64,000 bases of DNA. Source: Dehalococcoidia bacterium (GTDB lineage Bacteria; Chloroflexota; Dehalococcoidia; UBA2979). The translations under genes and the position numbers were made by a program. The notes beneath the pieces were generated by a model. It was not told the DNA's origin and did no database searches. It saw nothing but the letters and a program-made list of their open reading frames with translations. Below are positions 1-64,000 of this stretch, piece after piece; positions within the stretch are counted from its first letter, which is position 1, and every line of letters begins with the position of its first letter. The DNA lies in assembly GCA_045562675.1 (NCBI GenBank), contig JBJKVL010000001.1, forward strand, positions 228,804 through 292,803, read 5' to 3'.

Positions 1-102
1 TTGAAAAGAATTAACGATACTGTAGTGCAAGAAGACTCTCCTGCAATTAGAGGAATGATTAGTTTGGTAAAGCATTTAATTGAGGTAAAAGAGAATGATT
101 AA
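1..102 (+). CDS. rpmD: 50S ribosomal protein L30, C-terminal fragment (5' end outside window)
   Basis: Frame +1 from the window edge reads [33 protein letters not shown]-stop (TAA 100-102), an L30-like C-terminus. It overlaps the rplO start by 8 nt, the usual spc-operon position. Not in the ORF track because no start lies in the window. Confidence 0.7.
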
Positions 103-640
103 TCAGCATAGTTTTCAGTCAGCTACTAAGAGAAAAAATAGGAAGCGCATCGGAAGAGGTAAAGCGAGCGGCCAAGGTACTTATGCTGGCAGAGGTCTAA
201 AAGGACAAAAAGCAAGAGGAAAAGTAAAACTCGGTTTTGAGGGTGGGCAATTGCCAATATTCAGGCGACATGGTTACAAAAAAGGCTTTAGAAATTTTCA
301 CCGTGTTGAATATCAAGCTGTTAATTTAAAGAGAATTGATAGCTTATATGATAAAGATGAAATTGTTAATGCATCGACTTTATATAATTATGGCTTAGTA
401 GACTCTCCTACAACAAATTATAAGATCCTTGGGACTGGTTCATTGTCTAAGCCGCTGAAAATTGTGGCAAATAGATTTTCAGCGAGTGCAAAAAAAATTA
501 TAGAAAAAGCAGGTGGGACGTTTGAAGAAACTGATCCATATGAGAAAAAAATCAGAAATCGAAAACATTTGCGTAAAAATCAAGTTATTAGTAAAGAAAA
601 CATTACTGAGAATCAAGAAGATGAAAAAAATGATGAGTAA
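95..640 (+). CDS. rplO: 50S ribosomal protein L15 (with ~35-aa basic/acidic C-terminal extension)
   Basis: ORF track. Basic Gly-rich N-terminus [30 protein letters not shown] is typical of L15. Sits between rpmD and secY. Confidence 0.95.
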
Positions 641-665
641 GCATAGTATTGAAAAGGTTTAGACG

Positions 666-2000
666 ATGGTAAGCAGAGAAAATAACACAGATAAGCCAAA
701 ATTACTAGAAGCGGCACTTGCAGCTATTTCTGAAAAAGAAATCAGAAGAAAAGTGCTCATAACTTTAAGTTTATTATTAGTTTTTAGGTTTGTTGCACAT
801 ATACCAGTTCCTGGAGTTGATAGTGATGCATTGCAAACAATTTTTGATGAAAATGCGATATTAGGTTTTTTGAATATCTTTTCTGGCGGAGCACTTGAAA
901 ATCTTTCTATAGCTGCATTAGGAGTATACCCTTTTATAACAGCCACTATTGTAATGCAATTATTACAACCAGTAGTACCGAAATTAAAAGCTTTAGCTCA
1001 AGAAGGGGAACAAGGAAGAAACAGGATACAAATCTATACAATGTGGCTTACAGTGCCTCTAGCTTTATTTCAAGCTTATGCTCAGCTTTTATTAATTCAA
1101 CAATTCGGTGGAGTATCTGGATTCTCTTTATCAGGCGGAGCAGCACTTGTATCAATTTCTACTATTTTTACTATGGTTGCAGGAACAATGTTCCTAGTTT
1201 GGATTGGCGAAAGAATTTCTGAGAATGGAATTGGTAACGGTGTTTCACTGATCATTTTCGGTGGTATTATTGCTGGTTTACCAAGAACAATAAGCAGAGG
1301 TGTTCTAACCGGAACATCTGCTGCCATAAGTGGTATATTATTATTAGCAATCATTACTTTATTAATTGTTGCATTAATTGTTACTTTTCAAGAAGCTCAG
1401 CGAAGAATACCGGTACAATATTCTCGTTCACAAGTTAAAGGTGGAAGAGTATACAGGCAACAAGGCCAGTCATATCTTCCTTTGCGTGTAAATACGGCTG
1501 GAATGATACCTTTAATTTTTGCTTTTTCTATAATGATATTTCCACCTGTTGCAGCACAGTTTTTAGCTAACACAGTAGATGTGGGATGGATTGCATCCGT
1601 TGCTGGATTCATTCAATCAATTATGTCTCCTGCAGCATTTCCTTATTGGATCCTAGTATTTATTTTAGTAGTTTTATTTACTTTCTTTTATACAATGGTT
1701 GTATTTCAACAACAAAATTTAGCTGATAATTTACAGAAACAAGGAGGATTTATTCCTGGTATCAGACCTGGACTTCCGACCCAGCAATATATAAATAGAG
1801 TTTTAGTTAGAATTACATGGGGCGGCGCTATCTTCTTAGGATTTATCGCAGTAGTACCATTTTTAGCTACTAGCATAACGAATGTTCAAGCTTTACAAAT
1901 TGGTGCAGCTGGCCTTTTAATTGTTGTTGGAGTTGTTATTGATACAATGAGACAACTTGAAGCTCAAATGTCTATGAGAAATTATGAAGGATTTATGTAG
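666..2000 (+). CDS. secY: preprotein translocase subunit SecY
   Basis: 444-aa polytopic membrane ORF with SecY-like segments (GVYPFITATIVMQLL, NGIGNGVSLIIFGGI). Conserved position rplO-secY-adk. Confidence 0.97.
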   Translation: MVSRENNTDKPKLLEAALAAISEKEIRRKVLITLSLLLVFRFVAHIPVPGVDSDALQTIFDENAILGFLNIFSGGALENLSIAALGVYPFITATIVMQLLQPVVPKLKALAQEGEQGRNRIQIYTMWLTVPLALFQAYAQLLLIQQFGGVSGFSLSGGAALVSISTIFTMVAGTMFLVWIGERISENGIGNGVSLIIFGGIIAGLPRTISRGVLTGTSAAISGILLLAIITLLIVALIVTFQEAQRRIPVQYSRSQVKGGRVYRQQGQSYLPLRVNTAGMIPLIFAFSIMIFPPVAAQFLANTVDVGWIASVAGFIQSIMSPAAFPYWILVFILVVLFTFFYTMVVFQQQNLADNLQKQGGFIPGIRPGLPTQQYINRVLVRITWGGAIFLGFIAVVPFLATSITNVQALQIGAAGLLIVVGVVIDTMRQLEAQMSMRNYEGFM

Positions 2001-2573
2001 ATGATTATTGTTTTACTTGGCTTAATTGGCGCAGGAAAGGGTACTCAAGCAAAAATGCTAGTTGAATCGAATGATTTTTTACATATTTCCACTGGTGACA
2101 TGTTTCGTGATGCAGTCAATAATCATACTGAAATTGGCAAAATCGTTGAAGGTTATATGAATGATGGAGCATTAGTGCCTGATGAAATTACAATTAAAAT
2201 GTTATTAGAAAGACTAGATACTAATCAGTCAAATAATAATTTATTACTTGATGGTTTTCCACGAACGACTACTCAGTGTGATGCCTTGGATAATGCGTTT
2301 ATGACCAAGGGCTTAACAATAGACTCTGCTCTCAATATTGTTGTTGATGAAGCTATACTGCTGGATAGAATTGCAAAACGCGCATCAATTGAAAATCGTA
2401 AAGATGACGCTCCAGAAATTGCTAAGCAAAGACTAGAAAATCAAAGAAGAACTTTAGAAGAAGTTGCTCATTATTACCGCAATCAGGATAAATTACTTGA
2501 AGTAGATGGTTTTGGTTCCGTAGAAGAAATCCATCAAAGAGTTGTATCAGTATTAGAAAAAAAAAGTTTATAA
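2001..2573 (+). CDS. adk: adenylate kinase (short-LID type)
   Basis: P-loop GLIGAGKGTQ and a DGFPRT motif. Directly follows secY (TAG then ATG). Confidence 0.95.
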   Translation: MIIVLLGLIGAGKGTQAKMLVESNDFLHISTGDMFRDAVNNHTEIGKIVEGYMNDGALVPDEITIKMLLERLDTNQSNNNLLLDGFPRTTTQCDALDNAFMTKGLTIDSALNIVVDEAILLDRIAKRASIENRKDDAPEIAKQRLENQRRTLEEVAHYYRNQDKLLEVDGFGSVEEIHQRVVSVLEKKSL

Positions 2574-2577
2574 ATCT

Positions 2578-3339
2578 ATGACAATTATTTTAAAATCAGA
2601 TACAGAAATTGAAATCATGAGAGAGTCAGGATTGGTAAATGCTGAGGTAAGAGAAATTATTTTTGATGCTATTGAACCAGGAATAACTGGTAAAGAACTA
2701 GATCAAATTGCAAGAAAAGAAATAGCAGGTAGAGGCGCAACTCCAACTTTTCCAGGCTATGCTCCTTTGGGTAAGCCGCCCTATCCAGGAGCTATATGTT
2801 TTTCAGTTAATGAAAAATTAGTTCATGGTATACCTAATGATTATGCATTACAAGAAGGCGACATAGTGAGTATAGATCTGGGTGTTACCTATAGAAATTT
2901 TGTTTCTGATGCTGCATTCACAAAAGGTGTTGGCAAGATTTCTCAAGTTGCTAGTCAATTAATTGATGTGACTCAAAAAGCAATGCATGCTGGCATTAAC
3001 AAAATGCAAATTGGCAACAAAATAGGTGATATCTCACATGCTATACAAAATTGCTCTTCAGATTTTGGAATTATTAAAGAGTATGGAGGACATGGAGTTG
3101 GACGTGAAATGCACGAAGATCCCCATGTGCCAAATTTTGGTCAACCTAACTCAGGGATACAAATAGTGAAAGGAATGGTTTTGGCAATTGAACCTATGTT
3201 TTCAGTTGGTTCGCCGTCTAATCATGAACATGAAGATCAATGGACCGTTGTTATGGATGATCAATCTCTATCTGCACATTTTGAAGAAACAATTGCGGTG
3301 ACCGATGATGGCCCTTTTGTTTTGACTAGTAAAGATTAA
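2578..3339 (+). CDS. map: type I methionine aminopeptidase
   Basis: 253 aa with MetAP metal-site contexts ([31 protein letters not shown]). Position adk-map-infA. Confidence 0.95.
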
Positions 3340-3614
3340 TGGAGGAAAATTTGTCAGAGGAAGTTTCTATTAACAATCAAGATGATAATCAAAGAGAAAG
3401 TAAAAAGGATATTATTGAAGTTGAAGGGGTAATTAAGGAAGCAAGGCCAAATGCTATGTTTGACGTTGAGCTAGCTAATGGGCATAAAGTTTTAGCTACT
3501 ATTTCGGGAAAAATGAAAATGAATTATATTAGAATATTGCTAGGTGATCGAGTGTTAGTTGAATTAAGTCCTTATGATTTGTCTCGTGGACGTATCACAT
3601 ACAGGTTCAGATAA
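3339..3614 (+). CDS. infA: translation initiation factor IF-1 (with ~20-aa acidic N-terminal extension)
   Basis: The C-terminal 70 aa are a clear IF-1 S1 fold ([48 protein letters not shown]). The start overlaps the map stop by 1 nt. Confidence 0.93.
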
Positions 3615-3630
3615 AAGAAAAGGTATTTTT

Positions 3631-3744
3631 ATGAAAGTCAAAGCATCAATAAAAAAAAGATGTGACAATTGTCAGATTGTTAGAAGAAAGGGCAGATTAC
3701 GAGTAATTTGTTCTAATCCAAAGTGTAAGCAAAGGCAGGGGTAA
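3631..3744 (+). CDS. rpmJ: 50S ribosomal protein L36
   Basis: Below the ORF-track cutoff. ATG 3631 to TAA 3742-3744 translates to [37 protein letters not shown], a canonical L36. Lies between infA and rpsM. Confidence 0.92.
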
Positions 3745-3746
3745 TT

Positions 3747-4130
3747 ATGGCAAGAATAGCAGGTGTAGAGATTCCTGATAATAAGCAAGTTGCTTTTTCG
3801 TTAGTCTATATTTATGGCATTGGAAAAACTCTTGCAAATAAAATTATTGAATCAGCAGGAATAGATAAAAATAAATTGGTTAAAGACTTAGATGATAGCG
3901 AATTAGTAAAAATTCGTTCTATTATAGAATCCGATTATGCTGTTGAAGGAGATTTAAGAAGAGAAATCAAATCTAATGTTCAAAGACTTATTGATATCAA
4001 TAGTTATCGGGGCAATCGTCATAAAAAAGGTCTGCCAGTTAGAGGCCAAAGAACAAAAACAAATTCACGTACCAGGCGTACTGGTCCTAGGCAAACTGTT
4101 GCAGGTAAAAGGAGAGTTGGTAGAGCTTAA
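3747..4130 (+). CDS. rpsM: 30S ribosomal protein S13
   Basis: [11 protein letters not shown]-terminus and [20 protein letters not shown] motif. Alpha-operon position. Confidence 0.97.
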
Positions 4131-4218
4131 TAAATAAGAAACTATAATTAGTTAATCAGTTATAGCTCATTAATTGTTTTATTAGTAAGCTTATAATCCT
4201 GGAAAAAATGGAGAAATC

Positions 4219-4608
4219 ATGACAACAAATACTAGTCGTCAGAATAATAGTAAAAAGAAAAATGTGCCTATTGGAAGAGCATATATTAATTCTACATTTA
4301 ACAATACAGTTGTTACTATCACTGATCCATCTGGAAATGTACTAGCATGGAGTAGTGGTGGGACTGCTGGTTTTACTGGTTCACGAAAAAGTACTCCTTT
4401 TGCTGCACAATTAGCTGCAGAAAATGTTGCAATAAAGGCAATGGATAAAGGTATTCGCGAGATAGATATTTTCATTAGTGGTCCTGGTTCAGGTCGAGAA
4501 GCGGCTATAAGAGCACTAGCATCTGCAGGAATAAAAATTAAAGCTATGCGAGACATTACTCCTATGCCACATAATGGTTGTCGTGCTAGAAGAAGACCAA
4601 GGAAATAA
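4219..4608 (+). CDS. rpsK: 30S ribosomal protein S11
   Basis: 129 aa with typical S11 segments ([32 protein letters not shown]). The 154-aa antisense ORF here is a shadow. Confidence 0.97.
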
Positions 4609-4610
4609 TT

Positions 4611-5219
4611 ATGTCTAGATATACAGGCCCCCGGGTTAGAAAAGCTAGGAGATATGGTGCTCCAATTTTTGCAAATGTTGCTGTAGCGAAATCTCGTAAG
4701 CAAAATCCACCAGGCCCTCCTCCTACTAGGAGAAAGAAAATTTCAGATCGAGGATTACAATTAATTGAAAAACAAAAGGTCAGATATGCTTATGGTTTAG
4801 TCGAGAAGCAATTTCGTAATGTTTACGAGAAAGCAGTAAGAAGCGCTGGTCCGACTGGTGATGAGCTAATGATCTTATTAGAAGAACGCTTAGATAATGC
4901 TGTTTATAGGTTAGGTTTTGCATCTACTCGAGATCAAGCTAGGCAATTAGTTACTCATGGTCATATTTCAGTAAAGGGAAATAAATTAAATATCCCAAGT
5001 GCATTAGTAAAAATCGGCGATGAGATATCTTTTACTTCTAGAGGATTGAAATCTAATTATTTGAAAATATTAAAAGAAGAAATCAAGGAGAGAACTAATC
5101 CAGGTTGGCTGGAATTAGATGAAAAAAAATTATTAGGTACAGTAATTAGTCGACCAAATGTTGATGATATTGAACCTATTTTTAATCCAAATGCAATCGT
5201 TGAATATTATTCAAGGTAG
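4611..5219 (+). CDS. rpsD: 30S ribosomal protein S4
   Basis: MSRYTGPRVRKARR N-terminus and an S4 RNA-binding domain (LDNAVYRLGFASTRDQARQLVTHGHI). Confidence 0.97.
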   Translation: MSRYTGPRVRKARRYGAPIFANVAVAKSRKQNPPGPPPTRRKKISDRGLQLIEKQKVRYAYGLVEKQFRNVYEKAVRSAGPTGDELMILLEERLDNAVYRLGFASTRDQARQLVTHGHISVKGNKLNIPSALVKIGDEISFTSRGLKSNYLKILKEEIKERTNPGWLELDEKKLLGTVISRPNVDDIEPIFNPNAIVEYYSR

Positions 5220-5259
5220 ATTATTTGGTTTGTAAGTTTGTTTTGAAAGGGAGTGATTC

Positions 5260-6324
5260 GTGGCTGGAGATTTTGTAATTCCTGAAGTTAATTTAGAAAA
5301 AGATGAAGCTGAGTTTATTAAAGTTGTTGCTGAGCCGCTACAACCTGGTTTTGGTACAACTCTTGGTAACTCACTTAGAAGAATTTTGCTTTCATCATTG
5401 CCTGGTGCTGCTATAACATGGGTTAAAATAGATGGCATAGAACACGAGTTCACATCTATTAATCATATGAAAGAAGATATTGTTGAATTCCTTATTAATT
5501 TGAAAGATGTTCGTATAAAAGCATTTGCTGACAGACCAGCAAATATTAGTTTAAATGTGTCTGGCGCACAAGAAATTACAGCTGGCATGATTGAAACTTC
5601 AGCTGATTATGAAATTATGAATCCAGATTTATATTTAGGGACTTTAACTGATCCTAAAGGTTCTCTTAATGTAGATATGTATGTTCAGAATGGCAGAGGT
5701 TTCGTTCCTGCTACTGAAAATAAAAAATCTGATACTATTGGGATTATTCCTGTAGACTCTGTCTATTCCCCAGTAAGAAGAGTTAATTTTAATGTTACTA
5801 ATACTAGGGTTGGTCAGGATACCAACTATGACAAATTAGAAATGGATATTTGGACAGATGGGACTATTGAAGGCAAGCGTGCTGTATCTATATCAGCAGA
5901 AATTCTGAGAGATCAGCTATTTAATTTTTATGACTTTGGAAAAATTGAAATTGCAGAAATTCAAGAGGAAGAAGAGCAGCCATTTGAAGGTCACGAGACT
6001 CCTATTGAACACTTAGGCTTATCTGTAAGAGCATATAATTGTCTTAAGCGATCAGGTCTAGTGACTGTTGGAATTGTTTTAGAAAGACCAGAGGAAGAAC
6101 TAATGTCTTTACGAAACTTTGGTTTAAAATCTTATGTTGAACTAAAAAATAAGTTAGTTGCTCATGGCTTCCCAGCTCCAAGAAGTCAAAAAACAATTTT
6201 GCTTGAAGAAAAACGTTCTGAAGAAGAAGATTCTGAAATAGCAAATAGTGAAATTAGCAAAGAAGATATTGGGTCGCTTGGAAAAGCACTCATGGATGCA
6301 TTGACTGACGAGGACGAGCAATAA
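5260..6324 (+). CDS. rpoA: DNA-directed RNA polymerase subunit alpha (GTG start, acidic C-terminal tail)
   Basis: 354 aa. N-terminal domain motif GFGTTLGNSLRRILLSSLPGAA and C-terminal-domain motif LGLSVRAYNCLKRSG. Position rpsD-rpoA-rplQ. Confidence 0.97.
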   Translation: MAGDFVIPEVNLEKDEAEFIKVVAEPLQPGFGTTLGNSLRRILLSSLPGAAITWVKIDGIEHEFTSINHMKEDIVEFLINLKDVRIKAFADRPANISLNVSGAQEITAGMIETSADYEIMNPDLYLGTLTDPKGSLNVDMYVQNGRGFVPATENKKSDTIGIIPVDSVYSPVRRVNFNVTNTRVGQDTNYDKLEMDIWTDGTIEGKRAVSISAEILRDQLFNFYDFGKIEIAEIQEEEEQPFEGHETPIEHLGLSVRAYNCLKRSGLVTVGIVLERPEEELMSLRNFGLKSYVELKNKLVAHGFPAPRSQKTILLEEKRSEEEDSEIANSEISKEDIGSLGKALMDALTDEDEQ

Positions 6325-6326
6325 TC

Positions 6327-6677
6327 ATGAAACATAAAATTCAAAGACGTAGATTTGATATGCCAACTTCACAGAGGATGGCTATGTTAAGAAATTTGAC
6401 TACTGATGTATTGAAATATGGATATGTTAAAACAACTGAAGCTCGTGCTAAAGAACTTAGAAGATTAGTTGAGAGAATGATTACCTTAGGAAAAAAAGAT
6501 GACTATTTAGCCAAAAAAAAGGCAGCAGGTTTTATATATGATAAAAATACAGTCAAAAAGTTATTTATTGAAATTGCTCCAAAATATTCTGACAGAAATG
6601 GTGGCTACACACGAGTAATAAAATTGCCAAACAGAAAAGGCGATGATTCTAAAATGGCAAGAATAGAACTAGTTTAA
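6327..6677 (+). CDS. rplQ: 50S ribosomal protein L17
   Basis: 116 aa with L17-like TTEARAKELRRLVERMITLGK and GGYTRVIKL. Follows rpoA. Confidence 0.96.
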   Translation: MKHKIQRRRFDMPTSQRMAMLRNLTTDVLKYGYVKTTEARAKELRRLVERMITLGKKDDYLAKKKAAGFIYDKNTVKKLFIEIAPKYSDRNGGYTRVIKLPNRKGDDSKMARIELV

Positions 6678-6690
6678 CTGAAGGATTATT

Positions 6691-7440
6691 ATGAATTTTT
6701 TATTACTCCTTGAATATGATGGTACAGATTTTTGTGGTTCACAATTTCAACCGCGTATTCGTACTGTTCAAGGTGAATTAGAAGATTCGGTTTTGAATAT
6801 TGCTCCTTTAAATAAAAGAGCTATGTTTGCTAGCAGAACAGATAGTGGTGTACATGCATTAGGTCAAATTGCTAAGATATCAATTGATAAGTCGATCTCA
6901 AGCAATGTTCTTCAATCAGCATTAAATTATTACCTTAGTGATGATTTATCCGTAAAATCCGTTTTAAATGTAGGTGATGATTTTAATCCAAGAATGAATG
7001 CAGTTAGCAGGTTATACGAATATACAATTTCATGCGGGAAAGCACGTTCTCCACAAAATTCTAGATATTCATGGGAAGTAAAAGAATTATTAGATGTTGC
7101 ATTAATGAAAAAAGCAGCTCTAACTCTTCCAAGAAAACCAATAGACTGGTCACCTTATGCTGCAAAATTACCTGAAAATTATTCAGCTATTAGAGAATTA
7201 AAAGAATTTGCAATTTTTCATAAAGAATCTGTTATAAAAATTCGTGTTCGTGCATCTGGCTTTTTACATCATCAAGTTAGAAGGATGGTTGGCGCTCTGC
7301 ATAAAGTTGGGACAAAAAAAATGTCTGTTGAAGCATTTGGTAATTTGATCAATGGCCCTTCGAATAGTGTACAATTTTCTGCACCTGCAAAAGGATTGAA
7401 CCTAGTTGAAGTTGAATATTCCGTACCTATTTTTCAATAA
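6691..7440 (+). CDS. truA: tRNA pseudouridine(38-40) synthase
   Basis: 249 aa. LEYDGTDFCGSQ N-terminus and catalytic-Asp context RTDSGVHA. Follows rplQ, as in actinobacterial gene order. Confidence 0.9.
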   Translation: MNFLLLLEYDGTDFCGSQFQPRIRTVQGELEDSVLNIAPLNKRAMFASRTDSGVHALGQIAKISIDKSISSNVLQSALNYYLSDDLSVKSVLNVGDDFNPRMNAVSRLYEYTISCGKARSPQNSRYSWEVKELLDVALMKKAALTLPRKPIDWSPYAAKLPENYSAIRELKEFAIFHKESVIKIRVRASGFLHHQVRRMVGALHKVGTKKMSVEAFGNLINGPSNSVQFSAPAKGLNLVEVEYSVPIFQ

Positions 7441-7454
7441 ATTAAGGAAATTTT

Positions 7455-8090
7455 GTGAATAAAACGTTTAGGCTAAAAAGAAAAGATATTCTAACTGAAT
7501 GGCACATCATTGATGCTACCGATCAGCCATTAGGTAGACTTGCAACCAGAATTAGTTCATTGATTCTAGGGAAACATAAACCTACTTATGAACCTCATTT
7601 AGCCATGGGAGATTATGTCGTTGTAATAAATTCTGACAGAGTCATTGTTACTGGACAGAAGTTCGATAAAAAAGTTTATTATCGTCATTCTGGCTATCCA
7701 GGAGGTATAAGACAAAGAACTTTTGCAGAGCAAATGGAGATAGACTCTAGACGAGTCATTGAAAAAGCAGTTAAAGGTATGTTGCCTCACAATGTAAGAG
7801 GACGCACTTTGTTTAAAAGACTAAAAGTATACTCAGATGAAAAACATCCTCACGCAGCTCAATTATTTGAAAATAGTAAAAAATCTCAAGATAGTAATGA
7901 AAAGAAAACAACCAAAGTATCTCAATCAGATAAAAATTTAGAGAGTAAAGATGCCAAAGAAGATAAGTCACCAGATTTTAATAAAATGACTAAGCCACAA
8001 TTAATTGATTTTGCAGAAGGCAATCAAATAAAAATTGTTAAGAGTGCAAAAAAAGCAGATATTATTTTAAAAATTAAAGAAAATATGTAA
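7455..8090 (+). CDS. rplM: 50S ribosomal protein L13 with ~65-aa C-terminal extension
   Basis: The first ~145 aa are typical L13 (WHIIDATDQPLGRLAT, YYRHSGYPGG). A Lys/Ser/Asp-rich linker follows, then TKPQLIDFAEGNQIKIVKSAKKADIILKI. Confidence 0.95.
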   Translation: MNKTFRLKRKDILTEWHIIDATDQPLGRLATRISSLILGKHKPTYEPHLAMGDYVVVINSDRVIVTGQKFDKKVYYRHSGYPGGIRQRTFAEQMEIDSRRVIEKAVKGMLPHNVRGRTLFKRLKVYSDEKHPHAAQLFENSKKSQDSNEKKTTKVSQSDKNLESKDAKEDKSPDFNKMTKPQLIDFAEGNQIKIVKSAKKADIILKIKENM

Positions 8091-8108
8091 TTAATTAGGA
8101 GATTTTAT

Positions 8109-8504
8109 ATGGAAGATTCCAAATATTTTTACGGACTTGGTAAACGTAAAACGAGTGTTGCAAAAGTTCGTTTATATGCTGGTAATGGCACTGTAGTAAT
8201 AAATGGAGAAGTGCCTGAAAAGTCAATTCCTAGAAAATCGTCAATGCAAGAAATCATGCATCCTTTGGTTATAACAAATACTCAGAACAAGTTCAATATT
8301 CAAATTAAAGTTGCAGGTGGTGGCCAATCAGGTTGGTCAGGAGCGATCAGTCATGGAATAGCTAAAGCGTTATTAAAATATGATGATTCCTTAAAATCTA
8401 TTTTAAGAAAAAATGGTCTTCTTACGAGAGATGCGAGAGTCAAAGAACGTAAGAAACCTGGTCTAAAAAGAGCTAGAAAAGCACCTCAATATACAAAAAG
8501 ATAA
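8109..8504 (+). CDS. rpsI: 30S ribosomal protein S9
   Basis: 131 aa with GGGQSGWSGAISHGIAKAL and a C-terminal RKAPQYTKR. Pairs with rplM. Confidence 0.96.
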   Translation: MEDSKYFYGLGKRKTSVAKVRLYAGNGTVVINGEVPEKSIPRKSSMQEIMHPLVITNTQNKFNIQIKVAGGGQSGWSGAISHGIAKALLKYDDSLKSILRKNGLLTRDARVKERKKPGLKRARKAPQYTKR

Positions 8505-8512
8505 AATTGAAA

Positions 8513-9736
8513 CTATACTATTTTTTTTATTTCATCAATCTTATCAAGATTTTCCCAAGGTAGTTCTAAATCATTTCTCCCAAAGTGCCCATAAGATGAC
8601 AATTGTGAATAAATTGGTCTTTTCAAATTGAATTGTTTTATTATTGCGCCTGGTCTGCAATCAAATACTTTATTGATAATTTCATGGATTAAATTTAATT
8701 CAACTTTATTAGTGCCAAGACAGTCAAAATTTATTGCAATAGGATTAGCAATTCCTATTCCATAAGCAATTTGAATTTCTATTTTGTCAGCAATCCCCGC
8801 TGCAACTAAATTTTTTGCAATATATCTGCTCATATAGGCACCAGTTCTATCAACCTTTGATGGGTCTTTGCCACTGAATGCACCTCCACCATGTTTTGCA
8901 TTACCACCATAAGTATCGACAACAATTTTTCTACCTGTAAGCCCGGCATCACCTAATGGTCCACCAATAACAAATCTTCCAGATGGATTAATATGGACTA
9001 ACATTGATGATGAATTATTTAGTAATTTATCAGGCATAGATTTTTGAATTACTTGTTCTGTAATAAAATCTTTCAGTTGCTCTGTGCTTATCTGTTCTTT
9101 GTGTTGCGAAGAAACAATTATATTATTAATTGCGTATGGTTTGTTCTTTTTATACTCTACAGTAACTTGTGCCTTACCATCAGGTAATAAAAAACCTCCT
9201 TCATTTTCATGTCTAGCTTGAGCTAACTGCTTTGTTAACTTATGAGCAAGATAAATTGGCATTGGCATATACTCATTTGTTTCATTACATGCAAAACCAA
9301 AAACAATACCTTGATCTCCGGCGCCTTGTTGATTAAATTCATCAATTTCTTGTTTGTTATTGCGAGATTCTAAAGCATTATGAACACTAGTTCCTATATC
9401 TGTAGATTGCGGATTAATATTCGAAATAATCTGACAACTATTTAAATCAAAGCCTGTCTCTTTATCCTTGTATCCAATTTCATGTAGAACTTTTTTTGCA
9501 ATTTCTTCAAACTCAACTACTGCTTTAGAGGTGACCTCACCCAATAGGACAACTAATTGATTACTAATAGCTACTTCGACAGCTACCTTTGATTCTGGAT
9601 CTTGCGATATTAGCGCATCTAGTATGGAATCAGCAATTCTATCACATAGCTTATCTGGGTGACCTTCTGTCACGGATTCACTTGTTAGTAGATAAGATTC
9701 ATTTAAAGTTGAATTGATTTTCATGATTATTCCCAA
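8513..9736 (-). CDS. metK: S-adenosylmethionine synthetase
   Basis: Motifs EGHPDK, GAGDQGI and HGGGAFSGKDPSKVDR. The true start may be the internal Met at 9724. Confidence 0.96.
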   Translation of the reverse strand: MGIIMKINSTLNESYLLTSESVTEGHPDKLCDRIADSILDALISQDPESKVAVEVAISNQLVVLLGEVTSKAVVEFEEIAKKVLHEIGYKDKETGFDLNSCQIISNINPQSTDIGTSVHNALESRNNKQEIDEFNQQGAGDQGIVFGFACNETNEYMPMPIYLAHKLTKQLAQARHENEGGFLLPDGKAQVTVEYKKNKPYAINNIIVSSQHKEQISTEQLKDFITEQVIQKSMPDKLLNNSSSMLVHINPSGRFVIGGPLGDAGLTGRKIVVDTYGGNAKHGGGAFSGKDPSKVDRTGAYMSRYIAKNLVAAGIADKIEIQIAYGIGIANPIAINFDCLGTNKVELNLIHEIINKVFDCRPGAIIKQFNLKRPIYSQLSSYGHFGRNDLELPWENLDKIDEIKKIV

Positions 9737-10977
9737 GAGGTCAAATATTTTTTTTGTTCATTAGATAGTTGATCTATATTGATTTTCATCGACTTAAGTT
9801 TTAGCTTAGCTATTTGTTCATCAATATCTTCTGGTACATCGTACACTTTATTGGTCAACTTATTTTGATTATTCATAATATACTCAGCTGCTAATGCTTG
9901 ATTGGCAAATGATAAGTCCATTACTGATGCTGGATGACCAGTGGCTGCGCCTAGATTAACCAATCTACCTTCTGCTATGAGAATTATTTTTTTGTTACTC
10001 TTAGTAGTAAATTCTTGTATAAACTTATTTGGCCTTGAAGTTGATTTAGATATTTGTTTTAAATGATTTAGATTAATTTCACAATCAAAATGTCCAGCAT
10101 TTGCTAACATAGCGCCACTTTTCAACTTTGTTAAAGATTTTTTATCTATAACATTTAAATCTCCAGTAGCTGTAACAAAGACATCCCCTATTTTTGCTGC
10201 ATCAACAATTGGCATAACATCAAAGCCATCCATTACAGCTTCTAATGCTCTCATTGGACTGACTTCTGTAACTACAACATTGGCTCCCATACCTTTTGCT
10301 CTATTTGCAATACCTCGCCCACACCATCCATAACCACAAACGACAAATTTTTTACCAGCTATTAGCATATCTGTTGCACGAATTATACCGTCAATTGTTG
10401 ACTGACCGGTACCAAACCTATTATCAAACAGATATTTTGTTTTAGCTTCATTTACTGCTATGACTGGAAAATTTAAAACATTATTCTTAGACATTGCATT
10501 GAGTCTAGTTACTCCTGTAGTCGTTTCTTCAGTGCCGCCAATTAAGTTTTGTGAATATTTTTTTGCATTTTTAATCATCAATGATGATAAATCAGCACCA
10601 TCATCAATAATCAAGTTTGGTTTTTGAGAAGCAACTTGCTTTAAATGGTTATTATATAAATTATTACTTTCACCATTGATTGCAAAGGTTGGTATTTTAT
10701 ATTTTGTAGATAAGGCTGCAGCTACATTATCTTGCGTAGATAAAGGATTTGATGCAGAGAGATATACATCTGCTCCTCCAGCTTTTAATGCGATCAACAA
10801 GTTTGCTGTTTCAGCTGTTACATGAAGGCAAGCTGCAATTTTAATTTTTTTAAATGGTTTTTTATTTATGAATTTTTTTTTGATTTCCATTAAAACTGGC
10901 ATGTCTCTTGCAGCCCATTCAATCACTGCAATTCCATTTTTTGCTAGTGCCTTATCTTTGATATCACCAATCATCAA
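9727..10977 (-). CDS. ahcY: adenosylhomocysteinase (short, ~416-aa type)
   Basis: NAD-binding VVCGYGWCGRGIA and the SAHH-like GHFDCEI and HPASVMD motifs. Overlaps the metK start by 10 nt, so an operon. Confidence 0.93.
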   Translation of the reverse strand: MMIGDIKDKALAKNGIAVIEWAARDMPVLMEIKKKFINKKPFKKIKIAACLHVTAETANLLIALKAGGADVYLSASNPLSTQDNVAAALSTKYKIPTFAINGESNNLYNNHLKQVASQKPNLIIDDGADLSSLMIKNAKKYSQNLIGGTEETTTGVTRLNAMSKNNVLNFPVIAVNEAKTKYLFDNRFGTGQSTIDGIIRATDMLIAGKKFVVCGYGWCGRGIANRAKGMGANVVVTEVSPMRALEAVMDGFDVMPIVDAAKIGDVFVTATGDLNVIDKKSLTKLKSGAMLANAGHFDCEINLNHLKQISKSTSRPNKFIQEFTTKSNKKIILIAEGRLVNLGAATGHPASVMDLSFANQALAAEYIMNNQNKLTNKVYDVPEDIDEQIAKLKLKSMKINIDQLSNEQKKYLTSWE

Positions 10978-10982
10978 TCTTT

Positions 10983-11801
10983 TTACCTTCCTCTAATAAA
11001 TTCATTAAAAATCTTTTTTATAAATAAATCTTTTTTATTTGTTAATTCTCCTTCGTAATTTCTTGTTATTATTTTGTAACCTAATTTCTCATATATTCTT
11101 AATGCTTGTGAATTTTGAGTATTAACTGACAATGCTACATAATTATAATTTCTATTTAATAAATCTTTAGTTACTAAGCTCGTTAAATTTGATGCTAATC
11201 CTTGATTGCGATATTCTTTTACAGTTAATACATTGCCTACAGCAGCACATTTAAATTTTTTTGAGATTAAATGTGTACAAACACATGCAATTAATTCATT
11301 TTTATAAAAGGCACCGAAAAAAGCACCTTCTTCAATTAATTCTGGATCAAAATCAATCTTATGTCCCGCATTATAATAAAAATTTTTGATTATTTTATGG
11401 TCTTTGTAGGATAATTTTTTTATTTGATATTTTGATGAATTTTCGTATGTTTGAAATTCTTCTTTTGAAATGAGCATCCTTTGTTGTTCACTCAAATTTG
11501 ATAAGCTATATTTGTTTGTTAATAATTGTATATGATCTATATTAGCTGAAAGTAATTGGTTTTTTTTTGGTAATTGCATGTTTTCGAGCATCTGACTAAT
11601 AATGAGGCTTGAACCTGATAGTAAAAGAAAATTTTTATTAGTAAATTCACTGATAATAATCCCAAAATTTGGATAATCGTCTATAACATAATTCAACTTA
11701 AATTGATTAGCATTGTATTTTTCTAAAATTCCTAAGCTGTAAATTGAATAGGCTAAATTTTGTTTCAATAAAGAAAATAATTCGTTTAATTTTTCCGGCA
11801 T
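10983..11801 (-). CDS. GNAT family N-acetyltransferase (two-domain, 272 aa)
   Basis: The C-terminal half has a GNAT motif A (VKEYRNQGLASNLTSLV ... RIYEKLGYK). The N-terminal half has no recognisable motif. Lies 5 nt upstream of ahcY. Confidence 0.75.
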   Translation of the reverse strand: MPEKLNELFSLLKQNLAYSIYSLGILEKYNANQFKLNYVIDDYPNFGIIISEFTNKNFLLLSGSSLIISQMLENMQLPKKNQLLSANIDHIQLLTNKYSLSNLSEQQRMLISKEEFQTYENSSKYQIKKLSYKDHKIIKNFYYNAGHKIDFDPELIEEGAFFGAFYKNELIACVCTHLISKKFKCAAVGNVLTVKEYRNQGLASNLTSLVTKDLLNRNYNYVALSVNTQNSQALRIYEKLGYKIITRNYEGELTNKKDLFIKKIFNEFIRGR

Positions 11802-11890
11802 TAATTTTCCAATACCATAGTTGTCAATAATTATTTTTTACTATAATAGATCATATATAAAATTTTAAAAAATATTAATTAAGTTATTTT

Positions 11891-12892
11891 ATGATAAATA
11901 TTGTTTTGGATGTAATGGCAGGTGACGAAGGAGTTGAGGCAAATATCAACGGTGCCCTAGCATCTTTAGATGGAACATTTACTGTCTTCTTAGTAGGTGA
12001 TGAGAACGTTATCAAGCATCAAATCAGTCAAAAGATCAATAAATTCCCTGAATCTATAAAGATCATTCATGCTGAATCTAGTATATCAATGGATGCTAAA
12101 ATTTCTGAATTTCGTTCTGACAGGAGTTCATCAATTTATCATGGTTTAAAGCAAATTAAGGAAGATAATGCTAATGCTTTTATTTCTATTGGTAATTCAG
12201 GGGCAATATTTGCTAATGCTTTGAAAGTTTTGGGTCGCATGCCTGGAATTAGTCGCCCAGGTTTTGCTATACCAATTCCTTCTATAGATGGTATGCGCAT
12301 TTTAATAGATGGTGGAGCCAATGCTGATTCTAAAATAGAAAATTATTTACATTTTGCTTTACTCGGTGCGCAATACTATCAATCTGTTTTTAAGAAGATT
12401 AATCCTAAAATTGGCTTATTATCCATTGGCTCAGAACCTACTAAAGGTAATCAATTAACTTTAGAAGCTTATAAATTATTAGAGATGCACTGTCCTAATT
12501 TTATAGGCAATATTGAAGGTACTGATTTAACCAATGATTTAGATGTCGATGTAATCGTCACTGATGGCTTCACAGGCAACATTGCCTTGAAATCTATTGA
12601 AGGATTAGCTGAATTAATAAAAGCAAACTTGTTAAAGGAATCTCAATCAAGCCTAATAAGCAAGATAGGCTTGTTCTTACTCAAGCCATCAATTAAAAAA
12701 ATCTATAAAAGATTAGATTACAGACAATACGGTGCTGTTCCTCTGCTGGGGGTGAATGGTTTAGTTTATGTTGGACATGGAAGAAGTGATTCAAGTGCTG
12801 TAGAAAATGCTATAAATGCTGCTGTACAGTCAGTTCGAAATGATCTCTTTGCTTCATTAGAACAATCTATAATTAGTACTGGTAATAACTGA
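11891..12892 (+). CDS. plsX: phosphate acyltransferase PlsX
   Basis: 333 aa with PlsX-like DGGANAD and VTDGFTGNIALKSIEG motifs. Confidence 0.9.
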   Translation: MINIVLDVMAGDEGVEANINGALASLDGTFTVFLVGDENVIKHQISQKINKFPESIKIIHAESSISMDAKISEFRSDRSSSIYHGLKQIKEDNANAFISIGNSGAIFANALKVLGRMPGISRPGFAIPIPSIDGMRILIDGGANADSKIENYLHFALLGAQYYQSVFKKINPKIGLLSIGSEPTKGNQLTLEAYKLLEMHCPNFIGNIEGTDLTNDLDVDVIVTDGFTGNIALKSIEGLAELIKANLLKESQSSLISKIGLFLLKPSIKKIYKRLDYRQYGAVPLLGVNGLVYVGHGRSDSSAVENAINAAVQSVRNDLFASLEQSIISTGNN

Positions 12893-12944
12893 AAAACCAA
12901 GATATTATTAAGTTCTGTTAACTTAATTTGAAAAGAGGTATATT

Positions 12945-13268
12945 GTGTCAAAGCCAATTGATACTTCAGACGGTACATTTACAAATGATGTACTTGAGTC
13001 TGATACTCCAGTTTTAGTAGATTTTTGGGCACCATGGTGTGGTCCATGTAAAATGGTTGCACCAGTTGTAGAGGAATTAGCTGAAGATTACGAAGGTAAA
13101 GTTAAATTTTTCAAATTAAATACTGATGATAATCCAAATATTGCAGGGCAGTATGGGATTCGCTCAATTCCAACTTTAATGTTATTTAAAAGTGGTAATG
13201 CAGTAGGTCAAATAATTGGCTTTAAGCCAAAACAGGCTCTTGCTAAAGAAATAGATAATATAATTTAA
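12945..13268 (+). CDS. trxA: thioredoxin
   Basis: 107 aa with WAPWCGPCKM active site. GTG start. Confidence 0.95.
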   Translation: MSKPIDTSDGTFTNDVLESDTPVLVDFWAPWCGPCKMVAPVVEELAEDYEGKVKFFKLNTDDNPNIAGQYGIRSIPTLMLFKSGNAVGQIIGFKPKQALAKEIDNII

Positions 13269-13270
13269 AA

Positions 13271-14203
13271 TTACATTTTTTGATTGTCTTCTAGCCAACG
13301 CTCACAGTCAATTGCAGCTTGACAGCCCATTCCTGCAGCAGTGATTGCTTGTCTATATCTCGTGTCAACTACATCTCCAGCAGCAAAAACACCTGGCACT
13401 GATGTCATAGTATGCTCATGATGAATTATGTAACCTTCTTTATCAACTTCTATTTGATTATTTAAAAAATCTGTCATGGGTTTATGTCCAATAGCAATAA
13501 ATGCTCCTCCTGCATTTATTACTTCTGTAGAATTATCCCGAGGGTCTTCAATGATTGCACCTGTTAAACCATCTTCATTTGAAATCCATTTTTTTATCTG
13601 GCGAAATGTTTTAACTTCTATTTTTGGATTTGCTAGAACTCTCTCATGCATTATTGTTGATGCCCTAAACACATCTCTTCTATGGAGCAATGTTACTTTA
13701 CTAGCAAATCTAGTTAAAAAAGTTGCCTCTTCCATCGCAGAGTCTCCACCGCCTATTACTAAAACTTCTTCATCTTTAAAAAAAGCACCATCACAAGTTG
13801 CGCATGTAGAGATTCCACGTCCTTTTTGCTCTTCTTCATTATCTGCATCTAGCCAAATTGCTTCCGCGCCAGTGCAAATAATAATTGCTTCTGACTGAAA
13901 TTCTTCACCTCCAACTGTAACTTTAAAGGGTCGCGATGAGAAATCTACCGAATCAACATTTTTGTCAATAATTTCACAACCAAATCTTTCTGCTTGTTCT
14001 CTAAGCTCAATCATCATTTCTGGTCCAGTGATTCCTTTAGGATAACCAGGATAATTTTCAACATCAGTTGTTAGCATCAATTGCCCACCATATGCATAAC
14101 CAGAAAACATCAGAGGCTTTAGAAGAGCTCTTGACGTATATAATCCAGCTGTATATCCTGCAGGGCCACTGCCAATAATAATTACATTTCTAATTTTATC
14201 CAT
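13271..14203 (-). CDS. trxB: thioredoxin-disulfide reductase (Cys-type)
   Basis: 310 aa with GSGPAG and GGGDSA dinucleotide motifs and a redox-active CATCDG. Convergent with trxA, 2 nt apart. Confidence 0.95.
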   Translation of the reverse strand: MDKIRNVIIIGSGPAGYTAGLYTSRALLKPLMFSGYAYGGQLMLTTDVENYPGYPKGITGPEMMIELREQAERFGCEIIDKNVDSVDFSSRPFKVTVGGEEFQSEAIIICTGAEAIWLDADNEEEQKGRGISTCATCDGAFFKDEEVLVIGGGDSAMEEATFLTRFASKVTLLHRRDVFRASTIMHERVLANPKIEVKTFRQIKKWISNEDGLTGAIIEDPRDNSTEVINAGGAFIAIGHKPMTDFLNNQIEVDKEGYIIHHEHTMTSVPGVFAAGDVVDTRYRQAITAAGMGCQAAIDCERWLEDNQKM

Positions 14204-14280
14204 TAAATTTTTTCCTAAGTAAATATTGCTTTATATTCACTATCGATAATATCATAATTGGAGCATTAATGTAAATTTAT

Positions 14281-14377
14281 GAGAATGCATGGTGTCCGGT
14301 GGCACTCTTGGTCTTCAAAACTAATGTAAGTTTACGATGTAAGCTTTGGTAGGTTCGACTCCTGCGCATTCTCGCCA
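14281..14377 (+). tRNA. selC: tRNA-Sec (anticodon UCA), CCA encoded
   Basis: Folded by hand.
- 8-bp acceptor stem: GAGAAUGC/GCAUUCUC, then G73 and CCA.
- 6-bp D-stem: GGUGUC/GGCACU, with 4-nt loop CGGU.
- Anticodon arm: UUGGU-CUUCAAA-ACUAA, giving anticodon UCA.
- 8-bp long variable arm: AAGUUUAC-GAU-GUAAGCUU.
- 5-bp T-stem: GUAGG-UUCGACU-CCUGC.
This is the bacterial 8/5 tRNA-Sec architecture. It is similar to E. coli selC in the D-arm and T-arm (recalled from memory). Confidence 0.9.
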
Positions 14378-14390
14378 TAAAGGGTTGTAG

Positions 14391-15845
14391 ATGTTAAAAT
14401 TAACTAAAATACGCTTATTGATTACTTTAAATATTTTTTTGTTAATTTTTACTTCATTATTGCTAGCCATCATCTTTTTTGATTTCCTAAATACTGAACA
14501 TAACGCATCTTCAACAAATCTCAAAAATAACATTGCTAACAATAACATTTTTTTAAAAGACGATAAAAAGTCTGATTTGCTACTTAAAGAACAAAGCATA
14601 GATTCTCTTTATCCCATTCTTGAAAAAACTAGAGCTGCAGTTGTTAGTATTTCAACTAAAGGCAAAATGTCTATCAATAATAATCCCTTCTTTAATGATC
14701 CATTTTTTGAAAATTTTTTTCGATTTAATTTGCCTCAACAGCAAGAAATACAAAGTATTGGCTCTGGGGTAATTATAAATTCACAAAATGGCTTCATATT
14801 AACTAACTTTCATGTGGTTAAAGATGCAGAAGTAATCAATGTTACTCTTTTTGATGAAAGAAAGAGCGAAGCTATTCTTATTGGATATGATGAAAAAACT
14901 GATTTAGCAATCTTACAAATACAAGAAGAAGCTTTATTTCAGTTTGATATTTCCAAAAAAACTGAAATAAGCTTAGGTGACTATGTTCTTGCTATCGGCA
15001 ATCCATTTGGCTTGGGTCATACTGTTACTTATGGGATAGTTAGTGGTATTAATAGAAGCAATGTGGGAATCATTAAAGGAAATGAAAAGTTAATTCAAAT
15101 AGATGCAAATATTAATCCAGGTAATTCAGGAGGCGCATTGATTAATCTTAAAGGTGAACTTATAGGGATTAATACTGCAATTCTGTCAAAAGGCGGAGCA
15201 AATGTAGGGATAGGATTTGCAATTCCCATTCAAACTGTAAATAAAATTGCAAATCAGTTAATTCAATATGGCAATATTAAACGAGGTCAAATAGGCCTTT
15301 CAGTTAAAACAATTGAAATACTTGACAATGAAACTAATTCAAGAGGCATTATTGTAGAGTCTGTAGTTCCAAGTTCAAGCTCAGAAAAAGCTGGATTAGT
15401 ACAAGGTGATATTATTATTGCAATTGACAGTAATCAAATAAATACAGTTGCTGATTTTTCCTATTTTATTGATCTAGAACGTGTGAGTGAAACAATAGAT
15501 GTTCTGATTTTACGAAATGGCTTAAGAAAAACATATATTGTAGAAGTTGAGCCATTTCCAACTTTTAATGATGAGTCTTCATCTGGAGATACACCTCCTG
15601 CAAACATTAAGTATTTACAAGGAGCAACCTTTATGAAAAAAGATAATGGTATTTTTGTTGTTTCAGTTGAAAAAGGTTCAAATGCATATAATATTGGGTT
15701 AAGAAAAGAAGATTTAATTAAACAAGTAAATCAAAAAAAAGTTAATAATTTAAATGATTTATATGATGCTATGAATTCTCGTAATAGGGGTGTCATGATG
15801 CAATTGATTCGAGGCAACGTATCTGTGTTCATAATCAGAAATTAA
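14391..15845 (+). CDS. htrA: HtrA/DegP family serine protease with two PDZ domains
   Basis: N-terminal TM anchor. Triad contexts TNFHVV, DLAIL and GNSGGAL. Two PDZ-like C-terminal repeats. Starts 13 nt after selC. Confidence 0.9.
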   Translation: MLKLTKIRLLITLNIFLLIFTSLLLAIIFFDFLNTEHNASSTNLKNNIANNNIFLKDDKKSDLLLKEQSIDSLYPILEKTRAAVVSISTKGKMSINNNPFFNDPFFENFFRFNLPQQQEIQSIGSGVIINSQNGFILTNFHVVKDAEVINVTLFDERKSEAILIGYDEKTDLAILQIQEEALFQFDISKKTEISLGDYVLAIGNPFGLGHTVTYGIVSGINRSNVGIIKGNEKLIQIDANINPGNSGGALINLKGELIGINTAILSKGGANVGIGFAIPIQTVNKIANQLIQYGNIKRGQIGLSVKTIEILDNETNSRGIIVESVVPSSSSEKAGLVQGDIIIAIDSNQINTVADFSYFIDLERVSETIDVLILRNGLRKTYIVEVEPFPTFNDESSSGDTPPANIKYLQGATFMKKDNGIFVVSVEKGSNAYNIGLRKEDLIKQVNQKKVNNLNDLYDAMNSRNRGVMMQLIRGNVSVFIIRN

Positions 15846-15872
15846 ATTTTTTTAAGATTCAGAAAGACATTA

Positions 15873-17162
15873 ATGAATTGGTCGCTAGTTGCAAATGAAC
15901 TTTCAGTTATGCTCGAAGAGTATATTCAAATAGACACTTCTAATCCCCCTGGCAATGAAGCAAATGCATGTAAATGGTTTAAAACTATTGCTATAAAGGA
16001 AAATATTGATTATCAAATTATTCAGTCAGAAGACAATCGCAGTAACTTTATTGCAAATATAAATGCAAATTTGACATCAGAAAAACGAATAATTTTATTG
16101 AATCACATTGATGTAGTTCCAGCAGAAGCGGAAGACTGGAATTTTGCTCCTTTCTCTGGCGGTACACAAGATGGCTATGTCCATGGTCGTGGTGCCTTAG
16201 ATATGAAGGGTATGGGAATCATTGAGTTAATGACACTCATTCTTTTACATAGGGAGAATTATTCAAAACGTAATATTGTTTTTTTGGCATCAGCTGATGA
16301 AGAATCGGGTTCTAAATTTGGCGTGGAATATCTAGTAAAGAATTATCCAGAATTATTTGATGCTAGCTTTGTTATTAATGAAGGAGGTATTGGAACAATT
16401 GATGCTTTTGGTAAACAAGAAAAAATTTTTAATGTCGGTATTTCTGAAAAGAGTCCATGTTGGTTAAATCTTAAAGTCAGCGGTGATGCTGGACATGGTT
16501 CAAAGCAAACTTTTGAAAGTGCAAATGTTAGATTGGTTTATGCATTAAATAAAATTATTAATCACAAATTTGATATACAGATTTCTCGTGAAGTGCATCA
16601 ATATTATTCTTTTTTGAATAAATTGAATATTATTAATGATGAAGTTAATGATAAATTTTTTCATTCCGTAATAAAGGATAATTCTTATGCTCATTCAATT
16701 TTAACTAATTCTATTGCGATTACTCAGATAAATGCTGGTTATAAAAATAATGTAGTCCCTTCAATTGCTTCAGCTTCTTTGGATGTCAGATTAGTACCTG
16801 GCTATGATCCAGAGCAATTCATCGATGAATTAAGAATAATTATCAATGACCCAAATATTTCAATCGAAAAAGAATTTATATCATCAACGAAGACATCTCC
16901 GATAGATAACTATGCTTATAATGCCATAGAAAATGTTGTTAAAAAAATTGTACCTGAAGCATCAGTTGTGCCATATGTTACTACCGGTTTTACAGATTCA
17001 AGAGTCTTTAGAAGATTAGGGGTACCTGCCTATGGATTTATGCCAATTCTAGTTTCCAAAGATGAATTGAGAGGTATACACGGAGTAAACGAAAAAATCT
17101 CTTTAGATAATCTCCTTTTGGGAGTAAAGATTCTGTATCATTTAATTGACCAATTAGATTGA
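15873..17162 (+). CDS. M20 family metallopeptidase/deacylase
   Basis: 429 aa with HIDVVPA, GRGALDMKG and ADEESG motifs of the ArgE/DapE/ACY1/CPG2 family. Confidence 0.85.
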   Translation: MNWSLVANELSVMLEEYIQIDTSNPPGNEANACKWFKTIAIKENIDYQIIQSEDNRSNFIANINANLTSEKRIILLNHIDVVPAEAEDWNFAPFSGGTQDGYVHGRGALDMKGMGIIELMTLILLHRENYSKRNIVFLASADEESGSKFGVEYLVKNYPELFDASFVINEGGIGTIDAFGKQEKIFNVGISEKSPCWLNLKVSGDAGHGSKQTFESANVRLVYALNKIINHKFDIQISREVHQYYSFLNKLNIINDEVNDKFFHSVIKDNSYAHSILTNSIAITQINAGYKNNVVPSIASASLDVRLVPGYDPEQFIDELRIIINDPNISIEKEFISSTKTSPIDNYAYNAIENVVKKIVPEASVVPYVTTGFTDSRVFRRLGVPAYGFMPILVSKDELRGIHGVNEKISLDNLLLGVKILYHLIDQLD

Positions 17163-17243
17163 GTGTTATTTCTTAAAAACTTTATTTATATTTTCTAGAT
17201 CATTTTTATCGTTCTTAATTAAATATTTTGGAAATGGTGATTT

Positions 17244-18428
17244 TTGCCTACTAACAAATTATGGACTCTTGACTTCATTTTGACGCTCTTGACATCTTTT
17301 TCTTTTTTTGCAGGCGCATTTTATTTAGTAACTGTTTTGCCAAATTATATTCAGGAATTAGGCGGTAGCCCTTTTCAAGTGGGGCTAGTTGTTGGAGCAT
17401 GGGGTTATCTCCCTCTGGTTTTAAGATTATATGTTGGAAAATTTAGTAATCGATCAAATAAAAAATTAATGATTAGACTAGGTTTAGTTAGCTTAGTAAT
17501 TGTGTATGTTTTTATGGCATATTCTAAAACTATTGCTGCACTTTTATTTTACGTTTTGTGCAAGGTATTGGGTCTGCAGCTATACCAACTGCAAGTGGCA
17601 CTCTTATTGCAAATATAACTCCATTTCCAAGGCGTGGTGAAGGATTAGGCTATTTTGGGATTACTTCAAGTTTGGGGGCAAGCAATTGGACCTGCTATCG
17701 GTGCATTTATATTAAATCAATATAGTTATCAAGCAGTCTTTTTATTATCTGCCTTTACATCACTGTACAGTTTAGCTTTAATTCATTTTGTTAATGAACC
17801 TGAAACTGAAAAAAGTAATATAAATGAACGTGATATACTTATCCCAAAGAAGGCAATTTTACCCTCAATGTTGTTTTTTTCTATCACAATTTGCTTTGCA
17901 GCATGTTGTGCATTTTTACCACTCTTAGCACTAGAAAGAGAGATATCGCAAATCTCCTTATTTTTTATTTCTCATGGTGGGATTTCAATTATTGCTCGAC
18001 CAATTGGAGGCGCTTTAGGAGATCGTATTGGTCGGTTACCTATTGTGATTTTTGGAATGATTACTATGTCTAGTGCAATGTTTATATTAGCTGCTGCGGA
18101 TTCAAATTTTATTATTTTATTTGCAGGAATTTTTTCTGGATTAGGAGTTTCTCTTTGTAATACTGGCCTTTTTGCACTTGCGCTTGATCGAGTTTCTTCT
18201 GATCAACAAGGTAGTGCTACTGCAGTTATACAACTTGCTTGGGATGTAGGGATCATTGTTAGTGGGATTGGGCTTGGTTTTCTTGCTACTAAATTGGGAC
18301 TAGCAAGTTTATTTATTGCTGGCGGGCTATGTCCATTAATTGCATTAGGCGTGACTATTATATTACTTTTGAATGGTGAATTGTCTATAAAAAAGCCTTC
18401 CAATGATATAATCAAACCAGTGAAGTAA
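17244..18428 (+). pseudogene. MFS transporter disrupted by two compensating homopolymer indels (ORF fragments 17244-17618 and 17655-18428)
   Basis: Both fragments share one frame. The conserved MFS loop LRFVQGIGSAAIPTASGTLIANITPFPRRGEGLGYFGITSSLG is encoded in the -1 frame, between a T tract (17542-17550) and a G5 run (17674-17678). Frame 0 hits TAA at 17616-17618. Confidence 0.8.
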
Positions 18429-18460
18429 ATTTTTTATCTAATAGCGCAAGGGTTCGAATC

Positions 18461-19003
18461 ATGTCAGATACCATAAATCAAATTAAGAAATTTATTGGTG
18501 GATATGAACGTGGTATTGTTAGTTTTTTATCTACAGTAAATCAATATAATCGTTCTACAATTAGACAGGTTAGTACATTTGTTGATTTTGAAAATCAATG
18601 GACCATTGGGACAATTGGTAGATTTCGTGAAGGAGACTTGAAGTATAAACATCTAAATGATAATCCAAAAGCGACAATGCATTGGGTTGAAACAAGCGGT
18701 AATACAATTGGTCCAAGATGGGCAGTCAGAAATGTATGGGTACACGCAGATGTCAAAATTATTGAAGATGAAAATTTAATTAACGAATTCTTATTGAAAA
18801 GAATGAATGCTAGGAATCAAGATCATGTAGGTATTGAAAAAAAATATGAAAGATATTTGATGTTGCTGAAACCGGTAAGATTACGTGCAGAAGGTTTTGC
18901 TGAATATTATAGAGAAGTGTTACTTATTAATAATTTTGTTAAACCTGAAATTAGACAAGTGAATTATCGAGATGGAGTTATTGGTTCAGATGAAAAAGCA
19001 TAA
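18461..19003 (+). CDS. hypothetical protein, possibly pyridoxamine-5'-phosphate-oxidase-like (F420/FMN-binding split barrel)
   Basis: 180-aa ORF with good coding look. The assignment rests only on weak resemblance (size, KYKHLNDNPKATMHW segment) and on F420 genes elsewhere in the window. Confidence 0.4.
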   Translation: MSDTINQIKKFIGGYERGIVSFLSTVNQYNRSTIRQVSTFVDFENQWTIGTIGRFREGDLKYKHLNDNPKATMHWVETSGNTIGPRWAVRNVWVHADVKIIEDENLINEFLLKRMNARNQDHVGIEKKYERYLMLLKPVRLRAEGFAEYYREVLLINNFVKPEIRQVNYRDGVIGSDEKA

Positions 19004-19024
19004 AGATTATATTAAGTCATGTAA

Positions 19025-20326
19025 ATGACATTACCAAAGCCTTTTTTTGGTTGGTATTTAGTTCTGGGTGGTATTTTTGTCAATTTGATTATGGGTGCAG
19101 GAATTGTTGGCTATATTGCTAATGTTTTTATGGATCCGATGCGTGAAGAATTTGGTTGGACTAGAACCCAATTTATGCTTGGCTTTACTTTAAGCCAAAT
19201 TTCCATGGCCTTTACTGGATTGATTATTGGTCGCCTAGTTGATAAGCACGGAGCTCGCAGATTCATGATTGCAGGCACAATCGTTATATTTTTTGCTCTG
19301 ATTGCAACATCATTTATTCAACAATTGTACCAATGGTTAATTATTAGAGGTTTATTCCAAGGAGTTGCCTTGGTTTTAGCTGGGAATATGGTAGTCACTG
19401 TTACTATTTCAAAATGGTTTGTCAAATATCGAGGGAGAGCAATTGGATTAATTGCATTAGGCCTTTCTTTTGCAGGAATTATTATTCCAAATTTAATGAC
19501 TTTTGTGGTTGATAATTATGGTTGGCGATTTGGTTGGAATTTTTTAGCTATATTGACAATAATAATAATTTTACCGTGTAGTTTAATTATGCGAAAAAAG
19601 CCAGAAGACTATAATTTACTTCCTGATGGTATTTCTAAAACATCTGATACAAAAAATGACCTATTAGAAGAATACGATTATCAATTTTCACTCACAAGAA
19701 AAGAAGCAGTTAAGCTTCCTTCATTTTGGGTTATATTATTGAGTTATAATCTTGTTGGAGTTGCAATTCTGACTATTGCTACTTTAACAATTCCTTTTAT
19801 GAGTGATTATGGATTTAGTAGAACCCAATCAGCACAGTTTATTGCTGTATTAGCATTTCCAGGAGTTTTTACTAGGCCATTTTGGGGCTTGCTTGCTGAA
19901 AAAATATTGATTAAATTTCTAGCCTCTTTTGCATTTTTAGCAGTTGGAATTGGAATGGCTATTGTAGTTTATGGAGCTAATGAAGCTAGTTTATTATACG
20001 CTACAATTGGTTATTTTGTCACTGGTATTGGCTTGGCAGGCAGTCAGCCTGTTAAAGAGGTACTTTGGCCACTATATTTTGGTAGAAGACACCTTGGTTC
20101 AATAAGAGGATTTGTAATGCCATTTGAGTTAGTTGTCCATGGAAGTGGGCCAATCTTAGCAACATGGTATTCTGAAAACTTTGGTAGTTATGGTGATACT
20201 TTTACTTTTTTATCTGTTTTTGCTATTATTAGTTCAATTTTGATATATTTAGCAAATGAGCCTAAAGAAAGAAAGTTTGCTGAAATTTTTATTGGTAAAA
20301 AAACATTACCTAGGCAAGATAATTAG
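19025..20326 (+). CDS. MFS transporter
   Basis: 433 aa, about 12 predicted TM segments, and the MFS loop signature GRLVDKHGARR between TM2 and TM3. Confidence 0.85.
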   Translation: MTLPKPFFGWYLVLGGIFVNLIMGAGIVGYIANVFMDPMREEFGWTRTQFMLGFTLSQISMAFTGLIIGRLVDKHGARRFMIAGTIVIFFALIATSFIQQLYQWLIIRGLFQGVALVLAGNMVVTVTISKWFVKYRGRAIGLIALGLSFAGIIIPNLMTFVVDNYGWRFGWNFLAILTIIIILPCSLIMRKKPEDYNLLPDGISKTSDTKNDLLEEYDYQFSLTRKEAVKLPSFWVILLSYNLVGVAILTIATLTIPFMSDYGFSRTQSAQFIAVLAFPGVFTRPFWGLLAEKILIKFLASFAFLAVGIGMAIVVYGANEASLLYATIGYFVTGIGLAGSQPVKEVLWPLYFGRRHLGSIRGFVMPFELVVHGSGPILATWYSENFGSYGDTFTFLSVFAIISSILIYLANEPKERKFAEIFIGKKTLPRQDN

Positions 20327-20334
20327 GTTATAGA

Positions 20335-21015
20335 ATGAAATTATTTATTGAATATTTAGATAAGCATATATATAAAGTTCTTTTATCAATAGTTCTTATA
20401 ATCTTTTTCGCAATTTTTTCTGTTAGTTTTTTGCTTTTATTAAATATTGATAATGAGCAGCAAGCAATCAAAGAAAAAATCAACAATCACACTCTTCAAT
20501 TTTTTCAAATTCAAAAAGAAGTGAATGATATTCAAGATAATTTATCTACACAGTCAAATATAATAAGAGAAATGCAAGAGGAGATTTATAACCTTAATGC
20601 TTCTAATGATTCAGATAATTCTATAAAAGGTGAAATAACAGTACAAAAAATCGTTGATCCGCTATTAGCTATTAGTGGCTCAATTATACAGGATCCAAAA
20701 AAAAGATATATAGGAGTAGAAATACTCGCAAGAGCAATTAATGATAGCATCACCATGAGATCTGCTTTTTTTAACATATATATTGTTGAAGAATTGAATA
20801 AGAGTTTATCTAATGATTCTCCTACAGCTATAATTGTTGCAGAAAAAAAATTTTCTGGTTCAGATATTAGTTTAGGCAATGTATTACTTCAACCTAATGA
20901 ATTGATTCAAGGGTGGATCTCGTTTTCTATTCCAAAAAATGCAAAAATTATTGGCTTAACCTTTGATAATGGTGTGGTTGCAGCTAATCTGAAATTACCT
21001 AATCTCGATAATTAA
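20335..21015 (+). CDS. membrane-anchored hypothetical protein (TM, coiled coil, beta-rich C-terminal domain)
   Basis: N-terminal TM (VLLSIVLIIFFAIFSVSFLLLL), then a Gln/Glu-rich heptad region. The C-terminus (IQGWISFSIPKNAKIIGLTF) is reminiscent of DUF4352-like Ig folds. No catalytic motif. Confidence 0.55.
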   Translation: MKLFIEYLDKHIYKVLLSIVLIIFFAIFSVSFLLLLNIDNEQQAIKEKINNHTLQFFQIQKEVNDIQDNLSTQSNIIREMQEEIYNLNASNDSDNSIKGEITVQKIVDPLLAISGSIIQDPKKRYIGVEILARAINDSITMRSAFFNIYIVEELNKSLSNDSPTAIIVAEKKFSGSDISLGNVLLQPNELIQGWISFSIPKNAKIIGLTFDNGVVAANLKLPNLDN

Positions 21016-21088
21016 TTAATTAGTGTCACTTGACCATATGTTTTATATGGTTGTAATCTCATTAATGTAGTTTTATTACATAATAAAG

Positions 21089-21193
21089 CTCATCATCTAG
21101 AGTGGTGGAGGGAATCGGACCTTAGAAACCACGGCATCCTTAATCAATGAGTTTTGGTGCTACAGCCGACCGAGTATAGTACGGAACGATGAG
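21089..21193 (+). promoter_or_regulatory. SAM-I riboswitch aptamer
   Basis: CUCAUCAUCUAGAGUGGUGGAGGGAAUCGGACCUUAGAAACCACGGCAUCC...UUGGUGCUACAGCCGAC...GAACGAUGAG. The P1 halves CUCAUC/GAUGAG and the conserved AGAG-GGUGGAGGGA, GAAACC-GGCA-CC and GGUGCUA blocks occur in SAM-I order. A GC-rich island in AT-rich DNA, directly 5' of a Met-related operon. Confidence 0.85.
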
Positions 21194-21251
21194 TAGGGTA
21201 ATCCACGAAACATCTTTTGTATTTATTCGTAACATTATTAGATTGGTTATT

Positions 21252-22481
21252 ATGTCTTTTGAGATAGCATTAAAATGTAGAGAATGTGAAAGGAAGTTTG
21301 ACTTACTTCCAATATATTCTTGTGAGTTTTGTTTTGGGCCTCTAGAAGTCGATTATGACTACGAAAAAATTAGAAAAAATATTTCAAAGAAACAAATAGC
21401 CAATGGCCCAGATTCACTTTGGCGCTATTCTCCGTTATTACCATGTGATGAAAATTTTAAAGTTGATATTGGGACTGGCTTTACACCTTTAATTCAATCT
21501 AAAAATCTTGCACAGCAACTTGGATTAAAAAAACTTTGGATTAAAAATGATACAGCTAATCCAACATGGTCATTTAAGGATCGTGTAGTTAGTATGGCTA
21601 TAGCACGTGCACGACAATTTGGTTATAAAGATTTAGCATGTGCATCAACAGGTAATCTAGCTAATTCAGTATCTGCTCATGCTGCTCAAGCTGATATGAG
21701 GGCACTAGTTTTTATGCCTGATGATCTCGAATTAGGCAAAGTTATTGGTAGCTCAGTATATAATCCGATTTTGACTATGATTAATGGAAATTATGATGAT
21801 GTAAATCGATTATGTACTGAATTAGCTGCTTCTAATGATTGGGCTTTTGTAAATATTAATATGCGACCCTATTATGCTGAAGGTTCCAGGACTTTAGCTT
21901 TTGAAGTAGCAGAACAATTAGGATGGAGAAGTCCAGATCATTGTGTTGTCCCAATGGCATCAGGTTCATTGTTTACAAAGATTTGGAAGGGCTTTAAGGA
22001 ACTTAAAAATATTGGCTTAATTGATAATATTGATATAAGAATGAGTGGAGCACAAGCAACCGGTTGCTCTCCTATTTCGACAGCATTTAAATCAGGTAGT
22101 TTAAATTTTATTCCTCAGAAGCCTGACACTATTGCTCGTTCTTTAGCAATTGGTAATCCAGCAGATGGCTATTATGCCTTAAAAGTGATGGAAGAAACTA
22201 ATGGGGCAGCCGAAATGGCTACTGATCAAGAAATTGTTGATGGAATCAAAATGCTTGCTGAAAGTGAAGGAATTTTTGCTGAAACTGCGGGTGGAGTTGC
22301 TGTAGCATGTCTTAAAAGATTAGTAGATAATGGAATTATTAATTCAGATGAAGAGACCGTATTATTTATTACTGGTGCTGGATTAAAAACTATTGAAGCG
22401 ATAGAAAATGAAATGAATCCTGCAATTAAGATATCCCCAAATGCAGAAGAATTTATGGATGAATTTTCTAAATTAGGTTAA
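21252..22481 (+). CDS. threonine-synthase-family PLP enzyme with N-terminal zinc ribbon (MetM/CysM-like sulfhydrylase candidate)
   Basis: CRECERKF..CEFCFG zinc ribbon, PLP-lysine motif WSFKDR, and a fold-type-II PLP body. I place the start at ATG 21252. The ORF-track start (21189) lies inside the 3' strand of riboswitch P1. Confidence 0.8.
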   Translation: MSFEIALKCRECERKFDLLPIYSCEFCFGPLEVDYDYEKIRKNISKKQIANGPDSLWRYSPLLPCDENFKVDIGTGFTPLIQSKNLAQQLGLKKLWIKNDTANPTWSFKDRVVSMAIARARQFGYKDLACASTGNLANSVSAHAAQADMRALVFMPDDLELGKVIGSSVYNPILTMINGNYDDVNRLCTELAASNDWAFVNINMRPYYAEGSRTLAFEVAEQLGWRSPDHCVVPMASGSLFTKIWKGFKELKNIGLIDNIDIRMSGAQATGCSPISTAFKSGSLNFIPQKPDTIARSLAIGNPADGYYALKVMEETNGAAEMATDQEIVDGIKMLAESEGIFAETAGGVAVACLKRLVDNGIINSDEETVLFITGAGLKTIEAIENEMNPAIKISPNAEEFMDEFSKLG

Positions 22482-22505
22482 TATATTTTTTATGGAGTTT
22501 TTTAT

Positions 22506-22748
22506 ATGGCTAGTAAAAAAGTAAGATTTACTTTTACTGAACAAACAGTTAAAGAACCACTTGTTTATCAACTTGGACATGAATTTGAAGTAGTGACAAG
22601 CATAAGAATGGCTGACGTAGACAACCAGATAGGTTGGGTAATTTTAGAATTAGTTGGTGAAGAAGCAGAAATTGAAAAATCTTTATCTTGGATTGCGGAC
22701 AAGGGCGTTCGTATTGATCCGCTTGAAGGCGATGTTATTACTGGATAA
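22506..22748 (+). CDS. stand-alone NIL-domain protein
   Basis: The 80-aa ORF VRFTFTEQTVKEPLVYQLGHEFEVVTSIRMADVDNQIGWVILELVGEEAEIEKSLSWIADKGVRID matches the pattern of the NIL (MetN C-terminal-like) ferredoxin-fold domain. Confidence 0.7.
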   Translation: MASKKVRFTFTEQTVKEPLVYQLGHEFEVVTSIRMADVDNQIGWVILELVGEEAEIEKSLSWIADKGVRIDPLEGDVITG

Positions 22749-22760
22749 AAGGAGTTAATC

Positions 22761-23042
22761 ATGAGTGTTAAAGTCAAAATACCTACACCATTACGCAATT
22801 TAACAAATGAACAAGATTTAATAGAACTTGATGCCTCTAGTGTTCGTGAAGTTATCGATGTGCTTGAGAATGATTTTCCTGGAGTAAAAGAACGCATATG
22901 TGAAGAGGATGGTAGCATTCGACGTTTTGTTAATGTCTATGTTAATGGAGAAGATGTCAGATTTCTATCTGAGCTAGATACTGTTATTGCTGATAATGAT
23001 GAAATATCAATTGTTCCAGCTGTAGCGGGTGGATATATCTAA
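22761..23042 (+). CDS. MoaD/ThiS-fold sulfur carrier protein, CysO-like, Gly-Gly followed by two extra residues
   Basis: 93 aa. KIPTPLR...RFVNVYVNGEDVRF...ISIVPAVAGGYI closely resembles M. tuberculosis CysO (recalled), which ends in AVAGG. Here a YI dipeptide follows the GG. Confidence 0.8.
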   Translation: MSVKVKIPTPLRNLTNEQDLIELDASSVREVIDVLENDFPGVKERICEEDGSIRRFVNVYVNGEDVRFLSELDTVIADNDEISIVPAVAGGYI

Positions 23043-23138
23043 AATAACTTTGTAATTTAATATACTATCTAATTTTCTTTGCGTAACTTTATCCAATTGT
23101 TTCTTGAACTATTCAGAGTAATTAAGTATAACGTTTAT

Positions 23139-24257
23139 ATGCGCATAGAAAATCATGATAACGTAACTGCTTTATACTCAATACATCAAAAATTTCAGGC
23201 TAAGTTTGTGAGTTTTAATGGTTACCAAATGCCATTGCACTACACATCCGGTATGCTCAATGAGCATATTTTTACAAGAAATCATTGTTCTTTATTTGAT
23301 GTTTCGCATATGGGTCAATTAATTATTAGTGGTGAAAATGTTATTAATGAATTTGAAAAATTAATTCCTGCTGAAATTTCAAATCTTAATAATAATCATT
23401 CTATATACTCGGTTTTAACAAATATTAATGGTGGAGTAATTGACGATCTTATAGTTACAAGAAATTTAGAATCCATTAGACTGGTTATTAATGCTGCGAA
23501 TAAAAAACAAGTTATTGAATACTTAACTACTCATTTGAATAATTGCTCTATTGTTGAAATGACTGACTATTCATTAATTGCTATACAAGGTCCATTAAGT
23601 GAAAAAGTTTTGTCAAATTATATTACTGGACACGAAAACTTAAATTTTATGACTGGTATGAATGTTCAAATCGGCAATAAAGAAATTTATGTTTCACGTA
23701 GCGGGTATACTGGTGAAGATGGGTTTGAAATAAGTATATCTAATAAGCTTGTCATAGATTTTGTAGATGAACTTTTAAAAAATGATAATATTCAATTAGC
23801 TGGTTTAGGTAGTAGAGATTCGTTAAGAATTGAAGCAGGTCTTTGTCTTTACGGCAATGAATTAACGAATCGTGTGACGCCAGTTGAAGCAAAAATTTCT
23901 TGGATTATTTCAAAGAATCAATCTACGAATCATTTTCCAGGTTCAGAAATAATCTTTGATCAATTAAAAAATAAATCGAAAAAAATACGTCGTGGAATTA
24001 TCTGCGATGGCAATTTTATTGTGCGAAAAGATACTGATATTCTCAATATCAATGGTGAAAACATTGGCATTGTGACAAGCGGATGTTTTAGCCCAATTTT
24101 AAATCGTTCTATTGCAATGGCATTTATTGATAGAAAGTATACAAATGAGCAGCAAAAAGTTTATTTTAAAATTAGAGGGAAGATTAGAGAAGCTAAAATG
24201 ACGAATTTACCTTTTGTACCACATAAGTATGTTTATGCAAAAGAGAAGGCAAGTTAA
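23139..24257 (+). CDS. gcvT: glycine cleavage system aminomethyltransferase T
   Basis: FDVSHMGQ and SGYTGEDGFEIS motifs. Start moved to ATG 23139, because the ORF-track TTG at 23079 adds a non-conserved leader. Confidence 0.92.
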   Translation: MRIENHDNVTALYSIHQKFQAKFVSFNGYQMPLHYTSGMLNEHIFTRNHCSLFDVSHMGQLIISGENVINEFEKLIPAEISNLNNNHSIYSVLTNINGGVIDDLIVTRNLESIRLVINAANKKQVIEYLTTHLNNCSIVEMTDYSLIAIQGPLSEKVLSNYITGHENLNFMTGMNVQIGNKEIYVSRSGYTGEDGFEISISNKLVIDFVDELLKNDNIQLAGLGSRDSLRIEAGLCLYGNELTNRVTPVEAKISWIISKNQSTNHFPGSEIIFDQLKNKSKKIRRGIICDGNFIVRKDTDILNINGENIGIVTSGCFSPILNRSIAMAFIDRKYTNEQQKVYFKIRGKIREAKMTNLPFVPHKYVYAKEKAS

Positions 24258-24619
24258 TGCGATTTTCTAAAGAACATGAATGGGTGCATCAAGATAATAA
24301 TTTATTCAAAGTTGGCATTACGGATTTTGCACAAACTGAATTAGGTGAAATAGTCTTTGTAGAATTTCCTGAACTTGGTAGTCATTTTAATGCTGGAGAT
24401 GAATTAGCTGTTGTTGAATCTGTTAAAGCGGCAAGTGAGATATATGCACCATTAAATTGCACCATTGTTTCAGTTAATAATGATTTGATTGATTCCCCTC
24501 AGCTCATTAATGAAGAGCCTCATGGTGCTGGATGGTTGTTTGAAATAGAAATTGATGATCCAAGTGCAGTTAATAGCTTGATGGATGAGGAAGAGTATAA
24601 TAAATTTATTAGTTCTTGA
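24257..24619 (+). CDS. gcvH: glycine cleavage system protein H
   Basis: 120 aa with lipoyl-lysine context VVESVKAASEIYAP. The start overlaps the gcvT stop. Confidence 0.95.
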   Translation: MRFSKEHEWVHQDNNLFKVGITDFAQTELGEIVFVEFPELGSHFNAGDELAVVESVKAASEIYAPLNCTIVSVNNDLIDSPQLINEEPHGAGWLFEIEIDDPSAVNSLMDEEEYNKFISS

Positions 24620-24637
24620 ATTAAATGAGAGGTTATT

Positions 24638-27487
24638 TTGCACGAGTTAAGAGAAACATTTTCATCTAGGCATATAGGTCCTTCTGAAATTGAAATTAAA
24701 GAGATGCTCGATTTTTTAGGTTATAAATCTTTAGATGATCTCATTTTGAATGCATTGCCAAGTAGTATTTATGATGAAGAGAATTATGCAGAGTCTTTTT
24801 TATCAGAATATGAGATTCATAATGAACTATCTTTAATTGCCAAGCAAAATATATTGTTTAATAATTTTATAGGATTAGGATATTACGATTCTATTTTGCC
24901 ATCTGTTATTAAACGAAATGTGCTTGAAGATCCAGGTTGGTATACAGCTTATACTCCATATCAGCCAGAGATTTCTCAGGGAAGATTAGAAGCATTATTA
25001 AACTTTCAACATCTTATAGTTGATTTAACTGGTCTTGATATCGCCAATGCATCATTATTGGATGAAGCTACTGCGGCTGCTGAAGCAATGTTAATGATGT
25101 ATCGTTCGGATAAACAAGAAAGAAATTCAATACTCATTAGTAAAAATTGTCACCCACAGACTATTGCACTTTTGGAAATACGAGCAGAATCACTTGATAT
25201 TAATATTAATGTAGATGATTTGAATGCATTCGATTCAGAAAATCATTTTGGTGTCATTGTTCAAAACCCTGATACATATGGCAATGTAGCTGATCTTTCA
25301 TCATTGATTACTGATGTGCATGAGAGTGGCGCAATGGTTTCAATAGCTACCGATCTGTTAAGTTTAATTTTTATTAAGACACCTGGCGAGATGAATGCTG
25401 ACATAGCTTTTGGGAGCGCACAAAGATTCGGTGTTCCATTAGGATATGGCGGGCCACATGCAGCATTTATTGCTACGAAAGAAGAATTAAAAAGAATGTT
25501 ACCAGGTCGTCTTGTAGGGCTTTCAGTGGATAGCCTGGATCGTCCTGCACTACGATTAGCATTACAGACGAGAGAACAGCACATTAGAAGAGAAAAAGCT
25601 ACAAGTAACATTTGCACTGCTCAAGTTTTACTAGCAGTTATTGCTGGTTTTTATGCCGTTTATCATGGCGCAGATGGTCTAAAGAAAATAGCTCAAAGAG
25701 TGCATGCCTTTACAAATCTGTTGTATCAAGAATTGATTGATTCTGGATTTAAAGTGCTTAATCAAAACTTTTTTGACACTTTAACAATTTTTACTGATCA
25801 TCAAACATCAGAAATTTTAAGTCGTGCAAAAAAACTAAAAACTAATCTAAGACAAGTTGATAATCAGCACATAGCGCTATCAATAGATGAGACACATTCT
25901 CATGACAATATTGCTTTATTGATTGAAATATTTACATCAAAGAAAAAATTGTCTAACGACCAGGATTTGTTAAATTTAGGTATGCATATTGATGATTCTT
26001 TAATAAGGGAATCTTCGTTTTTACAACATCCGACCTTTCAGAAATATCATTCAGAAACAGAAATGATGCGTTATTTAAAGAGACTTAAAACAAAAGATAT
26101 AGCTTTAGATGAATCAATGATCCCTTTAGGATCTTGTACCATGAAACTAAATTCATCTGCAGCTATGATTCCAATTTCTTGGCCTGAATTTGCAAATTTG
26201 CATCCTTTTGTTCCCATAGAGCAAGCCAGTGGATACATGCATATAATCGATAGCCTAGGATCAATGCTAACAGAATTAACTGGATTTCACTCTGTATCTT
26301 TACAGCCCAATGCTGGTTCTCAAGGCGAGTATGCAGGTTTGTTAGTAATCAAAAAATGGCATGAAGAAAATCATTCAATAAATAGGAAGATATGCTTAAT
26401 ACCTTCTTCTGCTCATGGAACTAATCCAGCTAGTGCAAAAGTTGCTGGATTAGAGGTTGTAATTATTGCATGTGATAACGAAGGAAATATTGATATTAAT
26501 GATTTAAAACAAAAAGCACAAGAGTATAAAGATGATCTTGCATGTCTAATGGTGACATACCCATCAACACATGGCGTTTTCGAAAATTCTATTATTGAAA
26601 TATGTGAAATTGTACATCAGTATGGTGGATTAGTTTATATGGATGGAGCTAATTTGAATGCTTTAGTGGGCATTTGCAAACCAGGAAAAATAGGTCCAGA
26701 TGTTGCACATTTTAACCTACATAAAACTTTTTCAATTCCTCATGGTGGCGGAGGACCTGGAGTAGGCCCTATTGGAGTCGTAGAAAAATTATCACATTTA
26801 CTTCCGAATCATCCATTAATTGAAGAGGCTGGGCCTAAAACTGGTATAGGTCCTATTGCTGCAGCACCATGGGGTTCTGCAAGTATACTAATAATTTCTT
26901 GGATATATATGAAATTAATGGGCTTTGACAGATTAAAATTTGCCACCAAAATCGCAATTTTAAATGCAAACTATCTAGCAAAAAAATTAGAAGTTGATTA
27001 TAAAATATTGTTTAAAGGTGAAAATAGCTTAGTTGCTCATGAATGTATTGTTGATCTACGTTTGTTTAAAGAATTAGTGAATGTTACTGCTGAAGACATC
27101 GCAAAACGTCTGATTGATTTTGGATTTCATGCGCCCACAATGTCATGGCCAGTTGCGAATACCTTTATGATTGAGCCAACAGAGTCTGAATCGAAATCTG
27201 AGATAGATAAGTTTTGTAATGCAATGAATAAAATTGCTCAAGAAATAAATAAAATTTCTGAAGGTATTTGGTCAAAAGAAGACAACCCTATTATTAATTC
27301 TCCTCATACAGCTGAAATGATTACAAATAATGATTGGAATCATTGTTATTCTAGGGAAGAAGCAGTTTTTCCGCTTGTTGCTGTGCAAAATAATAAATAC
27401 TGGCCACCAGTAGGCAGAATAAACAATGCTTTTGGTGACAAAAATTTGTTTTGCAGTTGTCCTCCAATAGAATCTACAGTTTCCTAA
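24638..27487 (+). CDS. gcvP: glycine dehydrogenase (decarboxylating), single-chain P protein
   Basis: 949 aa with PLP-lysine context HFNLHKTFSIPHGGGGPG. TTG start. Completes gcvT-H-P. Confidence 0.95.
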   Translation: MHELRETFSSRHIGPSEIEIKEMLDFLGYKSLDDLILNALPSSIYDEENYAESFLSEYEIHNELSLIAKQNILFNNFIGLGYYDSILPSVIKRNVLEDPGWYTAYTPYQPEISQGRLEALLNFQHLIVDLTGLDIANASLLDEATAAAEAMLMMYRSDKQERNSILISKNCHPQTIALLEIRAESLDININVDDLNAFDSENHFGVIVQNPDTYGNVADLSSLITDVHESGAMVSIATDLLSLIFIKTPGEMNADIAFGSAQRFGVPLGYGGPHAAFIATKEELKRMLPGRLVGLSVDSLDRPALRLALQTREQHIRREKATSNICTAQVLLAVIAGFYAVYHGADGLKKIAQRVHAFTNLLYQELIDSGFKVLNQNFFDTLTIFTDHQTSEILSRAKKLKTNLRQVDNQHIALSIDETHSHDNIALLIEIFTSKKKLSNDQDLLNLGMHIDDSLIRESSFLQHPTFQKYHSETEMMRYLKRLKTKDIALDESMIPLGSCTMKLNSSAAMIPISWPEFANLHPFVPIEQASGYMHIIDSLGSMLTELTGFHSVSLQPNAGSQGEYAGLLVIKKWHEENHSINRKICLIPSSAHGTNPASAKVAGLEVVIIACDNEGNIDINDLKQKAQEYKDDLACLMVTYPSTHGVFENSIIEICEIVHQYGGLVYMDGANLNALVGICKPGKIGPDVAHFNLHKTFSIPHGGGGPGVGPIGVVEKLSHLLPNHPLIEEAGPKTGIGPIAAAPWGSASILIISWIYMKLMGFDRLKFATKIAILNANYLAKKLEVDYKILFKGENSLVAHECIVDLRLFKELVNVTAEDIAKRLIDFGFHAPTMSWPVANTFMIEPTESESKSEIDKFCNAMNKIAQEINKISEGIWSKEDNPIINSPHTAEMITNNDWNHCYSREEAVFPLVAVQNNKYWPPVGRINNAFGDKNLFCSCPPIESTVS

Positions 27488-27507
27488 TTATAAAAGATAG
27501 GAAGATT

Positions 27508-29508
27508 GTGTTCAAAAAATACCAATTGGTTAGAAATCGATTTTATGTGTTTATATTCTTCTCTTTTTGTCTGTTGATTAGCTGTTCAGGTCCTAATCAA
27601 CAGACTGTGAATGATAAACAATCAACCATCGTATTAAATCAAGAGCAAACGTCTGTTGATACTCCTTCTGGTGATGTAGATAAATTAGATGATGAGAAAA
27701 AAATCAATAATGAAACTATTGTGATCAATAAATCAAAATTATTAGCAAGTCTTAGTTGTGAACAATTGCCAGCGCAATATGATCGCAAGCGATTTGAGGC
27801 TACTCTTTTAATCGATGGTAGCGATGCAAAGGAGGATTATTTTTTATCCGTTCTTGATGAAAATATGAATGAGGTAGAGCTAATTGACTTAGATGCTATA
27901 ACAAATAAGATTATAGCAGGAAGTACAAGTCAAATTTCTGCAGAACAAGAAACAATAATTTTAGTACGTGATGCTAATGGTATTTGTAAATCAGCAATTT
28001 ATCTTCAGGCTAATATTGATAATGCAAATCAATTTATATTTAATTTATCAACAATGAGCTATGAAATGGAACAAAAAAAAGTTCAAGAAGTTGTTGTGGC
28101 TCCAAAACAAGTCGATCAAACTAAAAAAACAGTTAATGCAACTATGAATAATGATCCGCAAAAACCTGTTATTGATGATAAAGTAAAGCTGCCAAAACCA
28201 CAATTTACGCCAGAAACATTGTCATTTTTGTTAGATGCTGCCTATTCAGGAATAGACGTTACTTATTTATCTCAGATAGAGAATAATGTCTCTGGGCGCA
28301 ATGAGCTCGAATTGCACAAATGGAATCAGGATATAGACATTTCAATTATTGGTAATTCATCGTTTGATCAAAGAAAAATGATTAGTGAATCAGTATTTAC
28401 TGTTCGTAAACTTATTAAAGACTTTGATATCAATATTCTGCAAAATAAATCAAAGGAAGGCAATTTTCTTATTTATATAGGATTAAAAGATTATCTAATT
28501 GATAAAGGAATGTACGAATCTGCAGATTGCTGGAATTGGCAAAGGGACATTTATAAAAATTCGGGCGATATAGCAAAATTTGTAATTTTTATTAATACTG
28601 ATAACGAATGCAAGCATTCATTACACTATATTCAGCAGGGACTTTTGCAAGGCCTGGGCTTAACAGGAACAACAAATAGATATCTCAGAAGCGTTTTTAA
28701 TTCAAGGACTTATATGAAAGAATATTCTGATGAAGATTTGGATATTCTTGAATTATTTTATAATCCATTAATTACTTCAAAAATGAAACCAATGGATTTA
28801 ATAAATATAATAAAATCTTCTGAGCAATCATTGGATGAGTTGGATATCAATAAATATGCAAAATTAGCATTAAAAAATGATGCAACAGCAAGTTTTTCAA
28901 AATTCAATCAACAGGAAATTGATTATCTTATTGAAATTGCATATGGCAGAGAGTTTAGTCAAGATGCTACAAATTTATTAAAATGGGAAAAAGATATTCG
29001 TATTCACATTGAAGTTGAAGGAGATTATCAAGATGAAATTCAAATGGCATTTTTAGAGATAGTGAGTAAGCTGAATGCTTTAACGCCATCAATTACTATT
29101 GTTCCAGAGTCACGCAATCCAAATTATAATGTCTTTGTAGGTCCTCGCTCAGAGTTATCTAAGATCAATCCTTATTTTTTCGTTGATAGCATAAATACTC
29201 AAGGATTAGTACAAGTTTGGAAAAATAATAATAATGATTCAGCTCAGTATGCAAGAGCAATGGTTATCAACGATAGCATTGGTGCGATTAGATTTCAAGA
29301 AATTCGTAACATACTCCAAGAAGAAATCACACAAGGTCTTGGTTTATTAAATGATAGCTATAAGTATCCAGAGAGTATTTTTTATGAATTACAAGGATCA
29401 AATGACATCATGAGCCCATTAGATAGAAAGATAATTTATATGATGTATGACAATAATGTAAAAGCAGGATTTACTGAGTCTCAAACTAGAGCAATATTTA
29501 GTAATTAG
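27508..29508 (+). CDS. lipoprotein with two tandem DUF2927-like domains
   Basis: GTG 27508 is preceded by AGGAAG. Lipobox FCLLIS-C. Two homologous halves: HKWNQDIDISIIG...QQGLLQGLGLTG...LDILELFYNP and LKWEKDIRIHIEV...QEEITQGLGLLND...LDRKIIYMMYDN. The family name is from memory. Confidence 0.6.
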   Translation: MFKKYQLVRNRFYVFIFFSFCLLISCSGPNQQTVNDKQSTIVLNQEQTSVDTPSGDVDKLDDEKKINNETIVINKSKLLASLSCEQLPAQYDRKRFEATLLIDGSDAKEDYFLSVLDENMNEVELIDLDAITNKIIAGSTSQISAEQETIILVRDANGICKSAIYLQANIDNANQFIFNLSTMSYEMEQKKVQEVVVAPKQVDQTKKTVNATMNNDPQKPVIDDKVKLPKPQFTPETLSFLLDAAYSGIDVTYLSQIENNVSGRNELELHKWNQDIDISIIGNSSFDQRKMISESVFTVRKLIKDFDINILQNKSKEGNFLIYIGLKDYLIDKGMYESADCWNWQRDIYKNSGDIAKFVIFINTDNECKHSLHYIQQGLLQGLGLTGTTNRYLRSVFNSRTYMKEYSDEDLDILELFYNPLITSKMKPMDLINIIKSSEQSLDELDINKYAKLALKNDATASFSKFNQQEIDYLIEIAYGREFSQDATNLLKWEKDIRIHIEVEGDYQDEIQMAFLEIVSKLNALTPSITIVPESRNPNYNVFVGPRSELSKINPYFFVDSINTQGLVQVWKNNNNDSAQYARAMVINDSIGAIRFQEIRNILQEEITQGLGLLNDSYKYPESIFYELQGSNDIMSPLDRKIIYMMYDNNVKAGFTESQTRAIFSN

Positions 29509-29617
29509 GATACGTTATATTTAAAATATTATGCTAGAATTACTTTCTGGGGGATTTCGTTTATCATTAATTTATTTATGAATATACAACTCCTAGACTA
29601 ACGGAGAGGAGATTCTT

Positions 29618-30679
29618 ATGGGATCTAAATTTTTAAGGGCGGCTGTGACTTCTATTGCTGTCCTCGGAATTACACTTGCTGCTTGTTCTAGTGATGACAC
29701 TAGCTCTACAGGAAGTGTAACTCTAAATGAAGTTACTGATCGTGGTGTCTTAAACTGTGGTGTTAAAGATAGCCAGCCAGGATTCGGTTTTATGAATCCA
29801 GATGGTGTTATGGAAGGTAATGACGTTGAGTATTGCAAGGCAATCGCTGCTGCAGTACTTGGAGATGCATCAAAAGTTAATTTTGTTCCTGCATCTGCAA
29901 AAGCTAGATTTGATATACTTGCTGCGAAAGAGATTGATGTTCTAATTAGAACTACAACTTGGACTGCCAGTAGAGATATTAATCTTAAAACAACTTTTGC
30001 TCATACTACATTCTATGATGGTCAAGGAATGATGGTGAAATCTGCTTCTCAATTTGCAGAAACAGCTGATTTGAACGGTGCTACAATTTGTGTAACAACT
30101 GGTACAACCACTGAGCAAAATTTGGAAGATTTCTTTGCTGATAGAGGCTTGTCATATACTGCTTTAGCAGTAGAAAATGATGCAGAGTCTCAGGCAGCTT
30201 TCTTACAAGATAGATGTGATGGTTGGACTGGTGATAAGTCTAACTTAGCTGGTCAAAGAAGCGCTTATCCTGCTGAAGGTGGCGGTTCTGCAGCATTGAG
30301 AATTTTACCTGATACATTATCAAAGGAACCTCTTGGTCCAGTTACTCGTGAAGACGATCCTTTATGGTCACAAATTGTTGACTGGGTTGTCCTTGGTACT
30401 ATTTTAGCTGAAGAATTCGGCGTTGACAGTACTAATGTAGCTGCACAAGCTTCTAGTCCTAAAAATAAGGATGTATCAAGATTACTTTGTGCTGGCGCTG
30501 AGCCAACTGAATTCAATCTAGGTATTTCTTGTGACTTTATGCAAAATGTTATTGCACAAGTTGGAAACTTTGGTGAGATCTATGCACGAACAATTGAACC
30601 AATTGGTCTTGCTCGTGAGGGTAGTTTGAATGCTTCTTGGAAAAATGGTGGATTAATTTATGCACCCCCAATGAGGTAA
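29618..30679 (+). CDS. aapJ: amino-acid ABC transporter substrate-binding lipoprotein (AapJ/YhdW type)
   Basis: Lipobox ITLAAC-SS. 353 aa family-3 SBP look. Followed by two ~340-390-aa permeases and an ATPase, the AapJQMP architecture. GGAGAGGAG RBS. Confidence 0.8.
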   Translation: MGSKFLRAAVTSIAVLGITLAACSSDDTSSTGSVTLNEVTDRGVLNCGVKDSQPGFGFMNPDGVMEGNDVEYCKAIAAAVLGDASKVNFVPASAKARFDILAAKEIDVLIRTTTWTASRDINLKTTFAHTTFYDGQGMMVKSASQFAETADLNGATICVTTGTTTEQNLEDFFADRGLSYTALAVENDAESQAAFLQDRCDGWTGDKSNLAGQRSAYPAEGGGSAALRILPDTLSKEPLGPVTREDDPLWSQIVDWVVLGTILAEEFGVDSTNVAAQASSPKNKDVSRLLCAGAEPTEFNLGISCDFMQNVIAQVGNFGEIYARTIEPIGLAREGSLNASWKNGGLIYAPPMR

Positions 30680-30694
30680 TATAACTTAACTTTA

Positions 30695-30741
30695 AAGTAT
30701 ATGGTTGCTTATTTTTTTTGAGTGACCATATACTTTTTTTC
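30695..30741 (+). terminator. intra-operon rho-independent terminator/attenuator after the SBP gene
   Basis: Perfect 11-bp inverted repeat AAGTATATGGT (30695-30705) / ACCATATACTT (30725-30735), followed by a T run. The loop is long (19 nt). Confidence 0.55.
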
Positions 30742-30754
30742 TTTTAAATAATTA

Positions 30755-31768
30755 ATGACTATTGGAAATTTTGTGTTCAAAGATTTTTTTTTCAAGACAA
30801 ATAAGCGCAAGAACAATACTTTACAGTGCATTTATATCTTTTTTCTTTCATTGTTATTATTTTATTTATATTTGAAAGCTTCAAAACTTGAGTTAGGTTT
30901 TGATTTTTTAACAAACGAAGCTGGATTTGCACTAGCCAATCAATGGCTCACAGATTATACGCCAACAAATAATAGAATTGATGCATATGTTACTGGAGTA
31001 TTTAATACTATTAGATTAGTTTTTGTAGGAATTTTCCTTGCTACATTCCTGGGTGTTATTATTGGTATTGCTCGATTATCAAGCAATTGGCTGGTAAGAA
31101 AAATTGCTACAGTATATGTTGAAGTGATTAGAAATTTACCACTTTTATTACAAATAATTTTTTGGTGGTCATTCACGCTTGCTTTACCAACAATTAAAGA
31201 ATATATCAATTTGTTTGATGTGATATTAATCTCTAATCGTGGAATTGCCTTGCCGACAATTTTATTTTTTGAAAACGGTTCCATTATTGATTTTGTTAGA
31301 CCTGTTGTAACTGTTGCTGAAAATACTGTTGTTCAATATACTGCTGGCTTTGTAATTTCAACTGAGTTCCTGGCAATTTTATTAGGTCTAGTGATTTATA
31401 CTGCTTCATTTATAGCAGAAATTGTTCGAGGAGCAATTCAAGCACTTCCTAAAGGACAAACTGAAGCCGCACAAGCCCTGGGATTTAGTACTTTTCAATC
31501 ACTGAGATTAATTATATTACCACAAGCTTTAAGAATTATTATTCCGCCTGTAACTAACCAATATCTTAATTTAACAAAAAATTCAAGTTTAGCAGTCGTC
31601 ATTGGATACTCTGATCTGTTTTTAGTCAGTGGAATTATTATGAATAAAGCTGGACATGCAATTCCAATGTTTATTATTATTATTCTGACTTATCAATCAA
31701 TGAGTTTTCTAATTTCATTAGCTATGAATTATTTCAATAAAAAAGTTGCTTTAGTAGGGAATAGATAA
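30755..31768 (+). CDS. aapQ: amino-acid ABC transporter permease (AapQ/YhdX type)
   Basis: Polytopic protein with the EAA-type loop GQTEAAQALGFSTFQSLRLIILPQALR. Confidence 0.85.
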   Translation: MTIGNFVFKDFFFKTNKRKNNTLQCIYIFFLSLLLFYLYLKASKLELGFDFLTNEAGFALANQWLTDYTPTNNRIDAYVTGVFNTIRLVFVGIFLATFLGVIIGIARLSSNWLVRKIATVYVEVIRNLPLLLQIIFWWSFTLALPTIKEYINLFDVILISNRGIALPTILFFENGSIIDFVRPVVTVAENTVVQYTAGFVISTEFLAILLGLVIYTASFIAEIVRGAIQALPKGQTEAAQALGFSTFQSLRLIILPQALRIIIPPVTNQYLNLTKNSSLAVVIGYSDLFLVSGIIMNKAGHAIPMFIIIILTYQSMSFLISLAMNYFNKKVALVGNR

Positions 31769-32946
31769 TGAACAACATGTTATTCCAGTCTAAAATTTGG
31801 CTCATCGAAAATCTATTTTCATCAAAATTGAACATTGCTCTTTCAACTTTTTCGATCATATTGTCATATTATTTTATTGCTTCGTTGTTAAATTTTATTT
31901 TCATCTCTGCTGATTGGACGGTAGTAGATGTTAATTTGAGATTAATGTTATTAGGTCCTTTTCCTAAAGATGCTGAATGGCGCATATGGGCATCTATTTT
32001 TTGGGTGACATTTATGTCTGGTTTGTCTTACAAACATTTAAGTACATTTCATCTAAAGCACCTTATGAACTTATCTCCATTAATTTTGTTTATACTTTTT
32101 TTGATCGACCCAATTAAAAATATAATAATCACACTATTAACTCTTATTTCCTTTATTTTATTTGTCGCTGGGTACCTCTTCCCGTATGAGCGAATACCAA
32201 AATTTAGTAAGAGTGCTTTTATCTTATTTGGATGGGCAATTACCTTGCCTTTGATTGTCATATTTTTGAAAATTTTTGGAGGGGTAGAAACAACTAAGTG
32301 GGGTGGTTATTTTTTAAATATTATGCTTGCTTGGGTTGGTATAATATTTGGCTTTCTTGTCGGACTTATTTTCGCTATAGGTCGTGCAAGTTCTTTGCCA
32401 GCAATAAAATATTCTTGCACATTTTATATTGAAGTAATTAGAGCAGCACCATTAGTTGCATGGTTATTCTTTGCTTATTTAGTTATACCTGATCTATTAC
32501 CTGGATTTTTTGCGGGTAAAGTAGATATTGCTTTAAGAGTTATGATTGTGTTGTCTGCATTTACTGCAGCATATATTGCAGAAATTATTCGAGGAGGCCT
32601 GCAATCTGTCCCAATTGGGCAAGTGGAAGCTTCTAAAGCTTTAGGTATGAATACATACCAAACAACAGCATTGATAGTACTACCTCAAGCAATTAGAGCA
32701 GTGATTCCTGCATTAGTCAGTCAATTTATTGCTTTATGGAAAGATACTACACTAATTTTAGCAGCAGGTTTAGCCTTTAGAGAACTACTTGGTTCAGGTA
32801 AGTCAGCACTGGCTCAATTTGAATTTATAGGAAGATACAATGAAATTTATTTGTTCATTGGTTTAATGTTCTGGATTGTATCTTTTGGTATGTCTAGGCT
32901 AAGTTACAATTTTGAAAAAGATTTAGGTTTGAACCGGGAGGATTAA
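31768..32946 (+). CDS. aapM: amino-acid ABC transporter permease (AapM/YhdY type)
   Basis: Polytopic protein with the EAA-type loop GQVEASKALGMNTYQTTALIVLPQAIR. The start overlaps the aapQ stop (ATAATG). Confidence 0.85.
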   Translation: MNNMLFQSKIWLIENLFSSKLNIALSTFSIILSYYFIASLLNFIFISADWTVVDVNLRLMLLGPFPKDAEWRIWASIFWVTFMSGLSYKHLSTFHLKHLMNLSPLILFILFLIDPIKNIIITLLTLISFILFVAGYLFPYERIPKFSKSAFILFGWAITLPLIVIFLKIFGGVETTKWGGYFLNIMLAWVGIIFGFLVGLIFAIGRASSLPAIKYSCTFYIEVIRAAPLVAWLFFAYLVIPDLLPGFFAGKVDIALRVMIVLSAFTAAYIAEIIRGGLQSVPIGQVEASKALGMNTYQTTALIVLPQAIRAVIPALVSQFIALWKDTTLILAAGLAFRELLGSGKSALAQFEFIGRYNEIYLFIGLMFWIVSFGMSRLSYNFEKDLGLNRED

Positions 32947-33690
32947 ATGAATCAAAAAAATAACGTAATAATTCATGCAGAAAATGTCAAAAAAAAATTT
33001 GGTGATTTTTATGCTTTAAAAGGTGTTTCAATGAATGTTCATGAAGGAGAAGTTGTTGTTGTTCTAGGGCCATCAGGTTCAGGAAAATCGACGTTCATTC
33101 GTACAATTAATCAGTTGGAAAAACATGATGAAGGAAAAATTATTGTTGATGGTACTGAGCTTAATGATGATATAAAAAATTTAGAAACTATTCGTTCAAA
33201 TGTAGGAATGGTATTTCAACAATTTAATTTATTTCCTCATCTAACAGTTAAGAGAAATGTAGCATTAGCACCACAAAAAGTTAGAGGCCTGTCTGTCGAA
33301 GAAGCTGAGTCAATTGCAATGCCGTTGTTAGAACGAGTTGGTATCCCTGAGCAAGCTGATAAATTTCCTGCACAATTATCAGGCGGCCAACAACAAAGAG
33401 TTGCAATCGCAAGAGCATTGGCAATGCAACCAAAAATAATGTTATTTGATGAACCAACCTCTGCCTTAGATCCTGAGATGATTAAAGAAGTTTTAGATGT
33501 TATGAAAGAACTCGCTGCTTCTGGCATGACGATGATTGTTGTGACGCATGAAATGGGTTTTGCTAAGGAGGCAGCTGACAGATTTTATTTTTTTGATGAA
33601 GGATTGTTAGTAGAAGAAGGCACACCTGAACATTTTTTCACTAATCCAAAAGAAGATAGAACAAAATTATTTTTAAGTCAGATACTATAG
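32947..33690 (+). CDS. aapP: amino-acid ABC transporter ATP-binding protein
   Basis: Walker [10 protein letters not shown], signature [15 protein letters not shown], Walker [12 protein letters not shown]. Confidence 0.93.
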
Positions 33691-33894
33691 ATGGTATGGT
33701 AGAATTATCACGGAGTTAGCAATGCTTGATATGTGCAGCAATTTTTTCTGTCAGTATTCAGAATTTATTATTTTTGTTTCTAGCATATACCTCTTCTCTG
33801 ATTTTATTTTTTCCTTTATCGCAAATAAAGAATAATTTATATTACTAGAGTAATTAAGTAATTACTTTGTTAAAGTAGCTAAAAGGTAAATTGC

Positions 33895-34647
33895 ATGAAA
33901 AGATACTTTCCTATTAAAAGTTTGTTCACTATTTTTATATTTATTTTATTGATTTTTAGTAGTGTCAATTCTTCTGTTTCTGCTCAAGCGCCCATGACTG
34001 TTTTTGGCGTTGTTCCTAGTTCCACTGCAACAGTAAAAATTTTTATCGATGGTACATTTTGTAAAGATGCTGATATTTTAGCAGAACCTAATAGTTCAAC
34101 TGGTTATATTTTCTTGGGTTATATTGATGAAGGTGAGTGTAGTGCATTCGCTGATTCATTAATAAGTTTCAATTTAAATGATCAAACTTCTAAAGAGACT
34201 ATTTTATGGCGTAAAGGTGGTGCTCCTCAATCAGCCACTGGCTTAGTATTAAACTCTAGTGGTAGTCAAAATGATACTGCAGAGAGTAAACAGGTAGCTA
34301 ATTCTAGTGCAGAAAAAAAATCACTACCAACATTGCCTGGCCCTGCTGAAAAACCAAAGGATACTTCTGATTCCAAAGATACTAAAGTAGTTCCTGAACC
34401 AGAAAAGAATACGGACACTGTAGAACAAAACAAGCAAAATGATAGTCAGCCTAAAGAACAACAAGCTTCTGCTAAGCAGGAGGATACAAAGCAACCAATA
34501 ACAAAAAATACTCCTCAGTCTCAAATGCAAGAAAAGCAAACAGTTATTGAAAGCAATGAAAATGATTCAGGTAGAAACACATTAGTTTTTGCTGGGCTAG
34601 CTACTGTATTGGTCTTACTAGGTTTTTATTCTTTAGCTAGACGTTAA
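33895..34647 (+). CDS. secreted, C-terminally anchored protein with low-complexity stalk
   Basis: Signal peptide ending VSA-QAP, then a ~100-aa Cys-containing globular domain. A long K/E/Q/T/P/S-rich linker follows, then a C-terminal TM plus basic tail (LVFAGLATVLVLLGFYSLARR). No LPXTG. Confidence 0.6.
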   Translation: MKRYFPIKSLFTIFIFILLIFSSVNSSVSAQAPMTVFGVVPSSTATVKIFIDGTFCKDADILAEPNSSTGYIFLGYIDEGECSAFADSLISFNLNDQTSKETILWRKGGAPQSATGLVLNSSGSQNDTAESKQVANSSAEKKSLPTLPGPAEKPKDTSDSKDTKVVPEPEKNTDTVEQNKQNDSQPKEQQASAKQEDTKQPITKNTPQSQMQEKQTVIESNENDSGRNTLVFAGLATVLVLLGFYSLARR

Positions 34648-34672
34648 TTATATTAATACTTAGGAGAAAATA

Positions 34673-35881
34673 TTGGATTGGTCGGATACACCTGTTCAGC
34701 AACAATTTCGTGAAGAAGTCATAGAATACATTGAGAGCAATTTACCTGCTTATTATGTAAATTCTAAAACACCTACTGGTTTAGAAGCTGGTGACTGGCA
34801 GAATTTTTTTGCTTTAGGTAATAAAGAGCAAAAAGATGCAGCAACAAAATGGATGAATGTTCTGCAAATAAAAGGGTGGGTTGCTCCACATTGGCCTAAA
34901 GAATATGGTGGTGCAGGTTTTTCTCCTATTGAGCAATTTATTCTGCATCAGGAAATGGCACTTCATGATGCACCAACGGTTGGTGGTCAAGGTGTCTCTA
35001 TGTTAGGGCCAACAATATTAATTCATGGTACAGATGAGCAAAAAAAGAAATTTTTACAACCTACTTTGTCTGGTGAAATGCTTTGGGCGCAAGGTTTTTC
35101 AGAACCAGGGGCAGGTTCAGATTTAGCATCCTTACAAGCAAGAGCTGAAAAAAATGGTGATAATTATCTTATTAATGGTCAAAAACTTTGGACTTCAAGA
35201 TCGCACAAATCAAATTGGATTTTTGGTCTTTTTCGAACTGATCCTGATGCACCAAAACATCGTGGAATTAGCTTCTTTGTTATGGACCAAAATACAGAAG
35301 GCTTGTCTGTCAATCCGATCATTGATATGGCTTGGGAGCACTCAACTAATGAAACTTTCTATGAAAATGTTATTGTGCCTGATTCTCAAATCATTGGTCC
35401 TGAAAACCGAGGTTGGTATGTTGCAATGACTTTATTAGATTATGAACGGTCTAATATATCTGGAGCTATACAAAAAAGAAAAAAAATTGAAGAATTAATT
35501 AGGTTCACAACTGATAAAAAAAATAGTGCGATCGTAAGACTTAATCAATTAAGACAGGCTATTACAGATAGATATATTGAGTCTGAGGTACTTTTTAATT
35601 TCTCTTTGCGAATTGTTTCTTTGCAGGCAACTGACGTAGTACCAAATTATGAAGCATCTGTTTCCAAAATATTTGATTCTGAACTAAGCCAACGACTTTC
35701 AAATACTGGCACAAAAATTTTTGGTCTTTATGGTAATTTATGGGATGAAGATCGAAGTCCTATGGATGCTTTTTTTACGAGAGAATATGCACATTCTGTT
35801 GTTCGAACAATTTTTGGTGGTGCAAGTGAAATTCAACGTAATATTATTGCTACGAGAGGGTTAGGTTTACCAAGAGGATAG
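34673..35881 (+). CDS. acyl-CoA dehydrogenase family protein
   Basis: 402 aa with WAQGFSEPGAGSDLASLQ and C-terminal GGASEIQRNIIA, typical ACAD signatures. TTG start. Confidence 0.88.
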   Translation: MDWSDTPVQQQFREEVIEYIESNLPAYYVNSKTPTGLEAGDWQNFFALGNKEQKDAATKWMNVLQIKGWVAPHWPKEYGGAGFSPIEQFILHQEMALHDAPTVGGQGVSMLGPTILIHGTDEQKKKFLQPTLSGEMLWAQGFSEPGAGSDLASLQARAEKNGDNYLINGQKLWTSRSHKSNWIFGLFRTDPDAPKHRGISFFVMDQNTEGLSVNPIIDMAWEHSTNETFYENVIVPDSQIIGPENRGWYVAMTLLDYERSNISGAIQKRKKIEELIRFTTDKKNSAIVRLNQLRQAITDRYIESEVLFNFSLRIVSLQATDVVPNYEASVSKIFDSELSQRLSNTGTKIFGLYGNLWDEDRSPMDAFFTREYAHSVVRTIFGGASEIQRNIIATRGLGLPRG

Positions 35882-35913
35882 ATTGTGAAAACTGAGGATA
35901 GATTGTGAAAACT
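35874..35913 (+). repeat. perfect 20-bp tandem duplication (GAGGATAGATTGTGAAAACT x2) at the ACAD stop / MMPL start junction
   Basis: Read directly: 35874-35893 is identical to 35894-35913. Each copy contains a GAGGA Shine-Dalgarno-like motif, a TAG and a GTG. Confidence 0.95.
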
Positions 35914-38142
35914 GTTTCTGCATTTGTTACTGGTAAGAAAACGAAATGGCTAACCATTTTAATTTGGTTTATGTTCGTGTTTTTAGCATCGCAGGGTCCG
36001 ACTCTCATCGATGTGACAGAAAATAATGCTTCAAGTTTTTTACCAAAAGGAGCTGATTCTACTAAAGCACTTGAGGTTTCCCGTAGTTCATTCCCATCTG
36101 ATGGTATTCCATTAATGATTATTTTTTCAAATCAAGATGGTCTCACAAAAAATGATTTCAAATCTGGAGAACAAATATATAATTGGCTAAATTCTGATGA
36201 TGCTCCTAATGGGATATCTGGATTAGTTTCTATTTATAATATTCCTAATGCTCGTTCTGATTTGATTTCACCTGATGAATCAACAATGAATATGATTGTA
36301 AATGTTGTTGGTGAGCCATCGTCGGATGCGTTTACTGATTTAGTTAAATCAGTTAGAGATTTTTCACATCAATATAGAACTAATGAATTGGAAATTAATA
36401 TAGGTGGTCCTGGAGGACTAATTGTAGATCTAGTTGCAGTATTTGCTTCAATAGATGTTTTTCTTTTAGTTGCTAGCGCTATCTTAGTGTTAGTTTTACT
36501 AATTATTATCTATCGCTCGCCTGTAATACCTTTTGTACCATTATTTGCAGTTAGCTTTGTGTATTTTATTGCTGGTGCCGTCGGTGCATTGCTTGCACAG
36601 CAATTTGGGTTCAATATTAATGGACAAGCATCTGGAATTATGACAATTATCCTATTTGGTTCTGGTACAGATTATTGTTTATTTGTTTCCTCTCGGTATA
36701 AAGAAGAACTCATCAAGCATCAAGATAAACATCAAGCGATGAATATTGCAGTGAATGCAGTTGGACCAGCGGTGCTGTCTTCTGGTAGCACAATATTAGT
36801 TGCATCTGCAATCCTATTATTAGCCACCTTGGGTAGCTCTGCTGCTCTTGGCCCTGTGTTAGCTGTTGCTTTGTTCATTATGATGCTAGCAGCAGTTACT
36901 TTTGTGCCAGCTATATTATTAATATTAGGTCGAGTTGCGTTTTGGCCAGCTATTCCAAAATATGAAAGCGATCCAAAACCTCAGAGGAAGATTTATGGTG
37001 TTATTGCCTCATGGGTTCTAGATAGACCAAAAAAAGTTTTAGTAGTTTCTGGTATTATATTGGCATTATTCTCGTCAGGTATTTTTCTTTATAGCCCTAA
37101 TTATGATTCATTAGCAAGCCTACCTGCTGAAACTGAATCGGTGCAAGGTTTTAAGCAATTAAGGAGTGGTTTTCCAGCTGGTGAAATTTCTCCAACAAAT
37201 GCATATTTTGTAGTCAGTGATGGTTTAAATCAAAATAATTTTAATGCATTAAATAAAATTGCAAATGATATATTATTACATCCTAATGTTGCAGATGTTG
37301 CTTCATTAATACAACCATTTGGACAAAATGGCCCCAGAAATAATATTGAGTTATTTTCTCCAAACTCCACTAAATCAATGAATCCAAATAATATAGCTAT
37401 TAAGCAGAATGCATTAAAATTTGTCTCAGCTGACTTCAATGTTTATAGACTGGATATTGTTTTTGATGAAAATCCATTTAAAGCAATTTCTCTTGATTCA
37501 ATTATTGATATCAGATCAATATCTAATCAGAATATTGATGCATTAGGCCTAGTAGATACTTTTATTTATTTTGGTGGAGATACTGCTGAAGCGACTGATA
37601 CTAGAACAGCTATCAATAGAGATAATATTGTTATTTTGCCATTAGTGCTGTTATCAATTGGAGTTATCCTAGCTATTTTACTTAAGTCTTTAATTGCACC
37701 GATTTATCTATGTTTAACCATTTTAGTGACATATGCTGCTACACTTGGTATTTCTTTATTTTCATTTGAATATCTTTTTGGTCATTCAGGAATAAGTCCT
37801 GGCACTATGTTTTATTTGTTCGTATTTTTGAATGCCTTAGGAGTTGATTACAATATATATGTCATGTCTCGTATACGAGAAGAAGCTCGTAAGAAGGAAC
37901 TGAATTCAGCTATTAAAGATGCTCTTTCTTTTACTGGAGGAGTCATAACTTCTGCTGGCCTAATTTTGGCTGGAACATTTGCTGTATTTATGACCTTGCC
38001 GCTTATAGATTTATTTCAATTAGGTTTTGCAGTTGCAATTGGTGTTATTATGGACACATTTGTTACTAGGACTATTATTGTGCCTGCAATTGTTTCTTTA
38101 TTAGGTGATAAAAATTGGTGGCCAAGCAAGAAACTAATTTAA
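35905..38142 (+). CDS. MMPL family (RND superfamily) transporter
   Basis: 745 aa with two 6-TM bundles separated by soluble loops. MMPL-like GTDYCLFVSSRYKEE and GVDYNIYVMSRIREE repeats. Confidence 0.88.
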   Translation: MKTVSAFVTGKKTKWLTILIWFMFVFLASQGPTLIDVTENNASSFLPKGADSTKALEVSRSSFPSDGIPLMIIFSNQDGLTKNDFKSGEQIYNWLNSDDAPNGISGLVSIYNIPNARSDLISPDESTMNMIVNVVGEPSSDAFTDLVKSVRDFSHQYRTNELEINIGGPGGLIVDLVAVFASIDVFLLVASAILVLVLLIIIYRSPVIPFVPLFAVSFVYFIAGAVGALLAQQFGFNINGQASGIMTIILFGSGTDYCLFVSSRYKEELIKHQDKHQAMNIAVNAVGPAVLSSGSTILVASAILLLATLGSSAALGPVLAVALFIMMLAAVTFVPAILLILGRVAFWPAIPKYESDPKPQRKIYGVIASWVLDRPKKVLVVSGIILALFSSGIFLYSPNYDSLASLPAETESVQGFKQLRSGFPAGEISPTNAYFVVSDGLNQNNFNALNKIANDILLHPNVADVASLIQPFGQNGPRNNIELFSPNSTKSMNPNNIAIKQNALKFVSADFNVYRLDIVFDENPFKAISLDSIIDIRSISNQNIDALGLVDTFIYFGGDTAEATDTRTAINRDNIVILPLVLLSIGVILAILLKSLIAPIYLCLTILVTYAATLGISLFSFEYLFGHSGISPGTMFYLFVFLNALGVDYNIYVMSRIREEARKKELNSAIKDALSFTGGVITSAGLILAGTFAVFMTLPLIDLFQLGFAVAIGVIMDTFVTRTIIVPAIVSLLGDKNWWPSKKLI

Positions 38143-39051
38143 CTATTTTGCAAGTTCAGCTTTAAGCGCATCAGAAATGTTTGGATATGAAAATTCAAAT
38201 CCATGATTCATAAGTTTTTTTGGTAAAGCCTTTTGTCCACCTAGTAATCCATCTTTAGCAAATTCTCCAAAAATTAATTTCAATGGTAATGCTGGGACTG
38301 GGATTAAGGTAGGCCTCTTTATTACCTTTCCTAATGCTTTTGTAAACTCTTTATTTGTTACTTGAGAAGGACTAACTAAATTTACAGGACCATCAATTTG
38401 ATTTTCAATAATGAATTCAATAGCATTGACTGCGTCAGTCAAACTTATCCATGGCATCCACTGTTTACCATTACCAATTTTCCCAGCAATACCCAGCTTG
38501 AATAAAGTTAATAAAGATATAGCTGGAATAATTGGCCTGTTCAAAAAACCACCTTTATTTGAAAACACTAATCCAGTTCGCAACCTTGCTACTTTAACTC
38601 CGTATTCTTCGATTTTTCTTGCTTCATTCTCCCAATCTTGTGGGAGTGAAGCTAAAAATCCTTGACCAGGTGTAGAATTTTCATCTAATTCTTCATTGTA
38701 TCTATTACCGTAATATCCCATAGCAGAAGCATTGATGAGCTGTATTGGCTTTTTTGGATATTTTATTAATTCTTGTACCAGTAAATTAGTAAGATTTACT
38801 CTAGAAGCATAAACTTCTTTTTTTGCATTCTTAGTTAAGCGACCACCTATAGTGTGACCAGACAGATTAATTACTACATCTACATCAATAAATATGTCTT
38901 CTTTGATCCAATTATTTTTTGGATCCCACATTACATCTTCTATTTCGTGATTGCCTCGTGTAATTTCGAGTATTTCATTACCTTTTTTTGTTAATTTTTC
39001 TATTAATGCGTTGCCGATTAATCCACTTGAACCTGTGATTGCTATTTTCAT
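38143..39051 (-). CDS. TIGR01777/SDR39U1-type NAD-dependent epimerase family protein
   Basis: N-terminal Rossmann ITGSSGLIGNAL. 302 aa with a DUF1731-like C-terminus (LGGQKALPKKLMNHGFEFSYP). Confidence 0.8.
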   Translation of the reverse strand: MKIAITGSSGLIGNALIEKLTKKGNEILEITRGNHEIEDVMWDPKNNWIKEDIFIDVDVVINLSGHTIGGRLTKNAKKEVYASRVNLTNLLVQELIKYPKKPIQLINASAMGYYGNRYNEELDENSTPGQGFLASLPQDWENEARKIEEYGVKVARLRTGLVFSNKGGFLNRPIIPAISLLTLFKLGIAGKIGNGKQWMPWISLTDAVNAIEFIIENQIDGPVNLVSPSQVTNKEFTKALGKVIKRPTLIPVPALPLKLIFGEFAKDGLLGGQKALPKKLMNHGFEFSYPNISDALKAELAK

Positions 39052-39074
39052 ATAAATATTTCTCCAAAGATAAT

Positions 39075-40124
39075 TTAAATTTTGTTTTGTTTGTATTCAA
39101 GAGGTTTAACAAACAGAATTGATACGAACATTCCAATGATACATATAATAACTGCTAGGTAAAATATACTTTCTACATTTGTCATTGATGCTATAACTCC
39201 AGACATTAATGGTCCAGTAAACATACCTACAGAGTACAATGATTGATAAATACCCATAGATGTAGATTTACTCTCTGCACTCGATTGTCTTATAACTAAA
39301 GACATAAGAAGTGCTGTCATAATTCCTCTACCTATTCCACAAAAAAATTGTAACAAGATGATGAAAACAATATTATTTGTTATTGGCGTTATCAACGTAG
39401 TTAGTATCATCAATAACCATGTATTGCAAAATATCATTGGATATGAAAATTGATTATTTAGTTTTGGCAAAAGATATGCTCCATATAATGATGCTGCTAA
39501 TGAAAATGAAATTGTAAATCCAATGATCGTTTCAGAAGAGCCTAACTTTTCTAAATAAATTGGAATAAAGCCATAAATTGTTGAAAATGTTAAATAGAAT
39601 AAACATGCACCTACAATACAAATTGCTATTAAGTTTTTATTTATTGTCTTTTGTAATTTTTGTATAGGACTTTGAGCATTTTGAATACTTGGAGATATAT
39701 TTTTTGTTTCTTTTGAGAATGACATACATATAAAACTGATGATACCAAAAATAAACGCTGTAATAAAAACAAAATTTATATCATATTTTTCTGCCAAAAT
39801 ACCCCCTGCATAGGTAGCACTTAACAAGCCAATTGAATTTATCATGACAATTTCTGACATTGACTTATCTGTATTTTCTGATGTGAAATAAGAACTGTAT
39901 AAGATGCTTATAGGCACCCATCCTGCTGCAGCAAGACCTGTCAAAGTTCTAGATAAAAATAGAGAATTTGCATTATCAGAAATCATCAATAAAATACTCC
40001 CTAAACTTGATAATAATATAGCGAAAAGACTTAATTTTTTATTTCCTACTCTATCAGCAAGCAGCCCAATGGGTATGCGCAATAATAATTGCGCAATAGC
40101 ATAAGCACTCAGTATGAAGCCCAC
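39075..40124 (-). CDS. MFS transporter, N-terminally truncated as called (probable homopolymer indel at 40247-40252)
   Basis: The frame stays open upstream of the GTG to 40253 and encodes TM1 (TRISIGFFWASLYLYVPVLP) with no ATG/GTG/TTG. An ATG at 40295-40297 (MHIAEFLSDSLTVHRKK) is in the -1-shifted frame and would join if the A6/T6 run had one more base. Confidence 0.75.
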   Translation of the reverse strand: MGFILSAYAIAQLLLRIPIGLLADRVGNKKLSLFAILLSSLGSILLMISDNANSLFLSRTLTGLAAAGWVPISILYSSYFTSENTDKSMSEIVMINSIGLLSATYAGGILAEKYDINFVFITAFIFGIISFICMSFSKETKNISPSIQNAQSPIQKLQKTINKNLIAICIVGACLFYLTFSTIYGFIPIYLEKLGSSETIIGFTISFSLAASLYGAYLLPKLNNQFSYPMIFCNTWLLMILTTLITPITNNIVFIILLQFFCGIGRGIMTALLMSLVIRQSSAESKSTSMGIYQSLYSVGMFTGPLMSGVIASMTNVESIFYLAVIICIIGMFVSILFVKPLEYKQNKI

Positions 40125-40379
40125 CGTTTCTAAGCTGCCAGTGATATTTGTTACGTGAATGGGGAGTACTGGTACATATAGATATAATGAAGCCCAAAAA
40201 AATCCAATAGATATTCTTGTAAGGTGTATAGATGATGTATTAATTATTTTTTCCTATGCACTGTTAATGAATCTGACAAAAATTCTGCAATATGCATACT
40301 TGATGAATTATTATGTTGTAAGACTTGTTGTCTACAGGATGTCCCTGAAGCAATAATTATTTCATTTTTTTCTAATGCA

Positions 40380-43233
40380 TTAATTTTCTTTATAATGCCT
40401 AATTTTTGCTATATCTTTTGAGATTTGATAATGTTCTTTTTCTATACCAAATGATCCTGCCATGCCACAACAGGTTGATTCAAGCTGCTTAGCATCAATG
40501 CCAAGTTTTTCAGTTAACTCTAATGTTATTGAACCTTTACCTAATGCTTTTTGGTGACAATGTGGATGTATTGCAATAGATTTATCATCTATATCTAAAA
40601 TACTTTGTAGAGAGCCAGGCATATTCTTTTCGTGCTGTATTAAAAATTCTTCAAAAAGTAATAAATTTTTGTCATTAATTTTATATTCTTCTTTGATTAA
40701 ACCTTTATAATCATCGAACACTGCTGAAAAACATGATGGTTCAAGAAAAATAACAGGTATATCTTGACTTGTATATTGTGAAATCATTTGTATAACATCT
40801 TTTGCCATTTTTTTTGCTAGTTGTATTTTCCCTTTTGATATCGCTGGGCGCCCGCAGCACAATTCTTGATTTAAAACAATGACCTCATAGCCAAGCTCTT
40901 TCATGGTTATATAGGCAGATTTTCCAATATTTGGCTCAATATAATTTGTAAATGTATCTGCAAATAATACTACTTTCTTATTTTTATTATCGGAATGATG
41001 ATTTTTGTTGAACCATTTTTTAAAACTTTGATTTGCAATTTTAGGTAAATTTGTGTCTTTATGAATCCCTACAAAGATATGCAATAAATATTTTGAAACA
41101 ATATTACTATTTAAAAAAATTTATAAAAATTGGTAGTTTAGAGCCAATTTTTAATAACTTGTTAATATTTGCTAAGAAATTTGTCCTTAGCGAGACTCCA
41201 TTTTCCTCTTGATATTGATGAAGAATTTCTACTTTTAATTTTGCCATGTCTACTTGAGAAGGGCATTCTGTTTTACATGCCTTGCAACCAACACAAAGAT
41301 CTAAGGCATCCATTAATCTTGTATTTAAAAGCCCATTTTGTCCTTCTTGATTCGTGAGTAGTTCTCTTATTAAGTTGGCTCTGCCTCGTGTTGAGTGCTC
41401 TTCATCTAATGTAACCATGTATGATGGGCACATTACCCCATCAAATTTTCTACATGCTCCCTGGCCATTACATTGCTCAACTAAACTATGGAAACCTCCT
41501 TCATCGTCAAAATTAAGTATAGTTTTGGGTTGTTTCATTTGCCTATCTGGAGCAATTTTAAGATTATCTGTGAATCCAGGAGTATCGATAATTTTACCTG
41601 GATTCATGATTTTTTTCGGATCAAAAAGTAATTTAATTTCTCTAAATGCTTCTGTTAATTCCTTCCCAAACATTTTTTCTGTAAAAACACCTCGCAAGAT
41701 ACCATCACCATGTTCTCCTGATAACGAACCTCCGTATTGCAATACTAATGAAGCTATTTGTTGCGCTATACTATGCATTTTTTCTAGTTCATCATTATTT
41801 TTTAAATTGATCATTGGCCTTATATGCAAACAGCCTACACTTGCATGACCATAAAAACCAGCTACTGTTCCATGGTCAGCAATAATTTTCTGAAATTTAT
41901 CGAGAAATTCTGGTAAATATTTTGGATCTACTGCTGTATCTTCAACAAATGCATAAGGCTTTGCATCTCCTTGTACATTCATCAGTAATCCAAGACCGGC
42001 CTGGCGCATTTTCCAAATATTTTCTTGTTTTTCATGATCAATGATTTTGATGACTTGTTGAACATTATTTTTATTGCTTAGCTTTTCAGCAACATTTTCT
42101 AATTTTTCAGTGAGTTCATTTTCGCTATCGCCGAAGAATTCATTGATTAATATTGCATCAGGTTTATGAGTTAAAAAATCAACATAATGTTTTAATCCAG
42201 GATTATCCATGCATCCACTAATTATTTTTTTATCTACAAGTTCAATTGCAGATGGATGGAAGTCTAAAATATCATTTGTCGATTTTGCTGCCTCGATGAT
42301 TGAATCATATGTTGAAACTACTAATCCTTTAAATTTTGGTAATTCAACTAAATTCACTTTTGCTTCAACAACAATACCTAATGTTCCCTCTGACCCAATA
42401 ATTATTTTTGTTAAATCGATGTTGTGTGAATCATTAACTATCACAGATGCAATATTGTTTGTATTCCCTTTATGTTGCTGATGAATCACTGAATCTAAAT
42501 TATATCCAGACACCCTTCTATCAATTGAGGGAAAATTTGAAACAATTTCGTTTTTATACTGATTGACAATTTCAGGAAGTTTTTTATATATACTGCTTTC
42601 TAAATTATTTAAATCAGCTTTTTCAAGTAAAGCTTTTTCGTTCATCTCATAGGTGTGAATTAATTCACCGTCTGATAAAACAACTTTTAATTCTTTGACA
42701 TGATCGCTCGTTTTCCCGTAAATAATTGAATGTGTACCGCATGAATTGTTTCCTATGCCACCTCCCACGGTCGCACGATTCTTTGTAGAGGTATCAATTG
42801 CATATTGTAAGCCATGTTTTTTTAATTCTTTATTAAATTCTTCTACAACTATTCCTGGTTGAATAATTGCCCATTTTTCCACTGGATTAATTTCAATAAT
42901 CTCTCTCATATATCTGCTAAAATCGAGCATAATTCCCGTATTAATTGCTTGCCCTGCAAGGCTTGTGCCTGCACCCCTTGGTACAATTGACACATTATAC
43001 TTGTTAGCAATTTTTATAATATGTTTTACAATTTCTTCATTTTTTGGAAAAATAATACAAATTGGTTCCATGTGATAAATTGATGCATCAGTTGAATACA
43101 TCATTTTTGATTCTTGATCAAATTTAATATCATCTTTATTAATGATTTTACATAAATCATTAATTAAGTCATTATTGATGAATGAAGATGTTAGTTTTTC
43201 TGTAAGTATTTTTTCTCGCATTAAAAAACCCAT
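40380..43233 (-). pseudogene. FAD-linked oxidase / 4Fe-4S / CCG-domain fusion (GlcD-GlcF or YdiJ-like), split by a frameshift at an A7 run (41113-41119)
   Basis: The 708-aa fragment has an FAD-binding PCMH domain (VPRGAGTSLAG) plus Cys clusters (CNGQGACRKF.., CVGCKACKTECP). The 234-aa fragment has CCG motifs (LCCGRP, CCGMAGSFG). Removing one base of the homopolymer fuses ..PIFINF-LNSNIVSKYLLHIFVGIHKD.. into one ORF of about 950 aa. Confidence 0.8.
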
Positions 43234-43304
43234 TGAGTTATTATACCTTTTTATGATTTAATTATTGTACATCAAGTCATAGTTTAAATATTAAGGGCAT
43301 CATT

Positions 43305-44090
43305 ATGAGTTTGTTAAAAAATAAAAATGCAATCATTACTGGAGGCAGTAGAGGTATTGGTAAATCTATTGGTATTCATTTAGCTAAAGAAGCTTGTAAT
43401 TTAGCAATTATTGGACGTACGAAAGAAGAAGTTATTGATTCTGTTGATTTAATTAAACAATTTGGGGTTAAGGCTCATGGTTATATAGGTGACCAACGAG
43501 ATGAATCTTTTGTCAAAAATACCATATCTCAGATCAATAATGAGTATGGCACAATCGATATATTAATTAATAATGCAGCAGTTGGCATGAGGTATATTCA
43601 AGATCCTGAAGATAGATTTATACATAATATGGAAACTGATGATTGGAAAAACATTCTTGATATTAACTTAAATGGTGTTTTTTATTTTACACGTGAAACA
43701 TTAAAAATTATGCGTAAGCAAAAAGATGGTAAGATAATTATGTTATCTTCAGGATTAGGCAGGCGTGCCCATCAGCAGTATGGACCATATAGTGCTTCTA
43801 AATTTGCTATGGAAGCAATGACGCAGATAGTTTCAGCAGAAAACAATGAATTAGGCATCTATTGTAATTCTGTAGCTCCTGGCGGCCTTACAAATAGCTC
43901 TGAAAAGTTTCTAGGTTCAATGGATTCAAGTAGACTTGAAAAAATACTTCCTGCAAATATTTGCGATGATATTGTTTTATTTTTGGCTAGCGATGCATCA
44001 GGAACTTTAAGCGGGCAAGCATTAACTGCTAAAGATTGGAACGAAGAAAATCATATATCGGTGGAGGAACTTAAAAATCGACTTAGTTGA
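43305..44090 (+). CDS. SDR family oxidoreductase
   Basis: TGGSRGIGKSI, NNAAV, and catalytic YSASK. Confidence 0.88.
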   Translation: MSLLKNKNAIITGGSRGIGKSIGIHLAKEACNLAIIGRTKEEVIDSVDLIKQFGVKAHGYIGDQRDESFVKNTISQINNEYGTIDILINNAAVGMRYIQDPEDRFIHNMETDDWKNILDINLNGVFYFTRETLKIMRKQKDGKIIMLSSGLGRRAHQQYGPYSASKFAMEAMTQIVSAENNELGIYCNSVAPGGLTNSSEKFLGSMDSSRLEKILPANICDDIVLFLASDASGTLSGQALTAKDWNEENHISVEELKNRLS

Positions 44091-44317
44091 TAATCAAATA
44101 GTTTAGTCAAATTGCAGCTAATTTTAAATGCCAGTTGGATCAACTAATATTTCGACATTATTTTAATGTTTAGCATTATCTGTATTTTCGTTCATATCTA
44201 TACACAAAATCACTAATTTAAATGCAACTCAATTTATTAAAAAAGTTTTACAATAGTTATAGTAATTAGAAATTAATTTTTTTCTAGTTAAAGATGTAAT
44301 TTTTGGAGTACTAAGCA

Positions 44318-44803
44318 ATGTCAAATACTCAATCTGATGAATTTAGAAAAATCTTTGGCCATTTTCCAACAGGTATTACTGTTATAGGAATGAATAATAA
44401 TGGTCAACTTAGTGGTATTACAGCGAATTCCGTTACATCTGTATCTCTCGATCCAATGCTCCTATTAGTATGCATTGCAAAAAGTGCTGCTTCTCATAAT
44501 AAACTAAAAAGTGCAGGAAATTTTTCTATTAACTTTTTATCTAATAAACAAAAAGATATATCACAATTTTTTGCATCTACTGCTAGTAAAAAAAATCCAA
44601 TGGGAGATTTTGAATATAGATTAGGTGGTAATGAAAGCCCAATTTTTAATGATGTTATAGCATGGGTAGAATGTAGCATAATAGACTGGTTCCCTGGTGG
44701 CGATCATTCAATTGTTATAGGAGAAGTTTCTGAAATGAAAATTGAAAATGCATCCTATCGACCGCTGGTCTATTATAATGGTCAATATGGTGAACTTGCA
44801 TAA
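44318..44803 (+). CDS. flavin reductase family protein
   Basis: 161 aa. FGHFPTGITVI and ANSVTSVSLDPMLLLVCI are typical of the HpaC/flavin reductase-like domain. Confidence 0.82.
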   Translation: MSNTQSDEFRKIFGHFPTGITVIGMNNNGQLSGITANSVTSVSLDPMLLLVCIAKSAASHNKLKSAGNFSINFLSNKQKDISQFFASTASKKNPMGDFEYRLGGNESPIFNDVIAWVECSIIDWFPGGDHSIVIGEVSEMKIENASYRPLVYYNGQYGELA

Positions 44804-44861
44804 AAGTTTAATGTTTGATGTTCTTTACTCAGATACAGTAATGCAATAATCTTTATTTTAT

Positions 44862-44938
44862 GGTGGGTGTGGACGAGTGGTTAAGTCGCTAGGTTGTGGC
44901 CCTGGAGATCGAGGGTTCGAGCCCCTCCACCCACCCCA
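44862..44938 (+). tRNA. tRNA-His (anticodon GUG), with G-1 and encoded CCA
   Basis: Hand fold. G-1 plus acceptor GUGGGUG/CACCCAC, with C73 pairing G-1. Anticodon arm CUAGG-UUGUGGC-CCUGG. T arm GAGGG-UUCGAGC-CCCUC. Confidence 0.9.
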
Positions 44939-44958
44939 GACATTCAAATGAAAAAATT

Positions 44959-45345
44959 ATGCAAAGATGCGAAGCAAAAATAAATTTTTTTAAAAAAAAG
45001 TGCAATATTACAACAAAAGCAAGTTGCGTTTATTGTGGAGATTTTTTTTGTATTGAACATGGGATAATTGAAGATGATCATATGTATGTTTGTTCCAAAA
45101 AAAAATGTGTACTAAAATATGAAGATTTGCAACAGCATCATATTTGGCTAGAAAATGCTTACTCATTAAATGCACAAAAAAAGTGTGGTGGAAGTAAATG
45201 TAGCGAAAGTTATGATCATCATTGCTCAAGATGTTCAATTGGTTTTTGTATGAATCATATTCATTTTATGAGATCTAATTCGATAACTGAATTAACATTA
45301 GTGTGTAAGCATTGCGAGCAAAGAAAAGGAATTTGGAATAATTGA
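44959..45345 (+). CDS. Cys/His-rich protein with two CxxC-x4-CxxH modules (AN1/HIT-like cross-brace zinc fingers)
   Basis: 128 aa from ATG 44959; the ORF-track start 44896 overlaps tRNA-His. Modules CVYCGDFFCIEH..H...C and CSRCSIGFCMNH.H...CKHC. The TGA stop abuts the next ATG. Confidence 0.6.
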   Translation: MQRCEAKINFFKKKCNITTKASCVYCGDFFCIEHGIIEDDHMYVCSKKKCVLKYEDLQQHHIWLENAYSLNAQKKCGGSKCSESYDHHCSRCSIGFCMNHIHFMRSNSITELTLVCKHCEQRKGIWNN

Positions 45346-46536
45346 ATGTTAAAAGTTTTTGATCCAGTCAATAATATTATACGGCCAATCAGTATTAAGG
45401 ATAATGATATCAGTATGTATGTTTGTGGTGTTACTCCTTATGATGTTGGTCATCTTGGCCACGCATTGACGTATGTTTTTTTTGACACTGTTAAAAGATA
45501 TTTAGAATTTAGTGGTTTTCAAGTAACTCACATACAGAATATCACAGATATTGATGATGGTATGATTTTAAAATCTAAAGAAGTGAATATGACTATTGCT
45601 GGGCTAACTGAAAAAAATCATAAAATATTCTTAGATGAAATGCAAAATTTAAATGTATTACAACCAGACTCTTTTCCTCTTTCGTCTGAATTCATTCCAC
45701 AAATAGTAGAAAATATCAGTCAGTTAATTAATAAAGGTTTTGCTTATGAAAATGCGGGACATGTTTTTTTTGACCATTCTAAATTGTTAAATTTTGGTCA
45801 TTTACTTAGAAAGAATGTTGATGAAATACGCAATTTGGAGAAAACAGATACTATGCCTGATGAACCAGATGAACTTAAGAAAGATAAACTTGATTTTTTA
45901 CTTTGGCAACCAGAAATATTTAAAGAAGCAAGTTTTGATTCTCCATGGTCACTAGGTAGGCCAGGGTGGCATATAGAATGCTCAACAATGGTCAATGAAA
46001 TTCTTGGTGAACAAGTAACAATACATGGTGGTGGCTATGATTTGATTTTTCCCCATCATGAATGCGAGGTTGCACAGTCTGAATCCTTAACTGATTCAAA
46101 ACCGTATTGCCAGAATTGGATGCATGTTAATGCATTAAGTATAAATGGTGAAAAAATGTCTAAGTCATTAGGAAATTTAATTAGAGTTAGTGATTTGTTA
46201 CAAAAGGATATCGATGGCAATACGATTAGAATGTATCTATTAAGTCATCATTATAGAGCTGGCGTAGATTATAACGAAAATGCCTTATATGCTTTTTTAT
46301 CAAAACATGAATTGTTACAGCAAGCTTTAATTGCTCCAGGTGGACCACCCGACAATTTAGCTATTCAACCATTTAGGAATTCATTTATGAATGCAATGGA
46401 TAATGATTTTAACACACCGCAAGCATTGGATATTATTTATGAGATCGCAAGTTTAATTCTTGATGGCAAATTAGACACTAAAACAGCTGTACCCACTTTA
46501 AAAGAATTATGTAATGTACTAGGGATCGTATTATAG
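45346..46536 (+). CDS. MshC-like cysteine ligase / truncated class-I cysteinyl-tRNA-synthetase paralog
   Basis: MYVCGVTPYDVGHLGHA (HIGH), HIQNITDIDD, GRPGWHIECS, KMSKSLGN. Only ~125 aa follow KMSKS (396 aa in total). That is the length of MshC rather than a full CysRS with an anticodon-binding domain. Confidence 0.65.
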   Translation: MLKVFDPVNNIIRPISIKDNDISMYVCGVTPYDVGHLGHALTYVFFDTVKRYLEFSGFQVTHIQNITDIDDGMILKSKEVNMTIAGLTEKNHKIFLDEMQNLNVLQPDSFPLSSEFIPQIVENISQLINKGFAYENAGHVFFDHSKLLNFGHLLRKNVDEIRNLEKTDTMPDEPDELKKDKLDFLLWQPEIFKEASFDSPWSLGRPGWHIECSTMVNEILGEQVTIHGGGYDLIFPHHECEVAQSESLTDSKPYCQNWMHVNALSINGEKMSKSLGNLIRVSDLLQKDIDGNTIRMYLLSHHYRAGVDYNENALYAFLSKHELLQQALIAPGGPPDNLAIQPFRNSFMNAMDNDFNTPQALDIIYEIASLILDGKLDTKTAVPTLKELCNVLGIVL

Positions 46537-46612
46537 TTATGTAATACACTAATTCATTATCAGATATGTATTCCAAATGATTTATAGTTATTGCAGAATA
46601 GAAATTGAATAA

Positions 46613-47896
46613 ATGGCAGATATATTTTTTGTTATAGTAATTTTATTACTTTTAGTAATTGGCAACGGTTTTTTTGTTGCTGCCGAGTTCGCTTTGGTAT
46701 CAATTAGAAAAACACGCGTACAACAGTTTCAGGCAGAAAAGAGACCAGGTTCGAATGCACTCGCAGATGCAGTTACAAACCTTGATTCATATATTGCTGC
46801 ATGTCAATTGGGTATAACAATATTCAGTCTAGCATTAGGCTGGGTAGGTGAAGATGAATTATCACATCTTCTTAGTAAACATTTTAGTAATTTTGGTAGT
46901 CATGGTATAAGCATATTGATTATGTTTTCAATTATCACTGCCATGCATGTAATTATTGGTGAATTAGCCCCTAAGGGATTTGCACTTAAATACGTTGATC
47001 GAACAGCATTATCTGTCGCACCACCTCTAAAAATATTTCGACTTATTTTTAAGCCATTTATAGTAATTTTGAATGAAAGCGGTTGGAAGTTTTTAGCATT
47101 ATTTAATGTCGATCGTGGTCCAGGTGCTCACTCTAACATTAATCAAAATGAATTAGGTTTATTAATTCAGGCCAGTGCAGATGCAGGGGTTCTTCCATCT
47201 GACGAACAATTATTACTGAAAAGAGTTTTGAATTTTTCTGAATTAAATATTGCTGATGTCATGATACCAAGAACCGAAATCATTGCTGTTTCAAAGTCGT
47301 CTAATGTTGAAGAAATTAGAAAAAATGTATTTAAGTATCGTCATTCAAAATATCCAGTTTATGATAGTAATCTGGATAGTATTATTGGTATTTTACATGT
47401 GAGAGATCTTTATTCTTCTCCATCAATCTCAGACTGGAAACTACATATACGAGAACCATTAATTGTTCCCGCACAGATTGATCTAAATGAGTTGATTGTT
47501 CAAATGAGACAACGTAATACACAATTTGCAATTGTCGTTGATGAATACGGTGGAACTGACGGTATTGTGACTTTGCAAGATGTTATTGATGAAATATTTG
47601 GAGAGATTAAAGATGGATTCCAATATAGTCAATATGAACAATCAAGTTCAAATAATATGAAGGAAACTATATTAGACGGACTAGATTCTGTAGAAATATT
47701 AATTGATAAAACTGGCATTGAGCAAAGCGATAAGGCAATTAAAACTGTTGCAGGATATTTTTTAGAAAATTTTGGAAAAATACCGAGAGTAAACGACAAA
47801 ATTATAATTAAAAATCATGAATTATCTATAAAGGCGATGGATGGATTGCGTATAGCAAAATTATCTTTAATTCATAAAAATGATGTAAAGAATTGA
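46613..47896 (+). CDS. CNNM/TlyC-family transporter (DUF21 + CBS pair + CorC_HlyC)
   Basis: N-terminal 4-TM DUF21 (NGFFVAAEFALVS), a CBS pair, and a C-terminal CorC/HlyC-like domain. Confidence 0.85.
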   Translation: MADIFFVIVILLLLVIGNGFFVAAEFALVSIRKTRVQQFQAEKRPGSNALADAVTNLDSYIAACQLGITIFSLALGWVGEDELSHLLSKHFSNFGSHGISILIMFSIITAMHVIIGELAPKGFALKYVDRTALSVAPPLKIFRLIFKPFIVILNESGWKFLALFNVDRGPGAHSNINQNELGLLIQASADAGVLPSDEQLLLKRVLNFSELNIADVMIPRTEIIAVSKSSNVEEIRKNVFKYRHSKYPVYDSNLDSIIGILHVRDLYSSPSISDWKLHIREPLIVPAQIDLNELIVQMRQRNTQFAIVVDEYGGTDGIVTLQDVIDEIFGEIKDGFQYSQYEQSSSNNMKETILDGLDSVEILIDKTGIEQSDKAIKTVAGYFLENFGKIPRVNDKIIIKNHELSIKAMDGLRIAKLSLIHKNDVKN

Positions 47897-47910
47897 ATTA
47901 ATGATAAAGT

Positions 47911-49149
47911 ATGATTAATTTTTTTATTCAAAAATTACCTTTTCATTATGCATGGATAGTTGTATTTATTGGCATAATTTCCAATATGCTCGCAGCAGGT
48001 TATATGTTTTGGGCTATTGCAGTTTACATACCAGAGATTTCAGATTTTTTTTCTATAGGTAGGTTGCCAGTTATCTTATGTTTTACAGCAGGACAAGCCT
48101 TATCAGCTATATGTAGCTCCTATATTGGCAAATATATGGACAAATACGGAGCTAGAAAATCATTGATTATTGGAAGTGTTATAGCTGCTGTTGGTTTTCT
48201 TGTTACTGCCAGTGCATTCAATATATATATTGTTTTAGTTGGTTGGTTAATTGTAGGTGTTGCAAGGCCATTTGTCTTGCCAATCACTTTTAATTGGCTA
48301 GTGACTCGATGGTTTGTTGCGAATAGACAGGCTGCATTAGGATTAGTAACGACCGGCTTAGGTCTGGGTGGCTTGATGTTACCTGTTTTTACAGAGTTAA
48401 CTAATATGTATTCTTGGCAATTCACATTATACTCTGCAGCTATAATTTTTCCTTTAATTAATATCACCTTTGCTTTATTTTTCTTGAAAGATTTACCTGA
48501 GCAATTTGGATTACAACCAGTACAAAATCAAGAAAATAATCTAGTCAATGATGAGCGATTAACAGGAATGAATTTAGAAAATGCGAAAAATACATCAGCA
48601 TTCTGGTTGATCACCTTTGCTTTTGTTTTTTTCTTTATGGGTCAAGGAGCAGTTAATTTATTAGGATTTGATTTTCTTATTAATGAAGGGGTAGATAATG
48701 CAGCTGTTTTTTTTGGAATAAGTGCGCTCATTCGAGGGCTTGGTCGTATTCCAGGCAGCATAATGGTTAATAAGATGGGTAATATTTTTAAATTAGCAAT
48801 TTTAGTTTCATTTTTGCAGGCTTTTGCAATGCTTACAATTGTTTTTTCTACTAGTCTTTTTTCACTAATAGCTTTTGTATTATTTTGGGGCGGAGGCGGT
48901 ATTTTTGTTCCTATGTTGGAATCTTTAATTTTGACAAAAACTTTTGGTGTAAAACATTACGGAGCGATTTCTGGTTTGGTCTTAGCCTTTGCATTTGGTG
49001 GTCAAATTATTGCTCCAATATTGGGTGGTTTTATCTTTGACTCTACACAATCTTATGATATTGCTTTTATTTCTTACTTCACTATGTCGTTATTTGCAGG
49101 ATTATTATTTTATATAGGTCATAAACAATCTAAGAGCATTGCAGTCTAA
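47911..49149 (+). CDS. MFS transporter
   Basis: 412 aa, about 12 TM segments, and loop motif GKYMDKYGARK. Confidence 0.85.
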   Translation: MINFFIQKLPFHYAWIVVFIGIISNMLAAGYMFWAIAVYIPEISDFFSIGRLPVILCFTAGQALSAICSSYIGKYMDKYGARKSLIIGSVIAAVGFLVTASAFNIYIVLVGWLIVGVARPFVLPITFNWLVTRWFVANRQAALGLVTTGLGLGGLMLPVFTELTNMYSWQFTLYSAAIIFPLINITFALFFLKDLPEQFGLQPVQNQENNLVNDERLTGMNLENAKNTSAFWLITFAFVFFFMGQGAVNLLGFDFLINEGVDNAAVFFGISALIRGLGRIPGSIMVNKMGNIFKLAILVSFLQAFAMLTIVFSTSLFSLIAFVLFWGGGGIFVPMLESLILTKTFGVKHYGAISGLVLAFAFGGQIIAPILGGFIFDSTQSYDIAFISYFTMSLFAGLLFYIGHKQSKSIAV

Positions 49150-50135
49150 TTTTTACGATATCTAAAATCACAGAAACTTGCACCTTCCATTATCGTTTTT
49201 GTTCTATCTAGATGAATATTTTCAGAATATCCTGAGGATAAAGAAAAATCTCTTCCACAAGAAAGTATATATCCTAAATCCTCAGCACCAAGTTGTTTAT
49301 ACATTTCTGCAAACCTACATTTCGTAACATTAAAATTGAATTCGTTTTTATTGCTCTCAAGTATCTCATATATAATGTCTGTCCCTGCACCTGACCATGT
49401 TTCCTGGATACTTTGAAAGCCATCTAAATCATCGCGTTGTATCATAGAAGAAAAGTCTTTACCTTGTTTTTCGGCAATTTCTTTAATTGCGTTGCGGGCC
49501 AATTGATGAGCTAATTCTTTGCCAATTTCTTTTTCTAAATTTCTAATTAGAGGTATTAGAACTTCTGCTTCAATTCCTCTCTTTTGTAATAGAGAAATGT
49601 TAAAGATCTCTTTTGAAGGCTCATGTTCTGCCTTACCATCTAATATTTTTTTTGTTTTTTGAATTATTTCATCATCATGAGCAAATGCAAGATGAGGTAA
49701 ATTTTCAAAATCAAAAAAATCAGCATCTTGTATTTCTTGATTAATAGTAATTTCTTCTGATTTTGTATTTGCAAGATATGCTATAAAAACTATTTGTTCA
49801 TTTTTTGTACTGTAGGTGCCAATTAATTGCCCTACACTTATTTTTATGCCTGTTTCTTCAAGGGTTTCACGTTTTAGAGCTTCTTCAATAATTTCTCCTG
49901 AATCAACAAATCCTGATGGGAACGACCATTTACCAATATTTGGTTCAATATTGCGTTTAACCAAAAGTAATTGTTTTGAAGAATTTATTATTACTCCCCC
50001 TACTGCAACTTTCGGATCTAAATAAGAAGTCTTTGGGCATTTTTCACATTTTACAGGCTTTCCAGATTTGACTGGAGCTTCCAATTTTGAACCACATGCA
50101 GAACAAAATTTAATAATTGATTTATTGATATTCAT
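49146..50135 (-). CDS. zinc-ribbon / Nudix hydrolase / L-2-amino-thiazoline-4-carboxylate-hydrolase-like fusion
   Basis: CSACG...CEKC ribbon. Nudix box GFVDSGEIIEEALKRETLEETGI. C-terminal CRFAEMYKQLGAEDLGYILSCGRDF...CDFRY, as in the ATC-hydrolase family (recalled). Confidence 0.7.
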   Translation of the reverse strand: MNINKSIIKFCSACGSKLEAPVKSGKPVKCEKCPKTSYLDPKVAVGGVIINSSKQLLLVKRNIEPNIGKWSFPSGFVDSGEIIEEALKRETLEETGIKISVGQLIGTYSTKNEQIVFIAYLANTKSEEITINQEIQDADFFDFENLPHLAFAHDDEIIQKTKKILDGKAEHEPSKEIFNISLLQKRGIEAEVLIPLIRNLEKEIGKELAHQLARNAIKEIAEKQGKDFSSMIQRDDLDGFQSIQETWSGAGTDIIYEILESNKNEFNFNVTKCRFAEMYKQLGAEDLGYILSCGRDFSLSSGYSENIHLDRTKTIMEGASFCDFRYRKN

Positions 50136-50887
50136 CTAAAGAAAATAATCCTTCTGAACTTTTCTGTATATTTACCATCATCATTTTTCCATCTTTCTAA
50201 AAATCTTTGTTGCATTTCATCAGTAAAATCAAATTGGCTTTTATGTTCCTTTAATGCATTGAGTTTTGTTTCAAAATAATCAGAGATATCTATTTCAATA
50301 TTTGAATGATTTGTACCCCAAAGAAAAAGTTCCCTAACTTTATGTGTTTCAAGTCCTTCATTGATATGTTCTGGAAAATTCAGTCTATCTCTAGCTGTAG
50401 GATAAATACTGTCGACTGTAGCTAAACCCGTAATTCTATGATCGCTATGACTTACAAATGAATTATTTATGATGACTGCTTCAGGATCATGGGTATAAAC
50501 TGCATAAGGTTTAAATATTCTAATCTCTTTAGTGATTTTTTCAATTAATTCTCGGCTATAAGTTAATTCTCCATCAACATAATTTAAAAACTTAACATCT
50601 CTAGCACCTAAAACCGATGATGCATTATTTTGCTCAATTTTTCTTTTAGCAATGAGCTCATCTTGATTAACATGCTCGTCACTTGAACCCTTAGATCCAT
50701 CAGTTGCTACAAGGACCCTAACATCCCAACCTGCTTTTGCTAATTTTGCTGTTATGCCACCGGCACCTACATCAGAATCATCAGGGTGGCCTGCAATGAC
50801 CATTGCTCTGTATAAATCTCCTTCTTCGAGATTAGGACCACTGGAACTTTCATTTCCAAAAAGATCCTCCAAACCACTTGGTGACAT
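50132..50887 (-). CDS. PIG-L/LmbE family deacetylase (MshB/Mca-like)
   Basis: VIAGHPDDSDVGAGG motif and a downstream HSDH. Overlaps the Nudix fusion gene by 4 nt. Confidence 0.8.
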   Translation of the reverse strand: MSPSGLEDLFGNESSSGPNLEEGDLYRAMVIAGHPDDSDVGAGGITAKLAKAGWDVRVLVATDGSKGSSDEHVNQDELIAKRKIEQNNASSVLGARDVKFLNYVDGELTYSRELIEKITKEIRIFKPYAVYTHDPEAVIINNSFVSHSDHRITGLATVDSIYPTARDRLNFPEHINEGLETHKVRELFLWGTNHSNIEIDISDYFETKLNALKEHKSQFDFTDEMQQRFLERWKNDDGKYTEKFRRIIFFR

Positions 50888-50981
50888 TTCAAATTCCTTT
50901 CTAAATAATTTAATATTATTATAGCTTAATAATCTATTGTACTTGCGTTTACTGTTAAGTTACATTAGCATTAAATATATA

Positions 50982-51012
50982 TATTAGAACATATGTGTTA
51001 ATAATTAGAACA
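50982..51012. promoter_or_regulatory. candidate LexA operator region (imperfect GAAC-N4-GT box and direct TTAGAACA repeats)
   Basis: TATTAGAACATATGTGTTAATAATTAGAACAAG lies 14-44 nt upstream of lexA. GAACATATGTGT resembles the Gram-positive/actinobacterial GAAC-N4-GTTC box with 2 mismatches. TTAGAACA occurs twice, 21 nt apart. Confidence 0.3.
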
Positions 51013-51025
51013 AGAATGAGGAAAA

Positions 51026-51655
51026 ATGGAACTTACTGCAAAACAAGACAAGATTTTAAATTTTTTGAAAGATTTTATTCTTGAAAAAGATTATCCGCCT
51101 TCTATTCGAGATATACAGACTCACTGTTCAATTTCATCAACCTCGGTAGTCGATTACAATCTAAAAAAATTAGAAGAAAAAGGCTTGATACGAAGAGATA
51201 AAGATATTTCTAGAGGTATTGAGATATTAGGGGATAATAATATACGTTCAAGAACTATACGAGTACCATTGTTAGGAAAAATTGCTGCTGGTAAACCAAT
51301 AAATATTCCTACTGAAAGCTCTACGGAAGATTATACGAATGCGATAGAACTCTCACGAGATCAAATAGGTGCTAAAACAGATTTATTCGCTTTGCAAATA
51401 AAAGGTAATTCAATGATAGATGCATTAATTCAAGATGGAGATATTATTATTCTTGAAAGAACAAATCAGTTTGATAATGGTGACATGGTAGCTGTTTGGA
51501 TTAAATCAGACAATTCTACAACATTTAAACGTATTTATAAGTTAGATAACAAAATTAAATTGGAACCAATGAATAAGAAGATGAAATCTTTTTATATTGA
51601 TCCTTCATCGTTTCAAGTTCAAGGCAGATTTGTTACTTCGATTAGACATTGGTAA
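51026..51655 (+). CDS. lexA: LexA repressor
   Basis: N-terminal wHTH (PPSIRDIQTHCSISSTSVVDYNLKKLEEKGLI). Ala-Gly cleavage site (KIAAGKP). Ser/Lys dyad contexts (KGNSMIDA, TFKRIY). Confidence 0.93.
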   Translation: MELTAKQDKILNFLKDFILEKDYPPSIRDIQTHCSISSTSVVDYNLKKLEEKGLIRRDKDISRGIEILGDNNIRSRTIRVPLLGKIAAGKPINIPTESSTEDYTNAIELSRDQIGAKTDLFALQIKGNSMIDALIQDGDIIILERTNQFDNGDMVAVWIKSDNSTTFKRIYKLDNKIKLEPMNKKMKSFYIDPSSFQVQGRFVTSIRHW

Positions 51656-51657
51656 AT

Positions 51658-52641
51658 TTAATTTAATTCACTAATTATTAAGTCTAATGCGACCTTTTCA
51701 TTAATGAGGCCAGTTTTCATTTGAAAATCATATTTTTCAATAATTCTTAGATTATATAAATATTGACTTTCCTCTTTTTTTACTTGTTCAATAATCTTTT
51801 GTAATCTGTATCCATGAATGCCAACTTCTTTTTCAATCTGATTTTTTGATAAATTTTTGACACTAGATACTTTTAAAAATTCTGAAGTTTGCTTGGCAAT
51901 TCTATACATGATTTCTTGTCTAGAGATCTCTCCTCTAAGGATTAAGGTATTAATCTGCTCTCTGACTTGATGGCCATTGCCTGCAACAATAGAATCAATA
52001 ATTGGAAATATATTATATTCTTTCCATTCATTTGTTAGTAATTGTACATGAGATTTTTCAATTTTTTTACCATCACTATAAGCATGTAATTTGTTTAACT
52101 CATTCACTAGTGCTCTTAAATTATTATTTTTAAGATCTACAAGCTCTTTAAGAGCATCATCTTCAATCTGGATATCCAATTTTTGACATTTTTTTTTGCA
52201 CCAATTTATTACTTCACGATTATTTTGGAAATTACTTATTTTATTCAATTCAAAAAATTGTGCTTCATTTGGTATTTGTTTAAATATTACATTTTTTTTA
52301 GTAAGCGTTTCATTTCTATAATTTTGATAATTTGCTTTAGGCAATTCAACAAAAATTAATTCAGTATTTTGTATTAAATGTTTTAAGCTTGCATAAAAAT
52401 TATCAATATCCTTTTTTTTATTTTTTTTATTAAAATTTGAAAAAAAGTTTTCTATATAGCTTATTTTTTTTTCATCAAAAAGAGACAAATTTGATATTTG
52501 GTTGAGTAATTCTTGGTAATTGATATTTGCACCATTGATATGATCAACATTTAACTGAGATTCTTGATTTAAATTATCTATTAGCTCTTTAGATTTCTCT
52601 TTGATTAAAAATTCTTCATCACCGGTAATAATATATATCAT
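51658..52641 (-). CDS. holA: DNA polymerase III subunit delta
   Basis: 327 aa. IYIITGDEEFLIKEK N-terminus and overall HolA-like helical C-terminal domain. Moderate similarity only. Confidence 0.7.
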   Translation of the reverse strand: MIYIITGDEEFLIKEKSKELIDNLNQESQLNVDHINGANINYQELLNQISNLSLFDEKKISYIENFFSNFNKKNKKKDIDNFYASLKHLIQNTELIFVELPKANYQNYRNETLTKKNVIFKQIPNEAQFFELNKISNFQNNREVINWCKKKCQKLDIQIEDDALKELVDLKNNNLRALVNELNKLHAYSDGKKIEKSHVQLLTNEWKEYNIFPIIDSIVAGNGHQVREQINTLILRGEISRQEIMYRIAKQTSEFLKVSSVKNLSKNQIEKEVGIHGYRLQKIIEQVKKEESQYLYNLRIIEKYDFQMKTGLINEKVALDLIISELN

Positions 52642-52883
52642 TAATCAATATCCAACTGCCAGCCTAATATTGCTATAAGCGTTGTAATGAAAAAAATTAA
52701 AATACCTGGCCAAATTATGTTTTCTATAAAAACACTTAGGTTATTGTCGATTACATTAACAGATTCCCAACAAGACCATAGTACGCTTAACAAGATGCCT
52801 GGCACAAATAACCAGTAACTAAATCTAGGGTCTTTATTATCTTGTAGCTGATTTTTTATGATTTTAATAATATCTTTTTTCAT
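52641..52883 (-). CDS. small two-TM membrane protein
   Basis: 80 aa with two hydrophobic spans. The stop overlaps the holA start, and the gene lies 4 nt downstream of cofE. Confidence 0.5.
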   Translation of the reverse strand: MKKDIIKIIKNQLQDNKDPRFSYWLFVPGILLSVLWSCWESVNVIDNNLSVFIENIIWPGILIFFITTLIAILGWQLDID

Positions 52884-52887
52884 GCTT

Positions 52888-53643
52888 TTATCTAAATAAG
52901 TCGAAATCTTTTTCTCTGATTATATTATTTATTGAGTCGTTATTTTTGTCATATTTATAACCTTTTACTATGGCTATAGGAATCATATTTGTTTTCCCCA
53001 TTATTAATTCTGCTGCACTTGCAATTTCATCTGCTATACAGATCATTGTATGCTTTAAAGTTTTGTTAAAAATATCTTTTTTCCCAACATAGTTCTGAAA
53101 TGGATTCATTCCAGCTATTCCAATAGCAATATTTGTTTGCCCCATCCTCCATGGTCTTCCAAAAGTGTCAGTCATGATAACACTAACATTTTTATCAAGT
53201 TGTTTTTTTATTTTATCCTTAATTGTTTTGCAACTTAAATCAGGATTTTTTGGTAATAAACAAATATTCTCATCGCCTTTTACATTTGAATTATCAATTC
53301 CACTATTTGCACAAATAAATCCATGTTTTGTTTCAGTAATTAATATTCCATTTTCTTTCCTGATTATATTTTTTGATTCTTGTAAAACAGCTTCAATTAA
53401 CCTTGCATCCTTTGAATACTTTTCTGCCCACTCCACTGCAAAATCCGAGGGTTCATAAGTATTCAGATTTTTAATTTGCCCTTCAGCAATTGAGCAAATT
53501 CTTTGAGTAACAACAATGATGTCATTATTCTCAAGAGCTATTTCTGATTCCTGAATTTTATCAATAATAATTTGTGGTAGATCATCATCAACTTCTATAA
53601 TCGGAAAATCTGGTACACCTAAAATTTTAATTTCATTTTGCAT
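52888..53643 (-). CDS. cofE: coenzyme F420-0:L-glutamate ligase
   Basis: 251 aa with CofE-like DIIVVTQRICSIAEGQ and FICANSGIDNSNV motifs. Confidence 0.8.
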   Translation of the reverse strand: MQNEIKILGVPDFPIIEVDDDLPQIIIDKIQESEIALENNDIIVVTQRICSIAEGQIKNLNTYEPSDFAVEWAEKYSKDARLIEAVLQESKNIIRKENGILITETKHGFICANSGIDNSNVKGDENICLLPKNPDLSCKTIKDKIKKQLDKNVSVIMTDTFGRPWRMGQTNIAIGIAGMNPFQNYVGKKDIFNKTLKHTMICIADEIASAAELIMGKTNMIPIAIVKGYKYDKNNDSINNIIREKDFDLFR

Positions 53644-53666
53644 ATTAAATCTTAATAATTTTTTAC

Positions 53667-54344
53667 TTAATTTATATCAGTAATTGAAATACTAGAATGT
53701 GATTTATATCTACCATTAATTCCAATTAATAATACGGTTAAAAATTCTACATATCTTGAATATCGTAATGGTCCTGCATCTATAGCACGAATCGTTGCAA
53801 TTTCTTCTGATAAATCCATAACAATTTTTTTAGCATCTTTGTTATTACCTGTTACTAAAACATCACCTTCGACATCTACATCTAAATTTTGCAGTATTTC
53901 TGCAGATAAATTGTGAAATGCTCCAATGACTGTTGACGCATCAAGAATTTTTGCTGCCTCTTCTGTTGCTGAACCATCAGGAACATCAATTGATCTAGGT
54001 CCTTTTTGAAATTCCATAGGAACGACTGCATCTATGATGATTTTATTTTCTAAGAATTCTTTAATTTGTTCCAATGTTGACTGGTGAGCAGAATACGGAA
54101 CTACAATAATACAAATTGATGCTTGCTTAGCCATTTCATCATTAGCGCCACCTTCAATAGTTATATTGCTATAATTTTCTTTAAGTTCATTTTTCAATTC
54201 AAGCGCAATTTCCTCTCCTCTTTCTTTATTTCTACTACCTATATAAATTTCATTGCCTGATATAGCAAATCTCTTTGCAAGCCCTTTACCTTCAGGACCT
54301 GTTCCTCCAATTAATGCAATTTTTTTATTCATTTTTTTCTCCAA
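53667..54344 (-). CDS. npdG: NADPH-dependent F420 reductase
   Basis: IALIGGTGPEGKGLAKRFAISGNEIYIGSR Rossmann N-terminus. 225 aa, typical NpdG/Fno size. Adjacent to cofE. Confidence 0.75.
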   Translation of the reverse strand: MEKKMNKKIALIGGTGPEGKGLAKRFAISGNEIYIGSRNKERGEEIALELKNELKENYSNITIEGGANDEMAKQASICIIVVPYSAHQSTLEQIKEFLENKIIIDAVVPMEFQKGPRSIDVPDGSATEEAAKILDASTVIGAFHNLSAEILQNLDVDVEGDVLVTGNNKDAKKIVMDLSEEIATIRAIDAGPLRYSRYVEFLTVLLIGINGRYKSHSSISITDIN

Positions 54345-55929
54345 AACTTAATTTAGCATTACCTATGAAATCATAATTCATAAAAAAATCGACTTCCATA
54401 TTAATAAAATCATTTTCAGTATCAATATTTTCATAGACAATCATTGCTTTACCACTTTTTTTCTTTTTAAAGTCTATATTTTCAGAGTTATATACAACTT
54501 GATCATTTGCATAGACAACAAATGAAAAAATACTGTCATATATTATATTTTCATAATCAAATGATAAGAGGTATCTATCGTTTGATATTTTTTCTAACAT
54601 AAATTTGTTGTAATTAATTTTTGGTATTGTTGTTTGAATGTAAAAGTTATTTTTAGCTTTTAATTGATTATTAACATATATTTCAGTCTGCCAAAAACCT
54701 TCTGGCATGCCTAAAGGAAAAGAAAATCTTAGTACATTTGTAAAGAAAGAGTAATCTCCCTTCCATTTATATGTTGTTGTTATATCTTCTTGCATAATAT
54801 TGTTTAAATACCATCTCTCTTCAATCACATCCCCGCTTTCCAATCCCTGAGTAGCATATTGATAATATAGTTCATATAGCTTTTCATTAAATTGAAAATT
54901 ATAATCATACAAAACCACTCCACCATTCTCATTGATTTTACTAGTACTATAAACGGGATTTGAAATTAGTATATTGTTGATATCTTTTTCTAAAAAGTTA
55001 AATTTATTATTCACGATTGTTACATTTGGAAGTACATTTTCTTTAATTTTTTCTAAAGTTTCATTTGAAAGATGAAAAGAGCTAATTAAAGAAAGAGGAA
55101 AATCTTTGTTATAACTAAGCGAATCGATAAATCCTATAAATTGACCCTGCATATTATACGCTGGAGCACTAAAATAATTATTTGGTAGATTTGCGTTAAT
55201 TGAAATCCATTCAGTATATTGTTTACTAGTTCTACTATATTTACCATTGATTTCTGCAGAGCTTAAATTGATTAATATAGCTCCATCATTTCTAGTTTCG
55301 AAGTTAATTATTTCAATGCTATCATCTATTTTTACATTAATATAATCATTAAATGTAACAATGTTTGTTGATGCTTTAAATTCTTTAACTTTATTTATAT
55401 CTTTTTCTGTAACTTGTAAAAATGTTACATTAAACCTATCTTCATTAATAATTGATGCATCTAATTTTATTTCTTGACTATTGCCTTTATATTGTTGTGA
55501 AATAATGACAGATTGAACTTCATATTCTTTCAAAGTTTCATTAATGCTTAGTAATGATTTACTAATAATGACTATCAATGGGTCCTTATTTATAAGGACG
55601 CCATTGCCTCTTCGTAAAATCTCTTCTTGATTTTTATTTTTCAAATTAATTTCTACATATATTATGCTCAGCGCCCTCTGCAGTATTGAAGGATTTAACT
55701 CTCCCTTATCTATTGAATTGTTTTTATTAATCAAATCTTTGGAAGGCAAAAGTGGTTGCAATGTAGGAATTTTATCTTGCTTAATCTGAGAAATTATTTT
55801 TTCTTCTTCATTTATTGATTCATCGGGAATTAATTTAGCAATTGGCTTACATCCAATAATTATAAGCATAGACAGGAATAACATGGTTAAAATTTTATTA
55901 TCTATATCTTTTAACATAAATTTTTCCAC
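54325..55929 (-). CDS. lipoprotein of unknown function (possible degenerate trypsin-like N-terminal half)
   Basis: Lipobox LIIIG-C. RGNGVLINKDPLIVI and GQFIGFIDS recall S1C protease strands, but I could not find a His/Asp/Ser triad. Overlaps the npdG start by 20 nt. Confidence 0.5.
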   Translation of the reverse strand: MEKFMLKDIDNKILTMLFLSMLIIIGCKPIAKLIPDESINEEEKIISQIKQDKIPTLQPLLPSKDLINKNNSIDKGELNPSILQRALSIIYVEINLKNKNQEEILRRGNGVLINKDPLIVIISKSLLSINETLKEYEVQSVIISQQYKGNSQEIKLDASIINEDRFNVTFLQVTEKDINKVKEFKASTNIVTFNDYINVKIDDSIEIINFETRNDGAILINLSSAEINGKYSRTSKQYTEWISINANLPNNYFSAPAYNMQGQFIGFIDSLSYNKDFPLSLISSFHLSNETLEKIKENVLPNVTIVNNKFNFLEKDINNILISNPVYSTSKINENGGVVLYDYNFQFNEKLYELYYQYATQGLESGDVIEERWYLNNIMQEDITTTYKWKGDYSFFTNVLRFSFPLGMPEGFWQTEIYVNNQLKAKNNFYIQTTIPKINYNKFMLEKISNDRYLLSFDYENIIYDSIFSFVVYANDQVVYNSENIDFKKKKSGKAMIVYENIDTENDFINMEVDFFMNYDFIGNAKLSFGEKNE

Positions 55930-56059
55930 TACTATAAAACATATCTTATCAATTAGTAATAATTATAACTTGATTTTTTTTTATTGTTTAGTTTAAACTT
56001 AATCATGAAATGGGTGCAGTGAAGTAGTTTATTCAAATTAGCCTAATTTTTAGATGCTG

Positions 56060-56198
56060 CACTTACTAAAAAACGGAGGAACCATTTCGGGGTGAACTCA
56101 ATTTGAGCGGGTGACTGTTCCATCCGAATCCGTCAGCTAACTTCGTAGGCTATTGAACAGACCGAATGCCGGTGGGGTGCCGGGCTTGGAGGTCTGTG
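56060..56198 (+). promoter_or_regulatory. c-di-AMP riboswitch (ydaO-yuaA class) with SD-sequestering hairpin
   Basis: Conserved blocks occur in ydaO order: ACGGAGGAACCA, GGGGUGAAC, CCGAAUCCGUCAGCUAACUUCGUAGGC. The last is near-identical to B. subtilis ydaO CCGAAUCCGUCAGCUAACCUCGUAAGC (recalled). The outer helix CUUAC/GUAGG closes it. A downstream hairpin CAGACC(56158-63)...GGUCUG(56191-96) overlaps the GGAGG SD (56188-92). Confidence 0.85.
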
Positions 56199-56411
56199 AT
56201 GGTTTATACATTACCCCCTAAATTATGTCCTAGATGTAGTGGCTTTATGCTTGCAGAAGATGATACCTATGGTGAATTTTCTACATGTGTACAGTGTGGA
56301 TTTGTTCATGAAAATGAAGTAGCTGATCCTGCTGATATTAAGAAGGAAGAAGAGTTAGCCTTCGGTAAGCTGCGTCGAAGACAACCGTCTCATGGTAAAT
56401 TAAGATTATAA
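56199..56411 (+). CDS. 70-aa C4 zinc-ribbon protein with basic C-terminal tail
   Basis: ATG 56199 lies 6 nt after GGAGG. MVYTLPPKLCPRCSGFML...CVQCGFVHE...KLRRRQPSHGKLRL. The ORF-track start 56166 lies inside the riboswitch platform. Confidence 0.65.
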   Translation: MVYTLPPKLCPRCSGFMLAEDDTYGEFSTCVQCGFVHENEVADPADIKKEEELAFGKLRRRQPSHGKLRL

Positions 56412-56420
56412 TTTTTTCTA

Positions 56421-57995
56421 TTATTGATTAATTAACCAATATTCATAAGAATCTTGTAATGCAAGGAATGATGCTTCTATGACATCTGTAGAAGAGCCTA
56501 CAGTGCTCCATGATGTTTTGTTGTCTGATGATTCAATAAATACTCTAACACCTGCTGCAGAACCTTGTGACGGATCAAATATTCTCACTTTATAATCAAT
56601 TAGATGTATATTGACTAAATCAGGGTAAAAATTGATTAATGCATCTTTTAATGCTGAATCTAATGCAGCAACTGGTCCACTACCATTTGCTGATGATTGA
56701 TAAAATTCTTTTCCTACCTTTACTTTAACCATAGCATCAGATAGTATTGCACCAATTTCATTGTCTGTATTAGGTTGTTTTCGCTCAACTACAAGAAAAT
56801 CTTCTACAGAAAAAGGGCTTTGATAATTTTCTTTTATCTTTCTCACCACAAGTTCAAAAGACGCACCCGCAGCTTCAAATTGCATACCTTTTGCTTCTAA
56901 ATTTTTTATCTTTCCTAATATATCTTCTATTTCATTATTTGATAAATCTAGATTAATATTTTGTTCTTTAATTTTTTCCTGAATATTTCTTCTTCCTGAA
57001 AATTCTGATACTAATATTCTTTCTTGATTTCCAACTAGAGAAGGCTCAATGTGAGTGTATGTACCTGAGGATTTTGTAATTGCTGCTACATGTAAGCCGG
57101 CTTTATGTGCAAAAGCACTCTTGCCTACATATGGTTGCCTGTTGTTAGGTATAATATTGGCTAATTCATCAGCAAAATGAGACACTTTAGTTAGTTCTTC
57201 TAATTGTTTATCCGTGATGATTTCAAAACCAAGTTTTAATTTGAGATTTGCAATTACTGAGATTATATTTGCATTACCAGTTCTTTCTCCCCAACCATTT
57301 AAACAAGCTTGAACATGCGTTGCTCCACTTTCTACAGCAATAATAGTATTTGCAACTGCCATGTCAGCATCATTATGAACATGAATACCGATTTCTCCAA
57401 GATTTAAATTTATTACTTTTTCAGTTATTTGTTTGATTTCCATTGGCATTGTTCCACCATTTGTATCACATAAAACAATTGCTTCTGCGCCAGCATCTGA
57501 TGCTGCTTTTACAGTGGATAAAGCATAATCTTCATTTTCTTTAAAGCCATCAAAAAAATGTTCTGCATCAAAAATAATTTTTCTTTTTTTTGATGCAAGA
57601 TATTCAATAGAATCTTTGATCATTGAAATATTTTCCTCATCTGTAGTTTGCAATACTTTATTAACCTGGCTCAAAGAAGATTTACCAACGATTGTTAAAT
57701 AGTTTGTCTTTGCATCAATTAGTGCTTGTAGCGATTCGTCTTCTTTTGGATTAGTATTAGCTTTACGAGTTGAACCAAATGCTACCATTTTAGCATTTTT
57801 CAATTTAATCTCTTGAACTGAATCAAAAAATGCAGCATCTTTTGGGTTTGATCCTGGAAAACCACCTTCAATGAAATCAATACCTAAGCTGTCAAGTTTT
57901 TTCACAATTTCAATCTTGTCTTTTAAAGACAAAGAAATACCTTCCATGCCTAATCCATCTCTTAGAGTTGTGTCATACAATTTTATTTTTTTCAA
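56421..57995 (-). CDS. cimA: citramalate synthase
   Basis: 524 aa. LYDTTLRDGLGMEG with HVHNDADMA metal site. Long C-terminal regulatory domain typical of CimA-type LeuA homologues. Second LeuA-family gene in the cluster. Confidence 0.8.
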   Translation of the reverse strand: MKKIKLYDTTLRDGLGMEGISLSLKDKIEIVKKLDSLGIDFIEGGFPGSNPKDAAFFDSVQEIKLKNAKMVAFGSTRKANTNPKEDESLQALIDAKTNYLTIVGKSSLSQVNKVLQTTDEENISMIKDSIEYLASKKRKIIFDAEHFFDGFKENEDYALSTVKAASDAGAEAIVLCDTNGGTMPMEIKQITEKVINLNLGEIGIHVHNDADMAVANTIIAVESGATHVQACLNGWGERTGNANIISVIANLKLKLGFEIITDKQLEELTKVSHFADELANIIPNNRQPYVGKSAFAHKAGLHVAAITKSSGTYTHIEPSLVGNQERILVSEFSGRRNIQEKIKEQNINLDLSNNEIEDILGKIKNLEAKGMQFEAAGASFELVVRKIKENYQSPFSVEDFLVVERKQPNTDNEIGAILSDAMVKVKVGKEFYQSSANGSGPVAALDSALKDALINFYPDLVNIHLIDYKVRIFDPSQGSAAGVRVFIESSDNKTSWSTVGSSTDVIEASFLALQDSYEYWLINQ

Positions 57996-58028
57996 TTTAT
58001 TTTCCTAATACAAATAGATCGATATTAA

Positions 58029-59126
58029 TTATAATTTTTTATATTCAGCAATAATTGCTTGTGACATTTCTTTTGTTGAAACTGGCTTATCTCCAACGTT
58101 TGTTATATCTTTTGTGCGCAATCCTAATGCTATCACTTTTTCAACACTGTTCTCGATTTTATCTGCTATTGTTTCTTGGTTTAGTGAATGCCTGAACATC
58201 ATAGCCATACAAAGAAATGTAGCAATTGGATTTGCGATTCCTTGTCCAGCAATATCAGGTGCTGAGCCATGTATCGGTTCATACAGTCCAATACCTGTAC
58301 CATCTTCCGTCAGATTAGACAAGGATGCAGAAGGCAACATGCCTAAAGATCCAGAAAGCATTGATGCTTCATCTGTTATAATGTCTCCAAATAAATTGGA
58401 TGCTATAATCACATCAAAATCAGAAGGTTCGCGTATAAGATGCATTGTAGCTGCATCGACTAATATATCTTGAAAAATGACATCTTTGTAGCTTGGTTGA
58501 ATTTCATGGACAACTTCTCTCCATAATCTTGAAGATTCCAATACATTAGCTTTATCAACTGAATGTAATTTACCTCTCCTCTTCAATGCTAATTGAAAAC
58601 CTAGATGAGCAACATTAGCAATCTGATCTTCATTGTAATAAATTGTGTCAACTGCTTCGCGCTTGCCATTTTTTTCTCTTCTTTCTTGTGGCTTACCAAA
58701 ATATGCACCAGAAATTAATTCTCTTATCACCAGAATATCAACATTTTCGAGCTTTTCTTTTTTTATTGAAGAAGCATTAATTAGTTCTCCCCAAATTTTT
58801 ACAGGTCGCAGGTTTGCCCATAAATTTAGTTCTGATCTTATTTTTAATAATCCTTGTTCTGGTCGAACGGAGCTTGAAGGATTATCCCATTTTGGACCAC
58901 CTACAGCACCCCAAAGTACAGCATCAGAATTTTTAGCAATTTGGATTGTTTCATCCTTTATTGCTTCACCATAGGCATCGATTGCAGCACCTCCAACAAG
59001 TTCTTTCGATATATCGAAAGAACAGTTATCAATTATTTCAATTTGTTTTAGTAATGCAAGTCCTTCATCGATGATTTCCGGTCCGATTCCGTCGCCGGGT
59101 AAAACTAGCAGTTTATATTGATTCAT
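58029..59126 (-). CDS. leuB: 3-isopropylmalate dehydrogenase
   Basis: 365 aa. LPGDGIGPEI N-terminus and NLFGDIITDEASMLSGSLGMLPSAS. Confidence 0.94.
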   Translation of the reverse strand: MNQYKLLVLPGDGIGPEIIDEGLALLKQIEIIDNCSFDISKELVGGAAIDAYGEAIKDETIQIAKNSDAVLWGAVGGPKWDNPSSSVRPEQGLLKIRSELNLWANLRPVKIWGELINASSIKKEKLENVDILVIRELISGAYFGKPQERREKNGKREAVDTIYYNEDQIANVAHLGFQLALKRRGKLHSVDKANVLESSRLWREVVHEIQPSYKDVIFQDILVDAATMHLIREPSDFDVIIASNLFGDIITDEASMLSGSLGMLPSASLSNLTEDGTGIGLYEPIHGSAPDIAGQGIANPIATFLCMAMMFRHSLNQETIADKIENSVEKVIALGLRTKDITNVGDKPVSTKEMSQAIIAEYKKL

Positions 59127-59137
59127 TTCTCCTCATT

Positions 59138-59851
59138 TCATAAATGAAATAGAAACTCCATACTTGCATAGTAGTTTATGCGTTCCTGCATTTCTCCGCT
59201 ATAGTTATTGTGTTTTAATATATAACTCAGAGTATCTTTTCCAAAATATATTAATGCTCCTGCTAGGTCGTACGCCGGATCAGACATCATATGTTCTGAC
59301 CAGTCAATTACTCCGGATATTTCGCCATTATTTTTTAAGATAAAGTTACCATCATTAATGTCTCCATGAATTAATGATAAGTCTTTTAATTTAATTTTTG
59401 ACATAATGTCTATTTTTGCACTAGCTTGCAAGAATCTTTGTCTGGAAATTTTTTCTTGATTTTTTATTAAAAGATTCTTATATATTTCTTTTGAGATATT
59501 GGTTGGTTTCTTATCTATAGAATCATAATTTATGTTATGAAGCTTCTTAAAAAAATCTGAAATTGAATTTAAAAATTTCCCCCTAGATTTCTCATTAAAG
59601 CTAAAATTTTTAAATTCAATTCCTTTTATATATTGATATTGTAAGCCACAGATTTTTTTTTCATTATCTATAATTTTACTTAGCTTTGATGGTACTGGAA
59701 GACCAATTCTTTCTAGTTTTTTTAGTAAAGTGAATTCTAGTTCTAATTTAGTAAAATTAGATTGATTTTTTTTGTCTTCATGCAAAACTTTATATGTAAA
59801 ACCATTTTGTACAAATGCAGAGGTATATTTTCCAGAACCTATTATTTCCAT
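59138..59851 (-). CDS. aminoglycoside-phosphotransferase-fold small-molecule kinase of unknown substrate
   Basis: Gly-rich loop IGSGKYTSAF, catalytic HGDINDGNFIL and IDWSE motifs (APH/ChoK/homoserine-kinase-II fold). 237 aa, wedged between leuD and leuB. Confidence 0.7.
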   Translation of the reverse strand: MEIIGSGKYTSAFVQNGFTYKVLHEDKKNQSNFTKLELEFTLLKKLERIGLPVPSKLSKIIDNEKKICGLQYQYIKGIEFKNFSFNEKSRGKFLNSISDFFKKLHNINYDSIDKKPTNISKEIYKNLLIKNQEKISRQRFLQASAKIDIMSKIKLKDLSLIHGDINDGNFILKNNGEISGVIDWSEHMMSDPAYDLAGALIYFGKDTLSYILKHNNYSGEMQERINYYASMEFLFHL

Positions 59852-59867
59852 TGTAATTTATATCTTT

Positions 59868-60470
59868 TTAGATGATTGATTTTGTTGAAGGATAGAAATC
59901 TTTTCGTTCATTTTCAAATTTATTAATGAGCTCTTCTCTTTGCATTGTAATACCGATATCATCTAGACCATTAAGCAATCTATGTTTAAGAAAATCATCT
60001 ATTGAAAAATTGATTTTAGTATTTTGCTTACTATTAATTAAAACTTGATCTGCTAAATCAATTTCTAAATTTAATCCTTCACTGCTTTCTGCAATCGACA
60101 TTAAATTATCTACTTCTTTTTGTGTTAACTGTATGCAGAGTATCCCAACTTTACCACAATTAGAATTAAAGATATCTGCAAAAGATGGTGCAATTACTGC
60201 TTGAATTCCTAAATCTTCAAGGCCCCATACAGCATGCTCTCTAGATGAACCAGAACCAAAATTTCGTTGGGCAAGTAATATTTCAGCATTCTCAAATCTT
60301 TTGTCATTCAGTATAAAATCTGGATCTTTGCGCCATTCATCAAAGGCAAAAGGTCCATAACCTGATCTTTCAACTCTTTTTAAATATTGCTTTGGCATGA
60401 TTTGATCAGTATCTACATCTGCTCGATTTAATGGTAAAACTATACTGTTAATTTTCTTAATGGATTTCAT
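59868..60470 (-). CDS. leuD: 3-isopropylmalate dehydratase small subunit
   Basis: 200 aa with NFGSGSSREHA motif. Overlaps the leuC stop. Confidence 0.94.
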   Translation of the reverse strand: MKSIKKINSIVLPLNRADVDTDQIMPKQYLKRVERSGYGPFAFDEWRKDPDFILNDKRFENAEILLAQRNFGSGSSREHAVWGLEDLGIQAVIAPSFADIFNSNCGKVGILCIQLTQKEVDNLMSIAESSEGLNLEIDLADQVLINSKQNTKINFSIDDFLKHRLLNGLDDIGITMQREELINKFENERKDFYPSTKSII

Positions 60471-61882
60471 TATATTTTCCTAATATCTGTAAAATGACCA
60501 GCAATGGCCGCCGCCGCTGCCATTTCAGGACTGACTAGATGAGTTCTTCCGCCTTGGCCTTGACGACCTTCAAAATTCCTATTTGAAGTTGATGCACTTC
60601 TTTCGCCTGGCTTTAGAATATCTGGGTTCATACCCAAACACATTGAACAGCCAGCCTCTCTCCATTCAAAGCCTGCATCAATAAATATTTGATCTAAGCC
60701 TTCTTCTTCAGCTTGTTTTTTTACTAAACCAGAACCAGGGACTACAATTGCATGGATATCTTTAGCGACTTTATTTCCATTTACGATATTTGATGCTGAA
60801 CGAAGGTCTTCAATTCTTGAATTGGTGCATGAGCCAATAAATATTTTATCTAAAATAATATCTTCAATGTTAGTGCCAGCTTTAAGATCCATATAATCTA
60901 ATGCTCGTGTTGCGGTATCTCTTGCCGCTGCGTCTGCCATGTCTTTTGGATTTGGTACTTTACCTGATATTGGTGCACTTTGTGCAGGATTTGTACCCCA
61001 AGTGACAAATGGTTCAATTTTCTCAGCGATTAACTCAACTCTAGTATCAAAACTTGCATCATTATCTGAGTATAAATCCTTCCAATTAGCTACAGCTTTT
61101 TCCCAAGCATCACCTTTTGGTGCCATAGGCCTTCCTTTAATATAATTAAAAGTTGTTTCATCAGGTGCAATTAGTCCTGCGCGTGCACCTGCTTCAATTG
61201 TCATATTACATATTGTCATTCTGCCTTCCATGGATAAATTTTTTATTGCTTCTCCTGTAAATTCGATAATATGACCGATGCCTCCATCAACGCCAATTTT
61301 ATTTATAATCGCTAATACAATATCTTTACCTGTAATGCCTTTTTGGACATTACCTTTAACATTGATTTCCATCATTTTTGGTAGAGGCGCAGGTAAGGTT
61401 TGAGTAGCGAGAACATGTTCTACTTCAGAAGTTCCGATTCCAAATGCCAATGAACCAAATGCACCATGAGTTGATGTATGACTATCTCCACACACAATTG
61501 TCATACCTGGTTGAGTTAATCCTTGCTCAGGACTAATAACATGAACAATCCCCTGCCTTGGATCAAAAATATCTAATAGAGGCACTTTGAAATCTTTTGC
61601 ATTTTTTCTAAGCGTATCAATTTGTTTTATGGATAAGGGATCAGGATTGGGCAGCGATCTGTCAGTTGTAGGAACATTATGATCAATTGTTGCTATTGAT
61701 AGGTCAGGTCTTCTAACTTGACGATTATTAATTCTCAAACTTTCAAATGCTTGAGGAGAAGTTACTTCATGAAGAAGATGCAGATCAATATATAGAAGAT
61801 CTGGGATTCCATCTTCGCGATGGACTATATGATTCTCCCATATTTTTTCAGCTAAAGTTTTTCCATTTTTCATCTTAGTCAT
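60470..61882 (-). CDS. leuC: 3-isopropylmalate dehydratase large subunit
   Basis: 470 aa aconitase-family protein with VCGDSHT, GSCTNSR and CSMCLGMN cluster ligands. Confidence 0.95.
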
Positions 61883-61890
61883 CTTTCTTT

Positions 61891-63426
61891 TTATTTTTCT
61901 CTTCTCATATTATATATGATTAATTTATTTATAGCATTCATGTATGAACGCGCACTTGCAACTAAAATATCTGTATGAGCTGCATTACCAACAAAACTTT
62001 GTCCATTTGACAAGATTCGAATTGAGACTTCTCCTTGGGCATCAATGCCTTCCGTCACAGATTTGACTCTGTACTCAGTTAATTGATTATCAACTTTTAC
62101 AATCCTGTCGATAGCTTTACAAATTGAATCTATTGGACCATCTCCATTTGCAGCATCATTGTAAATATTTCCATCTTTATCTTTTACTTCAACTGATGCA
62201 GTAGGTTTTTGATTGTCTCCAGTCGATACTTGTACGCTCTGAAGAATCCATCTTTCTTCATAGTCAAGATTGCCTAATTCAGAAAGAATGACTTCTAAAT
62301 CTCTATCATCTACCTCATCTTTTCTGTCTGCTACTTCTTTGAATGCATTAAAAATTTCATCAAAATCTTTATCATCAACTGTAACGCCTAAATCATCCAA
62401 TCTAGCTTTCAAGCCATGTCTACCAGATACTTTTGTTAATACAATACTTTGATCATCATTCAGTCCGATATTTTTAGGGTCTATAATTTCATATGTTTCA
62501 CGCATTTTCAGTACTCCATCTTGATGAATTCCTGAAGAATGCCTAAAAGCATTTTTACCAACAATTGCTTTATTTGACTGAACTAGCATTCCTGATAGTC
62601 GCTCAACTAATTTGCTAGCTGGATAAATTTCTGTAGTTTCAATTTCTGTATGTAAATTTATTAAATCATTTCTTGTTTGAATAGCCATAATAACTTCTTC
62701 TAAAGATGCATTTCCAGCTCGTTCCCCAATACCGTTTATCGTTCCTTCAATTTGCCTTGCGCCACCCATGATTCCAGCAATTGAGTTTGCTGTGGCCATA
62801 CCCAAATCATTTTGACAATGTACAGAAATTCTTGCTTTATCAATATCTTTGACATTTTCCTTTAATGATTTAATAAAATTTCCAAATTCTTCAGGAATTG
62901 CATAACCAACTGTATCTGGAATATTGATTGTTGTTGCTCCTTCTTCAATTGCAGCTTGAACGAGTTGATATACAAAATTTGCTTCCGATCTTGTTGCATC
63001 CATTGGAGAAAATTCTACATCTGAACAATATTTTGCAGCTTGAGCTACAGAACTACGAGCCATTTCGAGTACATCTTCTTTGTTTTTTCTTAGCTGTTGG
63101 GCCAAATGTATATCACTTGAAGAAAGAAATACATGAATCCTTGGACTTTCAGCAGATTGAACAGCTTGCCAAACTGCATTGATGTCATTTTCATTAGCTC
63201 GTGCTAGTCCACAAATTACCGGACCTTTAATTTCTTTTGCTATTGCAGAAACTGCTTCTAGATCACCCTGAGATGATGCAGGGAATCCAGCTTCAATAAT
63301 ATCTACATTTAACCTTTTTAAAGCATGAGCAATTTGCAACTTATCTTCTTTAGTAAAGCCAATTCCGGCAGATTGCTCACCATCTCTAAGTGTCGTATCA
63401 AATATATATATTTTTTCTGATGACAT
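61891..63426 (-). CDS. leuA: 2-isopropylmalate synthase
   Basis: 511 aa. [20 protein letters not shown], and a C-terminal LeuA allosteric domain. Confidence 0.93.
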
Positions 63427-63452
63427 TTTATTTCCTTAAATTCAAACCAAAA

Positions 63453-64000
63453 TTACTTCTGATTTAACCAACCCATCATAGCTCTAATTTCTTTACCAAT
63501 ATTTGTTATAGGATGTTTAAGATTTTTTTCTCTTAAAGCCCGAAATCTAGGTTGCCCAGCTTGATTTTCTACTATCCATTCACGAGCAAATTCACCAGTT
63601 TGTATTTCATCTAATATTTTTTTCATTTCATCTTTTACAGATTGATCTACAACTCTTGGCCCTCTTGTATAATCTCCGTATTCAGCAGTTTCAGAGACAG
63701 AGTATCGCATATATTCCATACCACCTTCATACATTAAATCAACAATTAACTTTAGCTCATGCAAAGTTTCAAAATATGCTGATTCAGGTTGGTAGCCACC
63801 TTCAACTAATGTTTCATATGCAGCCTTGACTAATGATGTTACACCTCCACATAGAATAGTTTGTTCTCCAAATAGATCTGTTTCAGTTTCTTCTTGAAAC
63901 GTTGTTTCTAAAATACCAGCTCTAGTTGAACCTATGCCTTTCCCGTAGGCTAGTGCAGTTGCAAGAGCTGACTCAGATGCATCTTGATGAATAGCTACCA
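63453..64000 (-). CDS. ilvC: ketol-acid reductoisomerase, C-terminal part (5' end outside window)
   Basis: The minus frame stays open to the window edge: ..[61 protein letters not shown]... The ORF track shows only the part after the first internal Met (63453-63764). Confidence 0.9.

What the first reader, a model, noticed from the sequence alone, without database searches (positions are those of the whole stretch)
14281..14377. Canonical tRNA-Sec (selC) between trxB and htrA in a streamlined, actinobacterium-like genome, with no selenoprotein gene visible in 64 kb
Seen in the sequence:
- A 97-nt gene folds into the bacterial 8/5 tRNA-Sec shape: 8-bp acceptor, 6-bp D-stem with 4-nt loop, UCA anticodon in CUUCAAA, 8-bp extra arm, 5-bp T-stem, G73 and encoded CCA.
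- It sits 77 nt from the trxB start and 13 nt before htrA.

Established knowledge:
- selC implies a SelA/SelB/SelD machinery and at least one UGA-Sec gene.
- Sec use is patchy in Actinobacteria and costly for small genomes.

Inference:
- The genome recodes UGA somewhere.
- I screened the window for same-frame ORF pairs separated by TGA and for short TGA-split ORFs in the larger gaps. I found only the 45343 junction, which is a separate finding.
- The local redox genes (trxA WCGPC, trxB CATC) are Cys forms.
- The selenoproteome of this lineage is therefore elsewhere and may be small or unusual.
Basis: partly seen in the sequence, partly recalled or inferred. Interest (0 to 1): 0.7.

Follow-up and report, generated by a model that had tools for sequence, protein, structure and literature searches.

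The report
Ordinary selenocysteine tRNA, marine Chloroflexota genome
The 97-base gene is a genuine, well-conserved selenocysteine tRNA of the standard bacterial type, but it sits in a small low-GC marine Dehalococcoidia (Chloroflexota) genome rather than an actinobacterium, and I could not reach the enzymes or selenoproteins it should serve.

Summary
ARAGORN and Rfam both call 14281-14377(+) a tRNA-Sec (63.6 bits against a threshold of 47).

The host is not actinobacterium-like. Five window proteins are exact matches to NCBI MAG proteins labelled Dehalococcoidia. The window is 32% GC and matching contigs come from ocean metagenomes, which fits genome-streamlined SAR202-type bacteria.

The gene lies directly upstream of htrA in every relative fetched, down to 49% HtrA identity. 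It is 90-97% identical there, while flanking genes are 68-82% identical at the nucleotide level. Two base pairs show changes on both sides.

UGA is an ordinary stop in this clade. No credible UGA-Sec gene lies in the window or in the 6-10 kb read on either side. The 45343 junction is a plain stop followed by a start.

I could not locate selA, selB or selD of this lineage, so the Sec pathway is inferred, not shown.

Verdict: a new member of a known kind, of modest interest. No paper in the searched library links SAR202 with selenoproteins. A 2026 preprint reports the same trait in Actinomarina.

The parts
14281..14377 (+). selC, the tRNA-Sec gene. It is 97 nt with the 8/5 fold, discriminator G at 14374 and encoded CCA at 14375-14377.
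   Evidence: ARAGORN. Rfam RF01852 at 63.6 bits against a gathering score of 47. The minimum-energy fold equals the cloverleaf. A 97-nt tRNA-SeC is found at the same place in L096-L100, and these score 65-72 bits on RF01852.
14315..14317 (+). Anticodon TCA (UCA) inside the loop CTTCAAA. The loop is invariant in all relatives and identical to that of E. coli selC.
14230..14258 (+). Candidate sigma-70-type promoter for selC and probably htrA: TTTATA, 17 nt, CATAAT, ending 22 nt before the tRNA.
   Evidence: The consensus scan gives 9 of 12 matches. Such sites are not enriched over shuffles in this region (13 found, 11.2 expected). An 'ATATCATA'-type box at the same distance is kept in L096, L097, L098 and L100, although the rest of the spacer diverges. 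This is weak evidence.
14391..15845 (+). htrA (Do/DegQ-family serine protease). It is the downstream neighbour, 13 nt after the tRNA, with no terminator-like site between them. It is probably co-transcribed and released by tRNA processing.
   Evidence: NCBIfam TIGR02037 at 377.8 bits, below that model's cut-off of 416.2, and Pfam Trypsin_2/PDZ. No terminator-like site lies in the spacer. The selC-htrA adjacency is kept in every relative.
13271..14203 (-). trxB (thioredoxin-disulfide reductase, CATC active site). It is the divergent upstream neighbour and is given as context only. In the deepest relative this slot holds a different gene, while selC stays.
   Evidence: TIGR01292 at 372 bits against a cut-off of 343. 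In L100 the slot holds a PF02943 FeThRed_B gene.

Best explanation
This is the working selC gene of a small-genome, low-GC marine Dehalococcoidia bacterium, probably of the genome-streamlined SAR202 type.

Inferred mechanism, from what is established for bacterial tRNA-Sec:
- The transcript, probably made together with htrA from a promoter about 22 nt upstream, is cut out by tRNA-processing enzymes.
- Seryl-tRNA synthetase charges it with serine, using the long extra arm and G73.
- SelA converts Ser to Sec with selenophosphate made by SelD.
- The 13-bp acceptor/T helix keeps it off EF-Tu and hands it to SelB.
- SelB delivers it only to UGA codons followed by a SECIS hairpin.

UGA otherwise remains a stop codon in this clade. 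The genes for SelA, SelB and SelD, and the UGA-Sec genes, lie outside the roughly 80 kb I could read.

Shown here: the gene, its fold, its identity elements, its conservation and the normal stop role of UGA. Inferred: charging, conversion, delivery and the existence of the partner genes.
For: Gene and fold:
- ARAGORN and Rfam call it tRNA-Sec.
- The minimum-energy fold is the 8/5 cloverleaf, with z = -2.7.
- G73, CCA, the loop CUUCAAA, the D loop CGGU and the T loop GGUUCGACUCC are shared with E. coli selC.
- The G73 discriminator, encoded CCA and CUUCAAA loop are also seen in 11 of 13 tRNA-Sec genes that lie next to selA/selB in unrelated metagenome loci.

Conservation:
- A 97-nt tRNA-SeC lies just upstream of htrA in all five relative loci fetched, at 76, 75, 56, 56 and 49% HtrA identity. 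These score 65-72 bits on RF01852.
- The tRNA is 90-97% identical across the clade, while htrA and the M20 peptidase gene are 68-82% identical at the nucleotide level.
- 98.8% of pair cells stay paired, against 37-46% when partners are slid by 1-3 columns.
- A-U becomes G-C at 54:60, and 30:42 appears as G.U, A-U and G-C.
- The anticodon loop is invariant.

UGA as a stop:
- TGA ends 8 of 66 window ORFs. For five of these genes at least one relative has TAA or TAG, at the same position in four of them.

Precedent:
- Sec use is documented in Chloroflexi and Dehalococcoidia (PMC4959059; PMC13326102).
- It is also reported in another streamlined marine lineage, Actinomarina (bioRxiv 10.64898/2026.04.03.716425).
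Against: - No selA, selB or selD was found in the window, in about 6 kb to its left, in 10 kb to its right, or in any relative's locus (tblastn with the E. coli proteins; Pfam lists).
- No credible UGA-Sec ORF was found there.
- The covariation sample is small: 5 distinct sequences and 2 pairs with changes on both sides. 61 of 500 shuffles reach the same score. Covariation alone is therefore not significant; conservation and the slide control carry the argument.
- The promoter call is no better than chance.
Confidence: 0.85

Rival explanations
1. Orphan or relic selC. The clade has lost the Sec machinery, and the tRNA-shaped sequence is kept for another reason, for example as an RNase P/Z processing signal that creates the 5' end of the htrA mRNA.
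For: The tRNA is glued to htrA (11-60 nt) in every relative, whereas the upstream neighbour changes. No sel gene or selenoprotein gene was seen in any DNA I could read.
Against: A processing signal would not need an invariant CUUCAAA anticodon loop, G73 plus CCA, or a preserved 6-bp D stem and extra arm. Streamlined genomes shed unused genes. Only about 80 kb of an estimated 1.1-2 Mb was examined; the genome size is an inference from PMC11994032.
Confidence: 0.08
2. A tRNA-Sec look-alike with another identity. This would be an allo-tRNA or a Cys-accepting 'selC*/tRNA-ReC' type that inserts Cys or Ser at UGA, perhaps served by the short CysRS encoded at 45346-46536.
For: The window's CysRS lacks the C-terminal part of the cysS profile (positions 401-466 of 466). 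From my own recollection of the work of Mukai, Vargas-Rodriguez and Soll, CysRS variants without anticodon recognition accompany such tRNAs.
Against: The discriminator is G, not the U73 that CysRS needs; that requirement is established knowledge and was not tested here. The fold is 8/5, not 8/4 or 9/3. It matches RF01852 over its full length. Short 375-440-aa CysRS forms are the norm among Dehalococcoidia and Chloroflexi homologues, and this one passes the cysS equivalog cut-off at 374 against 340, so it looks like the housekeeping enzyme.
Confidence: 0.03
3. Chance tRNA-like fold or a decaying pseudogene.
For: None beyond the AT-rich context.
Against: E = 1.3e-10. The gene is 100% identical in nine independent assemblies of the species. 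It is intact in four further lineages, with scores of 65-72 bits.
Confidence: 0.01

Closest known systems
Escherichia coli selC (tRNA-Sec UCA; Rfam RF01852)
   Same: Both have the 8-bp acceptor plus 5-bp T stem, a 6-bp D stem with the 4-nt loop CGGU, the anticodon loop CUUCAAA, the T loop GGUUCGACUCC, a long extra arm, G73 and encoded CCA.
   Different: The window gene is 97 nt against 95 nt. Its stems are AT-rich (-30 against -47 kcal/mol). Its anticodon stem is 5 bp with a C.U at the sixth position. Its extra arm is 8 bp with a 3-nt loop. In E. coli selC is not next to htrA or trxB.
selC and the Sec pathway of Actinomarina (bioRxiv 10.64898/2026.04.03.716425)
   Same: Both are abundant, roughly 1-Mb-class, roughly 32% GC surface-ocean bacteria that keep a tRNA-Sec. 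The preprint reports selA, selD, a divergent selB and about 5 predicted selenoproteins per genome.
   Different: The phylum differs: Actinomycetota there, Chloroflexota here. In Actinomarina the position of selC varies and is often inside a hypervariable island. Here selC is fixed upstream of htrA across the clade. The machinery has not been shown for the present lineage.
Selenoprotein-using Dehalococcoidia and Chloroflexi (BSepDB, PMC13326102; Okinawa Trough SAGs, PMC4959059)
   Same: They belong to the same class or phylum. Sec decoding is documented there, with some Dehalococcoidia MAGs carrying 46-49 selenoprotein genes.
   Different: The Okinawa Trough genomes are deep-subsurface single-cell genomes; the BSepDB paper gives no habitat or size for its Dehalococcoidia MAGs. 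The present one is a streamlined euphotic-ocean type. The 2025 paper on such SAR202 genomes does not mention selenium.

Membership tests
Bacterial tRNA-Sec (selC, Rfam RF01852) | Covariance-model score above the family's gathering score, over the full length of the model | tested here: met
   63.6 bits against 47, model positions 1-91 of 91. Relatives score 65-72 bits.
Bacterial tRNA-Sec (selC, Rfam RF01852) | UCA anticodon in a 7-nt loop | tested here: met
   TCA at 14315-14317 within CTTCAAA. It is invariant in relatives.
Bacterial tRNA-Sec (selC, Rfam RF01852) | 13-bp acceptor/T helix in the 8+5 arrangement | tested here: met
   The minimum-energy fold has 8+5 pairs, and 97.5-100% of pair cells are kept in relatives. 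L100 has a G.G at the 8th pair. A non-Watson-Crick 8th pair is also common in tRNA-Sec genes linked to selA/selB.
Bacterial tRNA-Sec (selC, Rfam RF01852) | 6-bp D stem with a 4-nt D loop | tested here: met
   Positions 11-16 pair with 21-26, with loop CGGU. All pair cells are kept, and variation runs through G.U to A-U and U-A to U.G.
Bacterial tRNA-Sec (selC, Rfam RF01852) | Long variable arm and G73 discriminator (seryl-tRNA synthetase identity) | tested here: met
   The extra arm is 8 bp (48-55 with 59-66), with a compensatory A-U to G-C change at 54:60. The discriminator is G at 14374. That these features are the SerRS identity elements is established knowledge, not tested here.
Bacterial tRNA-Sec (selC, Rfam RF01852) | Serylation by SerRS, conversion by SelA, binding by SelB and rejection by EF-Tu | not testable with these tools
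   These are biochemical properties. Only the structural prerequisites were checked.
Sec-decoding trait (selA, selB, selC, selD plus at least one SECIS-bearing UGA gene) | selA, selB and selD in the same genome | tested here: inconclusive
   They are absent from the window, from about 6 kb to its left, from 10 kb to its right, and from relatives' loci. The rest of the genome could not be read. Protein and metagenome searches did not reach this lineage.
Sec-decoding trait (selA, selB, selC, selD plus at least one SECIS-bearing UGA gene) | At least one in-frame UGA gene homologous to a selenoprotein or Cys-homologue family | tested here: inconclusive
   None was found in about 80 kb. Every TGA-joined ORF pair is either adjacent genes, a shadow ORF or a nonsense change (TGA aligned to Arg in L222).
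Cys-accepting tRNA-Sec-like tRNAs (selC*/tRNA-ReC) and allo-tRNAs | U73 discriminator and an 8/4 or 9/3 helix arrangement (features recalled from the literature, not re-read here) | tested here: not met
   The discriminator is G and the arrangement is 8/5.

The most novel reading that the evidence does not exclude
The clade keeps a perfectly conserved tRNA-Sec but has no canonical SelA/SelB/SelD set. The tRNA would then either work with unrecognised or highly divergent partners or serve another role, such as punctuating the htrA transcript or Ser/Cys insertion at rare UGA codons.

A milder version is that genome-streamlined SAR202-type bacteria carry a tiny selenoproteome that has not been described. 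That would make them a second abundant ocean lineage after Actinomarina that needs selenium.
Probability: 0.08. Interest if true: 0.7.

Novelty: new member of a known kind. Interest (0 to 1): 0.25.

Why it matters
If the Sec pathway is complete, which is likely, then small-genome euphotic-ocean Dehalococcoidia of the SAR202 type spend part of a roughly 1-2 Mb genome on selenocysteine.

The 2025 genomic survey of such bacteria does not mention selenium. No paper in the searched library links SAR202 with selenoproteins. With the 2026 Actinomarina preprint, this would make Sec retention a recurring feature of streamlined surface bacterioplankton.

It would also be a practical hint: add selenium to cultivation media for these uncultured lineages. 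As a piece of molecular biology, the tRNA itself is textbook.

Tried and rejected
**Lineage assignment**
- I first assumed the window was Actinomarina and read the preprint. Exact protein look-ups place the window in Dehalococcoidia instead, so the preprint is only an analogy.
None of those loci, nor the Acidimicrobiia loci, has a tRNA-Sec near trxB.

**Search for the Sec machinery**
- The search for homologous proteins with E. coli SelA returned only Enterobacterales among the 120 rows shown.
- I scanned metagenome contigs for the SelA PLP-lysine motif written with AT-rich codons (GGNGATAAAYTNYTNGGNGGNCCNCAA). All 80 loci returned carry selA.
- The low-GC loci are Cetobacterium, Nitrospirae, a locus (L234) whose contents do not look like this clade, and an unnamed marine mesopelagic lineage (L297) that by my reading of its neighbouring genes is Gram-negative. 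None is Dehalococcoidia, and none has a tRNA-Sec like this one.
- tblastn with E. coli SelA, SelB and SelD against the window and the lineage loci fetched up to that point found nothing.
- I read about 6 kb to the left of the window (ribosomal protein genes) and 10 kb to the right (ilvBNC and others). There are no sel genes.

**Search for selenoprotein genes in the window**
- The 45343 junction was tested in relatives and rejected.
- The in-frame TGA in the YdiJ-like gene of L222 aligns to Arg, so it is not a Sec/Cys pair.

**Other checks**
- The 3' half of the tRNA has no exact match in IMG/VR viral contigs, so there is no sign of a phage attachment site.
- The sigma-70 scan gives no more promoter-like sites than shuffled sequence.

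Full report

Yes. ARAGORN reports two tRNAs in the window, one of them tRNA-SeC(tca) at 14281-14377 on the + strand. Rfam's tRNA-Sec model (RF01852) matches 14281-14373 over all 91 model positions. The score is 63.6 bits against a gathering score of 47, with E = 1.3e-10.

- an 8-bp acceptor stem (1-8 with 86-93, all Watson-Crick);
- a two-base linker;
- a 6-bp D stem with the 4-nt loop CGGU;
- a 5-bp anticodon stem, plus a C.U at the sixth position, closing CUUCAAA;
- an 8-bp extra arm with a 3-nt loop;
- a 5-bp T stem with the loop UUCGACU;
- then G73 and an encoded CCA.

The energy is -30.3 kcal/mol, z = -2.7, and none of 200 shuffles folds as well.

**2. Whose genome is it?**

It is not an actinobacterium. 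TrxB, HtrA, RpoA, SecY and the CysRS encoded in the window are residue-for-residue identical to NCBI MAG proteins named 'Dehalococcoidia bacterium'. These are MFL2634471, MFL2634472, MFL2634462, MFL2634454 and MFL2634500, and the longest contig carrying them is 299 kb. Members of the same 90% clusters are named Dehalococcoidaceae, Chloroflexi or Chloroflexota.

The nearest named homologues outside the clade point the same way. For CysRS they are Dehalococcoidia and Chloroflexi at 48-52% identity. For HtrA it is a Chloroflexi protein at 49%.

The window is 32% GC throughout. Identical contigs come from ocean metagenomes, with record names that include TARA, and from Logan assemblies. This fits the 'genome-streamlined SAR202' bacteria described in 2025: Dehalococcoidia of 1.1-2 Mb and 29-40% GC that dominate SAR202 in the euphotic ocean (PMC11994032). 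The SAR202 assignment is an inference; the class-level assignment rests on the depositors' labels.

**3. Is the gene under selection?**

Nine independent assemblies of the same species (99.8-100% identity) carry the tRNA and both spacers without a single change.

I used HtrA to reach more distant relatives. I fetched loci at 76%, 75%, 56%, 56% and 49% HtrA identity.
- Gene order is the same in all of them: rpsI | metK-ahcY-GNAT | plsX-trxA | trxB | selC | htrA-M20 peptidase-MFS and onward.
- ARAGORN finds a 97-nt tRNA-SeC immediately upstream of htrA in each.
- These copies score 65-72 bits on RF01852.
- In the deepest relative (L100), trxB is replaced by a ferredoxin-thioredoxin-reductase-like gene, yet selC remains.

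The tRNA is 90-97% identical across the clade. Over the same comparisons htrA and the M20 peptidase gene are 68-82% identical and trxA is 74-92% identical at the nucleotide level.

On the alignment of the five distinct tRNA sequences:
- 98.8% of pair cells form standard pairs, against 37-46% when the 3' partners are slid by 1-3 columns;
- pair 54:60 changes from A-U to G-C;
- pair 30:42 is seen as G.U, A-U and G-C;
- five other pairs vary only through G.U.

The sample is small. 61 of 500 column shuffles reach the same covariation score, so covariation alone is not significant. The case rests on conservation, on the slide control and on the invariant anticodon loop.

The one 'defect' is a G.G at the eighth acceptor pair in L100. 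A non-Watson-Crick eighth pair is common in tRNA-Sec genes that sit next to selA/selB in unrelated bacteria.

**4. Is UGA reassigned, and is there a selenoprotein gene nearby?**

Of 66 likely genes in the window, 47 end in TAA, 11 in TAG and 8 in TGA. The TGA stops of plsX, the M20 peptidase, gcvH, an SDR and a CNNM protein are replaced by TAA or TAG in at least one relative. This happens at the same position for all but the CNNM gene's more distant relative. UGA is therefore an ordinary stop, and a UCA tRNA must be kept away from general decoding.

I listed every reading frame in which TGA joins two open stretches. All cases are adjacent genes that happen to share a frame, overlaps of the ATGA type, or shadow ORFs on the opposite strand.

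The 45343 junction joins a Cys-rich 128-aa ORF to cysS through TGA-ATG. It fails in relatives for three reasons:
- the Cys-rich ORF is absent in L222 and L223, where the gap holds only tRNA-His;
- it is barely recognisable in L224;
- cysS starts at the same ATG everywhere, preceded by TAA in L222.

An in-frame TGA in the YdiJ-like oxidase of L222 aligns with Arg in the window and so looks like a nonsense change, not a Sec/Cys pair. The 10 kb to the right of the window also holds no candidate.

One caution applies. The window carries single-base indels relative to four other assemblies of the species, so broken frames here are not all biological.

**5. Where is the machinery?**

I could not find it. 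There is no SelA, SelB or SelD in the window, in the flanks or in relatives' loci (tblastn; Pfam lists).

Three searches beyond that failed:
- A protein search with E. coli SelA listed only Enterobacterales.
It yielded 80 genuine selA loci, none from this lineage.

The claim that the genome recodes UGA somewhere therefore remains an inference.

**6. How it most likely works.**

By established knowledge of bacterial Sec decoding:
- the long extra arm and G73 direct serylation;
- the 6-bp D stem and the 13-bp acceptor/T helix direct conversion by SelA and exclusive use by SelB rather than EF-Tu;
- SelB brings the tRNA to UGA codons followed by a SECIS hairpin.

All the structural prerequisites are present and conserved. 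None of the biochemical steps was or could be tested.

The 13-nt gap to htrA and the absence of a terminator-like site in that gap suggest co-transcription and release by tRNA processing. So does a conserved -10-like box about 22 nt upstream. This part is weakly supported.

**7. Comparison with what is known.**

The gene passes every sequence and structure criterion of bacterial tRNA-Sec. It does not fit the Cys-accepting or allo-tRNA variants, because it has G73 and the 8/5 arrangement.

The short CysRS in the window could have hinted at such a system, but it is the usual form in this class.

Sec use is already documented in Chloroflexi and Dehalococcoidia (PMC4959059; PMC13326102). A 2026 preprint reports a complete Sec pathway in all Actinomarina genomes.

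Two points appear not to have been reported, at least in the searched library: Sec in SAR202-type bacteria, and the fixed selC-htrA linkage.

**8. Verdict.**

This is a real, functional-looking, canonical selC. The negative result for the window is confirmed, and the pathway is inferred but not shown. It is a new member of a known kind, with interest about 0.25.

Noticed in passing
window 13271-14203 (-); loci L010-L026, L096-L098, L100: The clade's TrxB is 75-78% identical to TrxB of Poseidoniales (Marine Group II) archaea, 66-68% identical to a Marine Group III one, and at most 57% identical to any bacterial hit. In the deepest relative (L100) the same slot next to selC holds a 99-aa ferredoxin-thioredoxin-reductase-beta-like gene (PF02943) and a 52-aa ORF instead. 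This looks like an in-place replacement involving transfer between bacteria and archaea of the surface ocean.
   Followed up: partly
window 17542 and 17674 (MFS gene 17244-18428): The window lacks a T at 17542 and has an extra G at 17674 relative to four independent assemblies of the same species. This splits an otherwise intact 394-aa MFS transporter gene. It is a likely consensus error or a strain-specific pseudogene, and a warning for frame-based scans of this window.
   Followed up: yes
window 40259-43233 (-): A YdiJ-like FAD/Fe-S D-2-hydroxyglutarate-dehydrogenase-type gene lies in three different frames in the window. It is intact at 992 aa in relative L223. In relative L222 its copy has an in-frame TGA aligned to Arg in the window. 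Both may be degrading, or both assemblies may carry errors.
   Followed up: partly
window 56030-56411 (+): A strong c-di-AMP (ydaO-type) riboswitch (74 bits) sits directly in front of an 81-aa ORF with CxxC motifs that has no NCBIfam match. In my experience this is an unusual gene for this riboswitch to control.
   Followed up: no
window 21090-23042 (+): A SAM riboswitch precedes a PLP-enzyme (PALP) gene, a NIL-domain gene and a ThiS/MoaD-type sulfur-carrier gene. The riboswitch is conserved in the four relative loci scanned. By my reading this resembles a protein-thiocarboxylate route to homocysteine or methionine.
   Followed up: no
window 44959-45345 (+): A Cys-rich 128-aa ORF with no family match is inserted between tRNA-His and cysS in this species only. 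Its TGA stop abuts the cysS ATG in the same frame. This is what produced the '45343 junction'.
   Followed up: yes
window 45346-46536 (+): CysRS is a short 396-aa form that matches the cysS profile only to position 400 of 466. By my knowledge of E. coli CysRS, the missing part is the C-terminal anticodon-contacting region. Forms of 375-440 aa are common among the Dehalococcoidia and Chloroflexi homologues listed.
   Followed up: partly
metagenome loci L232, L257, L261, L266, L273, L275, L278 (tRNA-Sec genes next to selA/selB): Many bona fide tRNA-Sec genes have a non-Watson-Crick eighth acceptor pair. The G.G seen in relative L100 is therefore within normal variation.
   Followed up: partly

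Follow-up and report, generated by a model that had tools for sequence, protein, structure and literature searches.

The window analysed here, a 64,000-nucleotide stretch of contig JBJKVL010000001.1 from a Dehalococcoidia bacterium (Chloroflexota), carries on its forward strand a c-di-AMP (ydaO-class) riboswitch aptamer at 56030-56167, including its 3' pseudoknot tail, followed by the gene for a 70-aa zinc-ribbon protein at 56199-56411 (stop codon TAA, 56409-56411). The region from 56050 to 56199 has a GC content of 0.51, compared with 0.21-0.30 in its flanks, in agreement with an earlier note on this DNA which had described a GC-rich island. The ATG at 56199 and the Shine-Dalgarno (SD) sequence GGAGG named in that note are both present, the latter at 56188-56192, 6 nt ahead of the start codon. 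The downstream neighbour is the citramalate synthase gene cimA (TIGR00977, 654 bits against a cutoff of 450), and because it is convergent the 70-aa zinc ribbon is the only gene downstream of the riboswitch in the window. The earlier claim that the gene is monocistronic therefore holds, with the gap to the cimA stop codon corrected from 10 nt to 9 nt (56412-56420). The 70-aa gene is a real, monocistronic gene with a riboswitch in its 5' leader.

The riboswitch itself had been recognised from signature blocks, and the search with the Rfam model RF00379 that the earlier note had proposed gave a significant match to the full model at 56030-56167 (score 74.0 bits, gathering score 38; E 2.6e-15; positions 1-134 of 134). 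Our own covariance model scores the same aptamer at 102 bits. The call had been right in kind and too short in extent, as the aptamer begins about 30 nt before the proposed start at 56060, which cuts off P1 and the first helix. In the Rfam alignment the 5' strand of P1, GCCU (56041-56044), pairs with AGGC (56147-56150), a pairing also seen by covariation, and the ydaO signature block CCGAAUCCGUCAGCUAACUUCGUAGGC occupies 56124-56150. Across 85 loci, 96.9% of the cells in the aptamer helices are paired (98.7% in helix 1, which has two covarying pairs), and 17 of the 32 pairs have compensatory changes on both sides; the covariation score is 0.374, compared with 0.164 for shuffled alignments and at most 0.107 for slid partners. 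The loop CUGUUC of the helix CGGGUG...CAUCCG (56115-56120) forms the 5' strand of a pseudoknot with GAACAG at 56155-56160, and loop and tail covary across lineages: cognate pseudoknot duplexes have a mean of -11.3 kcal/mol and non-cognate duplexes -8.4 (permutation p 1e-4). Riboswitches of this class bind two c-di-AMP molecules. The full consensus aptamer, its position in a 5' leader and the pseudoknot that joins the 3' tail to a hairpin loop are shared with the characterised members of the RF00379 class, the Bacillus subtilis ydaO/kimA leader and that of Thermoanaerobacter pseudethanolicus, and the blocks ACGG(A/G)GGAACC, GGGGUGAA and CCGAAyCCGUCAGCUAAC occur in the same order. By its sequence, 56030-56167 is a complete aptamer of the c-di-AMP class with all helices and the loop-to-tail pseudoknot.

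The association of this RNA with the small gene extends well beyond the window. The riboswitch-gene pair is present in 92 of the 102 loci examined. In 85 of 87 sources, among them every one of the 80 species-level Chloroflexota genomes fetched, the ORF is immediately preceded by the aptamer, so that the question raised earlier, whether homologues elsewhere carry ydaO leaders, is answered positively. Both RNA and gene also occur in more distant clades, at 52-61% identity, and ten further metagenome contigs among those fetched, several of which come from Tara Oceans, carry a leader identical to that of the window. On this comparison of genomes, the RNA-gene pair is conserved across Chloroflexota. 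The RNA is absent from one chromosomal clade, one phage-like copy and the long fusion proteins described below; in the riboswitch-less chromosomal clade there is no Rfam match at E <= 1 within 1 kb, only a promoter-like TTGACA box. A scan of viral contigs yielded a single weak relative, and a scan of metagenomes brought in no more than three, two of them close and one distant.

The coding status of the ORF is clear from the way in which it varies. Codon position 3 takes 60% of the differences among homologous ORFs, and single-base codon changes comprise 74590 synonymous and 17569 non-synonymous changes; between the window and locus L007 there are 25 synonymous and 4 non-synonymous codon differences. 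ORF length, start position and C-terminal tail are kept throughout 33 homologue clusters and 407 species, the start lying 9 codons ahead of the CPRC motif in most of the 82 loci listed and 10 codons ahead in seven. The earlier note had held that a conserved RNA with an unconserved small ORF would count against the gene; the ORF is conserved, with synonymous changes far exceeding non-synonymous ones. In NCBI records the protein is often unannotated or wrongly started (as 54-aa or 81-aa versions) and is named hypothetical. Among GC-rich loci no 70-aa gene ends in TGA.

The protein begins with a C4 zinc ribbon, C10-P-R-C13 ... C30-V-Q-C33 (56226-56297), in which C13, C30 and C33 never vary and at least 90% of sequences retain C10. 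This is the CPRC...CVQC ribbon of the earlier note, with a spacing of x16, not x18. In the AF2 model a three-stranded ribbon (strands 16-22, 25-30 and 36-38, pLDDT 78-85) is followed by a helix and then a coil tail, and the conservation together with the model places the four ligands of a CxxC...CxxC arrangement on a three-stranded ribbon, as in TFIIB-type ribbons. The C-terminus, R59 to L70 (RRRQPSHGKLRL, 56373-56408), had been noted as a basic tail. It is basic, and beyond that it is a nearly invariant, strictly C-terminal 12-mer, a feature that had been missed: R59 and R61-G66 never change, at least 90% of sequences retain R60 and K67-L70, and each residue is encoded by two to six synonymous codons among 83 unique ORFs. 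The family is thus, as far as its sequences describe it, Chloroflexota-wide and uncharacterised, with a C4 zinc ribbon, an acidic helix and the nearly invariant C-terminal peptide.

The nearest sequence matches of the 70-aa protein are the ribbons of TFIIB, RpoM and RPC10. Scans with Pfam and NCBIfam gave only sub-threshold generic zinc-ribbon matches (PF08271, the TFIIB ribbon, 23.4 bits against a cutoff of 29), and neither the single sequence nor a profile had a significant match among PDB sequences (TFIIB 1pft, E 0.004; with the profile TFIIB, E 0.005). Ribbons of the TFIIB/TFS/RPB9/RPC10 type (PF08271 and relatives) share the three-stranded CxxC...CxxC ribbon and give the best sequence and fold matches, but all scores are sub-threshold, the host is bacterial, and the acidic helix and invariant basic C-terminal peptide are absent from those families. 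A Foldseek search of the AF2 model against the PDB returned nothing at E <= 0.001; the best match was ZifS of Thermus thermophilus (TTHA0897, PDB 8yoz; 51 aligned columns, 27% identity), likewise a stand-alone small bacterial zinc protein of 77-79 aa, but with an E of only 0.049, a TM of 0.42 and no sequence match in the profile or single-sequence searches. We found no paper on ZifS in our literature search. The amino-group carriers of the LysW type are also tiny zinc ribbons whose function resides in a conserved extreme C-terminal tail, and they match weakly in sequence (E 0.13 and E 0.098). The LysW tail is acidic (EDWGE) and its gene lies in lysine/arginine biosynthesis operons, whereas the tail in the window is basic and the gene stands alone. 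The name ribosomal protein S27ae/eS31, which JGI gives to close relatives, is not borne out by its family model (NF001669, 18.1 bits against a cutoff of 54); the PDB matches to S27ae/eS31, at E 0.013-0.1, cover the ribbon only. We take the QPS...HG of the tail to be reminiscent of bL34; there is no Ribosomal_L34 match for the protein in the Pfam and NCBIfam scans.

The ribbon and tail also occur together as the C-terminal module of long fusion proteins, where the tail is again kept at the C-terminus. When a profile of the fusion N-termini (A5) was compared with the PDB, 15 of the top 20 matches were helix-turn-helix (HTH) domains of the LuxR/GerE/ECF-sigma region 4 kind, at marginal E values of 0.002-1 (best 0.002), and Pfam Sigma70_r4 and Sigma70_r4_2 appear below threshold in 4 of 17 N-terminal modules; this HTH assignment concerns the fusion relatives and not the protein in the window. 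The fusion of ribbon and tail to a domain resembling a LuxR or sigma-region-4 HTH hints at a transcription-linked docking module, and it lends some indirect support to the earlier guess of a factor linked to polymerase or nucleic acids. We suggest, tentatively, that the ribbon-plus-tail may serve for docking, its free C-terminal peptide fitting into a highly conserved partner that is most likely part of the transcription machinery, and that the stand-alone protein might relay the c-di-AMP state of the cell to gene expression. Points against this view of the protein are the marginal E values of the HTH matches, the family and structure searches without a significant match, and the chromosomal clade that keeps the protein without the riboswitch.

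Between aptamer and gene there are 33 nt from the aptamer end to the ATG, and the features of this expression platform bear on how the riboswitch may act. Folding predicts a hairpin with the 5' arm ACAGACC (an anti-SD, 56157-56163) and the 3' arm GGUCUGU (56191-56197); its energy is -19.2 kcal/mol for the platform by itself and -26.9 kcal/mol when flanking pairs are included. The CAGACC:GGUCUG pairing reported earlier is thus present, but it does not occlude the whole of GGAGG: the 3' arm takes in the spacer and, of the SD, no more than the 3' half with its final two G. Enclosed by the platform hairpin is a small inner hairpin, GCCGG-UGGGGUG-CCGGGC (56168-56185), which is kept as a CCGG...CCGG hairpin in most clades and in distant ones makes up the upper stem of a hairpin resembling a terminator. 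The 5' arm ACAGACC makes a 7-bp run against its own initiation region (P about 0.05 compared with shuffles), and it ranks 0 among non-cognate partners. Both arms are invariant in the eight unique leaders of the marine clade to which the window belongs, while adjacent unpaired bases vary. The covariation of this hairpin, which the earlier note had wished to see examined, cannot be scored within the clade since the arms never vary, and the cross-clade test for a competing helix is borderline (p about 0.05). As there is no intrinsic terminator after the aptamer in the window, control at translation initiation rather than by termination, as proposed before, is the best reading.

The pseudoknot and the hairpin share a segment, an overlap that was missed in the earlier note. 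The last four bases of the pseudoknot 3' strand (56155-56160), ACAG, also open the 5' arm of the platform hairpin (56157-56163), and because of these four shared bases the two structures are mutually exclusive. The hairpin then most likely represents the state without ligand, and the switch would be of the ON type. Regulation would take place at translation initiation. Without c-di-AMP, ACAGACC would pair with GGUCUGU and hide the spacer along with the 3' half of the SD; on binding c-di-AMP, the aptamer would take GAACAG into the pseudoknot, costing the hairpin four of its seven pairs and freeing the SD, so that the protein would be made when c-di-AMP is high. In folding with the pseudoknot strand blocked, the platform reaches only -11.1 kcal/mol and nothing but a weak CCGA:UUGG helix touches the SD. 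We consider it somewhat more probable than otherwise, judging by this layout, that c-di-AMP raises translation of the gene.

The natural c-di-AMP riboswitches characterised in PMC11963983 and PMC10907184 are OFF switches, and they are described as inherently so. A terminator, or an SD within the pseudoknot strand, is a trait of these known OFF platforms and not of the aptamer class. The B. subtilis ydaO/kimA leader has a terminator, while no terminator-like site lies 3' of the aptamer in the window; in T. pseudethanolicus, the translational example, the SD is inside the pseudoknot strand (PMC11963983), while in the window it lies outside, 28 nt downstream of that strand, and the strand overlaps the anti-SD instead. 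Since the pseudoknot strand is here the anti-SD, the opposite output is predicted. The same strand-displacement topology has been built in the ON-riboCdA biosensor (Sci Adv 2025), in which a stem-loop hides the SD without ligand and the ligand-driven pseudoknot displaces one arm, freeing the SD and start codon (PMC11963983). That construct is synthetic, whereas the layout in the window is natural and conserved in a marine Dehalococcoidia clade, with its ON output predicted from the sequence.

Comparison across clades gives a mixed picture. In other clades the SD or start codon lies under helices of a like nature but another sequence (CCAGUCUC/GGGGCUGG, CAGCCC/GGGCUG, AGCAGCC/GGCUGCU and GAAAGGAC/GUCCUUUC), and blocking the pseudoknot strand raises the modelled accessibility of the ribosome-binding site by more than 0.1 in 19 of 74 lineages and lowers it in six, with a nearly flat mean (0.44 with the strand free, 0.48 with it blocked). 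When cognate and non-cognate competing helices are compared across clades, p is 0.051 by longest helix and 0.12 by duplex energy, the latter non-significant because conservation extends to the GGAGGG SD as well as to the CAG(G)CCC tail. The segment CAG plus four bases of the tail is complementary to the initiation region at P<0.05 in only 13 of 70 lineages, and SD occlusion by that exact segment is therefore not universal. About half of the lineages have no convincing helix over the SD or AUG, and in clades of the L079 type the SD is not covered by the 3' arm, which falls immediately 5' of it. In two distant clades, represented by L087 and L095, a terminator-like hairpin and a U6 tract follow the aptamer; the terminator stem of L087 shares two bases with the pseudoknot strand, and the logic of these terminators could be read in either direction.

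These data leave some room for a classical OFF switch, in which c-di-AMP represses the gene and the hairpin forms in both states or even gains strength from the bound aptamer; where a clade has a terminator, the ligand would then favour termination. The OFF behaviour described for the natural members of the class favours this reading, as do the hairpin and U6 of L087 and L095, some possible weak antiterminator pairings of the pseudoknot 3' region with the terminator loop (drawn by eye) and the borderline competing-helix statistic. Yet with the SD outside the pseudoknot strand in the window, the known docking mechanism cannot hide it; the sole strong partner of the SD region is ACAGACC, four of whose seven bases belong also to the pseudoknot strand, and the weak helix left when that strand is blocked, like the 2-base overlap in L087, argues in the same direction. 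We regard an OFF switch as possible and rather unlikely.

The riboswitch might alternatively affect chiefly the elongation of the transcript or its stability, by way of Rho-dependent termination or the access of RNases, with the SD hairpin incidental. Such modes have been proposed for terminator-less actinobacterial ydaO leaders, and the window likewise has no intrinsic terminator. The lineages that have no convincing helix over the SD or AUG are consistent with this, and so is the inner hairpin, conserved with no obvious SD-occluding role. Against it, 33 nt from the aptamer end to the start codon offer little room for Rho loading, the arms of the hairpin are invariant in the marine clade where their unpaired neighbours vary, and lineage-specific sequences cover the SD or AUG in several clades; we think this an improbable account. 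That the small ORF is fortuitous, and the RNA controls something else or works in trans, might be read from a hypothetical protein so often unannotated or mis-started, but this is next to inconceivable given the strong purifying selection, the conserved length, start and tail and the convergent downstream gene, and we rejected it outright on the codon-position and synonymous/non-synonymous pattern.

Our preferred reading remains an ON switch acting on translation. As a whole, the combination of aptamer, real gene, ON control and docking-module protein is the best explanation we can offer, and we would give it an even chance.

Transporters of potassium and osmolytes, together with enzymes of the cell wall, make up the known regulon of c-di-AMP riboswitches. 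The cargo in the window is no transporter, osmolyte system or cell-wall enzyme; in all of the species-level Chloroflexota genomes fetched, this aptamer goes with a single tiny uncharacterised protein, and our literature search found no report tying ydaO/c-di-AMP riboswitches to Chloroflexota or to zinc-ribbon cargo. Because the gene is so often missed or mis-started in public annotations, the family is effectively invisible at present. The invariant 12-residue peptide could serve as bait (biotin-GKLRRRQPSHGKLRL-COOH) for a putative conserved partner, to which it gives very tractable access. We speculate, as a long shot, that this is a natural ON-type c-di-AMP riboswitch, the first for its class, driving an effector of 70 aa that spans the phylum and docks by its invariant C-terminal peptide into a core machine, with RNA polymerase as one candidate and the terminating ribosome with release factor 1 as another, the latter because UGA stop codons are avoided; c-di-AMP in Chloroflexota might then reprogramme global gene expression via a tiny protein, not transporters. 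The platform in the window is wired as engineers had to invent for an ON sensor. If the ON reading is true, it would be a natural ON sensor of c-di-AMP and would extend c-di-AMP signalling by a new output branch, in a phylum that is large and little studied and includes abundant marine lineages.

The RNA in the window is a member of the known c-di-AMP riboswitch class: it shows every defining feature of the class that was tested, and ligand binding is predicted. The ydaO-class assignment made in the earlier note is borne out by a match to the Rfam family RF00379 at 56030-56167 (+), which scores 74.0 bits (gathering score 38) and spans the full model (1-134 of 134). The ydaO block quoted in that note lies at 56124-56150 (+), and the aptamer start proposed there, 56060, has to move about 30 nt upstream, since the 5' strand of helix P1, GCCU, is at 56041-56044 (+). 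The aptamer sits inside a GC-rich island of an overall AT-rich window (GC 0.51 at 56050-56199 versus 0.21-0.30 in the flanks). The pseudoknot typical of the class is present, with the loop CUGUUC (56115-56120, +) pairing with the tail GAACAG (56155-56160, +). Our own covariance model, built from 22 confirmed aptamers and run over all loci collected by then, gives a single match per locus, directly 5' of the ORF, in 85 of 87 sources. In the 85-sequence aptamer alignment standard pairs make up 96.9% of cells, 17 of 32 pairs show changes on both sides, and the covariation score, 0.374, exceeds that of shuffles (0.164) and of slid partners (0.107 at most). The pseudoknot loop and tail covary across lineages (for example ACUGGAUC/GAUCCAGU, UCUGCUC/GAGCAG and GCCUCCGC/GCGGUAGGC), and duplexes of a loop with its own tail have a greater stability (-11.3 kcal/mol) than those of non-cognate partners (-8.4 kcal/mol; permutation p 1e-4).

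The pattern of conservation shows that the small ORF downstream is a real gene. It starts at an ATG at 56199 (+), with GGAGG (56188-56192, +) upstream at a 6-nt spacing, and ends at 56411 in the ORF list (stop codon 56409-56411, +). The product is MVYTLPPKLCPRCSGFMLAEDDTYGEFSTCVQCGFVHENEVADPADIKKEEELAFGKLRRRQPSHGKLRL, with cysteines spaced CPRC-x16-CVQC and not CPRC-x18-CVQC as first read. The convergent neighbour is citramalate synthase, as had been proposed (TIGR00977, 654 bits; cutoff 450), and its stop is 9 rather than 10 nt from that of the small ORF. A search of 5.8 billion proteins recovered homologues in 33 clusters, mostly of 66-70 aa, in whose alignment R12, C13, G15, D22, C30, C33, G34, R59 and R61-G66 are invariant and C10, R60 and K67-L70 are conserved in 90% or more of the sequences. 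In a set of 83 unique 213-nt ORFs codon position 3 takes 60% of differences, and synonymous single-base codon differences outnumber non-synonymous ones by 74590 to 17569, so the ORF is conserved as a coding sequence; between the window and its relative L007 the codon differences are 25 synonymous and 4 non-synonymous. Each residue of the nearly invariant C-terminal 12-mer (R59-L70, the tail) uses two to six different codons in these ORFs with the amino acid unchanged, so that it is the peptide which is constrained. The distance from the start codon (ATG or GTG) to CPRC is 9 codons in most of the 82 listed loci and 10 codons in seven; this regularity supports 56199 over an upstream ATG at 56166. 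The protein is named hypothetical at NCBI and carries generic zinc-ribbon names at JGI/IMG for some copies, with JGI labels such as ribosomal protein S27AE or RNAP subunit M/TFIIS. Wrong starts are common in public gene calls (clusters of P0001 and P0003, many members of which have neither name nor accession): 54-aa calls start at M17 and lose the first CxxC, and 81-86-aa calls start inside the riboswitch platform.

The pairing of RNA and gene extends well beyond the window. In a scan of one genome per species the tail motif is encoded in 407 species. Among the best 80 of these, which were fetched (closest 94% identity; nearly all titled Chloroflexota or Dehalococcoidia MAGs), the aptamer is present in 80 of 80, and it also occurs in more distant clades around P0027 (52% identity), P0020 and P0005, so that homologues elsewhere do carry ydaO leaders; the total is 92 loci, each verified by covariance model. 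Ten other metagenome contigs, several from Tara Oceans, carry a leader identical to that of the window, which makes the source organism a common marine lineage. The riboswitch is missing upstream of the gene in a chromosomal clade with the motif AESDAHG (P0018/P0019; ~49% identity), which retains the protein and tail (L005/L006 4001-4210; L091-L093 3001-3210) and has upstream a conserved promoter-like TTGACA box alone, ~120 nt away. PIG-L, NUDIX, LexA and ThyX neighbours are common to this clade and some riboswitch-bearing loci. The riboswitch is likewise missing from a weak viral relative, from the loci of long fusion proteins, and from a phage-like copy adjoining RecT (L094). This last, a 103-aa homologue at 2727-3038 of a Logan SRR13378648 contig bearing the same GKLRRRQPSHGKLRL tail, belongs to a series of 13 small ORFs, all on one strand, immediately 5' of the RecT recombinase gene, in a region resembling a phage or prophage early region. 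Directly upstream of the riboswitch in the window, and divergent from it, is a 534-aa ORF (54325-55929, -) with no NCBIfam match, whose counterpart is a conserved 529-530-aa neighbour in marine relatives (L105-L119). Seven related loci (L015, L034, L038, L039, L041, L045 and L064) have cobalamin riboswitches (RF00174) on the other (-) strand, 0.3-2.7 kb upstream of the ORF and beyond the c-di-AMP leader, and L001-L004 have a cobT/cobS/cobU cluster on the strand opposite the leader. Elsewhere the window holds a SAM-I riboswitch (21090-21195, +; RF00162, 59.4 bits) and a tRNA-Sec gene (14281-14373; RF01852, 63.6 bits), and this Dehalococcoidia lineage therefore decodes selenocysteine.

The distance from the aptamer end to the ATG is 33 nt, and no terminator-like site was found in 55850-56500. 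The SD-occluding hairpin described earlier exists, with arms ACAGACC (56157-56163, +) and GGUCUGU (56191-56197, +) enclosing a small inner hairpin (56168-56185, +), and of the SD it masks the final two G, along with the spacer, rather than the whole GGAGG. The sequence ACAG is common to its 5' arm and the 3' strand of the pseudoknot (56155-56160), and the two structures are therefore mutually exclusive. Once the pseudoknot strand is blocked the platform energy goes from -19.2 to -11.1 kcal/mol, and near the SD a weak CCGA:UUGG helix is all that remains. Among 8 unique leaders from the marine clade of the window, neither arm varies whereas the inner hairpin and the neighbouring unpaired bases do; this shows conservation of the arms, without covariation. 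In most Dehalococcoidia clades the loop of the inner CCGG...CCGG hairpin (equivalents in L007-L086) is rich in purines and resembles an SD, as in CGGGAUG, AGGGAUU or UGGGGUG. The best-supported reading, held with modest confidence, is that c-di-AMP turns translation of the gene ON: the ligand would promote the pseudoknot, which would exclude the SD-covering hairpin. The same topology, native here, was engineered in an ON sensor in which the SD is masked by an added stem-loop that is displaced once the pseudoknot forms (PMC11963983). It is the reverse of the wiring in characterised natural c-di-AMP riboswitches, and precedent would favour repression of the zinc-ribbon gene by c-di-AMP: in a characterised translational example the SD is within the pseudoknot strand and the ligand therefore hides it, natural members are termed inherently OFF by the authors (PMC11963983), and a review places ydaO among switches whose ligand-promoted docking occludes the RBS (PMC10907184). 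With the pseudoknot strand and SD separate in the window, we consider such repression possible but less likely. A Rho- or stability-based mechanism is the least likely of the three.

In other clades, too, the 3' region of the pseudoknot pairs with a downstream segment, with differing sequences. The segment covers the SD in the L010 group (CCAGUCUC/GGGGCUGG) and L052 (CAGCCC/GGGCUG), lies just before the start in L073 (AGCAGCC/GGCUGCU), overlaps the GUG start in the L057 group (CAGCC/GGCUG), covers the start codon and codons 2-5 in L096 (GAAAGGAC/GUCCUUUC), and is just upstream of the SD in L079 and L035 (UCUGGAU/AUCCAGA and CCGGAUC/GAUCCGG). Cross-clade statistics for this competing helix are only borderline: p is 0.12 (duplex energy) and 0.051 (longest helix) for cognate versus non-cognate segments, the exact CAG-plus-4 segment is significant in 13 of 70 lineages, and modelled RBS accessibility with the pseudoknot strand blocked goes up in 19 lineages and down in 6, and stays the same in 49. 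At the position of the inner hairpin, the distant L087 and L095 clades carry a hairpin that comes after the pseudoknot strand and is itself followed by U6, so that it appears terminator-like; the L087 stem has two bases in common with the pseudoknot strand, and the switch logic of these loci can be argued either way.

The gene also has an unusual stop codon usage. In 100 unique ORFs the stops are TAG 61, TAA 36 and TGA 3, and TGA ends 0 of 75 ORFs in GC-rich loci versus 152 of 308 (49%) controls, which are ORFs of 250 aa or longer in those loci (Fisher p 1e-19, uncorrected for phylogeny). TAG and TAA are intermixed in the two largest protein clusters and alternate repeatedly within clades; the single TGA-majority cluster is a fusion protein. 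This bias suggests that the way in which translation of the invariant tail ends is under selection. Leaky UGA read-through is possibly selected against, in which case an exact free C-terminus would matter, or termination by release factor 1 is possibly part of the tail's working.

What is new here is the cargo, a small protein that occurs across the phylum, is unannotated and ends in an invariant peptide, together with the tightness of the RNA-gene pairing and the reversal of the platform wiring relative to characterised natural examples. No report of the riboswitch/zinc-ribbon pair was found in the literature searched, and a mention in the gene lists of the original ydaO papers is possible. 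An AlphaFold2 model from a 32-sequence alignment (mean pLDDT 72) has a three-stranded ribbon at residues 16-38 (pLDDT ~80), a helix at 44-54 and then a coil tail. Foldseek against the PDB gave nothing at E <= 0.001; the small Thermus zinc-finger protein ZifS ranks first (8yoz, E 0.049), ahead of the ribbons of RPC10, TFIIB and topoisomerase I, and the ribbon matches in sequence searches with the 70-aa protein are all sub-threshold. An exhaustive profile search of 1.84 billion representatives gave 1855 matches at E <= 1e-3, with 87 reaching E <= 1e-10. Long proteins with the ribbon and same tail at the extreme C-terminus are numerous among the matches. These fusions (189-736 aa; P0044, P0045, P0047, P0053, P0066, P0090, P0115 and P0128; loci L099 and L100) have no significant Pfam match, the ribbon match being sub-threshold; P0045 has a long Ala/Arg/Gln-rich stretch of coiled-coil-like appearance. 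At their N-termini are one or more copies (up to three aligned) of a module, NPWxL(D/T)xxExT(I/L)L..R...G.S..E(T/I)A..LY. Against the PDB the module profile finds mostly LuxR/GerE and ECF sigma region 4 helix-turn-helix domains (15 of the 20 top matches; best DevR, E 0.002), and Pfam Sigma70_r4 matches are sub-threshold. The ribbon-plus-tail is thus a portable module, placed C-terminally in probable DNA-binding transcription proteins, and this makes a transcription-linked docking role the favoured but tentative reading for the stand-alone protein.
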